Shown piece after piece: positions 1 to 64,000 of a stretch of 64,000 nt of DNA. Source of the stretch: Zygnema circumcarinatum SAG 698-1b (Eukaryota > Plantae > Zygnematophyceae). Positions within the stretch are counted from its first letter, which is position 1, and each line of letters begins with the position of its first letter. The position numbers and the translations under genes are program-made. The stretch is from contig CM074807.1 of NCBI GenBank assembly GCA_037447605.1, positions 248,001 through 312,000 on the forward strand, in the 5' to 3' direction. Under the pieces are notes generated by a model. The model saw nothing but the letters and a program-made list of their open reading frames with translations, did no database searches and was not told where the DNA came from.

Positions 1-369
1 GTGAACTGTGTTTTTGCCTATAATTCTTTATTTCTACTCTCCTCCCCTCCCCAGGCAGAAGAAGAAGCCTTTCAGTTTTAGAACTGCATGCAGAAGGATA
101 CATGCAGTTTTTTTTTTTTTTTTTTTGGTATTGAGTTCATTGGTTTCACATTCGCTGTGAATTTCCGTAAGTTTCCAGGAGGGTCAGTAGGTAGGACAAC
201 AGGTAGACCTTCTGCATTGCCAGGCTAAACTAGCGACACTCTTGTGAATTGTAATAGATGTAAAATCAAACATGAAAGAAATTATTCACGCCATTCACGA
301 GAGCGAAGTTTTCGGGGTCTGATGATAGTTTGGGATTTTTTCAGGGCTTTTGGCTTGACAGAATCACCA

Positions 370-570
370 TTCATTCATGGCTGTGTTCATGGACGAGGTC
401 ATAGTCATAGTCAAGGTCATGGTCATGGCTTCACTTATGAAACAAAATAATTTAAATTTCCTGTTTCACAGTACCCAAAAAGTTCACTTTCACAAAAACT
501 AAAGCACTAAGAGAAGACTAGTGCTCTGGCATAGCCTATCCTCATATAGTGAACCTCTACCTTCTTTTTG
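370..570 (+). repeat. Dispersed ~200-bp repeat; second copy inverted at 62760-62995
   Basis: TCATTCATG...GAGGTCATAGTCA..GGTCATGGCTTCACTTATG...AAGTTCACTTTCACAAAAA...AGAGAAGACTAGTGCT.TGGC...CCTCAT.TAGTGAAC aligns by eye with the reverse complement of 62760-62995. Confidence 0.8.
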
Positions 571-826
571 ATCGGCGTAAATCAAAGGAGAAGATTCAAG
601 TTCACCCTCAGAGCTACGTTAGTGAGTTTTTCCTTATTCTGTTTGAGAAGGTTTCGGAAGCCTCCTTTCCTCCATTCCCTCTCCTTCCCCAAGAAAGGTC
701 TTCGCTTTTTGCCCTCGTCAAACCTTCTCCGAAAAGAAGGATTCAGAATGCTCGACGATCTCCCTCCGGGGTGCAGCTCCTAAAAACCACTGGGAAACAC
801 TCCTTATTTCAGAAACCTTTAGACGC

Positions 827-3800
827 TCAAGCAGCAGCCAGAACCACGGGACCTGCATGGCACCATCTCCGTTGAGGGTCAGTTTTTAAAAAAATAATTG
901 ATTCATTCCTGACACCAGAGAAAGACTGAACTGTAGACATTCATTCCTTGGAAAAAAAGGCACTGGGTGGACTGCTCACGTCCTCCTGCTCCTAAAGTAT
1001 CATAAAAGCAAAGCACATGTCTAAGTAGAAAAGTACTCCCTCTCCCTCTCCCTCTCCCTCTCCCTCTCCCTCTCCCNNNNNNNNNNCTCTCCCTCTCCCT
1101 CTCTCTCTCCCTCTCTCTCTCCCTCTCTCTCCCTCTCTCCCTCTCCCTCTCCCTCTCCCTCTCCCTCTCCCTCTGAATGCTGATCAGTCTTCACATTTGA
1201 AGGTATGTCAAATGCCACATACCACATGCAATGCGGGTGCCCGAATTGCCAGTTGTGAGGCTGAGGGGAACGCCGCCTGTAGAAGCGGCCACAGCGACAT
1301 AATAAGTACTGCTTTCAAGAGGAGGACACGTCATCACATGCCATCAATTATCAGAGAAAGAAACTTTCCCAACTCCTTTAACAAACAACAGCAAGGAGGG
1401 GGCCCTGAAAGTCTCCGGTCACCCCCCCTCACCCTTTCCAAGATCATCCTCCATTGAGTGAACGACAATTCCGCGGCCCAATATGGAGTAGGCCCCCGTC
1501 AAAGAGACCTGAAGAGAAAGAAAGAAGAACAAGGAAGGGCCGTCAACACCGGAGTCTTCAAAAAGATTCATAACGATATTCCAATATTTTTCTAGAAGTA
1601 CTGAAGGTTGAACCAAAGAGAGAGCATAAAAATGCAGCTTTTGATGAGTGATTAAAATTGAATGAAAAACTAGGTAATCTCAGAACTTTAAAATCGTATA
1701 AAAAAAGGTCGCTAGGATAGAACGGACCTGCGAATCCATTATTACTGCCGACACCACACCTGCGAAAATTCGCCCAAAAAATTCAACATGTTAGAAGAAA
1801 AGATGTCATTCCAGTCAACGACTGACAGACCAACTAACAGCGCTGCTTCCTCATATACCCATTGACAGTGCCACCACCCGACAAAGGAGTTTCTAAGAAC
1901 CGGCATTCAGGTTTTTCTCATCTTTAATTCGGCATTCCCTTTGCCAAATGATAAACAAAGCAGTAACCAAGAAGCATATTATAAGCATATCATTATTGGT
2001 TTATTGGTTTATTGGTTTTATTGGTTTTATTGGTTTTATTGGTTTATTAATAAACCAAATGGTTTATTAATAAAACATTTGGTTTAAACCAATTGATTTA
2101 GTAATAAACCAAAGGCCTTAAGAAGAGTTTAAGAATGCTAAAGCTACAAAGCGCACCATTCGAGTCGGCCTCCACGTTGCCCAAGTCTCCCGCGTGGCGG
2201 ACTGTGTCCATGGGCCCTCCGTGAGTGAGTCCAAACGGGTTATAGTGCGGCCCTGCAAGAAAGGCGCAAAGTTCGGACTGTCAGCCAAACCGTAATGTGC
2301 GCGTTCCACATTCTTACTGCCTCCTTGCTGTCCCTCTTATTGCTTCGGTAGCTCCCTTCCCAACTTCCACCCCCTTTCCTTCCACCCCCCAACCGTCTCC
2401 ACTCCCCTCCACCTCTCCCCCCTACTTCCCCCCCTTTCCCCTCTCCACTCCTCTCCCCACTCCCTCTCCCCCTCTCCCCCATCCCTCTCCCCCTCTCCCC
2501 CCTCTCACTCCTCCCCCCACTCCCTCTGCCCTCCCCTCCTTCGTCCTCTCCCGTTCTTTGTTCTCTCCCCTCCTCGCCCCCTCTCCCCACCCCTCCCGTC
2601 TCCCCATCTCCCCCACCCCCACTCCCTCTCCCGTCCTTTCCCCTTCCCCCTCCTCTCCCCTCCCCTTCTCCGTCTCCCTCCTTCCCCGGCCCCCCCCCCG
2701 CTTCCCCCCACTCTCCTCCCCACTCTTCACTCCCCCTCTCACTTCCCACTCCCCCCCCTCTCCCGTCCCCCCTTCAACCCGTCCCCTCTCCTCCTCTCCC
2801 CTCCCCTCCCCTCCCCCTTCCCCCCTCCACTCACCTGCGGAGATGCAGCCGTTGCTGTAGACATCGCCGTACGTGTGCTGCGCCGAAACATTACAAAAAC
2901 AAATATAAATAAAATGAAAACATAACCATACGAATACATAAGCCATATAAAAAAGCTAGCAGATCACGGGTTCATCGAAAAAAAAAAAACAGTGAATTAA
3001 AAAAAAAAACCAAGGCAAGGCGTACTGCAATCTATGAACCCTAATTCTGCATGCGCGACAGCATCCTGAACTCTGAGGAAGAACGGAATCTTGAACTGAC
3101 CACATGGAACCCGTGCTTCCCCGCACTCAGTCCCCCGATCCATATTGTCAAAGTCGTCGGCCCTGCGGTCGAACGACACGTGTCAGTTCACTCGCTGTTC
3201 CGTTCCCGTCCAACTATGGCTCAAACAGAAAGATAAATGTAACTGGAACTGGAACAGAACGGCGATTTTGACATAACCCACCGTCGCCGGTCTGCTCGAG
3301 CGTCACGTTTCCTTCCGCACCCGCCGTCCCCTTCAGTACGGCCACGGCCTTGACCTGCGCCCGGAGGACCCGAATACAGCCAAAGGTCAGATTTTAAAGA
3401 TCGGACCTTCATTTAAAATCTATGATCAGATCATGCGAATCTCGAAAAAAAAATCGCGAGATCTAAAACATCTCCAGATTCTAGTTTGTCAATGGACCAA
3501 GGAGTGATGGGAAAAAAAAAAGATTCTGATCTCATTCTTGGGATCTGAAAGTTAACCGTCGAATCTCGAAGCATCAAAATCGTTCACTTCAAGAAGTCAA
3601 CGTTCCTCCAAACTTGCATTTTGCAAGTGCGGGTGTTTACTGCTTAACAACCAAGGACGTCCGTACAGAATGACAGTACACCACCGCGTCAGCTCGCACG
3701 TGTAAAACCCGTACACTATCGTACGCTCGGAGGTCCTCTGTCTGACTGTACGGATGACCCAAAGCCAGTTTAACGCTAAAGCGGTACCTTCAGTGCGGGA

Positions 3801-4418
3801 GGAGGTGGAGGCGACGGAGGTGGAGAAGGAAACGCCGCTGCAGAAAGTCATCCAGCCCGTCCTACATTAGTTCGTTACTTAATTACAAATTGCCACCGAG
3901 CTCTTTCATACAGCACCAACAAACCCAAATTTCGATTAAAAAATGAATTGACAATGTAGCCACAAGGTAGCAGCAGCAATGCAGTCCAATTGCGAAGGCC
4001 CCATCCCATTACCCGGCTTGAAGTAGCTCGTGGTTCCGATCTTGGCCACAGTGACCCCCCCAAAGGTGGCCTTGAAGTAGCACTTCCCCTTGGCGTTCCG
4101 CGTGAAGAGGAGACACAAGTCGTCCGCCCAGCACGCCACGGCGCAGGTCGCCACCGAGCCGTACGCCGCGGAGTAGTACCGCCCCGGCGCGTCCGTCTCC
4201 AACCTGACTTCGAACCCTGCAGCGCGCACAGCCCCCCTGGTCAGAAACTGAGCAGCAGACAGACAGACAGCCGCCATATCCTCCGGGCCCTTCTAGCGGG
4301 GACTCTACGAAGCCTCACCAGTAAGAGTGGGGTCCGACGTGGCTGCTGACACACGCGCCACGTGGCAGGTTCCCACGACTACCGCGATGGTAAGAAAGAG
4401 GGCCCGTGCAGCCGCCAT
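827..4418 (-). CDS. Secreted Cu/Zn superoxide dismutase with N-terminal signal peptide, PAN/Apple domain and Ser-Pro linker (~271 aa, 11 exons)
   Basis: Phase-consistent GT-AG exons: 4418-4319 ([25 protein letters not shown], signal peptide-like), 4216-4013 ([46 protein letters not shown]-like 4-Cys), 3837-3788 ([16 protein letters not shown]), 3354-3282 (VKAVAVLKG), 3162-3101 (KHGFHV), 2877-2835 (HTYGD..GC), 2252-2157 ([18 protein letters not shown]), 1759-1728, 1508-1433 (GRGIVVH..DDLGKG), 1276-1223 ([10 protein letters not shown]), 852-827 (stop). All Cu/Zn ligands, the disulfide Cys pair and the catalytic Arg are present. Confidence 0.9.
1037..1172. repeat. (CTCTCC)n microsatellite in the last SOD intron, containing a 10-N assembly gap (1077-1086)
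   Basis: Direct reading of the tandem CTCTCC units and the n run. Confidence 0.95.
2350..2832. repeat. C/T-rich low-complexity tract in a SOD intron
   Basis: ~480 bp almost entirely C and T; it generates the spurious G/E/R- and P/S-rich ORFs in the track. Confidence 0.9.
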
Positions 4419-4683
4419 GGCGCTCCTGTGCCTTCTCCGTCTCTTCCTTCTCCTTCTCCTATTTCTCCTCCTCTCTCCGCTTCGCTCCTCCCCCACTCCC
4501 TCCCCTGTCTTAAGAAATGGAGGCGGAGAGGCGCGAACGGGTTGCCGGAAACCACGGTGAGTCACGTCACGGGAAGCTGCCACGTCGGACGCTGAAAATA
4601 TTCCTCGGACGCGTCATCCGTCGTGGATTCGTCTCCTGCCTTGTAGAATTTTCCAAGCGTCAGCCCAACGAATAACGAATCGT

Positions 4684-5182
4684 CACGTGTCATATTTGAT
4701 CGGCCTCGCGGTACATGATTGGTGGACAGATTCGTGAAACTTTTCACGAAGCGCCGATAAAACTGTTTTTTTTTGCCTGCCCAAAGTCCAGCTCGGGGGG
4801 ACCTCGCCGTCGCGTTTTGTCGCCGAAGGAAGACGGCACTAGGCGGCCACGTGCCGCTGGACGGCCGGGTACGACAAAAAAATACGGCAACGGTTGTCAG
4901 TAGTCAGTGAACGACCGCGATGTTGCCACGTGGCAAACCGTGCCGGAGGCAGGCCCGGCGACGCCGATCGTGCGGATGCCACGCGCTGAGGACACATGTG
5001 CGCAGTTCCGTGGCCCCGAACGGTCTTGAATTTGGAAGCTTGCGAGTCTTGACCGCCGTCCGTACGGGTCGTTAGCAAGCGCCATCCGTACGTATTTGTA
5101 TTGGAGCCACGTGGGGCTTTGGCTGTAGACCACGTGGCACCTTCCGACGTGGCACTAGCCGATGTGGCACCATCCGACGTGG
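4684..5182. promoter_or_regulatory. G-box/ABRE-like motif cluster upstream of the secreted SOD
   Basis: CACGTG at 4684, 4848, 4927, 5108 and 5131; further GACGTGG at 5146 and 5176. ACGTGGC is the ABRE core. Confidence 0.45.
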
Positions 5183-5218
5183 ATGCAATCCAACCATTGC
5201 CAATGACTGCAACCCTTG

Positions 5219-5392
5219 GACCACCTCGCTGAGCCTAACCAAGTCATTTGTATGGTCAGAATCTTTACGCGGGTTGCTAGTAGGGAGAGCACATCTGCTT
5301 CCCAATCGACATTCATGATCGATCTCAAGCAGATGTCGGCCATGCTCCGCCATGCAACTTCTCGTTCACTTTGTATTGTGGATGAATTCGGT
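5219..5392 (+). pseudogene. Isolated copy of one MSH5 exon plus its upstream intron (source 46383-46570, inverted)
   Basis: Near-identical to the reverse complement of 46383-46570 (2 substitutions, 13-bp deletion between TTTGTATG direct repeats). Encodes [45 protein letters not shown]. No other MSH5 exons nearby. Confidence 0.92.
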
Positions 5393-6260
5393 GGCGAGTT
5401 CCTCACGTAAGCGCAACCGTGGCATCCCTCTTTCGTTTTTTTCAATCTTATTAATTTTCAGCGCTGAAGTTCATCATAGCGATGCACCCAATTGACACAC
5501 ATGAAAGGTCAGTTAAAATAAAGTAAACTGCATTTGTAGAATGTGTTGAAGCGAGAGGGAACGTGGATGCATGCATGCATGGGATACATCTCATGGCAGT
5601 TGCATTAACATACATAGGTGAGCCTGCGACCACCACCAGCCTCCAATGCTTTGCCTCTCATCTCATTACTTAATGGACCATTGAGTTAAAGAATTAAGAG
5701 CTACTCCAGCTGTGGCTAGCGCCTGACTTGACCAACCTGATCTCCCCGCACCCACTCGTTCGTTTCCCACTTCACCCTCAATCAACCTCTGCTCCATGCA
5801 ACTCGCCGCTAGATCGATCCAGAACGCAACCACGGAAAGGTAAATTGGAGAGGACGAGCTAGGGAAGAGGGAGAAATGGGGTCAGAAATGATTTGACCAC
5901 CTTCACACCTGAGCAACCTGACTAAACTATGTTGAAGCTCAGCTTGACAGACCTGACTAATACAACCTAAAATGAGACATCTCTTTGTACAGGTTTTCCT
6001 CCAGAATCACATGTCTCCACCTTATTATTTGCACATTCAAAACGAATCAAGTCTAAGACAGGGACTTGGGAATCCCTAAGTAAGAAAAAATATATGTAAT
6101 ACCGATTTTGGGACAGAGGGATGGTTTGAAAAACCACCATCCTTCCGCGTCCCCCCTGGCCTCCCATGGCGTACCATGCCAAACACCATTCTACCATGCT
6201 ACGCCGTATTTTCCTCATCACGACATTCCCCCCCCTCATGACATTACAGGATGTGACAGG

Positions 6261-6296
6261 CCATGCCATGCCATGCCATGCCATGCCATGCCATGC
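6261..6296. repeat. (GCCAT)n pentanucleotide repeat just 3' of the PTA stop codon
   Basis: GGCCATGCCATGCCATGCCATGCCATGCCATGCCATG read directly. Confidence 0.9.
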
Positions 6297-6308
6297 ACAT
6301 CCGTCCCC

Positions 6309-12194
<5,886 letters not shown>

Positions 12195-13704
12195 TGCAGC
12201 TGCAACAAGTCTCACTAAAAATAAGGCGCCTCCTTAATAAACAGCCAGAGGAGGGGTGTCCTGGAGTAGAGCAAGAATCTGCTTGCAGAAGAAAGGTGCG
12301 CGGAGACAGGGTATATTGATCAGTAGATTATTCAGCACGAACAATAAAGCAAGATATTTCTTGATCAGAATAAGTGTCAAGAGGCCACCAAGGGCAGTGC
12401 TGCTCTTCCTCATTTATAAACTGAGAGTGCAGATCGTCCAGGAGCCTGCTGAGGCCAAACATTTTGGAAGGACGCAATTTTATCCGAAATTTCAGCAGGA
12501 TGTTTCGGTCTGCCCGAGTTTGCTGTTCTTCCAATGACACCGTAAAGAAAAATCTTTCATTCACTACAATTGGATAAGCAAGATAGGCGCACAATAGAAG
12601 AAAACCTTTTCTGTCTCGACAATGACCGTCGCTATTCTATTTACTTTTCTGGTCCTCAAGTAAAAGTACCGAATTTGCCAGCACGACAAGAGCCGCGCTG
12701 TCGCGTCAGCAAGGCCTGCCACGCTGGCGTGCCGTCGTCCCAGCCTGGAAACTTTTTTTTTACTGACCGGACTCCATAACACCCAATCATCAAGCGCCAG
12801 AGTCAGAAACGGTGTTAAATTTGTTTCAGAACGCCAAACAATGTCCCTGATTGGTGGATAGGCCTGACCGTAGTCTCAAAAAATTCCCTGTGACCGTACG
12901 GACCGTGAGATTACCGCACGAGCGAAGAGGATCTTTCCTGATAGTGTGACACGTGGCAGAATATCATTGGGGATAATGCTGAGTCAACATTTCCAGCAGT
13001 CCCTGCTGGCAGGCTTGACCAAAGTTTCAAGTTTGTTCCAAAAAACTGGAAACTGCAAACTGTCGTTGGAAGAGAGACCAGGCTTCGGAGGGCTTGCACT
13101 GCAGGCAGGGCTCCTCGCCTCTTGAAAGCAGCGCTCTGCGTCTTGGACGGCGGAGGGGCGAGAAGGGGAGCGGGAACTGATATACATTTTTTACGACCGC
13201 AGGTTCAATACTTCATCTTGCAGGTGAAATTCAAAGAAATTAAAGAAATCGTTTTTTCTTTTTTTTCTTTTGGAGGGTTTTTTTTTTTTTTTTTCTATAT
13301 TGTACGTTTCTTTCCAGTCGTTGTTAGGTTGAGAGAATTTCAGCGAGAGGCTAATATTGCTCGTTGGAACGCAAATTTTGAAAACAGGTCAATGCGCTGA
13401 TAGGTCGGTCCCCTTTGTTGCTATTGTAATAAGGCCATTCTCCTTCAAACTTTGAAGATTTACAGTGCTCAAACTTTTCAATGCACGAAATATTTGCCTG
13501 TAACCTGACGAGCTCTTTTATGTTCACATGATGTCCGTTACCCTTGTTTCTTTTTCTTGTCGTAGTAATATAGGACAAGACAAGACAAGACAAGACAAGA
13601 CCTTTTTTTGTGAGCAGGGAACCACTCAGGATTCAAGCCGCAGCACCTGGTTTGCTGACATATTTTTATTAAAAAATTCTACGTTCGGCAGCCGTTCAGG
13701 AAAG
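12195..13704. promoter_or_regulatory. Divergent (putative bidirectional) promoter/leader region between PTA and ACK
   Basis: 1.5 kb separates the two ATGs pointing away from each other. It contains GATTGG (CCAAT reversed) at ~12850, CCGTACGG at ~12894 and ACACGTGGC at ~12950. Confidence 0.6.
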
Positions 13705-16700
13705 ATGGGCCGCTCGGTTTTGGTCCTGAATGCAGGAAGCTCCTCTCTTAAGTGAGTTTGCATATTTCTAGTTAACCTCCATAATCGGAGCAGGAAATTC
13801 CTGGGGCAGTCCAATTTGACATGACATGCCTTGCTTGGTTACACTTTTTCATTTACTTCTTTGATAAGCATGCGATGGCAAGAGAGCCTGTCGTATTCAT
13901 GCTGCTCATGTTGAGAATGAGTATTTTCGTCTGGTCTGTTGGATGGTCGGTTTGAGTTTCTAACAAAAAAATGATGAGGAGAACTCATTAACAAGCGAGG
14001 CCTTTTGCATTGTCAGAAAAACCATTCCCGTGTTTTAGCGCATCAGCCAAGAAAGTAGATTTTGAGAGACTCTGTTCTATGGCGATCCTTCCTCTGTAGG
14101 ATGTGAAGTCTCACGAGTGCTTAGATTTTTTGCCTTTAATGAACGCAGTAGACTCATAGTTTATGTTTTGTGTTTCTCATACAAACAAAGTAAGGCTAAA
14201 AGAATGGGCTGGCTTGGATGGTCGGTGCAGGTATGCCTTATACAGCATTGGGCAACAGATGAAGCTTTCAGTTCAAGGTCTTGTGGAGCAGATCGGATCT
14301 CCAAGCAGCACTATCAAGCATACAGTCATCAATGGGGGCAAGAATACGATCACAGAGGTTAGCCTCCAAAGACTGAAAGTTGATAAAGCTGGTTCGTTTG
14401 ACTTCGTGCAACAACCAACGTAATAAAGCAGACTCAATGCGATTGATTTTCATCATAAGGCAGACTTGCATTATCTTCATTTTCGCACGTGTAGCAGTCC
14501 TGGTCAAACTTGCTTTGCCGTATTTGTTGATGCATTGATTAGTTCTAACCGAGTTTACGCATTGCCCAGATACTGAAGCGTAGCTCTTAGAATGGAGTAC
14601 CGATTGCATGTGTTGCTGTCTGCTTGTCGAAGAGAGGGAGAGGGAGAGGGAGAGTGAGAGGGAGAGGGAGAGGGAGAGGGAGTGGGAGAGGGAGAGAGGG
14701 AGAGGGAGAGGGAGAGGGAGAGGGAGAGGGAGAGGGAGAGGGAGAGGGAGGAGGGAGAGGAGAGGAGAGGGAGAGGAGAGGGAGAGGAGAGGGAGAGGAG
14801 AGGGAGAGGGAGAGGAGAGAGGGAGAGGGAGAGGGAGAGGGAGAGGAGAGGAGAGGGAGAGGGAGAGGGAGAGGGAGAGGGAGAGGGAGAGGGAGAGGGA
14901 GAGGGAGAGGGAGAGGGAGGAGGGAGAGGGAGAGGGAGAGGGAGAGGGAGAGGGAGAGGGAGAGGGAGAGGGAGAGGGAGAGGGAGAGGGAGAGGGAGAG
15001 GGAGAGGGAGAGGGAGAGGGAGAGGAGAGGGAGAGGGAGAGGGAGAGAGGGAGAGGGAGGGAGAGGGAGAGGAGAGGGAGAGGGAGAGGGAGAGGGAGAG
15101 GGAGGAGGGAGAGGGAGAGGGAGAGGGAGAGGGAGAGGGAGAGGGAGAGGGAGAGGGAGAGGGAGAGGGAGAGGGAGAGGGAGGAGGAGAGGGAGAGGGA
15201 GAGGGAGAGGGAGAGGGAGAGGGAGGAGAGGGAGAGGGAGAGGGAGAGGGAGAGGGAGAACTTAAACTTGAAATGTTTTTTGTTGACAGAGCCACCAAAT
15301 CGGCGACCATAAAGCTGCTCTCCAAAAAGTGGTGGGCCTGCTCCATATGAGCAAAGAGGAATCTAAGGCCATTGCGGCGGTGGGGCATAGAGTTGTTCAC
15401 GGAGGGGAGGCCGTGGACAGGCCCGTTCTCATCACAGAAGATCTCAAGAAAGCGGTGGAACGTGCATCCCCTTTGGCACCCCTTCACAATCCTCCCAACT
15501 TGCAGGTAAGAAGAGAAGCAGTCAAAAGTCGTGGTTTCCAACGTTTTCTTTTCTCGATAAAATGGCCGATTTTGGTTTGATGTTAAAGTGTTAGAAGGAT
15601 CGTTTGCCCATGTTTACTTATGCAGGGAATTCGGGTTGCCGAAGAGCTGTTTTCTTGCCCGCAAGTGGCAGTGTTCGATACAGCTTTTCACTCCACCATT
15701 CCAAGGAGTGCTTTTCTCTATGGCCTGCCCTACCAGCTCTATAAAGAGCTTGGAATCCGGCGCTATGGCTTCCATGGCACAAGCTATTTGTACCTTGTGA
15801 GGGAAGCTGCCAAGTTCTTAGGGAAGCCAATAGAGGAAGTGAACCTCATATGCTTGCATCTTGGTGCCGGCGCGAGTATGGCTGCGATCAAGCAGGTACT
15901 TTCTTTGATGAGTACGTTTTCCTTTCAATGAACAACCAATACATATAAGCTTATGCAAGCGATGTTATGAGTTTTGACTTATCTGGGCTCACTCAAATCG
16001 CTAGCTTGAAGGTCTGATGGCTACTCTTGTCCGCAAATTGGCCCAGAAAATTAAATAGATGAACTCCTCCGAATTCGAATTGACACCAGTGAATGAATAA
16101 ATGCCTCGTACAGCATGTGTTTCCTTCTCCCCTTTCATTTCATGTCTCCTGTTGAAAATTTGGCAGGGAAAATGCATAGACACCACAATGGGGGTAACCC
16201 CTCTGGAGGGTCTCATCATGGCGACAAGATCAGGCGACATTGATCCCGCGATTCCCAAGATTTTGGGCGACCTGCGAGGCCTGAACCCCACTGAAGTAGA
16301 CAACCTTTTGAACAAAAAGAGTGGTCTGTTCGGCATCTGCGGCGAGAAAGATATGAAGACTATAGTGGAGAAGGCTCAGGCAGGGGAGGAGCAGTGCGAG
16401 CTCGCTCTGGACGTGTTTGTTCACAGAGTACGAAAGTATCTCGGAGCGTATTTGGTGCATTTAGAGGGAAAGGTGGATGCTATTGTTTTCAGTGCAGGTA
16501 TCGGCGAAAGATCTGCCCCAGTGAGAGGCCGAATTTGTAAGGGCTTAGATGCGTTCGGCATCGTGGTCGACCCCGTTAAGAACGAGGAGTCGCGGAAGGA
16601 CGCGAGGGCCATTCAGATGGAAGGCTCCTCGACGAAAATCCTCGTGGTTCCCACCGACGAAGAGCTCTGCATTGCGCAGCAGACAGTGGAGGTGCTGCAC

Positions 16701-16745
16701 GAGCTGGAGGAGAGGGAGAAGGCAAAGTCGGCAATGGGGGCGTAG
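13705..16745 (+). CDS. ACK: Acetate kinase (5 exons)
   Basis: Exons 13705-13751 ([16 protein letters not shown]), 14231-14357, 15290-15505 ([17 protein letters not shown]), 15626-15895 ([23 protein letters not shown]), 16167-16745 ([35 protein letters not shown]). Phases are consistent. Confidence 0.96.
14633..15258. repeat. ~625-bp (GGAGAG)n homopurine microsatellite in ACK intron 2
   Basis: Direct reading; source of the long GE/RG/RE and PS/LS ORFs in the track. Confidence 0.97.
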
Positions 16746-17736
16746 GGGAAAGCTGCCACTTGAAGGCAGACATGCATTCGCAGGAATTAGGGTTTGAAGG
16801 GTTATACGCATTGGTCGTTATTATTGAGCACCCCACGTGCGATGTAGGGAAACCTAAGTGCAGGAGGTCTGGTAGAGTTTTTTTGGAACAGACAAAGATG
16901 ATATATGTTAACGGGGGACGGAATAAGTCAAAGGAAGGATGTAGGAGAGTTTGAAGGGCGGTAAGTGCTGGATAAAGCTCAATGTACTGTATGTTAGTCG
17001 AGTCGTTTAGGGTTTTAGGGTCTTGTAGGGTTAGAATTTTGCGATGTAGACAAGAGGAAGGAGGATATGTGGCATCCAAGCTTATCTTCTTTATGCATAG
17101 CCCCAAGTACGCGCCCGCAGAAAGCCATGGATGGATGATGGCATGGCCATGGATGGTACATCCGGTGTTACTTTTGAGATGGCTCGTCCCGCCAGTCATT
17201 GCCGTACGAGTGACATACAGCTTCAATCCCGGTAACGACAGCGTTTCCCGCCCGCTGAAGCGTGCTACGAGCTGCCGTACCGTACAATCCACTCTATCAT
17301 ACCGTACAATAAAGCAAGTCAACGCGATCGACCATTCATTACCCGGACGGCGTCATCATTCGGCCCAGCCATAATGATCGCCGGAACGACGACGCGGTCA
17401 ACGGCAAAAGGATCCCACTCGGGTGGTGCCCGTAGACGCTTGGGTGTGCACTGGGATCCGAAGTGGGTGCGCGGAGCACCCGTCCATACATCGGGCGGTG
17501 CCATTTTCTGCCGACGATGAGGTTCGAACCCTGCCCCACGGCGGCCTGATTTCGCAGGTGCGAGTCTCGTGCACTCGTAGTTCCAGGGTCACCATGCCTG
17601 CATCGACCAATCACAACGTGACACGTGAGCGTACTGACTACGTGACCGATTTTGATTGGCCCAGCTCGACTACAGGTTGCAAATGTTGGAGCAGGAGCAG
17701 GGACGTAGTGTTCGTCTCCTGCTCCGTTCGCCAGCC

Positions 17737-20700
17737 ATGGCTGCTGCCTCGTCCGCCTGCCAGCAGCCATGCCGCGCCCTCCTGCAAGCCGTGCCTCTCT
17801 CAGAACTCGCCGCAAGCTCGCTCAATGGAGAATCTATAAATAGGCGCCTCTCTCCGTACCCGCTGCTTGTTGCCAATGTTTCAGCTGTGCGGGCTCTGAG
17901 TGTTAGGGATGCAGTCAGAGGAACGGCGAAGCAGAGGTGCTGGAGGACTTTTGCAGGGAGTGATGGTGGAGAAAATGCGGTAATGAAACCAGGGAAACAC
18001 ACGATTGTTTCTGTTTTTTTTTTTTTTCTTCTCTCTCCCGACTGTTGCTGTTTTTTGTGACACAAAAGTGAAGCGAGAGAAGCCATTTAGAACCTGTTCT
18101 TAATGTCACGGATCGGGTTGAAGTGCTAAGCTTCAGAAGGAAGAACTTGAGAATAACCTTTTTTCACCGCACTGCTCATGCTGTCGAACTCCGAGGCCGC
18201 GTTGCAGATGTTACTGGTTTCCTCCAACAGTTTGCATTCAATATTTTTGACATTAAATCGAAATGCATTGCATTTTATTCGCCACACTTCCTTTCTTAAA
18301 TGGTACATTTGTGTTTATCCTTTGCGAGCACCGCCCGGCACTCACTTACAAATAGTGCGCAAGCTTTTGTGCATTAACTTTACTGCACGAACATGTTTGA
18401 CATTTTGATGTGGTGACATCTCATCGGAAGTATGACATTAGCTAAAGCTCTATCAACATTTGGCATGGATTACTTTCAGCCGACTAAAGACTCTACCGTG
18501 AAGTTTAGAGTTCAGACTATCGGCGTACCCCGAATGCTGAAATGCCGTGGACTCACAAATTCTCTCCCATTGTTTCCGGCTTGCATGGCTGTGCCTTTTC
18601 ACACCATCCTTGGGGTCACTATTTTGTTCGCAACGAGTACTCATGATTGAATGATCGTATTTGTCTTTCTCGCATCATAGGAGGCACTCCAGCAATCTGA
18701 TCCCGATGATCAGTCGAAGGAGGATCTTGCAGCCAAGGTGAATAGAGCTGGCCACAAGCGGTGTACCACGGTCGGTTAGTCATTGCATTCTCAGGCACTT
18801 GTTGAAGACGCAGAATACAATGTGGTGCGTTCAGCACATGGAAGTTGAAATTTATGTGTTGGACGCCTATGAAAATGAACCATGGCTGAATTCTTTCATG
18901 AGTTTTATCTTCAAGTCGGCCGGTTTGACTTCACTTTCAAATTAAAGTTGCATGATGGGCATGTCTTCATCTCATCCTGTAAGAGTCATCGTTGGCTATT
19001 TCCCAACGATATCCAGCAACTGATGAAGGGGGTGAGCATCTTTTAATCGTGTTTGACACCTTCCGCCCTCTCCTACACTGCGACTAGCTGGCAGCAGCGG
19101 AAGCAGAGGCTGAGGCGCTTAGGAGGGAACTTGCAGTCCGGCGAGCAGAGAAGATAGGAGACTTGTCGAAACTCAAACCAACTTCACCTCCGAAACGCAT
19201 TGATGGAACTGGCTTCCGAGAAACGGTTCTTGGTAGCAAGGGAGGAACAGGTGAATGATCATAAAGTATCCCTTTTGATCCTCGACTATACAACACATCC
19301 TATTGCTTGAATCTACTTTGGCGGCTGGCTAGTACCTTCCCCCCTCTTTCGCTCTCCTTTCCCCTACCGCATGACTCCTATCAGTTCTCTTTGCTCGAAT
19401 CTTCGTGTGCTCATTTCTCTCTCTCCTCCATTCCTCACGCTTGACGCACTTTTGGGTAGGTTCTTTTGCAGAAAAAATGTCTTGAAGATTTCTTACGAGG
19501 TTGTGTCGCGTACTCTTTCAGGGACTCCGGCACAGGAAATGTCAAAATGGGGTCTTTCTGAGGCGGACCTTTTGGTCGCAAAGAAAGGCATCTCTGAGAC
19601 AAGCTTTCAAGAGCCGGCTTTGGAAGAAGGAGCAGAAAACGTTGTCACTCGACGCCTTCTTATTGGAATAGGGCTTACAGCAGTCACCCTTGCCCTCGCC
19701 TTCGTAAGTCAATCTGCAAAGCAGCGTGTTTTCCAGTTTTAGTATACCTTCAATTCAGTAAGGTCAAACAGGACTCTTTAGCCCCTTCCTCCCCACTTTC
19801 CTCCTTTTTCCATTGTGTTTCGAGAAACCTGGAATAGTTTGTAATTTTCATGCATATATAACAATTTTCGTACTTGTCTATATCTGAAATCAGGTGAAAC
19901 TTCCTACACAGATCAGCAAGCCTTCAAAACCCCTTTTCTTCTACCTTGTTTCGCTTGTCAAGCTTCAAGAAACCCTCACTTTACTTTCAAAGGAGGACGC
20001 GCCTGAAGGTGTTTGGTGCTCCTGACCTTCTTTGATTACACTTCGCTCATTCATAAAGTAGAAATCTCTGTGTGCTTAACAAATTAGCGGTGTTCGAGTG
20101 AATCCGAACTTACTTCGTATGGCATCATATAGACCAGAAGTAACTCGAGCACATAGGAAAAGTGGGAGAATCACGTGGGATCACTGGTCACCTATGTAGG
20201 CAGTTCCCCCACTATTGAACAAGAGCTGGCTACATTTTGCAGATGTGAATTCGATCACAAAGCAGATTCGGAGTGTCGGTGGTTCTTCAGCAGATCTCAG
20301 GAGCAACCTTCTGAGGTAAAGATGACTTCCTTGGGCTGCTATTTGCACACATTCCACTTTGACCCGATATCAAAGCATATGAAGACCACTTTCTGTGTGT
20401 TTTCTGATTATGATCAATGTCTGGGTGAGGTGGAGATATCTGCAGTGCAGCTACTCTATATGAAGATTCGAAAGTGGATTCTGCTACCAGCTTGGCATTC
20501 GAAATTCTGGAGTACTTGGACCAGGTAAGGAGAGGACATATCGCCCATTTTGCCATTAGCTGCCAAAAGAAATGTTGAGTAAGTACTCCCTTACTGGGTC
20601 AAGAGGGTTTCACCATTGCTCCCCCAAGTACAGTCAAAAGCCGTAGCTCAAGACTGGCAACAAGCAAGCAAAACGGTAATGTTGCATTAGTTTCTTGACC

Positions 20701-21578
20701 GCGTTTGTGCTGCCAGCAGCTGCGATAACGTTTTTAGGACAAATTGCTTTGGGTGATGCACAGGCGGATTATTCTAGATACTTTGAAAACAGGGGAAAAC
20801 CCTCTGCCACTCAACAGTAAGCTGCAATTCTCCAATTCGCTGGTCTTTCCTGCTAATTCATGTCCATAAAAAGAGGTTGGGCGGAGTGATTATTGCCATA
20901 AACTACCAGCAAATCTATAAATCAGCAAGTCTGTATTCTTTAAACACTGATGCATCACATGCTGTTAAATGTACTCTCACTTCAATGCAGCAACACTAGA
21001 TTTGGAGAAAATACTGTCAATAGATTTAGCTGCTGGCTGAGAGTGTCCAAGATTTGTGTGATTTATGGAAATGGAGTGGAACTGTCTTTTTCTCAGGACG
21101 GAGTTTGTCAAATTCAGCTTGGATTCGGTGAAGGTGTGCATTGCTTCCTCCCTCCTTTATGCATGTTTGAGAAGCTTCAAAGAGCTTGTGCCAAGCCTGG
21201 GTACAGCCTGACTCGTGCATGTCATACATCTCACCTCCTGCATGTCCCGCATGTCATACATCTCGCAAATGCCATACAGCTCATGCATGCCGCACATGTG
21301 ATTATCATAACAGAGATAGTTTTAATAGGCCCAGAAACATCTCAGGCTCAGCTTTTATTGGAGGTAACAAGAATCAGAAAGTGGTTGGCGGATATAATTA
21401 TCTCATTGTCCTGCTGAACTGTAAACTGAAGGGGGAAGTTGTCATGGAACTGTTTTCCTTACAGGCTGCTTCGGCAAAGCTGAAGGCTTTCTTGGCCATG
21501 GCGCCTCCAGAAGTGCTGGAAGCTGCAAACCTCCAACTCACTGCGCGGTTTGAAAGTGGAACTGTCGCAGTGGAATAA
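17737..21578 (+). CDS. Uncharacterised, probably plastid-targeted protein with one TM helix and a C-terminal helical (PsbQ-like?) domain
   Basis: Phase-compatible exons: MAAASSACQQ...RCWRTFAGSDGGENA (transit-like, to 17979); EALQQSDPDDQSKEDLAAK; LAAAEAEAEALRRELA...RIDGTGFRETVL; SKWGLSEAD...VVTRRLLIGIGLTAVTLALAF (TM); VKLPT..PSKPLFFYLVSLV; IRSVGGSSADLRSNLLR; LAFEILEYLDQ; ADYSRYFE; FSLDSVK; AASAKLKAFLAMAPPEVLEAA...E*. The PsbQ-like call is impressionistic. Confidence 0.65.
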
Positions 21579-22364
21579 AGTATGGAGCGAGGTATATAGT
21601 GCGAACACTTCAGGCCAGCCGGAAAGTGTGGGCATTTTCCATCTCGATTTATTTACACCAAGATCGCTAAGTTATGGAGGTTCTTCGCTTTCGGAGGTGC
21701 AGAGCTTCGAGAAAATTTAAGGGTAATCACTGTCGCACACTCTCTCTCTCGTGAATGCTGCTTGCGAGGGAGTTAGTTTAGACTGCGTAGTCTAATTCTT
21801 TATGAGAAGGATATGCTTGCTCATTTTTGGCCGATCTTAGGGTTCAATGGCGCCGTTTTTTCAGAAGGATGAGTTAGGGTTCCTTTGCTGGCTACTTGAG
21901 GTTGGTCATTGAGAACGGGAGCTGTTGAACTGCATCGAAGTTCTGACGTGTACAGATTGCACACAGTTTTTTTAAGATTTCATGACTTTGATCGCATGAG
22001 TTCATTTTTTTCTGACTAGTGTAGAGATAACAAAAGTTTCATGAAAAACAAACGATTTATCAAAATCCGTTTTATCAACATTCCTCAAAATTTAGTCAAC
22101 CCTAATGCAGATCGTATGAAATGTAATCTCAGTCTAAGCTTATGCATGTGCAAAACGATCCTCCCATTTAGAGAGAGCCACCTGAATTCTTCGTGGTTTC
22201 TAACTTCGCACGCAGCGACAATGACACGGATGGCCGCATCCCGCGCAGTCCCCATGGGTTGGGTTGCTAGGTGGAACGGATGGTCAAAAAAAGGGTGCTC
22301 TTGTTTAAATAAGGGGAGAGATTGGGGGTTCACATCTTGAGAAGGTCCGAACAGATGTGGACAT

Positions 22365-25300
22365 TTAGAGGGGAGTAAGACCCACAACGCCTGCCAGAGA
22401 GACCGTTCCATGCATAGGTCAGTTGTGAGGTGTGGCATTATGTAAAGAAGATGGACTGGCAATCATGTGGCATGTGCAGCACCTTGAAGGGGGAGTGGGG
22501 GAGGGGAGGGAGGGAGGGAGAGGGGGGAGAGGAGAGGGAAAAAGGGAGAGGCATACCGCAAGCAAGACGGCCACCAGCGTTGCCAGTTGTGGGGCTGAGC
22601 TCATGACCACCTGTACAACCACGCAATCGAGCCGCAACTATTAGACTGCTTCCAGAAAGTGCTCTCTCACTCGCTCTCCCCTTCTCCCCATATCCCTCTA
22701 TCTTTCCACCTTTTCTTGTAACATGTCACGAGAGCTACATACCCTTTCCAAGGTCATCCTCAAGCTCGTGAATCACGAAAGCGCGGCCCACCACGGAGTT
22801 GACTCCAGACAAGGGGATCTGCACACAAGACAGAATGGCACGCACAAATGAGATTCCACTTGAGCAAAAAGGTCACCGTAGATTCCAGATGAAGCTGAAT
22901 CGGAATATCGTCAGCTCTGACTTCAGACTGACCTGTGAGTCCACAATTTCTGCCTCAACGACACCTGCAACAAATGAACCACAACCAGTCATTATCAGTA
23001 GCAGGACGTGCCCAGTTCAGGAAAGTTGATCATGCTTTATCATGTGAACATTAGTGAGGAAAACATCTACATGCTATTGACAAACCAAAAGGCTGTTGCT
23101 CAAATGATTGGCAGGATAACTCAGTCCTATACCACTTCGAGAGGCATTTGTATCCAAGGTGGGACTGCTGCCACACCATTCATCCACTTGACAAGCAGAA
23201 CATAAGAATTAAGAAGCGCTCAAGCGTGGTAAGCCCATTAACGCTAAAACCAGTAGAAATCCTAATGAAAAACGCACCACTTTCGTTGGCCACCACGTTG
23301 CCCAAATCGCCAGCATGGCGCACCTCATCCCCGGGAGCACCATGAGTCAATCCATTGGGATTGAAATGAGGTCCTGCATTTCAAGCACAAATGAAAATAA
23401 GCAGCTTCTATACAGGATCCCATGTCAGGGCTTTTAAACCCTCTAATTCCCACCCTTCTCTCCAATACTGTCTGTACCTTGATAAACTCGTGAAAGATAA
23501 ATGTGTATTCGGAGGTCTAATCATTGCTGAAGGAAGAAAGGGTCAGCATTTCTAATACAGCTTGGACACAGAATGTACCAGTCGAGATGCAGCCGTTGGT
23601 GGTATCCCCAAATTGATGCTGAAGAAGACATAATAAATCGGGCAAAAAGTCAATCCGAAGAAGAAAGAATGGCGAAAACGGGCAGACATACAGAAATATT
23701 AAGATCCCTTGGTCATCCCCTTAATGGCCAGCCTAACCTTTGGATGTCACGCAGTAAACTAGAGGAACTATGAACTATTGAGCATTAGCTTCGGAAATTA
23801 AACACTATACCAAATGGTTTCACAGAGCTAGAACAAACCGAGAGAATCACCTATTTGGAAAAGCAGCATGTGAACCATTATACAGCAAAAAGGAGTAAGC
23901 CGGCGGTTAATAGTAGCTGTGATTTTACCAGATGGAATCCATGATTGCCGGGAGCAAGTCCAGAGATCTTCACGGACACCTTTGTAGGGCCTGCATTTTG
24001 GTAAAGCTATATCGTCAGACGACAGTATTTCAAATGTAACACATTACACTTCCTGAAACTGTGGGAGGCTTCAATGCTTCATCAAAATGATGGACACTAG
24101 TTGCTAATGTACAACTTTCGTCTCATAAGTGCTGATGCTACACGTACACTGCGCTCAAGGAAAGAAAGACTGGGGTAGTCTGCGTAAAAAGGAAGACTTC
24201 TTAAACACGCATAACACTTGAGATGCATGCAACCCACTCTCGAACAAGGCATTCACTGCAAATAGTAGGATAAAATTACACCAATGAGAAGAAGCTCGGA
24301 TATTGTACGTTTGCATGCATTAGAATCAACTCATGATACGGTAAAATTGGCATGATAGACGAGCTGATCAATTCTTAACACATTTTGTGCCCAGCTAGGA
24401 GGGCCGGAGAAACCGACCATCATCTTCTTGCAATAGAGTAACGACTCCCTCGACTCCCGCAGTTCCTTTCAGTACGGCGACAGCCTTCTTGGTCTCAGCA
24501 AAAACCTGCGATGGAGATTGGTGCAGACACGAAACCTATCAGAATCGCCTAAGACTGTACCAATACAAAAATAAACAAACGACAGGAATGACCAACTTCA
24601 ATAAGTTACAAATACGTTGAAGGATCTTGAACCAGAGGAAACAAAAGGAAGAAAAACGGGAGCCAATAGCTGTGCCCACGGAAACTTGCAATATTCTTTC
24701 ATTCAAACTCAGCCGTACAAACACGCAGCTACTGTCATTGAGGTTGTCGTCAAATAAATAAAAAATCAATAATATTTTCAGGTCAGTTATGAAGAATGCA
24801 AAGGGTCTGAAACATCTGAAGCAGGAAAGAACTCAAATAAACAATGCTCGTATCTCATCATAATAGCCACATTGATCAGGTCTTGCATGAAAACAGCCCG
24901 CAATACTAGCCTAAAAAACAATCTTTTTTTCTCTATCCCCTCTTCATCCTCTTTTCCCGCTCCCTCTTCCGTCTCCCTCATTCATCTCGACATAACTTCG
25001 CCTTCCTCTTCTGCAACACCCGTTGCAAATGATCTTCACTACTCACATCACGTATACAAAACAACAGTAGCTAATCCACTGACTGCTCCAAATCCTTTTC
25101 AAACCCGCTCCCATTGACACTTGTTTGGACTCAATCTTTCAGTATAAGTCTGAAAGAAAAAACATGGAAGTCAATGATTCAATATTCACAAAAAAACAGT
25201 TTGCAATATGACCTGGAAAGCAGCCTTCTTGACGACTACAGCGGGTGCGCTCATGCGCAGAACCCTGCCATTGAAAGCGCTCTCAAAGCGGGAGGCTCCT

Positions 25301-25368
25301 GCGAAGGAGGACTTAGCAGCTGCAGCAGACGCTGTCACTGAGGGGAAGGCGCAGATGGTGGCAGCCAT
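22365..25368 (-). CDS. CSD2: Chloroplastic Cu/Zn superoxide dismutase (9 exons)
   Basis: Transit exon 25368-25213 ([22 protein letters not shown]...), then 24505-24418 ([11 protein letters not shown]), 23990-23929 (NHGFHL), 23618-23579 ([10 protein letters not shown]), 23373-23278 ([14 protein letters not shown]), 22964-22933, 22818-22743 ([16 protein letters not shown]), 22610-22557 ([17 protein letters not shown]), 22390-22365 (VVGLTPL*). The sequence is typical of plastid CSD. Confidence 0.95.
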
Positions 25369-26810
25369 GGCGGCGGAGGAGCTTGGGCTTGAGCTTGAGG
25401 GTGGGAGAACTGCGGAAGAGATAAGAGAGCGTCGGAAGGAGAAGTGACAGAAAAAGTCGCCCCTTCAAGAGTGTGAGCTTCTCCTAAAATTTATTTTTGG
25501 TTGCCCGTACAAAAACAAATAACCATTCTGGTCCTTTGGATTCTTCGGGCAGATCGCTGAAAGTTTTTCAGAAATGAATCTGGGCAGTGAATATACTTTG
25601 GACGATCTGGTTCATTGCTTTACACTACACCTGTGTTGGAGACATATGAGTGGCGGGCAGCTTTTACGAAATAAGTTTGCGGTGAATGTGCGACTTTTTC
25701 TTGCTGCCCAAACTACAAAAAAAATGTCTCCATTTCATGGTAAAAAAAAAAAAATCAATAAACTAACAGGCGAGAAGAGCCTGGATCCGGACTTCTATGA
25801 CATAGCTTCCCGTTCCCAGTTCCAGAACTACAATTTTCACATTTTTACTTTTCCTGTGATGGCTGTTGATTTGTTTTAGTTTGCCCGTTAATCTTCCGAA
25901 TGACGGAACGCTAGGTTTAGTTCTATGACCAGTTACAAATTACAGTAAAATTCAATAACACGCAGTTCTCTGTATCAAACTTCAGCTGTGAATTAGTCAA
26001 TGGGAAATTGCCATGTATGCAACTTTGAAACGTGGCATGTTTTCATTGGAGGATGCTCGCGTCCTATGCAGTTCCGAACGGAGGCCGCCGTAAATGGCGG
26101 TCTGCTGAGGGCACCGAAAGGGGATCGTCCTGAAGGCGGGACTGACTGGGAGAGAGGACGGAGTGCAGGGGACCTCGGAGAGACAAAGAGCACTTTCAAT
26201 TGCCCTTCTATCCCTCTCTATCTCGCTTCTTTCCTCTCCCTCTGCTTCCCCTCTCCTGCTCTCCCTCTACCCCAGCTTCCCGTCCCACTCTCTCCCTCCT
26301 CTCTCTCTGCCCCCCGTCTGCATCTGCTCGTCCTCCTCTCCCTCTGCTCCCCCTCTTCCTCAGTTCCCCCGCTCGCTCTGCTCCACCTCTTCCTCGGCCC
26401 CCCTCTCCCCTGCTCCTCGTCTCCCGCTGCTGCTCCCCCTTTCCTCCTCGTCCTCCGCGCCCCCTCTTCCTCTTGCAAAATGCTTATTCCAGGGACGCCG
26501 TAATGATCGAGAGGGAGATGTCTTTCTTGCAGTAGTTATTGAGAGAGTTGAGGTTTGGTGACAGTCTTCAGTTTGCAGGATAGCAGTGGAGAGTATCCGG
26601 GGGTGCGATTATTCTTGAATGCTGCCGATTAGGTCTCCTTGGCTGCAGCATGGCTGCAATTGGAGATTTTAGTTTTTCCGTTGGATAATGTGATGCTTTA
26701 GCTCTGCTGGATGGCTTACTGTGGACGAAATCAATTTGTTTTACATTGCTCTTAGCGCTGTTCTGTTCACAGAGGATCCGACGCTCTTAAAGGACTTACA
26801 TTAGCAAGAT

Positions 26811-27446
26811 ATGGCGGGAACATCGAGAGAATCGAATTTAGGTCTAGTGGTATTTGAGAAGGTGCCTAATGCAGACTCGAAGGATAAAACGAGGGAGTGC
26901 GGAGAGGACGCCGGAGGTTTTATGGCCTTGTTGCATGGAGAGGAGGTCAGTCGCGCTGAGGAATTCAGCAGGAAGATGGCGGAGCAGAGAAGGAAAGCTA
27001 CGGAAAGACAGCGGAGATATCGAGCGAAGCGGAGAGAGGAGCTGTTGAAAGAAGCAGGAGCATCTGGGTCGGCTTTGTTAAGCCAGTCGGAATTAGAGAA
27101 AAGGAGGAAGGCCACAGAAAGGCAGCGCCGCCATCGAGCAAACAAAAAAGCGGAGGCAGAAGCGGCAAAGAAGATGTTGGAGGCGCAACAAACGCTGGGC
27201 CATGTGCATTCTCAGGGAGCTAGTCTTGAAATTGGCGGAAAACCACGAGATATGTTTGAGATTGGAAATGAGGGAAGCAATAACCTGGAGCATGATACTT
27301 TGTTGGAGCATATTCGAGAAGTGGGAGGCACTTTGATTCAGATTCATAGAAGGCCAAGAGGACAATTGGTTTTGCCTCACCAGGTTCGCCATAGCTATAG
27401 AAGGGAAGATATGCAGCACTCCCCTCAACATGATAACCTTAATTAG
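26811..27446 (+). CDS. Unknown basic protein, paralog A (two RRKxTERQRRxR motifs)
   Basis: 211-aa ORF preceded by a likely splice acceptor (CACAG ~26770); clear paralog at 31090-31728. Confidence 0.75.
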   Translation: MAGTSRESNLGLVVFEKVPNADSKDKTRECGEDAGGFMALLHGEEVSRAEEFSRKMAEQRRKATERQRRYRAKRREELLKEAGASGSALLSQSELEKRRKATERQRRHRANKKAEAEAAKKMLEAQQTLGHVHSQGASLEIGGKPRDMFEIGNEGSNNLEHDTLLEHIREVGGTLIQIHRRPRGQLVLPHQVRHSYRREDMQHSPQHDNLN

Positions 27447-28831
27447 TAAATGGACAATGGAGCTGGCTCAAGGAAGTGGGCTATGCTGCCTCCACTGTTC
27501 CAGCGATTGAAGGCAAGCTCAATATCTTACAATCGCGAATGAACACTTGTTCGGTGACAAACATCTCTCTGTTTTATATGAGAACTTTGAACCTTAGAGC
27601 GGATGGGGGAGCGGATGGGGGAGGTGACGTTTACTGGACATAGTCTCCTATGGTTGGCTCTTCGACGGAAGCTGGATGGCTTGTCATTCCTGATGGTGCC
27701 TGCTCGAACTCGTTGCGAGTACTAATGTACGTTTTTGTGCTCCCAATATGATTAGCTGGTAGGTGTCTTGAAGTCTAGCACTTATGTGTTAGTACTGTTC
27801 ATTCAGACCAAAATGATTGCTATTATGTACTAAAATTTTGCAATCAAGGGCTATAACAGTTTTGTCCGCATATTCGAATAGGTTGGTGTGTTCTTATTGT
27901 GAGCAGGGTGAGCCAGGCTGCTGGGTAGACAGACAGCTTAAAAGGTTCCCCTGAAACGGATGTATTCCTAGCCAGTTTGACAAGCTTTCTGTTCCAGACT
28001 TAGAGAATTGAGTTGCCTATCTCTCTTCTGACAAATCTGATGCCTTCATTCTTGCAGGCGCCCAGGCTTCTGCAACTTACGCTTTGGAAGCAAGGCAGGA
28101 GGTCCTCAGTCTTTATGGGACTCGAGCCATCATTCATACTGGCAGTCGATGTACAGATTAGCTTCTTCAAAGGGGTTATAGATGTTGCTGTGGAGATAGT
28201 CCTGAAGGCTGCCGCTTCGCAGCCTTATTACAGGACACCACCCCTCTGCAGTTTGATTTAGGGTAGGTTTCTTAACACTGTGCTTTGACTAGTCATCGAA
28301 TGTGTAAGAAGCGCTGATGAATGAGGCAGCGAAAATAAATTAGCAGCGGAAGGAGGTGAGAGCTGTGCTTCTCCGCATTCTCTCCGCGCTCAGTGATGGC
28401 ATGCAATCAATCAAGCCTTCACTGTGTAGTTAGTTTCTGTAACCATCGCAGTGGACCACTGTTCATGTAGCTAACTGCTAACTGAGATTCTTTTGTACTT
28501 TGTCTCAAGAGATGCCTTTCATTCACCTCCAATTCCTGCCTTTGTTCAGTAACACATGGCCTTCCATTGAATTCTTCTTCTCGGCCAAGTGTGGTCATGT
28601 ACGGTATTGTACGATAGTGTACGGTACTGTACGGTGCATATGGCTAAATAAGGTGCATGAGCAGTTAGCCATCTAGCCAACCAGCAACCATCTAGCTTAG
28701 TCATTCGTTGACTAAAAACTTAGCACCTTATGGTCAACCATTCTCCATATCCGTACATTCGTACACCGCGGCATTTCCGGGCTTTGTCCGTACACTTTCC
28801 CGTGGCGCGGACACGTGGCGTGCATCCATTA

Positions 28832-29030
28832 GGGGGAGTCAGACCTTGACCATCGCAAAATCAATTTCGTAAGCCTGTCGGGCGAATTAAGCATTGGCAG
28901 GTACGCATTTCGGTACGGCTGGGTACGGCGGAGCCGCGGATCCCGACCCGGAATTCGTACACGAAAGAAGTGATTTTTAGTAGAAGGAATTCGGGAATTT
29001 CGTAAGCGATGGTCAAGGTCTGACTCCCCC
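28832..29030. mobile_element. MITE, 199 bp, perfect 25-bp TIRs, TA on both flanks
   Basis: GGGGGAGTCAGACCTTGACCATCGC (28832-28856) and GCGATGGTCAAGGTCTGACTCCCCC (29006-29030) are exact reverse complements; TA at 28830-28831 and 29031-29032. No ORF inside. Confidence 0.85.
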
Positions 29031-29243
29031 TATTGGTGCAGCTCTCGTCCGTACAGAAGGCCCCGTTCCCGCGGCGCGATCCGAAAAGCGACCGCACCTA
29101 CTCGAGCGGCCCGCAGTCCCGTCAAGCGGGCAGGAGGGTAGGACCAGAAAAGCAATAAGAAAATTTAAATGGAGAGACACATTTGAAAAAGTTTACAGAC
29201 GGGCACACTTGAAAACGGGAAGGAAACTTTTCCTGACCGCGTT

Positions 29244-29495
29244 TGGTTGGACAGGTCCGACGATTACAAAAAAATTATTTCTGTCAATGGTTGGCCAGCC
29301 AACGGTTCAAACAAACGCAATGGTTGGCTATGGGAGCCAGTAAACGGTTTGAGCCATTGCCAATGGTTGGCACCATCGCTGGGAAGAAATGTTTCCTTCC
29401 ATTGGCAACTGGTGGGCAACCATTGGCTTACCAATTGTTTGAACCGTCGCCAATGGTTGCCAACCATTACAATGGTTGATCCAATGGTACGACCT
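29244..29495. repeat. AATGGTTG/CAACCATT motif array
   Basis: Multiple CAATGGTTG and CAACCATT copies in both orientations; the same family occurs at 57290-57400, 58801-59140 and 62530-62745. Confidence 0.8.
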
Positions 29496-31089
29496 TTTTT
29501 CCATGGGAAATTACAGAAGGCGAGCAAGGGTATGAAAATTCATAAAAAAAATAAAATTTCGAGGCCGCCTTGCCTTTGTGTCAAATCCCCGTCACGTCTA
29601 ACATCTGCCCGACGATTCAAAAAAGTAAACACGAAAAAAAAAAACGTCACTCAGGCTGAAATCTTTTTAGTAATTTCCACGTGCATGCAGTACCTGTACG
29701 GCTGAAAAAAGTTTGAAACATTCTACAATGTTGGTCCTTTCCCGAATAAACGGAGAATTTAGGGCTGGAAAAAAAATTCAACGGCATTTGAGGGCACTTC
29801 CGGAGAAGGCGCGGGGTGCCGTACAGAAGGTTGTCCTCGCGGCACGTGGCAGGCAGGAGGGCAGGAGCTCCATTGCAGCCTTAGGGGGGAGACCGCCATG
29901 GCTGAGCTTCATCGTGCAGAAAGTCGCAGCTCAGCAGGTAGGAAAAGAAGCGCAGTATCAATTATCTGCAGGCTGGATTTGGGGACGAGCTGGAAACTCG
30001 TTTTTTGAGTTTCTTAGGTTTTTTTGATAATTTCTTTTGCGGATACGCACGGTTTGCATGCACCTGCAGGTTTTCCTGGACCTTATTTGTGTGTCTTTTT
30101 TTGCTTTGTTGACAGATGTTGTGGTTTCTTTATCGAAATCAGTTAGTTTGGTTTAAGGAAAGGGGATTTGGTACATTTAGGAGACTTGATGTGAGCCCTG
30201 GTCGTTCTGGAAGTATTTGTTGCCATGGTGATGGTTAAACGAAGCGGTGAAACATTTTCATGCATGTGATGTGTTTTTCATCGCCGTGATAATGGCTTTT
30301 GAGGAATCCATCTGTTGGAAGGCAGAGAGTTGGTTTTCAAGGGGAATATCACGCCTTTAGCGGTCCTTGATACGACTGAGGACTACATATTTTTTGGCTT
30401 CTTCCGTTTGGTTGTTTCGGTTTCCGTTGGAGAGGTTGTGCAGCCCTGTTCCCTTTCGTACTGAGTGTTTTCTACTTTTGGTATGCCACGGTCGTGGTGG
30501 TGCTTGAATGCTCCAAAGCGCCCTGATTTTCGTGTACTGGAGTTGGGACATATGTGCTGGCAGCCTCATCGCTTAATATCAGACCCCTGATATGTTCATC
30601 AAACGAACACGGATTTTCGTGCCTGTTCTTTTTCAATCATTCATGTTGCTGGCTTTTTATAGGTTTTTTTCACTTGTGCAGCTGGTATGGTACATTCGAT
30701 CGGGACCTATTGGATTTTTTATGCCGCACAATAATCTGCATAGAACGAAGTTTTCGAGTGTGCAGAAAAAAATTGGCATGATTGTGATTCGTTGCACTAG
30801 ATTTTCTTGCAGTTGATGCATGAGTGTCTCTATTGAATTGTGTACTGTAAGATTGTTGCTACCGACCCAATATTGAGCTCCTCAACCCTCTGTGGCTTTC
30901 AGCAGGTGGTTGTTCTCGCTGCTGTCGTAGAATGTAATACATTCGGCATAGTCTTCCTTCACACAAGCGGGGGTTACTGCTGGAGGCCAGTTTTGGTGGA
31001 TATGAGTTTTTCAACCACCAGTTATCTATCACGGGTTTTATCGCCTTTTAGGCGCTTGACGTCAGCAGCAATAAGAGGCGAGCAAGGAC

Positions 31090-31728
31090 ATGGCGACTCC
31101 TCCAAGAGAAGGAAGTTTGCAGCTGGTGAATTTTGAGAAGGAAACTAACGCAGAAGCCAAAGGTAAAGCCAAAGAGGGTGGAGAGGACGTAGTCGGCTAT
31201 ATGTCTTTGTTGCACGGACAGGAGATAATCATGGCTGAGGAGTTTAATAGGAAGATGGCAGAGCAGAGGAGGAAAGCCACAGAAAGGCAGCGGAGATATC
31301 GAGCTAAGCGGAGAGAGTCACTGCTGGAGGCGTCAGGAGGATCGGGATCGATCCTCTTGACCCAGGCAGACCTAGAGAGAAGGAGAAAGGACACAGAAAG
31401 GCAGCGTCGACATCGAGCAAAAAAAAAGGCGGAATTGGAAGCGGCCAAGAAGATTTTGGAAGCGCAGGAGACCTTGAGTCACTTCCAAGCTCAGGGAATC
31501 AAAGTACAACTGTCTATTGACAATGGAGGGAAGCTCCGAAACCTCTCGGAAGTGGTAGCTGAAGGAGGTAACCAGTCGGAGCATGATGGTCTCCTGGAAG
31601 GTGGAAGCTCTTTGATGCAGGGTCACAGAAGACCAAGGGGACAACTAGTTTTGCCGCACCAAGCTCTTCTTGGTTTCAGAAGAGAAGATATCGAGTCTTC
31701 TCATCAGCATAATAGTTTTGAGCAGTAA
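31090..31728 (+). CDS. Unknown basic protein, paralog B
   Basis: 212-aa ORF colinear with 26811-27446; shared AEEFxRKMAEQRRKATERQRRYRAKRRE and HRRPRGQLVLPHQ blocks. Confidence 0.75.
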   Translation: MATPPREGSLQLVNFEKETNAEAKGKAKEGGEDVVGYMSLLHGQEIIMAEEFNRKMAEQRRKATERQRRYRAKRRESLLEASGGSGSILLTQADLERRRKDTERQRRHRAKKKAELEAAKKILEAQETLSHFQAQGIKVQLSIDNGGKLRNLSEVVAEGGNQSEHDGLLEGGSSLMQGHRRPRGQLVLPHQALLGFRREDIESSHQHNSFEQ

Positions 31729-33287
31729 ACGACCTCATTGGGCTTATGGAAGCTGGCGGTGCTGCCTGTTGTTCTAGAGATGGAAAGGCAAGTACAGAAC
31801 TACCACGATCAGCATATTTTTTCCCGGTTGGGTCTGAATGCAAGCGACAGTTTTCTCGACCTTTCCAGTCGACGTGTTGAACTGGTAATAGGTGCTGAAC
31901 TTAAACTTGAGCTGTGTTTAAGTTTGGTCTTTTCGGGTGGGGTCAAATTGCATGAGCACTTGCCCATTCCAAAAGAAAGGCTTTTTGAACCAACTAGTTG
32001 CTGTCAACTCAATTGACATTACGTCATATAGAGAGAGGTTATAGGGAAGACGACAATGGCAGCTCCTCAGCCTAGTAGCGTGTTGGTGGCTTTCTTGCAG
32101 AAAGGTCTTGTTTTTTATTTGATTCCTTTCGCTCTTGTTGTACTGATTTGAGCTGGAGTCCGTTGCAACTTCCGTGTGGTTTTGCAGGTGGATACTCGTG
32201 CAGGCAGTCACCGACCAGATGTCACTTTTTAAGACCCGATGAGACTCTGTACTTCAGACCAAGCCCTTCAAGCTGTCTCCTGCAGTTAAGGCACACCATA
32301 TCTGGCAGGATCAACCCTGACATCGCTCAAGTTGATCTTGGATCAACCTTTAGACCACCTTCAATAAGGCGAACTCAGGGCATTGATTTTCTTAGGTTCT
32401 GTAGGGATTGAATGTTAGCTTACCTGCCTTCCAGACAATTGTGTAGCCCGCCTTCAGGAAATCTCATCCTCAATGTACAGTTCCTTCTCTTTCTCGTTGT
32501 AAGCAGAACACCTCCACAGTGTCTCATGGGCTGCTATTGCAAGGGGCTGTTCTGGCTTTCCGACTACTTCTGGATATTACCTCTGTCCTACTGCCAGAAT
32601 CACCTTCACAGGTCTTAGTTCTTAGCTCCAGTTTGGTGACCTTCGTTAGTCCGTACCATATTTTGCCTTGACGTTCCATTGGCAACTCGAAGGCAACTCG
32701 GGCTGTGGGTCCCATTGAAGACTTACCACTCTTTCGTCTTTATCTCTGAGATGCCTTCACTTTGTGAGTTTTGCAATAAAGCGTACATACGAGATACAGG
32801 AAACCGGCACACGAAGGAGGGACATGCGCTTCACAGGAGAAAGTTGGCCTCTCACCCGCTATTCTGGCATCATCGCAACCCATCGCCTCATACCAGTGAC
32901 ATTAAAGCCATCACAGCACTACTTTCCAATTGGACAAATAGCAAGAGATGTTGTGAGCGGCCCATGTTCATGTTCATGTTCATGTTGGCCGTGCACATGT
33001 CTGTCACTAGAACAGACGGCTAGGTCAAACATTTCTTGTGCAAAAAAGAGACATATTACTTTATTGCAACCCAACGGTCCCACCAGCAGACAGGACCGAC
33101 TTGATAGACCTAATAGAGCTAGCTGTGACTCTTCCTCTTGCCAGTGAAAGTAACTGTGCTCCCTCCCTCGCCCTCTCTCTCTCTCTCGCTCACTCCCTCG
33201 CCCCCCCCTTCCCCCCCCCCCCCCCCTCATACTCTCTCCCACTCCGCCTCTTCCCTCTCCTTCTAACTCTGCATCTCCCTCCCCCTC

Positions 33288-36200
33288 TCAACTCTCCTCT
33301 TGCCAAACGTCTGCAAACTCATCGGGCTGCCTTGGATTGGTCTGCAAGTGCTGCTTACGCCTCTGCTTTGCCTTTATCTTGGTAGCGTACTTTCCGGACT
33401 TGGCGCGCTTCTCTTGAGATCGAACCTGAAACCACGAGGAAGTAGTGTACGGCGTTAAGAAGGGCACAACGGCAACGTCCTAATTTTACACAGTGGGCGA
33501 CCTCCGTACTTCGCTTGCAATAAAAAATAGCATTCATGCAGCAACATCCTAAAGAGACCTTACTCTCCCTCCTCTCTCTCGACGAGGTCCTCTCTTTCTG
33601 TATGTCTAAATTGAGCGAAGAGGCGCTGCATACCGTATTGGGGGACACATAGAAGGGGTTTTCGTATAATGTAACTCCGCCAAAGCTTCCGCTGAAAATC
33701 TTGATGGGGTTAAGGCAAAAGCGAGGCCCTACCTGCACAAGAGAAAGAAAGCATTCCTCAATCACCTTTACTGCCTCATCACATTCACATCAAAAGCGCC
33801 AAGGTCCGTTCAACTTGATCAAACAAAGCAAAAATACAGGAGACATAAGTTACAACAGCAGACCATTCACAGAAGTCAAATGCTGGCACACAGACAAAGT
33901 GGGGATGACGGGGGAGGGGGAAAGGGGAGGTGGGGAGGGGACAGGCGACCGAGGGGAGAGAGGAAGGGGCAGGAAGGGAGAGAGGGAGGGGCAGGGAGGG
34001 AGGGAAGTAGGGAGGGAAGTAGGGAGGCAGGGAAGGAGGGAGGGAGGGAGGCAGGGAGGGATAAGGATGGCGGGAGGGGAGGGTAGGGGAGGGAGGAGGG
34101 GGGGATGGAGGGAGTCGGGGCATGTAAAGTTTGTCCAATTACAAGTGAATATGTGAAAGACCTTTCATTGATTAAGCGTAGTTTCTTCGATCTCTCACCT
34201 CCACAAGAGTCATCTTATCCATCATGACTTTGTCTAACTTTGTCGCACTTGGATTCGGTACGACAATCTGCAGGCATCGTCCAACGACCAAAACTCGAAT
34301 TTCTCAAAAAATAGATAACTGAATCTCCCCATCAATTCTACAATAATTTGGCTGTTCAAGAGTTGATTCAGACCAATGCTGGACATGGCGGGGTTAAAAG
34401 ATCAGCAAAAGAGAGCTCTTGGAGGATATGAAAATACCTGATAATTCCGGAACCAAACATGATTATCCAAATAATTCAACGCTATGACATGGTCACTGAA
34501 GGGCTTGCTCTTTCGGTGATCCTTGGGAGTGACGAAGATCTGCTCAAGGAAGGAGGGAGGAGTCAGAGAGATAGAAGTGTGAGGACAGGGGAGGGAGGGT
34601 GTAGGGGAGAGGGAGAAAGCGGAATTAAGTGGTAGCAGAAAGACAGGGACAGGGCGAGTTGAAAGAACGAGATAAGGAAAGGGATGAGAGAGATAGAGTG
34701 AGAGAAAAAGTGGGAGAGAAAAAGAGAGAGAGAATGCGAGAGAGTCATCTGAGAACCACCTGAGTGAAGAGTTCTTTGAGAAGTTGCAAGTGGGGAATTC
34801 TGTCGAAGGATGGAGAAAAGGTGAGAATGGGTCTAGATCCCTTCAGGTGATTTCCACTCAGCTTTAGTTCCGCCATCGTGTGCACTGCATTGGAAGCAGA
34901 AAATCCTAAAATAAAAAAACGGCGGTATTCATATGCCTCTCTCCTCCTTCTCCCTTCCCTTCCGTCTCCCCTACTCCATCCTTTCTATAGCCCATTTGCA
35001 GACAAATTCTGCCCGTTTTCCTCACTCGTTCACTGAAAGCTTACTTCAACTCAAAGAAACTACTCTCCACAAAAGCCCAAGCCGGGCCTTACAAAAAATT
35101 CCAAAAGGCGTTCAGTGTTAAAACTGACAAACTGATGGTGTAGGTTTAATTAGGCCTTGTCTTCAATGCACCACAATATTCATTAGAAGCTTGTACCTGC
35201 GTTCACCAGGAATTTTGCAGATGGCCCATTTGGAGCCTTAGAGAACCACATGTAAAGATCCTTTTTCTTCCGTCCCTGTTTAAGTGCTCCCACCAAACAC
35301 AAGTTCGAAAAAGACAAAGAAAGGGTCATGACTGTCCATATAATGACAAGGGTGCATCGTCAGTCTGGTCGACCGACCATATCGACAGAATTATGACTGT
35401 TGTTTGTCAAACTGTATGGACTCTTACATGAAGAGCTTTCTAGTATTCTGAAAGCCTTTGAAATTTCTTTCTACAAGCTTGTGAGGTGGCTTGGTGTGTA
35501 ACGATAGCCACGACCTATTGTGAGGGGAATGAGACATTGCGAAACCAATTGTTCGAGATTGCTGTTAAACTAAAGAGAGACAAATTGCAAAGAAGATGGG
35601 AAATTTCACCTCAAAAAATATGCAGTTAGAACAACCCTTTAGGTCAGCCATTTCGTTCAACATCTCCGCTCGATTTTCCTTTCTATTTTCCATTTTTGCA
35701 TCCTTCTTGCAGTGCGGAAGGAGAAGGATGAGGTCCTCCATAAGGTGTCGATACCTATAACGACAAAACAGCGCAGTTAGATACATGAAGCACATCGAAA
35801 TGCGATCAAATGCAAAATATTGAATGCAATGAAAGGATGACATAGGAGCCCAGGACGGAAACACCTAAGAAAGAGAGGAAATAAGGTCAATGGAGGAAGG
35901 ATCGAGTGGGAACAGTGGTGAAGGATGGAGGAGAAGGAAGCAGAGGTGAGGGGAAGAGTCGGAGAGAATGAGTTATGGGAAAGGGAGAGAGGAGGAGAGA
36001 CAAGGAGGGAAGAGAAGGGGAGAAGGAATTGAATTTTGAAATCTTTCGAGCGATAAAGTGATTTGAAATCTGAGACTTCGTCAAAGTAGGCCAGAATAAA
36101 GTTGGAAACATATCCCGTGGTAAACATGCAGCATTGGCTGTCTCAATATGTAACAAAATACACTAGATATCATCTGAGCCAATCAGTAAGTACAAAAATC

Positions 36201-36985
36201 AAGTCAGAAAAGAGTTCCCCAAACTCTACTTCCTCACACTCATCGGTCCTTGTAACTAAAGAACTCGAAGACCACCAAAACCCTGATAAGCAGCATGCAC
36301 TCAAAACCACAGCGAGCCAAGGTACTGAGCCTACAAACCTTGAAACAAATTAGAACCAATGCATACACAACAAGTCAACACCCTAGGTTGTAACCTTGCT
36401 GCCAATTCTGGAAGCCCAAAAAAAACAAATAACTCAAAACCTTAATAGGGAAAGGAAAGGCAGCAAGGCCAATACGGACCCCTAGAAAAACTAATGCAGC
36501 TGCAAAGCAACTCTTAAATTGAAGAGGAGTCAGATAAGCTCACACACACACCTGTAAGTGATCCCTCGCGAGCAGACCATCAGCACCTTCTCTTTATTTC
36601 TGAACATCTCCCCTCCCACTCCAATTGCCTCTACTCTCCGCTCCTCTCCCGTCCCAGCCTTCTCTGCGACAGCTGCCTCCCTCCTTCTCTGAGCCCCTGC
36701 TACTTTCTTTGCCGAATTTTTCTCAGATTTTGGTTTTTTCACTGTTAATTGCACCTCAGAAGCATCAATCTCTGCTTTTTCTCCTGCAGATGCTGCATCT
36801 CCAGGAGCCTCTTCAGCAACTACCCGCTTCCGCTTCTTCAATACTGCAGAAACTTTCCCATTGTGTTCGTCCTTTTGCAAATTTTGAGACTTGTTCACCT
36901 TCCTCTTCTCCTTAATAAAATCTCCGTTTCCAGACGCCATGGATTTCCCGTTCCTGGACCCGCTTTTTGCTCCCTTGTCCGCCAT
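33288..36985 (-). CDS. BRX1: Ribosome biogenesis protein BRX1 (Brix domain)
   Basis: Exons encode FRNKEKVLMVCSRGITYR / YRHLMEDLILLLPHCKKDAK / KDLYMWFSKAPNGPSAKFLVNA / VHTMAELKLSGNHLKGSRPIL / SKPFSDHV..VWFRNYQ / TLVE / VGPRFCLNPIKIFSGSFGG.TLYENPFYVSPN / terminal exon with stop at 33288-33290. Confidence 0.94.
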
Positions 36986-37094
36986 GGCTTCCCTCCCACT
37001 TGAGGTTCAGCGCCTCCTATTGCGGCAGGAGCAGGAGGGGGCCATCAGTTCGCCCTAACTACAATCTAGCCCATGGAATCCGTTCGAATGGAAG

Positions 37095-37240
37095 ATGTAC
37101 GGTAATATACGGACCGCAGCCTTGTCCGTACTGTACTCTCAATTTTGGTACAGTACAGTACTGTACTGTACTGTACTGTACTGTAAAGTCCATGTTCGTA
37201 CAATATTCGTACATTCGTATTGTATGGGCATGTACGGACA
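37095..37240. repeat. GTAC-rich quasi-palindromic tract upstream of BRX1
   Basis: GGTACAGTACAGTACTGTACTGTACTGTACTGTAC core, flanked by TGTCCGTAC (~37122) and GTACGGACA (~37232) in inverted orientation. Confidence 0.7.
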
Positions 37241-37977
37241 AGCGTTTGGTAGTGCAGATTGTCTAACTGCTGATGCTCCATGTACCAGCTCAGTGTTGAG
37301 CGTTGAAATCGTGATTTACTGACATATGCATGCGTTGCGAATTTTTCTTACGGTGAACAAAATGAGTTCACACATGTGAATCTGACTTTAAGGAATTTGC
37401 GAAGTACTGTTTTAGCTTGGGTATGGACCCGCTTTGTAAATACCTTTTCTATTTCGGGCGTTGTCCTAATCGAGGGAGCTCGGGTAATAAACAAACCTGT
37501 CAATTTCAAAATCAGTAATACGCAAACATATCTTTCTCGTTGAAAAACTGTAGCCAGAATTTGCAGCGTACGAATACCGTACTTCTTGAGGTACTTAATC
37601 TGTAAAAACATTTTTTTTGAACGCTCTAAAAAAATTCTATTTTTGGCAGGGAGCCTTTCATGGAAGGAAGCAGAGGCAGGTCTGGCCATGGCTTCCTCCC
37701 TTCCTGCATCCATGGCTGCCACATTCTGAGCCTCTTGCTCCTGCAGGCGCCACAGGATCCTTCAAACGCCGCCATGGCTGGAAAGCGAGCCCTCCCGTAG
37801 TCTGCTGGCGCACAAGCTCAATGTTCTTCTGCTCCTCATCTTCTTTGTCCGCCATTAGGGTTTGCAGGACAGAGCAATCAATCCCTAATCTGAAACCTTG
37901 TGCCGTTCTTGGACGACTGATTAGGCCTTAGAATTGTAGAGTGGAGATATTAGGTATAGGAAGTAAGCAGAGAATCG

Positions 37978-40900
37978 ATGCCCGTTCCCTTATCGCAAAT
38001 GAATTCATCTTACCGCGACCGCACTCCGGAGCTCTTTTCCATAGCAGAGAGGTTGAGGAAGGCGCCTGCTTCAGCTTCAAATGGAGATGCCAGCCATGGC
38101 CATGGCCATGGTCGTCCGAGCGAGAAGTCTGCATCAGCAGCAGCAGCAGCTGCTGCAGCGTCGCAGCCGAGCGGGCTGCAGTCGGAGTTTAACAGGAAGG
38201 CGTCGCGCATAGGTCTTTCTATTCATCAGACATCGCAAAAATTGGAGAAGCTCGCCAAATGTAAGTTGGATCTGCAGGATTAGGGTTTCTGGGAGGTAGG
38301 GAGGCTGTGTGAAAGGATGTTCCTGACCTATAAGGGACGGGTTTTTTTTTTTTTGGCTCGATTACATCTACCAAGAAAGGGGATCCGTTTCTTTCAGCCG
38401 CTTCTCTTGGATAAGCTCGCAGGATTGTTTATTCATGCGGTTGATGTATGAGTCCGACGATGCTTTCTGGGGGTTGGAAAGGCCCACACCTTTCTGTGTC
38501 GACGAGCATTCAGAATGTAACCCCTGACATGCCCGGCGGTTCACATTAGCATACAATATCATATTGTTCAGATGTAAAACCGTGAAAATCTAAAAGACTG
38601 AAATGTGGAGTTTTTAAATGCTTCCTATATCGCTGTTTTGGAGCTGCTGCAGTGGCAAAGCGAACGTCTATGTTTGACGATCCGGCAGTTGAAATTCAAG
38701 AGCTCACTGCGGTGATCAAGCAGGATATTACAGCATTGAATGCTGCAATAGAAGAGCTGCAGAGGATCTGTGAAGCCCGAGATGGCGCAAACCGCAACAA
38801 GCATACAAGCGAACATTCGACAACAGTAGTCGACAGTTTAAAGAGCAGGCTGATGAGCACCACGAAAAACTTTAAAGATGTGCTGACAATGAGGACAGAG
38901 GTGAGTTGCAGCAGGATGCAGGAGCAGGCATGTCGCATGATCCTTTGTACAGGCATGATCTACGTTGGCAGTGAGCTATATGCTGGCAGTATGCTTATTC
39001 AGCAGGGAGCTGGTGTTTCGGTAACCAGCTTCGTTGGTCCTAAGGGATAGCTCTTCTCGTCAAGTTTCGTAAACAAACTGGGAAGTTATTTCAGTCAGAA
39101 CTAGGTGGCAGGCCGGTGAGAGGCAGAGCTCACGCATGAAAAGGTTTTGGGGGAAGATGGGTGGGAAAGTGGCGGAGAGGGATGCAAGTCGAAGAAGCAG
39201 AGAAGAGGAAGTGATAGAGGTTGAGACTCAAGGTAGATGGGATGGAGAGAGTGGGATAGACAATGGATAGGAGGAGCAGAAGCAGAGGCAGGAAGGGAGG
39301 GAGAGATGGAGAAAAGTTGAGGGGGGGATAAGGAGGAGATGAGGGGATGAGGGGATGGGGAGAACGGCACAGAGAGAGAGAGAGGGAGAGAAAGAGAGAG
39401 AGACTGCAAGGAAGAAAGTGTGTGTGGAAGAAGGGAGACGAGGGCCGGGGAATGGAGAAGGGAACGTAGAAGTGTTTCAAGTGGTTGATCATGTGGTAAT
39501 AACGTTTCTTTTGGAAAGCTTGGATCAAGCACTTGATATGAAGTGTCCAGGTTTGGTTAGACGAGTTTTAAATTCTTGGTGTTGAATATTAGTCACAAAT
39601 TCATGGTCCTCAGCCAACACCATGCATGTCCTTGAACTCCCCTGTAGATCACGTTATATGAAACAAGCTACTCTTTTGTATAGATTCATGAAACGATGCT
39701 GCGGCTTGTTTCAATTTTGCAGAACCTGAAGGTTCATGAAAATAGAAGACAACTTTTTTCTGCAAACGGACAAGCTGGAATTGCGAATCCTTCAAGACAA
39801 AGATCAGTCTCGAACAGCAGTGCTCCCCCTCCTTGGGCTTTGGCGAATGGGGCATCAACATCTTCATCTGCATCCCAGCTTTTTACTAATCCTTCAATGT
39901 AAAGCACCTATCATCATTCCAAATCTTAGTCGAACGTTTCTTTCCTTGAGCGCCTCCTGTATAAGCTTCTTTTTTTGGGTCTGACCACCAGTTTTTCATT
40001 TTCATATCAGCAGAATGTTTTGAAGACCGAAGAGAGGTGGTGGTGAGAGGTGGTTCACCTTACTGTTGTGATGGGTTCACAGTTCTTGTATTAATTTCGG
40101 GGTCGCGTTTTGCAGATCTCGAAGATTGCCAGACTCACAGAAGCAAACCCAAATGCAGCAGGAGGCCCCGGCTCAAGATAATTTTATGCGGAGCAGGGCG
40201 GAGGCCCTGCAGAATGTAGAATCGACAATTGTGGAGTTGGGCACCATTTTTCAGAACCTCGCCATTATGGTACAGCAGCAGGGAGAGGTTGCAGTAAGGT
40301 GCGCACAAACTCCCCGGGAAGAAGATTGTGGTCGTGCAAGATGTGGTGTCCGTGGTACAATGCTGTAATTTGAGAAAAGAAGTGGCAGGGGATTGGGAAA
40401 GGCAAAGGGAAAGCGAAGATTGGAATAAAAGGAGAGTTGGACGAACGAGGAAGAGAGAGGGAGAGAGAGAGATTAAAGAATGAGAGAGAACAGAAGCAAG
40501 AACGAGAGGTGGGAAAAAATGAAGAAAACGGAAGAAAGTCGAACGAAATGAAAATGACGAAACGAAATGAGAACGAAGAACGAAATAAACGGAGTCGAAG
40601 TGAGTAGAAATGAGAAGATATGAAATGAGAAAATAAGCAAGTTAGATGAAGAGAGACGAATGGAACAGAGAGGCAAAGGAGTCCAAGAAAGAAGAGAACA
40701 GAGGTCGGAGGTCATAGAGAAACAGAGGAAATGGAGATAGTAAAGAAGAAAGAGGGAGTTAACTTTCTAAGACTGCAAGTGTGCTTGCGATAGCGCTTAT
40801 TGTCTTCAAATGGATAGTCAAAAGTCGCGGGATAGTCAAAAGAGAGTCTTCTGTTCTGCCGTAGTGGTTATGGCGTCCTTCTAAACTTGTCATATTTCAG

Positions 40901-41297
40901 GCCCAGTTTGAGTTTAGGGAGGGTACCAGTTCTGCCAAGGATGGTTGCTGTAGAAACCTAGCCCGTTAGATAAAGGATCTACATATATATGCGACATTAA
41001 ATCTCGTGTGGCTCTGTAGGAATTTTTACGGCTTTGAGACAGGCTGCATTAGGGCTACATGGCGTTTTTTCCTTCACAACAGTTATGTCATCGTCGCGAT
41101 CTCCTGCTGACTTGGGCCACCCTATGCTGGCTTGCAGAATTGATCAGGACATTGACGACACTCTGACAAACGTGGAAGGAGCTCAAACAGCTCTGCTCAA
41201 ATATTTCAATCGTATCTCCTCTAACCGATGGCTTATAATCAAAATTTTCCTTGTCCTGGTTATTTTCCTCCTAATTTTCGTCGTTTTTGTCGCTTAA
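37978..41297 (+). CDS. SYP3: Golgi Qa-SNARE, syntaxin-5/SYP3 family (5 exons)
   Basis: SYRDRTPELFS, SEFNRKASRIGLSIHQTSQKLEKLAK, MFDDPAVEIQELT, HSTTVVDSLKSRL, NLKVHENRRQLFS, SNARE motif SRAEALQNVESTIVELGTIFQNLA..QQQGE..RID, and C-terminal TM SNRWLIIKIFLVLVIFLLIFVVFVA*. Confidence 0.94.
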
Positions 41298-42923
41298 TCG
41301 GGGTGGATTTTACCTGCTTTTTTTCGACCCCGCCTCCTCTTCTCCTTCATGGCCTACCCCTCTCTGTTTGCAAGCAACGTCCAATGGTGTACCTCAATTC
41401 AAAGGAAGGTGAAGTAGATCGGACTAACGACTCAGATTCAGGAGACGTGCACAGTTCAGTTTCCTTTCTTGAAAATAGCTCACCTGTAACTAACTACTCA
41501 TGGAACGGCGGTCAAACGGATAGCTTTTTCTGCCGATGCGAGCTTGCTGCATTGCCAGCTGGAGGCATTTGACTGAAGTCTATGGCGGAGAGTTCCACGG
41601 ATCGATGGCCCACATCCACCTGTGTATTCCACGGTTGACCTTCCGTGTCAAGTTCCCGAATGTAGGTGTGAAGCTGATTTTAATTTAGAACGACAGAGAG
41701 CTTTAGGCGGAACGTTTTGCCCAGGGATGTTGATTGAAAGTTGATCTAGTGGATTGTAGTGCCCTGCTTTATACCAGTCTTTCGGAAGAGCATCTGTCTG
41801 ACTCCGATATTGGAGTCGCCCTCCAACTCATGTATGCTGAATTATGTTAAATCAGAAAGATTAATTTCCCCTCTCCCACCCATATTTTGCTATACCGCTT
41901 TTTGGACTATTGTGCCCTCCAAGTCTGATTGAATGTGACCAGCACCCACATCACAAGTGAAGTTTCTCCTTAAGGACTCTCTGGGCGCTTATTGCCCTTT
42001 TTTTTTAGGGGACCGCACTTTCGTGGAAGTATTGGGAAGTTGCCAGTCGACCATTCGTCATTTCACTTACCGCTTTGAACTGAACAAGTCAACCTTACAT
42101 GTCCGCAGTCTATAATCATGGCACTCAAATTGAGGGTTTGTTTTAAGTGGGACTGAAGAGAAATGGCCAGTAAATGCCAGAATCAACATATTTGGGACTC
42201 TTCCTCTCCCTCTCCGTCTCTATCTTCCTCGCTCTTTCTGTGTGTTCTCTGTGTTGGTTTTTTATCAATACGACAAAACAATAGGCAAAATAACCTCTAA
42301 CTATTTAACTATTTGTTAACCATGTGACGCCCCGAGGTAATGAAATTGAAAAATATATTCAGGTTGTTATATGGAAAGTAACAATTTCAAGACGTCAGTA
42401 ATAACTAGGGGGAAAACCAGTGTCCACGTAAAGAACAAAGAACCGAATCCAAAGGCATTCAGTTTGTACCCTGAAACACCGCTTCTCAGAGTGGTTTGCT
42501 TTATCAAAACCTGCAGAAGAATGCCTAATAAGACAGAAAGATCGGGAGCCTTGCAAACTTACCAATATTTTGGACATACTCCACTGCTTATTCAGCAAGC
42601 CATCTTAATGCGATTGACGATGATAAAACATAACATCGTGGGGAAACTGGCTGAAAGCCTTGATTACTTTATCAATACAGTAAACCAGCTGTCTGTTCCT
42701 TCTCTGAGCATAACTTTCACTGACATATCTCGAACTGAAATTGACCATTGGACCTCTGTCTTCTTGGTTGAAGCCTATCGGGTAGATGGCATCGCTCTGG
42801 GCCTCCAACACTTACTATTAACACCTGTCGCTTGCGGTCCGCTATATCATCCAGAACTGATGCCAGCAATGCGCTGGAAGCTTCAATCTTCTTGCAGATA
42901 CAGTTTGGAGCTGAGCTCCACCC

Positions 42924-44139
42924 TTAACCAATAAGAACCTTGGAGTCCTCCAAAAACTTGTATGGGGGCACCTCCAGATTGTATGGAGCCGGACCCTTCC
43001 TTACTCGGCCAGATATGTCATAGTGAGAACCATGGCACGGGCAAAACCAGCCTCCATAATCCCCAGCATTCGGAAGTGGGACACACCCAAGATGAGTGCA
43101 GACTCCCACTACCACAAGCCACTCTGGATTCGCAGCGCGCACAGCATCTTCCTGTGGATCCCTCAGCTCAGACAAACTCACATGATTGGCATTCTCAATG
43201 TCACCCTCAGTTCGGTGTCGGATAAACACGGGTTTGCCTCGCCACTTCACCGTCACTGTCTGCCCGAGGGCAATGTTGGAAAGGTCTACTTCAAGAGAGG
43301 CGAGAGCCAAGACATCCTTGCTAGCTGACATACTAAGGATGAACTTGAGCAGCAGAAGGCGCAATGCTGACGCGTAGATGAAACGCCCGCCGGTGAGAAC
43401 AAGATATGTGAAAGCACGCTTGCTCGGGTCGCCAACGGGAAAGCGTTCGTGGTTTCCCTCATCGTAGGTAATAGCATTTGTAGGGTTTTTCAGGGCCACA
43501 GTTGTTGCTCCTTGAGCGGGAGGAGGGTTCATAACCGCATCAGCGGCAAATCCTGTTATTGATGGGCGAAAAAAGAACGCGAGGGGGCGGGCGGCACATC
43601 AGAAACGTCCTCCATTTTACTAAATAACAAACAAACTCCACAAATATAGGGCATTCTTTTGAAAACATTCATTCAGTTTCAATCAAAAAGACCTTCCATT
43701 CACTAACACTTTCACTTTTACTATCTATAGACACCGATCGTATTTTGTTGCTACCATTCTTGTTCCATCAATGAGAGACAACTGTCTATCCTACCGCTTA
43801 CACTACTGTTTTCAAGAAATGTCGAAAGGGTGCCTACCTGTTTCTCTCGGGCTGATATTCCTGAGCTTCTATAATTGGCAGTCTTAGCAGTCATCCCTCG
43901 ACTTACACATCCTGCAACATGCTACCGTGCATGGGTATGAACACGCCAGAGAGCAGCATACCTCTTGAAAACGGAACTGGATCCAGCCGATTCCCGGTCT
44001 CAGTTCCTGCAGAGTGCGGCACGGAGCTGCTGGCCGCCCGCAGCGGAGCTCCCTGCAGGCTCCATGGCGCGGCAGTCCTTCCCAAAGCCCGTCCTGCCGC
44101 CGCCTTCGCCGCCGCTCGAGCAACGCGCGCAGATAACAT
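42924..44139 (-). CDS. UQCRFS1: Mitochondrial cytochrome bc1 Rieske Fe-S subunit (2 exons: 44139-43962, 43552-42924)
   Basis: Presequence [17 protein letters not shown]; [67 protein letters not shown]. Confidence 0.96.
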
Positions 44140-44786
44140 CCTTCCCGGCAGCTATGGCGGCCTCCGCAGACGCCTCTGCCTCTGCCCTGCCGTTTAGGGT
44201 TTCCTCTCGCAGCTCCCTCTCAAGAGGGCAGCTGTTGTGATGTAGCGGACTAGTGATGTTGAGGATGGCGGTGATGTAACGCCATGACATACTGTACCGA
44301 CTGATTGTACCAACTGTACGGTATAATGTCGGTTTCTCGGGGTTGGAAGGTACAGTACTGTACACGGTACTATGTAGGGCATGTGCTCTGGACGCGATGA
44401 TGCTAGCTAGCAGCTAATGGCAGCGTGCCACGTGTACAATTTGTCTACGTGGCAATTTGCAATTTTGCGGGGATGTTACACATTGAGAAACAGTACAATT
44501 TCATTCGTGAATTTCATGACTCGGCCTTCTCCAATATGGTCGTCTCATGTTGGTCTGAAAGTCGCTCATGCTTTCATGAACGTGAATTCAATGTGGCGAG
44601 GGCTAACGTTGTGGCCCGCATGTTGACTGTTGTAGTTGTTTTAGTTGCAAGTTTCATGTTCCATTGTTGAACAACACCCATTCCCAATACCTTTTCTTAC
44701 TTTTTACTCTCATCCCTCCTGCAAGCGACTATCTGAGTTTAGTCGACATGAAACCAGTCACCAAACGAAGTGTTGTTTCTCGCCGT

Positions 44787-47700
44787 TCAGTCTTCCAGGT
44801 GGAGGGACCGGTCCCTGGTTTCAGAGGCGCCGCAAATCTCAGCCACAAAGGCCTTCACGTCTCCCTTGGCGCAATCGAAGCTCAGCAGCTTGTCCACAAA
44901 TCCCTGCAAGGTTTCACATTCGCCAGTGACAATGTTCCTTCAATGTTCTCTCTCACCTATCTCTAAAAACCTGACTGACCTGTTCACCTGCACACCGCCA
45001 GTTCTGCATGGAAACATGCAAACATTTTATCGCACGTAGAGCACCTTATAGCACTGGTCCCTGGTCGCGAGCTGCGAGCTGTAGAGCCGCCGAATAAGCG
45101 CGGCCTCCTTAATTTGCCTCGTTATTTCCTTGGCTCGAGAGACAATGTTTGGAGGCACACCTGCAATTATTTGTATCGGCTGTAAATTCTAGGATCATAA
45201 GAAGGGAAGGTGGAATCTCGATAATACTGAAGAGGAAGGTTAATTTTCTTAAGGACGGACTAATGCTCCGACAACATAAGGAGGAAGAAAGTAGGCAGTG
45301 TTGCTCCCATTAAGGAGGATGACGAGAGGGAGGGAGGAAGAGAGAGAGGGAGAGAGTTCACCCGCTAGTTCTGCGCAATGGACGCCAAAGCTCTCTTTTG
45401 CTCGGCCGGGAATAAGGCTGAAAATTGTCAACAACGGAGCAGGTAAGTGATTCAAGTCAACAGATTGCGGTGCCTCCAGAAGTGGGTAAGCCACGAGAAC
45501 ATAAGAGGCAACAGGACAGACTTCAACTCAGAAAACCCCGACAGACAATAAGGGAGATTACTTCATGATTTATACCACTCCTTTAGTGTCTGTTAGTAAG
45601 GCACTTAAAGGGGGATCTGCTAGGGATGGAGGTTCAGGTGTAAGGGAATGCAAACAGTGAAGGTAAGAGCTTGCCGATAAAGGAACACAATTTCATCGAA
45701 TGGTTTCTGGCCGGAGCTCTGCTCCGGTGCTTCAACCTCCTTTTGCTTCGACGGCTCCAACACACTCATTGTGTAGAATGCGATTTTTTTACTCTGTCGT
45801 CGACATAAGAAAACAACCCAAGTATCTGCTTCAGAAGTTATTACACCTCTTTACGAAGCAAATGTGCCGCCAACGATATAAAAAAAAGTCATTCATGCCT
45901 TTCACGACATGAGTGTGAAGCTACTTGGTCATAAAAACAATGTGATCTGAATACAAGTCTCTTGAAAAACAGCATTAAAAGGCGAGGGCGGGGGAAGAGG
46001 GGGTGGGCTGTGGGGGGTGAGGTGAGGGAGAGAGCGGATTTACAAGCCCCGAAACTGCAGCGGAAGAACTAAGTGCTGGTGGACTTACCAGGCTGAGAGA
46101 TTCCATTACTTCACCGAAGTGGGTGCAGACCAACATCTTTGGAGGTGCTGGCATTGCCGCCACGTGGGATAGTGATGCGAATAAAAGCCCAAGACCATCT
46201 GTGCCCATCTCTCTCAACAAACGTAACTTCAGCCATCCATCTCATGGAAGTTGATCTTGGAGTTACACAATCTCAGCCAAGTACCAACTCATGGCACCAC
46301 CAGTACATAAGTAAACTTGTGGTTGGTTAGCTTAGGAACTACAAGGGCTAAGTCTCGACGTACCAGCTGTGAGAGTTCCTTTACCGAATTCATCCACAAT
46401 ACAAAGTGAACGAGAAGTTGCATGGCGGAGCATGGCCGACATCTGCTTGAGATCGATCATGAATGTCGATTGGGAAGCAGACGTGCTCTCCCTACTAGCA
46501 ACCCGCGTAAAGATTCTGACCATACAAACGGACGCATACAAATGACTTGGTTATGCTCAGCGAGGTGGTCGGGACAGGTATGTAGTCGGTCCTGAACTTG
46601 AACAAAAATCGACCGGAATAGCGTTTAATTTGAAATCCCGGTACAAGTTAGTAAGAATACAAAAAAAAAAAAAAAAAAAGAAGAAACATATGCAGGTTCA
46701 ACATGCTGTAGTCCCTTTGCTAAAGAGAAAGGCACCAGATTTCATATTTCTTAGCCTTCACCTGTCAGTGATGCCAACTGTAGCCTCGTCAGCAGGTACA
46801 AAGGAACCTATGTGGGCCAAAAACACAATCAAAGCGACCTGTTCCACCCGATCACGAGAGGATTGTCACATGGTAAGTCATAGCAGTGGAAATCCAAAAC
46901 AATCCCCATGTTTCTTTCAGTGAAAAAGCAGCTCACAGGATGTGACTAGGAGATACCTGCTTTGCGTAAATGCTTTTACCGGAGTAATTTGGGCCCGTGA
47001 TCACACATACACGACCTGTGGGATTCATCTTAGTCACTCGATCAGCCAGATCGGTTGTAAAGTGTAACTTGGAACCTTTAGGTCCTTAGGAAACTCAACA
47101 ATGGTGGTCTGGAGGGAAAGAAGTGATTGAATTCACGTCGCGGGTTAAGGGGAGGTTTTTTTGAGTACAGGCAGGTAAGAAATCTTGAGTACGCGTTGCA
47201 TTACTACCATCCAGGGGGTAGGTTTGAAGGAATGTGGTTGATTAAGAGAGGGAGGGTCTAAAGGTCCATTACCTTCAGCTGTGATGTTCGTGTCATTTGG
47301 AACAAAAGTGTCGACCGTCATTTCTTGCAACATGTGTCTGTCGAGAACAAACGGAATTTTGAGACAGCTGACCCCTTCACATTCTTGCACTCTGCCTGCG
47401 TTTGAAATGGAATTCACCGATACAAAAGAGAGCAGAAAAGAGCAAAAGCGAGCAGTATTGACTCTCTGACAGCTCCTCATTTTGGATGTTGAACAGCAAA
47501 AGCAAAAAGCACAAGCATTTCCGTGACCCCTCCACGAGTCGCTTAAGCAGAATGCTGAACAATCGTGTTTCAAACTCGCAGTTTCGAAGGAGTGAAATAT
47601 GCGGGTAGGTACGAGCATCAGCTCCACCGAATTTTTGCTGTGCGCTTCGAGTGCCGGCAACAGTGCGACAGTGAAGTATGGTTGGGCAATTCACCTGCCA

Positions 47701-50700
47701 TTTTTTATCTGTAGAACATTCTCTTTTGTCAATGTAGGCCGTACATAGTTGTTTTCTCTGGCGCAAAGAGTCAACGCGATCAGGCTGCAATCCCCTAAAA
47801 CGAGGTCTGGAAGTCAACCTACGCACTCAGAGAATGGATGAAGGTATCGCAGGAGATGAAAACTTCTTGGATTCTTTCTTTGATCATGCACGAGAAAGAG
47901 AAGACATGTCCAACCTGTTAGCACATGGAACACCTGCCGAAACTTTCACAACAAGGAGAAATGCACCCATATGCAATGCATGTAGACGTAAAGCTGTAAA
48001 CCAAAGTTCCAGTGAGAGCCAAGTCTGTTTGCTACCTCTACACTTTGTATGGTGCTCACCAGTCAAGCTCTGCAACAACTCCCGCTGCCTTACAAAGTGC
48101 GTCTTCCTTTTCCAGAACACGTTTCTCCAAATCCCGCAGGAGAGCGCTTTCCATGTCTGTTCAGGGTTTCTCCAGCAACCCCAACCCCAATTGGCACTTT
48201 CAGAAAAACTTTAACATTTTAGAGTCTCTGCATCTCCTTGATCGAATAACACATCGGAGCGGTAGATATGCGCTTATGGAAAACAATAGTCCAAATAAAT
48301 CGATCAGATTGCAGGGGACCTACCGAGAATTTTGTGAAATACGTCTCCAAGGATAGCATCAAGTTCCTTCGTCTTGGGAGTATGGTAGAAGGAGCCATGC
48401 CCATAAAAGTCGTCACCTTCAAACTAATCCCACAGGGTCCGGACTCCAATCATAAAAGGGTCAATTTTACTGTAAGCCATTTTTCAGCTATCTGACAGCC
48501 AGCTGCTGTGAATGCATTTTCCCGTAGTCCACAGGTTCAGTAGAGTTCGCCAAATTGTCCGAAGAAAACGATTGAATACAAAAAAAAAAAAATCACCCAA
48601 AAAGACCTGTCTGGTCACATACCGCAAATATCACATCAGAGAGGCTCTCCACAAAGTCGAGTGCGTCCCGTGTCCCCTCAATTCGCAACAGGTATCCTGC
48701 AAAATTACGTAACTCAGCCTCAATAGTGGCCGGCATACAGCATGTCTATCAAGGGCAATTCTTTCATAGCGTAAGTGAACGGGACCCACCAACTTGAGGA
48801 ATATACTGAATCGTGGACTTTGCTACGGTCTCTCTCTCCACAACAGCTACAGGCCACGATTTCAGCTCACTAGCAGCAACCTGCATAATGAGGAAGCTCA
48901 ATGTTAAAACGTCAAAAATTGGTATCAAAGCTCATAACTGAAATCGCGATAGAACTGACACGTAAGACAAACACGCAAGCACTCGAAACAGTGGACATAA
49001 GAAGGAAAATCCAAGTTTTTTCTTAGCAACAATAGTCGGTTGATTGATAGAAAAGTGGAAGGCGAGGTATGAAGCTCACCTGGGAAAGAAAATCTGGAAT
49101 TCCCTCATAGAGGCTCTTAAGTTCATCCAACTGCACCCTCGACCTCTCGGATCAGCAGGAACAAATGTGGCAAGTGCCATGAAAAAAACAGAATGTCCCT
49201 TATGATGCCAAGGGATCGGTAAAGCAGTAGCCAAAAGCTGCAATTCAGTGCACTTCATATGCATGAAGCATATATGAAGCTGATGCGATGGCAACTGCAG
49301 CATGATACTTTGTTGCAGCCTTACATCTTCATGTGCAGGACACTGCCGAGCGAAAAAATTGAGCTTCTAACACGAACAGTACCTCTTTGCAGATGCCTCC
49401 AGCAATCAGAGTTTCAGTGCTTTCTCCGCATGTTTGGTCAACGTCTATAACCCCATTTATCTGTCAAAGCCACCAAACTGACTTCCTATCAACTGCTGGA
49501 ATGTTAGTTCATACACTTATCAGCTTCCTTAATTACACCTACAGAAGCGGAATTTGTTTGTAACTGTGAACGTTTTACGTCGATGAATGATCCCATTAAA
49601 GTAAAAGAGTTTGTTTGTTTTTGCTGACGACTGTACATTACCGTCCCATAGGTAACTGCTGGCGTAGGCGGGTGCAATTAGAACTCTGGTAAACAAAAGA
49701 AGTGAAGAAGAAGCTCTAAATGTAGACCCACGTACCAAGTCACGAACGTATGCTACGTCAGCATCCATAGTCTCGAAAACCTGCACAGACGGGTTATGAA
49801 ATTTTTTCAACTAAGAAGCTTAGCAGCTTGTACAAAGGAACAACAAAATACAAGAGCCACGACACTCAAAAGAAAAGTGAAGAAGTTTCAAGTGAAACTT
49901 TTACGCACATTTTTCAGCCGAGTAGTGAAGTTCAGACTACATTCAATGCAAGAGTTTGCAAAGTTTTGCTGTCGAGGCATGGAACACTTGTTGACAACTC
50001 ACATAGCAAGAGAAATCTGTGGACAAAGCCGAACACAACTGATGATGTCGAACCACAAGCGCACCTTTTTGAAGAGCCGAAGTTCACACCACTTTGTTGA
50101 ATTTTCATGTTGTGCAAACCCAAACTCAAAGAGCTCGCGCATTTGGAGAAGGTGCGCCGTACTCTGCCATTGGAGAGGAAGATTGGGCAGGAAGATGGAG
50201 AAAGGAAATGCTTCAAATTCATTCAGTCCTGGCCAAAGGCCGGCTTCTTATGGAACTTAAATTGGAATTGAAAAAACCGAAACTGCAAATCGACTTAGAT
50301 AGTCTGTCGTTACCTTCCTAGGCAGCTGAAACAGTCTAATTTTCTGCACTTGTTTTTCTTCATATTGATTCTGACAATGGATTCCTTCTCTCACCTGAAG
50401 CAATTGATGCCAGTCCCTCTTTGTTATGAGGGTGCTAGCAGACCCCAGCTTCTGGATTCGCGTACAAAGAAAAACCCGTCAGCAATTCTGCAAAACCGCT
50501 CTTACACATAACGCCTCTGAATCAGAACCAATTTTGTCTTGTTCGCAGCTTAACAGTGTCATAAATCTTTGAATTTCGTTTGATACGACCTAACGATTTG
50601 ACCTGCAGCTTCCCAAAGTGATTTTCAATCATCAAGTCAAGCTGTACCTGCATGAGTTTGGGGATATCTTTGATATGTCTCAGCACGTCAAGCAGTAGTT

Positions 50701-53614
50701 TCATGAGATCCGGAGACGCCTTGAAAAATTCTATCTGTTCCACAGCAGAGATTACAGTCATTGCTTGAACCCAACAAGGTCATGCTTCCCTACCTAATGT
50801 CTGCAATGCCTCTATGCAAAAGTCCAAAGCCAGTAAGGGTACCGTTGCCTGCCGGTCATGAATGACATCAAGCTGGACCACAGGTCGGAGGAACCAGAGC
50901 CTGAGGCAGAAAAGAATGAGACCGTCAGCAAAAGCTTAAAAGATTTTCCCATCTGCCCCCCCCCCCCCCTTTTTTTTTTTTTTTAAATGTCAGGCTCCAT
51001 AACCGTCAAAATGAAAGGGCTGTTGACTAAGGTAGAAAGAGAAGTTTGAGGTGATTTTTTTGGGGTAAAGTTGCTGCATTTGTAATGTTTTAATGCATAG
51101 ACTTAGAAAGCAGAAAAGTTCACCTTAGTAAGCGGCGGCCACTTTGTGTGACACACTGCACACAGACATAGTACAAATCGATTGTCCAGGATATTCCAGG
51201 ACCTCAATGCAAACACAAAATACACAAATAAGGAAACGGTCGAATTCCTCCTTTTTGAGTGGGGCATTTCAAACGAGGTACTTGCAACTGACCTTGTTTA
51301 TTACGCCAAAAACCGAAAACCTGAAAGCCAGGAAAACATGTCACTGGAGAAGTCTCCTAGATCAAAACCATCTCTGTGCTCGATAAAAAAATTCAACGCT
51401 GTAAGTACTGAGGTTGAATACACAACAAAGCTTGAAATCATGTGGCTTCTATAACAGGTATGACTGCTAAGCACATTACCCTTCTTTGGACTTTCCAATG
51501 CCCATCGAGCTTGCATGTTTCTCCAATTGGAAAATTTGGAGCGCATCATGCGTCGTTGCGTCAACAGTCAAATAATCATCTCTGCGAAAGGTGAAGGATT
51601 CAGCAAGCTGATGAAAATCTTCAGAAGTAACTGCCCTGCCAATTTTTGCTCATCATAGGGTCGACATCTGACTGTTAAAGCATGCTAAAACAGAAAAGTA
51701 GGCCAAGCAATTGAAGGGAGAACTCAGGTGCAGAGTTTGGAAGTTCTGGATACAAGTGCAGTTGCGATATCCCCTTTAGGCGAACGGAAAAATTCCCATC
51801 AGTATCAGCGTTTTCACCACCGTCAAATCGATCAATAACTAACTCTTCTTGAAGTATAGCCAAAAGTCCTCCCGCAGCACGAACTTGAACGTCATTGTCA
51901 AAGTTGATCATAGACATGAGCTGATGAACACAGAAAAAGGACGAGCAGGGGACATTTCACTCAGTTGCCGGTTCTGGGCCTTGAAAAAAAAACCTGGGAG
52001 CTAAGCGGTGATTGAGGTTAGAAAAATGATATAAATGCCTCCATCGGTTTGGAGCCTGTTGCTCGTATGCATTGGGCGCATTCGGAATGTAGTTCAAATT
52101 CCAACCCACAAGAAACCTGAATGCAAGCAACAATGTACTTGGCTGTTGTCCTCCTTTCTCCCTGCGCTTAACAAACACATCAGAAGCGGGTGCTTCGTCA
52201 TACTGACCAGCTGCAGTCTCTGTCGATCAGTCAATCCTTCTGGCATGTCCGTCCACTGCGCATACGACAGCCTGCAGGTTGACAAGCTAATAAATTTAAC
52301 GTTTTCCAGAAAGAAAGCTGTCACTAATCCTCTGCTCTGTTCAAAATGAACCAGGAAATTTTGAAGAAAGTATACTTGTCACATGAATCTAACGCTCGAT
52401 ACCTGTGCTTGGCTTGCTCGAAGCTGAAAATGGAGCTCTTTACAATTTTCACAGAAAATTCAGGCCCGTCCGTTGTCACTAGCGAGACACACAGAAGTGC
52501 AGCCCGTCAGCCAGAAAAAGAAAAGGGGGGGGGAAGAGGAGGAGGGGAAAAAGGGGGCGGCACAAGCACTTCAGCATGAAAAAATATAGAACACCAGCCA
52601 ATTCGAAAGAGCAACAGTCTAAGAGCTTACCTGGCTGCCGCATTGCTGCCAGCAAAAGGTCGTCTACCTTTGATGTCGTATAAATAACAGCAGGCTGAAG
52701 CTGGAATTTAACTGCACATGGAAATGTTGACAGCACTTAGGCACTGCTAACGTAGACTGAAGAAATATGTTACATATGTACGTAAAGTGTTCGTGTATGT
52801 AATGATCTAGTGCGATTCTTTGCCGAGACTAAATGTCCTAAGGTGCCGGCTTTTACGGTTGAAGCTCTGACAGCGAAATGCGAGACAGGATATACGTAGG
52901 ATGCACTTCCGATGTTGATCGACTTCATATCCATTTGCATGTTTCCTTCGTGTTCAATAAGTGCAAGAATACTGCGCTTTCAGCAAGAAGTCTAACACCA
53001 TAGAAACATACGCAATTGCAGGCAGGGGAAGTCCTCTGTCGCAGGGTCTTCCCATGTTTCCATAGCTTGAAGCTGACCCGTTCGCCCATCGTAGCATGCA
53101 ACACCGAGCCTGCCCTTGAAAAAACAGAGCCAACTGTTGCAACGTAAAGAAGAAATGAATTCATGGCGCTCAATACAAGCTAAAAATCCTTCGCAGTCCA
53201 CATGGAGACATTCTTCTGGATCGTAACAGAAATGAAAGGCAAGGGAACAACATCTAGATCCTCCAAAACTGGCGTTCGAAAAACACTGAAATAAGCTTAG
53301 TTGCATTGCATTGTTCTGCTTTCAACAAGTAAGTTCACTTTTCAGCCCTATACGAAACATCACAGCATCTGGACATACCTTCGCCCTTGCATTAAGCAGC
53401 AGAGGTGTACCTGCCAGAAAACAATAAGCACCACGATTCCACAAAAACGCTCAGATTTTAGCCTTCAACGAATCTTTTCGTTCAGAATCGACGACTTCCT
53501 ACGCTGCGACTCTGTTTATCGTGTCAATCCACTTACTTGCTCCGACTCATCATCGTCATTGTCCTCCTCCTCGCCTGCTGCATCGACTCCTTCATCATTA
53601 AACGTGTCAAACAT
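44787..53614 (-). CDS. MSH5: Meiotic MutS homolog 5, more than 20 exons (not every exon resolved)
   Basis: ATG 53614 (MFDTFNDEG..). Exons include [115 protein letters not shown], Walker [27 protein letters not shown], Walker [25 protein letters not shown] and VDKLLSFDC; stop at 44787-44789. Confidence 0.94.
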
Positions 53615-54597
53615 ATAGCGGTCAGCCATCATATTGACAATAAAAAGTATGCCCGAGCTAGCAAATCGCCAGCCAGTCCGAGCAAGCTTCTGATGCTAAA
53701 CATCCGCTGGGGAGAAGCGCCTTCTGTGGCACCTGCAAGAAGTCGCCGGCCTTTCCTTCACAGAAGGTCAGGGCCGTCCTTGTCCATGGCACAGTTGCAT
53801 TTCCAGTTCTGTTCAAAAACCCGTCCTTCCAATGACCGCCCGCCAAGTGACCATATTGGGAGTAGCACGTGAAGGTCACGGAACGGCGTCACATGGATCT
53901 GCGACTGTCCCTTGGGCTACAATATGGCGGTCTCGAAATGGCTATGACGATCATGATATGATATGATGGCTCTCATGTGGAACATGGAATGGGAACAGCG
54001 CCCCATGTCCATATGATGGCTCACATGAGCTATCAACTGTCGTATGCTTTCTCTCCGCAAAGCTTGCAGCGATAAGATTTTAGATATTGACGATGCAAGG
54101 TCGACCCACCGCCAATTTCATTTACAGGAAAAAACTTGTAAATGTAAAATATCAGCCAAAATAGTGCTCATCAAATCATGGAAATTGTTGCTTTACAAAT
54201 GGTTTGCACACAGACTTATTTTGCTTGCGCAACAACACGTTTTGAGTTTACAAACAATTCCGAACTTATGAGAAAAAGAAAAAAAGAACAAACTTGTCCT
54301 CATTAAGGATGACGCTGCTAAACTATCATCTCACTGCACTCGTGGTCGTCCAGTTCTATGATCAGTTACAACTCTCTTGACTGCACTTTGAAAACTGAGT
54401 AGCGATGGAAACTGCAAACATAATATATGTTGCAGCAAAAAAATCGCTATCCCAGTTGACCAAACTACACTAGAACTGAAACTGAAACTGATCCTGCAAC
54501 TGCAACTGGAACTGCCATAGACACCGACTAATGCAAGACTCAAAAAATGCGACACCCCCATCCTCATCCTCTGCCTATCTCTACGGCGCTGTGGCCG

Positions 54598-54658
54598 AAC
54601 TGCAACTGCAACTGCAACTGCAACTGCAACTGCAACTGCAACTGCAGCTGCAACTGCA
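54598..54658. repeat. (ACTGCA)n hexamer repeat
   Basis: Direct reading; this run is not expanded in copy 2. Confidence 0.9.
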
Positions 54659-54860
54659 GATGACATGGACACAGAACCAAAAAAGAATGCAAAACTCCAG
54701 CAAGTGCCTGCAGCAAGTGGTCCTATCCTCTGTGTGGTGTGTCTCTACGCCGCTGTGGCCGAACTGAACTGCAACCGGCATGGACACCGAATCAAAAAAG
54801 GAATGCAAAAATCCAACGTGTGCCTGCAGCAAGTGGCCCTATCCTCTGTGTGGTGTGTCT

Positions 54861-56804
54861 CTACGCCGCTGTGGCCGCCTCCGGCCAACCGCGAATGGCT
54901 GCGACGGCACAGGCCTCCTCCAGCACTCGATCCGCCACGCTCACCGCCTCCACCTTCACAAACTCGTGGACTTTGCGCGTCTGCAAGCAAGCAAGCAGGC
55001 AGACAAGCAGACAGAGGCAGCTTCAGCTACGGAGGAAGGGAGCAGGATAGAAACAAAGAGAGTGAGAGAGCGAAACGAAGGGGGGATAACAACGCAAGGA
55101 GAGGTCGAGCGGGGTCCGTTGACTCACGTATATTAAGAGGAGCTGATGGCCGATTTCTCGGTATTCATCCCTCAGCTGGCGGCGCGTCTCCTTCTCGTTC
55201 CACAGCTCATCCAGCCGCCGCGAGTCGTCCCACTCGCTTTTGAGCTTCCGAAACTCATCTCGTTTGCTCGCCACTTCCTTGTACGCCTCCAAGCAGTCGC
55301 TCCCGAGCTCCTCCGCAGTCTTCAGCTTCGCGGCGTCGGCTTCTTCCATTGCTTTCCGGACCTGTCTCTTCCGCTCCTCCTCGGCACCTTCCTCCGCCAC
55401 CCTTTGCTCGCGGGCGGCCTTCCGAGCTGCCTCGGCTCTTTCCTGCGCATTCGCCACAAAAACATTCGGAAAATGAAATCAGCAAAAGGAATATTGTGTT
55501 TTCAAACTATCTCCCTTCATTATGCACCATCGCTACCTTTCTGCCTGATTTTGGTTCATTCAGATAAACATTCCAAGCAAGAAAGAAAGAGGAAGAGAGG
55601 AGAGCGTGGGAGGGACAGTGAAAGGGAGTGACTGAGACATAGGGAGAGAGAGAAAGATGATTCTCACCTCGGCTTGTTTTTGACTCTCGATCGATTTTCT
55701 GATCCACTTGTCATGCTTCAGAGCCGACTCCTGCAGCAGACAAACAAAGCGGGTAAGGCTCCTTGAGCTGCTTCAAGCTGTAAGCATACAAAGCTAGCCT
55801 AGTGAATAGCAGAATAAAAGTACCTTTGGCGTTGGCTTGAAACTTTCAATGCCGAGGAACATCCTCATGCCATGCGACAGACCTGGCAGAAGTTGACAGA
55901 AAACAAACGTGTAAGAAACAAAGAGTGTGAAAATAACATGTAAAATGAAAAAAAAAAAATGAAATCAAATGATTCCCCACTCGTCCCTTTGCAAGCAAAG
56001 CGACATATTAAATGCATACTCACCAGCTTCAACGCGCTCGTGCTGATAAAAACCATTCGCCGCCCTCTTTGAACGCTCCATGGGGGGTTGGAACACAGGG
56101 AGCAAATAAGGTCTCTGAGGCGCCTCCGCCTCCGCGGGCCGTTTGAGCGATGGAGCCGCGAGAGAGGGCGAGGTGGAGGTGGAGGCTCTCCTCCTCGGGC
56201 GGAAGAAGGGAGCGGGAGAGAAGGGGACGGGCGCAGCAGGCGACGCCATGCGGAGGCGCTTGACGCTGCCTCTTTTCGCCTCCCTCTCGGCGCACTCGCC
56301 CGCCTCCTCCTCCTCCTCCTCCTCAAGCCGCCGCTTCCTTGGCGCTGCCTCCTCCTCGGCCCTTGCGAGAGAGGCGGCGGCCGGGGCATGTGGCGGCGGC
56401 AGCGGAGGGAGCTCCACGACTTTGTGGAGGTGCGCGTATCCCAGCGCCACTTGGAGGAAGGCACGGCGATCGAGGGGGAGGCGATTGGGGCACAACTGCC
56501 ATGTGTACAACAACGCGCGCAACTGAGGGAGGGAGAGCTCGCGTAGGCGGTCGTCAACGGCGGCCCTTTTCCTCATGTGGGAGTCCTCGAGACTCGCAGA
56601 GGGCTCCTTGACAGGCGGCGGCAGGGGAGGGAGGTCGAGCACGCCGTACGCCTTGCTGTAGTCGAGGGCCGTCTGCGCGAAGGCGTCGCGGTCGGCGCCC
56701 GGCGCGGCGGTGTAGAGCCGCCAGTACGAGAGCAGCGCCTGCAGCTGGTTCAGCGCCAGCGCTCGCACGCGCTCGCGGAGGGAGGGCGAGGGCGCGGCAG
56801 CCAT
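54861..56804 (-). CDS. Unknown protein with two N-terminal SAP/HeH-like repeats, NLS-like and acidic stretches and a C-terminal coiled coil, copy 1
   Basis: ATG 56804 (MAAAPSPSLRERVRAL). Predicted phase-consistent exons: long exon to ..HERVEA; GLSHGMRMFLGIESFKPTPK; ESALKHDKWIRKSIESQKQAE; ERAEAARKAAREQ...HQLLLIY; TRKVHEFVK...ATAA* (stop 54861-54863). Confidence 0.65.
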
Positions 56805-56925
56805 GGCCGTGGCTCGATGCAGGAGAGAGAGAGAGAGAGCGCGAGAGAGAGAGAGAGAGAAGGTGAGGGAGAAATGATGGCCTGGGCCGGGGGGCGTGGC
56901 CTTGGGGTGGGCCCCGGGCAGCCCT

Positions 56926-57277
56926 GAAATGGTTTTGGCTGCCGTGTGCGCGACGTAAGCGTCCGCGATTGGGCGAGCGCCGTCCGGGCAGCTCAAGGTT
57001 GGCCGCGAGCTGCCCGGAGAGGAAAGGTGTGGCCCAAAATGGTGGGCCGCGCGTCTACCTCATCTCAAATCCTGGATAAGACTGTACGGACAGACAGGTG
57101 GCGCCACCGCCGTGGGGGAATGGTCGCGTACGGTACGCGTGACGCGACGTGACCCGACTCGCCGAAGGGGGGGGCTGCACCTGGTCGTACTCGCGACGAG
57201 GGAGGACCGGAAAGAATTTCAGGTGCCCGGCCGACGCTCGCCCAATCGCGGACGGATACGGCATTCGAAAACATTTC
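56926..57277. mobile_element. Imperfect ~60-bp inverted repeat (foldback/MITE-like) upstream of the SAP-like gene; second copy 62171-62519
   Basis: CGTCCGCGATTGGGCGAGCGCCGTCCGGGCA (~56960) pairs with TGCCCGGCCGACGCTCGCCCAATCGCGGACG (~57224) at 29/31; pairing extends to GAAATG...CATTTC. No TSD identified. Confidence 0.6.
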
Positions 57278-57785
57278 GCTGGACTGGCTATGGGTTGGAT
57301 TGGAGCAACCATTGGATCCAATGCTTGCAATTTGCAAAGCGTTATTTCCCGATCCAACCAACCGCTGGCTCCAATGTTTGCAGTCATCGGAAATGGTTGG
57401 CTATCTCTGTGCGCGTGTTGCGATGGCCGTTCGGTTCAACGGGACGGAACTGCGGATGCTCTTACGCACTTGCACACGGAACGGCCTCGTCTCGCGTTCC
57501 ATGCAGTTAGGGTTTGCAGACAACGGTGTGTTCCAGTTTTAGGGTATGCAGGAAAGCAAGCAGGGCCTTGCTATGAAAAACCATTACTTTTCTGAGCACA
57601 GGAATGCTGGGAGAAGCATAATATGCTTCGCCTGTTTTTGTTATCGGCTTATAAGTTAAAGGCTTCTCTTCTACAGTTCGTATTTGTAACACCTTTTCTT
57701 TCGTTTTACTCTCGATCTCTCCTGCAAGCGATTGTCTGATTTTAGTCGGCATGACACCAAACATTTTAGTCGCCCCGTGCAGCAC

Positions 57786-58522
57786 CTTATAGCACTGGTC
57801 TTTGGCCGCGAGCTGCGAGCTGTAGAGCCGCCGAATAAGCGCGGCCTCCTTAATTTGCCTCGTTATTTCCTGCAGATAGTTTCATATTGAACAAAATTCT
57901 TCTGACTAGGTATGCACAAGAAAAAATTTCAACAACGAAATTCTCAAATGCTAATCTTAAGCCCTTACGGAAACGGAAAATCGCTGATGAAAAAATCCAG
58001 CTTCAGTTCTCCATCACCCTTTCCGACTATCTCAGAGATACATCTTGGAAAACGAAAGCACAAAAGCAGCAGAAGTCTTTCTCTATATAGGGAGCACTGC
58101 GAATTCACCAATTCTTGAATGATCTGTTGAATGCCCGGGACGACATGCTGCGGTTCAATCTTATTGAATAATGGAAAGGTAGAGGGCAACAGGAGTGGGT
58201 TATCGACTCCAGCAAGACGCGTCTCAAGCTCTGCGGCTACTGCCTGCGTAGTCACTGCACTCCTACCCGCAGACTGACAGTTAGGCATCGTGCTGCTGCT
58301 CTGCCATGGCGGCAGCCCCGCTGCTCCAAAAAGGCCGAGTCCCAAGATTCCACCACACAGAAATCGGTGCGTGAACGAACTGCAGGAAGCTCCGCCCTGC
58401 AGCCTCCGATCAGCTGCAACAAGACGAAGGGAGCTCCCTGCACGAGCTGCGGTAAGGACACGTGGCGCCCCCGCAGTCCTCAAGCTGGCCGCTGAGGCCA
58501 GCGAGGGCACAATGCATGCCAT
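57786..58522 (-). pseudogene. Chimeric/truncated gene: organellar oligopeptidase A (M3) exon 1 joined in frame to an MSH5-derived exon
   Basis: 58522-58109 encodes a transit peptide plus NPLLLPSTFPLFNKIEPQHVVPGIQQIIQEL, the oligopeptidase A N-terminal motif, ending at a GT donor. After CTGCAG, 57869-57786 encodes [28 protein letters not shown], a copy of the MSH5 exon at ~45046-45129. No further peptidase exons are present in the window. Confidence 0.8.
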
Positions 58523-58800
58523 TAAACGCCTTAAGGTCTTCAACTTGTGCTCGGATTGAGCAGTTTACACCTTGGCTGCGCTCACAAGCAAGAACAATAA
58601 TATCAAGAAAATTCTGAGATTCTATGCGGAAATATTGAGATCCAGCTTCCCTCCTCTCCCACTCCCTCTCCCTCTCCCTCTCCCTCTGAGCTCGGGCCGT
58701 ATACCCCTATTGGTGCGAACCCAAGGCACGATTTCAAGCAGGTTTGCAGCGAGTTTATCCGAGGTTTGCAGCTTTCTGACGTCATACAAAAGGTCAAGGT

Positions 58801-59140
58801 CCAATGGTTGCAGGTCATTGGCAATGGTTGGCTGGGTCGACAGCCAATGGTTGCAAACATTGGAAATGGTTGCAACATTTACATTGGCAATGGTTGCGAT
58901 TTGCCAACCATTTATTCTCGATCCAACCAACCATTGGATCCAATGGTTGCAGTAATTGACAATGGTTGGCTGTATCTCCAGCCAATGGTTGCAAACGTTG
59001 GCAATGGTTGGGTGGGTCGGGAATCAATGGTCCAATGATTGCAGTCATTGGCAATGGTTGGCTGGGTCGCCAGCCTATGGCTGGTTGCAAGCATTGGCAG
59101 TGTGGGGTGTTCCGCGAATCAATGATCCAATGGTTGGTTG
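58801..59140. repeat. AATGGTTG minisatellite array (~20/23-bp spacing) with a 22-bp palindrome
   Basis: AATGGTTG recurs at ~58803, 58823, 58846, 58865, 58888, 58942, 58961, 58984, 59003 and 59053; CAACCATTGGATCCAATGGTTG at 58928-58949. Confidence 0.88.
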
Positions 59141-59639
59141 CACAAGCTCCAAGTCAGCGAGCGGCTTTCACTCGAGTCGTGGATTTTCGTTCATCGAAAA
59201 GGACGGACTGGACTGGACTGCCCGCAGACTTTCTTTCTTTGGCCCTTCCACTGGAACCGATTCAAAGAGAAGCTGAAAGGCTTCTCCTTCTGCCTGGGGA
59301 GGGGAGGAGAGCAGAAAGCAAGAATTTTGGGCAAAAACACAGTTCACGTTCAGAAGGTGTTAACTTCTGCACATTTTTTGGAACAAGGAGAGGACAAGAT
59401 CTGGCTGCTTTGCAAAAATCAGCATGAGCATGAACCAAAAAAGTGCTGCATAAAACCACCTGAGAGCCATCCATACAACAGTTGAGAACACTTCTACTCT
59501 TATGAAAGAAATACAATTGTTGACAACGCTCATAAACCAACGCGACGATTGCACAACATTTCCTGCGAGCGCTTTGTTGCTCTCTCATTGAAAAAGAAAA
59601 AACAAAAAAAATGAATTATGAAACATGCTGGCCAGCCAG

Positions 59640-62600
59640 CCAGTTCCATGTTCAGTTACAACACTCTTGAACTGCACTTTGAAAACTGAGGAGCGGCGAT
59701 GGAAACTGCAAACATCATAGATGTTGCAGCAAAAAAATCGCTATCCCAGTCGAACAAACTGCACTAAAACTGAAACTGCAACTGGAACTGGCACAGACAA
59801 CGACTAATGCAAGACTCAAACAAATGCGACACCCCCATCCTCTTCCTCTGCCAGTCTCCACGCCACCGTGGCTGAACTGAGACTAAACTGAAATTGACAT
59901 AGACACCGACTAATGAAAGACTACAAAAATGCGACACCCCCATCCTCATCCTTTGCCTATCTCTACGCCGCTGTGGCCGAACTGAACTGCAACCGGCATG
60001 GACACCGAATCAAAAAAGGAATGCAAAAATCCAACGTGTGCCTGCAGCAAGTGGCCCTATCCTCTGTGTGGTGTGTCTCTACGCCGCTGTGGCCGCCTCC
60101 GGCCAACCGCGAATGGCTGCGACGGCACAGGCCTCCTCCAGCACTCGATCCGCCACGCTCACCGCCTCCACCTTCACAAACTCGTGGACTTTGCGCGTCT
60201 GCAAGCAAGCAAGCAGGCAGACAAGCAGACAGAGGCAGCTTCAGCTACGGAGGAAGGGAGCAGGATAGAAACAAAGAGAGTGAGAGAGCGAAACGAAGGG
60301 GGGATAACAACGCAAGGAGAGGTCGAGCGGGGTCCGTTGACTCACGTATATTAAGAGGAGCTGATGGCCGATTTCTCGGTATTCATCCCTCAGCTGGCGG
60401 CGCGTCTCCTTCTCGTTCCACAGCTCATCCAGCCGCCGCGAGTCGTCCCACTCGCTTTTGAGCTTCCGAAACTCATCTCGTTTGCTCGCCACTTCCTTGT
60501 ACGCCTCCAAGCAGTCGCTCCCGAGCTCCTCCGCAGTCTTCAGCTTCGCGGCGTCGGCTTCTTCCATTGCTTTCCGGACCTGTCTCTTCCGCTCCTCCTC
60601 GGCACCTTCCTCCGCCACCCTTTGCTCGCGGGCGGCCTTCCGAGCTGCCTCGGCTCTTTCCTGCGCATTCGCCACAAAAACATTCGGAAAATGAAATCAG
60701 CAAAAGGAATATTGTGTTTTCAAACTATCTCCCTTCATTATGCACCATCGCTACCTTTCTGCCTGATTTTGGTTCATTCAGATAAACATTCCAAGCAAGA
60801 AAGAAAGAGGAAGAGAGGAGAGCGTGGGAGGGACAGTGAAAGAGAGTGACTGAGACATAGGGAGAGAGAGAAAGATGATTCTCACCTCGGCTTGTTTTTG
60901 ACTCTCGATCGATTTTCTGATCCACTTGTCATGCTTCAGAGCCGACTCCTGCAGCAGACAAACAAAGCGGGTAAGGCTCCTTGAGCTGCTTCAAGCTGTA
61001 AGCATACAAAGCTAGCCTAGTGAATAGCAGAATAAAAGTACCTTTGGCGTTGGCTTGAAACTTTCAATGCCGAGGAACATCCTCATGCCATGCGACAGAC
61101 CTGGCAGAAGTTGACAGAAAACAAACGTGTAAGAAACAAGAGTGTGAAAATAACATGTAAAATGAAAAAAAAAAAAATGAAATCAAATGATTCCCCACTC
61201 GTCCCTTTGCAAGCAAAGCGACATATTAAATGCATACTCACCAGCTTCAACGCGCTCGTGCTGATAAAAACCATTCGCCGCCCTCTTTGAACGCTCCATG
61301 GGGGGTTGGAACACAGGGAGCAAAGAAGGTCTCTGAGGCGCCTCCGCCTCCGCGGGCCGTTTGAGCGATGGAGCCGCGAGAGAGGGCGAGGTGGAGGTGG
61401 AGGCTCTCCTCCTCGGGCGGAAGAAGGGAGCGGGAGAGAAGGGGACGGGCGCAGCAGGCGACGCCATGCGGAGGCGCTTGACGCTGCCTCTTTTCCCCTC
61501 CCTCTCGGCGCACTCGCCCGCCTCCTCCTCCTCCTCCTCCTCCTCAAGCCGCCGCTTCCTTGGCGCTGCCTCCTCCTCGGCCCTTGCGAGAGAGGCGGCG
61601 GCCGGGGCATGTGGCGGCGGCAGCGGAGGGAGCTCCACGACTTTGTGGAGGTGCGCGTATCCCAGCGCCACTTGGAGGAAGGCGTGGCGATCGAGGGGTA
61701 GGCGATTGGGGCACAACTGCCATGTGTACAACAACGCGCGCAACTGAGGGAGGGCGAGCTCGCGTAGGCGGTCTTCAACGGCGGCCCTTTTCCTCATGTG
61801 GGAGTCCTCGAGACTCGCAGAGGGCTCCTTGACAGGCGGCGGCAGGGGAGGGAGGTCGAGCACGCCGTACGCCTTGCTGTAGTCGAGGGCCGTCTGCGCG
61901 AAGGCGTCGCGGTCGGCGCCCGGCGCGGCGGTGTAGAGCCGCCAGTACGAGAGCAGCGCCTGCAGCTGGTTCAGCGCCAGCGCTCGCACGCGCTCGCGGA
62001 GGGAGGGCGAGGGCGCGGCAGCCATGGCCGTGGCTCGATGCAGGAGAGAGAGGGAAAAAGAGAGAGAGAGAGAGGGAGAGCGCGAGAGAGAGAGATAGAG
62101 AGGGTGAGTGAGGGAGAAATGATGGCCCGGCCGGGTGGGCGTGGCCTTGGGGTGGGCCCCGGGCAGCCCTGAAATGGTTTTGGCTGCCGTGTGCGCGACG
62201 TAAGCGTCCGCGATTGGGCGAGCGCCGTCCGGGCAGCTCAAGGTTGGCCGCGAGCTGCCCGGAGAGGAAAGGTGTGGCCCAAAATGGTGGGCCGCGCGTC
62301 TACCTTATCACAAATCTTGGATAAGACTGTACGGTTGGACAGGTGGCGCCACCGCCGTGGGGGAATGGTCGCGTACGGTACGCGTGACGCAACGTGACCC
62401 GACTCGCTGAAGGGGGGCTGCACCTGGTCGTACTCGAGGTGAGGGAGGACCGGAAAGAATTTCAGCTGCCCGGCCAACGCTCGGCCAATCGCGGACGGAC
62501 ACGGCAGCCGAAACATTTCGGTTCATGCGTTGGATCAACCATTGGATCCAATGGTTGCGATTTGCAAACCGTTGATTCCCGATCCAACCAACCGTTGGAT

Positions 62601-62750
62601 CCAATGGTTGCAGAAATTGGCAATGTTTGGCTGGGTAGCTAGCCAATGGCTTCAAACAATGGCAATCGTTGCGACTTTTCAAACCATTGATTCTCGACCC
62701 AACCAACCATTGGATCCAATGGTTGCAATCATTGACAATGGTTGGGCGGG
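59640..62750. repeat. Tandem segmental duplication, copy 2, ending in an AATGGTTG array (62530-62745)
   Basis: Colinear with 54350-57430; palindromes at 62536-62557 and 62704-62725. Confidence 0.92.
60079..62025 (-). CDS. Unknown SAP/HeH-like repeat protein, copy 2
   Basis: Same exon structure as copy 1, with a few substitutions and one extra Glu codon. Confidence 0.65.
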
Positions 62751-62759
62751 CATGCCACA

Positions 62760-62995
62760 AACAAGAAGATAGACGTTCACTAAATGAGGGTCGGCTTTGC
62801 CAAAGCACTAGTCTTCTCTTTGTTCTTAAATTTTTGTGAAAGTGAACTTGTTGTGTATTACGAGACAGGAAACTAAATTTATTACGTTCAAAGCTTTGCA
62901 TAAGTGAAGCCATGACCATGACCATGACCATGACTATGACCTCATCCCTATTGGGCCTGGGGACATGAGCATGAACAACGTCATGAATGACGATC
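62760..62995 (-). repeat. Dispersed repeat, inverted copy of 370-570
   Basis: The reverse complement aligns to 370-570; the copy directly abuts the AATGGTTG array. Confidence 0.8.
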
Positions 62996-63396
62996 TTCGT
63001 ACTGCACATTTACATTCCCTGACCAACATTCAGCTGTAAAGAGATGGCTAATTTCGTCACCATATCTAAATTCCTACATCCTTGACTAGACCTACTCCAC
63101 AGCCTAGTCAGAATAATGAATGTGGAGAAGTAACCCGTTACCTATGTACAAACCCTCGCCATCTTTGTTGCCGCTGCAAACTGTATGAGGAGCTGTGATA
63201 GACATTATCAAAATAGAACTCGGCATTCCAGGTCCCCATGAAAGGCTACAAAGCTTTTAGTAAAGGAGAAAAATGATTCGACAATTTTACAAAGAAAACG
63301 ACACATGCTGAGCGAGTTCCAGTTCCCTGCAGTTCACAGTACTGGAAGTGATTCTTTCATCTCTCCTTCGTTGAAACCGAAAAACGTTGAAATTGC

Positions 63397-63918
63397 TCAT
63401 GTATCAACCAATGGCAGCAAATGTTGGCTCCCGTAGATACCTGCGTGTTCACCCAGCAAACATGAGTACTGTACTGCGGCTTCACAAGTCCAGAGTTCTC
63501 GTCTCTCTCTCCCACTCCCTCCCTCCCCCCTCCCCTCCCTCCCCGCCATGTTTCTCACTTACGTGACGTAACGTAACACGTAACTTATCTGACGTAACAA
63601 ACGACCCTCAGCCTTATTAGTGATGAATGTTCTGGTGGTCCGAGTCAGACACATGATCCTAGACAGAGGACTGTATGCACCTCCTCCTTCCTCTCCCTCT
63701 CCCTCTCGCCCTCCCCTTCCCCCTCCGTCTGCCTCTCCCTTGTTGCCTATGCTTATAAGCAAAACAAATGAGCGACAATACGACTACGTGATGTATTCCC
63801 TGATGGTTAACGTAAAACTTTCTTCATCTTCTTGGATGTGGAGGAAGTCAATCCCCATTGTTGCTAGCAAAGCATTTCCTTTCGATATTAGGATAACCTT
63901 CGTGGCCTTCCCAGAGAC
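63397..63918 (-). CDS. 3' exons of an unidentified gene that begins beyond the window
   Basis: Three AG/GT-bounded, phase-consistent exons (63918-63788, 63670-63606, 63440-63397) give VSGKATKVILISKGNALLATMGIDFLHIQEDEESFTLTIREYITPLSRIMCLTRTTRTFITNKAEGIYGSQHLLPLVDT*. Family not recognised. Confidence 0.5.
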
Positions 63919-64000
63919 CTATGCAGAGCAGAGACCAAAAATCATAGCAACCTACGAAACCTGCAGTCAACTTCCTTCTCCCCATTTCACTCTCTGCTAT

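Follow-up and report, generated by a model that had tools for sequence, protein, structure and literature searches.

A candidate PAN/Apple-linked, secreted Cu/Zn superoxide dismutase gene near a chloroplast-type paralogue in Zygnema circumcarinatum

Organization of the locus

The window that we analyzed, a 64,000-nt stretch of contig CM074807.1 from Zygnema circumcarinatum SAG 698-1b, carries a minus-strand gene (4418..827), here called PAN-SOD, which consists of 11 exons and 10 introns and has an 816-nt coding sequence for a protein of 271 amino acids (Table 1). Every intron (10/10) has GT at its 5' end and CAG at its 3' end. GC content is 62.5% in the exons (GC3 72%) and 35-49% in most introns. 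The spliced 11-exon reading frame put forward in the original prediction is borne out by all 20 splice sites (GT..CAG), by an intact frame and by a clear contrast in composition between exons and introns. Pfam, structure and homologue analyses of PAN-SOD were carried out exon by exon and with local scripts.

Table 1. Coordinates of the PAN-SOD exons and other features in the 64,000-nt window
Feature	Position	Strand	Description
Exon 1	4418-4319	-	predicted signal-peptide exon; GCC-ATG-G start context; ends in phase 1
Exon 2	4216-4013	-	single PAN/Apple module; 204 nt; symmetric phase 1-1; four-Cys core
Exon 3	3837-3788	-	17-aa Ser-Pro linker; phase 1 in, phase 0 out
Exon 4	3354-3282	-	N-terminal strand of SOD (KAVAVLKGT...) and NVT sequon
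Exon 5	3162-3101	-	SOD, His46; 62 nt, equal in length to the paralogue's exon
Exon 6	2877-2835	-	His48 and Cys57; 43 nt
Exon 7	2252-2157	-	zinc loop: His63, His71, His80, Asp83
Exon 8	1759-1728	-	SOD, 32 nt; size and phase as in the paralogue
Exon 9	1508-1433	-	His120 and Asp124
Exon 10	1276-1223	-	electrostatic loop, Arg143, Cys146
Exon 11	852-827	-	7 final residues and stop; 26 nt, phase 1
Assembly gap	1077-1086		within intron 10 (1222..853), in a (GGGAGA)n microsatellite; outside the coding sequence
GCCACGT cluster (ABRE/G-box-like)	4579..5153		seven sites in the 5' flank; three more inside exon 1
CSD2-type paralogue	25368..22365	-	9 exons, 209 aa; chloroplast type with transit peptide; 52-aa first exon

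The assembly gap in intron 10 is bordered on either side by the same CCCTCT/GGGAGA repeat, and exon 11 beyond it matches the last exon of the paralogue in length and phase. It follows that the gap affects neither the exon order nor the frame; the uncertainty is confined to the length of intron 10.

The CSD2-type paralogue, which can be found 18 kb away in the same window, was absent from the earlier account of this DNA. Its last seven exons measure 62/40/96/32/76/54/26 nt, compared with 62/43/96/32/76/54/26 nt in PAN-SOD, and their phases are equal. The single difference in size falls in exon 6, where the disulfide loop of PAN-SOD is one residue longer. GCCACGT occurs 18 times in the window against 4.1 expected occurrences, and 10 of the 18 sites lie within 4337-5153, at the 5' end of PAN-SOD. 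Proline-rich tblastn matches at 14.6-15.4 kb and 33-34 kb were discarded as candidate genes, being CT/GA microsatellites.

We read the 11 exons as one gene rather than two because the SOD exons have no start of their own: their first methionine comes after His46, His48 and His63. Under a two-unit alternative, which we judge quite improbable, exons 1-3 would encode a small secreted PAN protein, and a promoter in intron 3 would drive a leaderless cytosolic SOD. Read-through at the exon 3 donor does yield an end for the first unit (...ALKVPL-stop, with three codons added by intron 3), and intron 3 holds six ATGs, some of which could be spliced to exon 4 in phase 0 (for example ATG-AAG|GTCCGA at 3412-3407 and ATG-CAA|GTTTGG at 3619-3614). 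The resulting mini-exons would nevertheless span only 2-35 codons and have weak donors, and the best of them would leave an intron of 52 nt, half as long as the shortest intron of the two SOD genes. The exon phases (1, 1-1, 1-0, 0) fit one another exactly, as a designed join would, and the ancestral gene likewise had a separate first exon at the same phase-0 intron.

Leader, Ser-Pro linker and PAN/Apple module

The leader encoded by exon 1, as judged by eye and from hydropathy, has an n-region (MAAAR), a 12-residue hydrophobic core and a cleavage-like site (VSA|A). Its mean Kyte-Doolittle value over 11 residues peaks at 2.5, whereas the Ala/Ser-rich transit peptide of the paralogue does not exceed 1.65; exon 1 is hydrophobic and appears to be of the signal-peptide type, unlike the transit peptide of chloroplastic CSD2. 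On this evidence PAN-SOD is predicted to be secreted. Another Cu/Zn SOD gene, in Closterium sp. NIES-64, has a first exon with a signal-peptide-like leader fused straight to SOD, which makes it the second gene of the group in which a Cu/Zn SOD is predicted to carry a secretory leader.

Exon 3 contributes the 10-residue stretch originally described, and its Ser-Pro runs are SPPP and SPPPPP. By entering in phase 1 and leaving in phase 0, this exon adapts the PAN module to the intron phase of the SOD part. The linker had been described as extensin-like, and its Ser-Pro runs are indeed present; however, extensins combine numerous Ser-Pro3-5 repeats with Tyr motifs for cross-linking, while this 17-aa exon has two runs and lacks Tyr, which makes it a spacer and not a wall-cross-linkable extensin. 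The prolines of the spacer may be hydroxylated and glycosylated, as its Ser-Pro runs suggest. The predicted NVT sequon was also located, at residue 134, and is the sole sequon in the protein.

Exon 2 has the structure originally claimed for it, namely 204 nt in phase 1-1 with a C-x3-C-x5-C core and a fourth Cys. Its assignment to the PAN/Apple family is supported by fold and by homology, but not by Pfam scores for the domain taken singly: the 67-aa module stays below the cutoff for both PAN_3 (17.9 bits; cutoff 21.1) and PAN_1 (13.1 bits; cutoff 21.4). Among 1.84 billion representative proteins, the exon has 17 relatives (best E 8e-11), and 14 of the 16 that were scanned pass PAN_1 or PAN_4 strongly, with P0005 and P0017 failing. 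A further link comes from P0006, which matches a PAN-module HMM built from alignment A1. Four cysteines (C24, C28, C34 and C45) and G11 are invariant across 30 aligned PAN modules. The PAN-SOD module lacks the outer pair of cysteines seen in six-Cys apple domains, as do several homologues. In the case of P0007, one of the PAN relatives, the contig carries an unspliced ORF and is uninformative on the structure of the PAN exon.

An AF2 model of the module reached a pLDDT of 93.1 and has the PAN/Apple fold, a single helix packed against an antiparallel sheet. In a Foldseek search with this model, the top 50 matches were almost all PAN/Apple or HGF N-domains (TM ~0.8, probability 1.00), although the best E-value was only 4e-3. 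The top matches include the apple domains of factor XI/prekallikrein, an Eimeria PAN module and Sarcocystis SML-2, and the fungal structure 6RYX is also among the matches. The exon also matches a Toxoplasma MIC4 apple domain (E 1.6e-4).

SOD domain, origin and searches for relatives

Exon 7 alone scores 33.4 bits against Sod_Cu (PF00080; cutoff 28.9), and exons 5 and 9 fit the adjoining profile positions. The spliced SOD domain gives a full-length alignment with SODs that we fetched (residues 3-154 of 155, E ~1e-47). The best solved match of exon 4 is spinach SOD (1SRD), leaving aside an engineered tandem human SOD1 construct, and tomato chloroplastic SOD (3HOG) is in its top five. As had been predicted, the ligands His46, His48, His63, His71, His80, Asp83 and His120, both cysteines and Arg143 (human SOD1 numbering) are all kept, and so is Asp124. 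The residues of exons 7 and 9 were assigned through exon-wise alignment to solved SODs, while His46/His48 (GFHV|H across exons 5/6), Cys57, Arg143 and Cys146 were read off the sequence, with which the offset of exon 4 agrees. With its active site intact, PAN-SOD would be expected to act as a superoxide dismutase and to produce H2O2.

Among the 60 columns that are near-invariant in 111 other SODs (at least 95%), PAN-SOD keeps 56. The electrostatic loop differs at three positions (Glu132 to Pro, Ala140 to Ser, Gly142 to Thr) and the C-terminal strand of the dimer interface at two (Val148 to Pro, Gly150 to Val); these changes could reflect either an altered quaternary structure or partly relaxed constraint.

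PAN-SOD shares 63.6% identity with the paralogue (dS ~1.6, dN/dS ~0.18) and ~64% with angiosperm chloroplastic SODs; stops and lost splice sites are absent. Taken as an average over both copies, the dN/dS ratio shows purifying selection. The matching exon sizes and phases argue that PAN-SOD is an old duplicate in which three shuffled exons took the place of the transit-peptide exon, and the neighbouring paralogue is the likely source of its SOD exons. In a phylogenetic tree, the branch leading to PAN-SOD measures 1.64, compared with 0.16 for the paralogue, and because of this long branch the SOD domain is not firmly placed: its position on the green side is weakly supported (76/43), and the AU test does not reject one within the chloroplast-type clade (p-AU 0.072).

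No other protein that we searched combines a predicted signal peptide, a PAN/Apple module, a Ser-Pro linker and a complete Cu/Zn SOD, an architecture for which the analysis upheld the original prediction. SOD was found in none of the 17 PAN-exon relatives recovered from 1.84 billion proteins, and a PAN domain in none of ~240 fetched SOD relatives. In metagenomes, the PAN exon had no match, and exon 7 matched 80 SOD loci, all of them lacking a PAN-like N-terminus. A profile of the SOD exons, from which exons 4 and 8 were left out since MAFFT misplaced them, matched, with five exon pieces on a viral SOD scaffold (L001), only that scaffold's marine relatives; on a eukaryotic metagenome-contig scaffold (L004), the best 120 of 7928 matches were considered, and orthologues may lie beyond these. 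Some orthologues are to be expected given the age of the duplication (dS ~1.6), and none with the same architecture was present among the proteins searched and the matches listed. A literature search on PAN with SOD, or on secreted SOD in Closterium, returned nothing relevant.

Transcript-derived protein of PAN-SOD was likewise sought. The 1.84 billion representatives contained no near-identical PAN exon, and no entry of 97-310 aa in a 5.8-billion protein collection had even three 5-residue words in common with exon 6 (query: a stop-free 177-aa ORF containing exon 6, residues 1-41). No such product was found in the protein collections searched, which would fit a silent or decaying duplicate whose upstream exons were picked up by chance and are no longer used, as would the long branch and the change of four nearly universal residues. 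We nonetheless regard this explanation as improbable, because at dS ~1.6 a copy free of constraint would be expected to have a broken frame, damaged splice sites or missing ligands, whereas the 20 splice sites, the 816-nt frame and the catalytic residues are intact, dN/dS is 0.18 and 56/60 columns are kept. The dense cluster of ACGT-core promoter motifs fits conditional expression that standard cultures would miss, and PAN-SOD may be expressed. Our preferred reading, which we hold to be fairly probable, is that PAN-SOD is a real nuclear gene of a zygnematophyte, a duplicate that was retargeted for secretion by new 5' exons.

Predicted placement at the cell surface and comparison with known systems

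The retargeting probably took place as follows. The neighbouring chloroplast-type Cu/Zn SOD gene was duplicated, and one copy dropped its transit-peptide exon at the conserved phase-0 intron, where it gained three others: one for the predicted signal peptide, ending in phase 1, one for PAN/Apple, in phase 1-1, and a short Ser-Pro exon restoring phase 0. The protein would then enter the ER, shed ~25 residues and be secreted at roughly 25 kDa, with its PAN module joined to the SOD domain by a rigid spacer that is probably O-glycosylated. The PAN module, a small disulfide-locked fold, would most likely attach the enzyme to a component of the wall or mucilage, and the intact Cu/Zn site would there turn extracellular superoxide into H2O2 and O2. 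From its domain content, the enzyme is probably placed at the cell surface, and tethering to the wall is suggested by the PAN module.

The ligands of PAN/Apple domains are proteins in factor XI, heparin in HGF and galactose in SML-2 and MIC4, and all four are represented among the structural matches of our module. This breadth of ligands speaks for another alternative, namely that the protein is secreted without tethering to the wall, with PAN serving in oligomerization or in the binding of mucilage, a conjugation partner or microbes, or that it is retained in the endomembrane system. In fungal secreted copper oxidases, moreover, the role of PAN is still described as unresolved (PMC13390370), and the Tyr-free linker of PAN-SOD offers no site for covalent cross-linking. 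We regard a role away from the wall as rather unlikely, and as the most serious of the alternatives to the tethered enzyme.

If the tethered enzyme is accepted, a wider proposal can be made, which we advance tentatively as a possible one. PAN-SOD would be the first streptophyte Cu/Zn SOD to take the classical secretory route to the apoplast and to be parked there by its own binding module. It would have been exon-shuffled from a plastid enzyme as part of a desmid-specific PAN and Ser-Pro toolkit that places diverse enzymes on the wall, and would yield an extracellular superoxide-to-H2O2 system. The route of Cu/Zn SOD into plant walls is an old loose end, since activity in walls is documented and the cotton CSDs examined have no signal peptides (PMC2440947). 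In the sister lineage of land plants, the PAN-SOD gene would be one explicit answer to this question. It would also represent a clean, datable case of plastid-to-secretory retargeting by N-terminal exon replacement, with donor and derived copies lying 18 kb apart, and it offers a simple test system for the ligands of algal PAN modules. If active, PAN-SOD points to regulated extracellular ROS chemistry in zygnematophytes.

Compared with the chloroplastic CSD2 type of plants, PAN-SOD has a homologous SOD domain with the same metal ligands and disulfide cysteines, and with the same intron positions and phases over seven exons; in place of the transit peptide, it has a predicted signal peptide, PAN and a Ser-Pro linker. 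It differs from its own CSD2 paralogue in a ~10x longer branch, an altered electrostatic loop and C-terminal interface strand, and a one-residue insertion in the disulfide loop.

Animal SOD3 (EC-SOD) likewise belongs to the Cu/Zn SODs and combines a signal peptide with an added matrix-binding part, both of which are predicted for PAN-SOD; the underlying logic, an enzyme parked in the extracellular matrix, would be common to the two. SOD3 is attached by a basic, heparin-binding tail at its C-terminus, and an N-terminal helix brings its subunits together as tetramers. PAN-SOD instead has an addition of independent origin at its N-terminus, a PAN fold carried on a Ser-Pro spacer. The fungal surface enzymes SOD4/5/6 belong to the SOD1 fold family and are secreted and surface-located, as is predicted for PAN-SOD. 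They are Cu-only and GPI-anchored, without a zinc site or an electrostatic loop. PAN-SOD, unlike the SOD5 type, keeps the zinc ligands and has no GPI-type signal, with 7 residues following Cys146-Gly147. The fungal AA5 copper radical oxidases (for example PDB 6RYX) are secreted copper redox enzymes with one or more N-terminal PAN/Apple modules, a type to which PAN-SOD is predicted to conform, but their catalytic domain, a kelch-type propeller, is unrelated to SOD.

Apoplastic Cu/Zn SODs are known in land plants from spinach, pine (hipI-SOD), pea and cotton (GhCSD3; PMC2440947). Although plant Cu/Zn SODs had been described as canonically cytosolic, plastid or peroxisomal, an extracellular location is therefore already established for land plants; what is new is the combination of predicted secretory leader and binding module. 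Cotton GhCSD1 and GhCSD3 are without signal peptides, and no binding module is described for them (PMC2440947). PAN-SOD would share with the land-plant enzymes the character of a Cu/Zn SOD of the streptophyte wall or apoplast, to which it adds a predicted secretory leader and a binding module.

Gene structure and a plastid-type paralogue

The minus strand of window positions 1-5200 was spliced at chosen anchors, and the resulting model of PAN-SOD, in which a signal peptide, a PAN/Apple module, a Ser-Pro linker and a Cu/Zn SOD are joined, is identical to the 11-exon reading frame originally predicted. The CDS spans 816 nt and encodes 271 aa, and all ten introns have GT..CAG boundaries. The GC content of the exons (62.5%; GC3 72%) differs from that of most introns (35-49%), as expected for genuine coding exons. 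Division of the locus into two transcription units is unlikely, since the alternative first exons within intron 3 are only tiny and weak.

Two assembly gaps occur in the window. The first lies in intron 10, in a (GGGAGA)n microsatellite that extends to both sides. Past it comes an exon of 26 nt in phase 1, with which the protein ends, seven residues beyond the conserved Ala-Cys-Gly. The last exon of the paralogue (see below) is its match, and the gap therefore affects nothing but intron length. The second gap is outside the gene. The fillings of introns 6 (purine-rich, GGGGAG-like, 66% GC) and 7 (tandem repeats such as AATAAACC) are unusual compared with the introns of the paralogue.

Coordinates of the features discussed, in window positions unless another sequence is named
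Feature	Position	Strand	Details
PAN-SOD gene	4418..827	-	Eleven exons: 100, 204, 50, 73, 62, 43, 96, 32, 76, 54, 26 nt
PAN-SOD intron 10	1222..853	-	
First assembly gap	1077-1086		Within PAN-SOD intron 10
PAN-SOD intron 7	1760-2156	-	Tandem repeats
PAN-SOD intron 6	2253-2834	-	582-nt low-complexity block
GCCACGT cluster	4337-5153		Ten sites
Second assembly gap	8358-8367		10 N
Microsatellite arrays	14500-15500; 33800-34200		Long, CT/GA-type
CSD2-type paralogue	25368..22365	-	Nine exons: 156, 88, 62, 40, 96, 32, 76, 54, 26 nt
P0143 locus	L082 10001-14924		CANXGL010000934.1, Closterium sp. NIES-64
Extended SOD ORF	L003 2-766		Metagenome contig Ga0314677_10017031

A tblastn search of the whole window with the PAN-SOD model recovered a second, CSD2-type SOD gene 18 kb away in the same orientation, with a PTA-ACK pair in between. 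It is intact; its 209-aa product starts with a transit peptide of the usual Ala/Ser-rich kind and shares 71-76% identity with land-plant chloroplastic SODs. Extensin-like tblastn matches in the two microsatellite arrays were rejected as genes, as these repeats give Ser/Pro/Leu runs in every frame.

The last seven exons of the two SOD genes correspond one to one in identical phases, and the upstream exons are joined at the same phase-0 intron. Between the SOD domains, identity is 63.6%, pS is 0.66 (dS about 1.6) and dN/dS is about 0.18. Taken together, the exon and phase correspondence, the identity and the dS show that PAN-SOD is an old duplicate of a plastid SOD gene and has had its targeting exon replaced. 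In the tree, the PAN-SOD branch is long (1.64 vs 0.16 for the paralogue) and falls weakly on the green side, placement inside the chloroplast-type clade not being rejected. We consider the origin of PAN-SOD well documented. It is also unlikely to be a silent relic, a reading countered by the dN/dS and by the intactness of the gene, which has stayed open, spliceable and catalytically complete well beyond the time expected for a neutral copy.

Signal peptide, PAN module, linker and SOD domain

The product of exon 1 starts with MAAAR, followed by a hydrophobic core of 12 residues and a VSA|A site, and its hydropathy peak (2.5) is far higher than that of the paralogue's transit peptide; from these features, we infer that PAN-SOD is secreted. 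Exon 2 (204 nt, phase 1-1) had been read as a PAN/Apple module. The Pfam check came out negative, with exon 2 scoring under the threshold of single PAN models, and Pfam PAN profiles would overlook this module. The assignment is borne out by other evidence. When 1.84 billion cluster representatives were scanned in full with HMMER, 17 relatives were recovered, 14 of the 16 scanned with Pfam being strong PAN_1/PAN_4 repeat proteins; the seventeenth (P0006), outside that scan, matches the PAN-module HMM made from alignment A1. The best solved-sequence match is the Toxoplasma MIC4 apple domain (E 1.6e-4). All 30 modules in an alignment share four Cys and one Gly, and the AlphaFold model built on this alignment has a pLDDT of 93. 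Foldseek matched it to the apple domains of factor XI and prekallikrein, an Eimeria PAN module, the galactose-binding lectin SML-2, the N-domains of plasminogen and HGF, and the PAN domain of a fungal copper oxidase (TM about 0.8, probability 1.00), with E-values no better than about 4e-3 for a domain of this small size.

Exon 3 encodes 17 residues that include the predicted Ser-Pro runs (SPPP and SPPPPP). As it has no Tyr, the extensin linker of the original prediction is a spacer rather than a cross-linkable extensin. Its frame (phase 1 in, phase 0 out) is the one required between a module in phase 1 and the SOD intron in phase 0.

SOD numbering (human SOD1) was fixed by exon-by-exon searches against solved structures, which placed His63, His71, His80 and Asp83 in exon 7 and His120 and Asp124 in exon 9; His46/His48, Cys57, Arg143 and Cys146 were taken straight from the sequence of exons 5, 6 and 10. 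The metal ligands, the Cys57/Cys146 pair and the catalytic Arg are thus all present, as had been claimed. An engineered tandem human SOD1 construct is the top solved match for exons 4 and 9; the best natural single-domain matches are spinach 1SRD and tomato chloroplastic 3HOG, with two further SODs (3MND and 4RVP) ranked between them for exon 4. Aligned end to end with fetched SODs, the spliced domain shares about 64% identity with angiosperm chloroplastic SODs and keeps 56 of the 60 columns with a conservation of at least 95% among 111 other SODs. The four changed columns and a Val148 to Pro substitution are situated in the electrostatic loop and the C-terminal interface strand, which may point to a change in guidance or quaternary structure and not to a loss of catalysis.

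Expression and proposed function

GCCACGT, an ABRE/G-box-like motif with an ACGT core, occurs 18 times in the window (4.1 expected). Ten sites, some of them overlapping palindromes, cluster at PAN-SOD: seven in 575 bp of 5' flank and three in exon 1. This density makes conditional expression, driven by stress or light, plausible, and such regulation could be why PAN-SOD transcripts are missing.

We somewhat favour a reading in which PAN-SOD would be secreted, stay attached to the matrix through its PAN module, and there dismutate extracellular superoxide. That the module serves something other than wall tethering is a lesser possibility, which overlaps this reading without excluding it. The observation behind the original prediction is confirmed, and its interpretation partly supported.

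Comparison with other SODs

No Sod_Cu domain was found in the 17 PAN-exon relatives, and the PAN-module HMM matched none of about 240 fetched SOD relatives; the SOD profile search lists 120 of its 7928 hits. Metagenome scans returned no PAN-SOD orthologue, words from exon 6 were common to no protein of 97-310 aa in a 5.8-billion collection, and literature searches yielded nothing on a PAN and SOD architecture, in line with the novelty originally proposed. PAN-SOD thus appears to be a new domain combination.

Another atypical, extended, eukaryote-like Cu/Zn SOD is encoded on a metagenome contig as an unspliced 255-aa ORF. It is extended at the N-terminus by a Pro-rich, hydrophobic stretch and at the C-terminus by a Cys-rich tail, and its electrostatic loop contains an insertion.

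In the 320-aa annotated Closterium protein P0143, two tandem SOD genes have been wrongly merged into one model. The downstream gene of the pair, whose first exon opens with MAVPAVLAALLAMPLSPAAASA, lacks a PAN exon and has a signal-peptide-like leader of 22-24 residues that runs straight into the SOD; it is the second candidate of the genus for a secreted Cu/Zn SOD. A secretory-type leader is thus predicted for at least one other Cu/Zn SOD gene of the group, and the special feature of PAN-SOD is the addition of the PAN module and the Ser-Pro linker.
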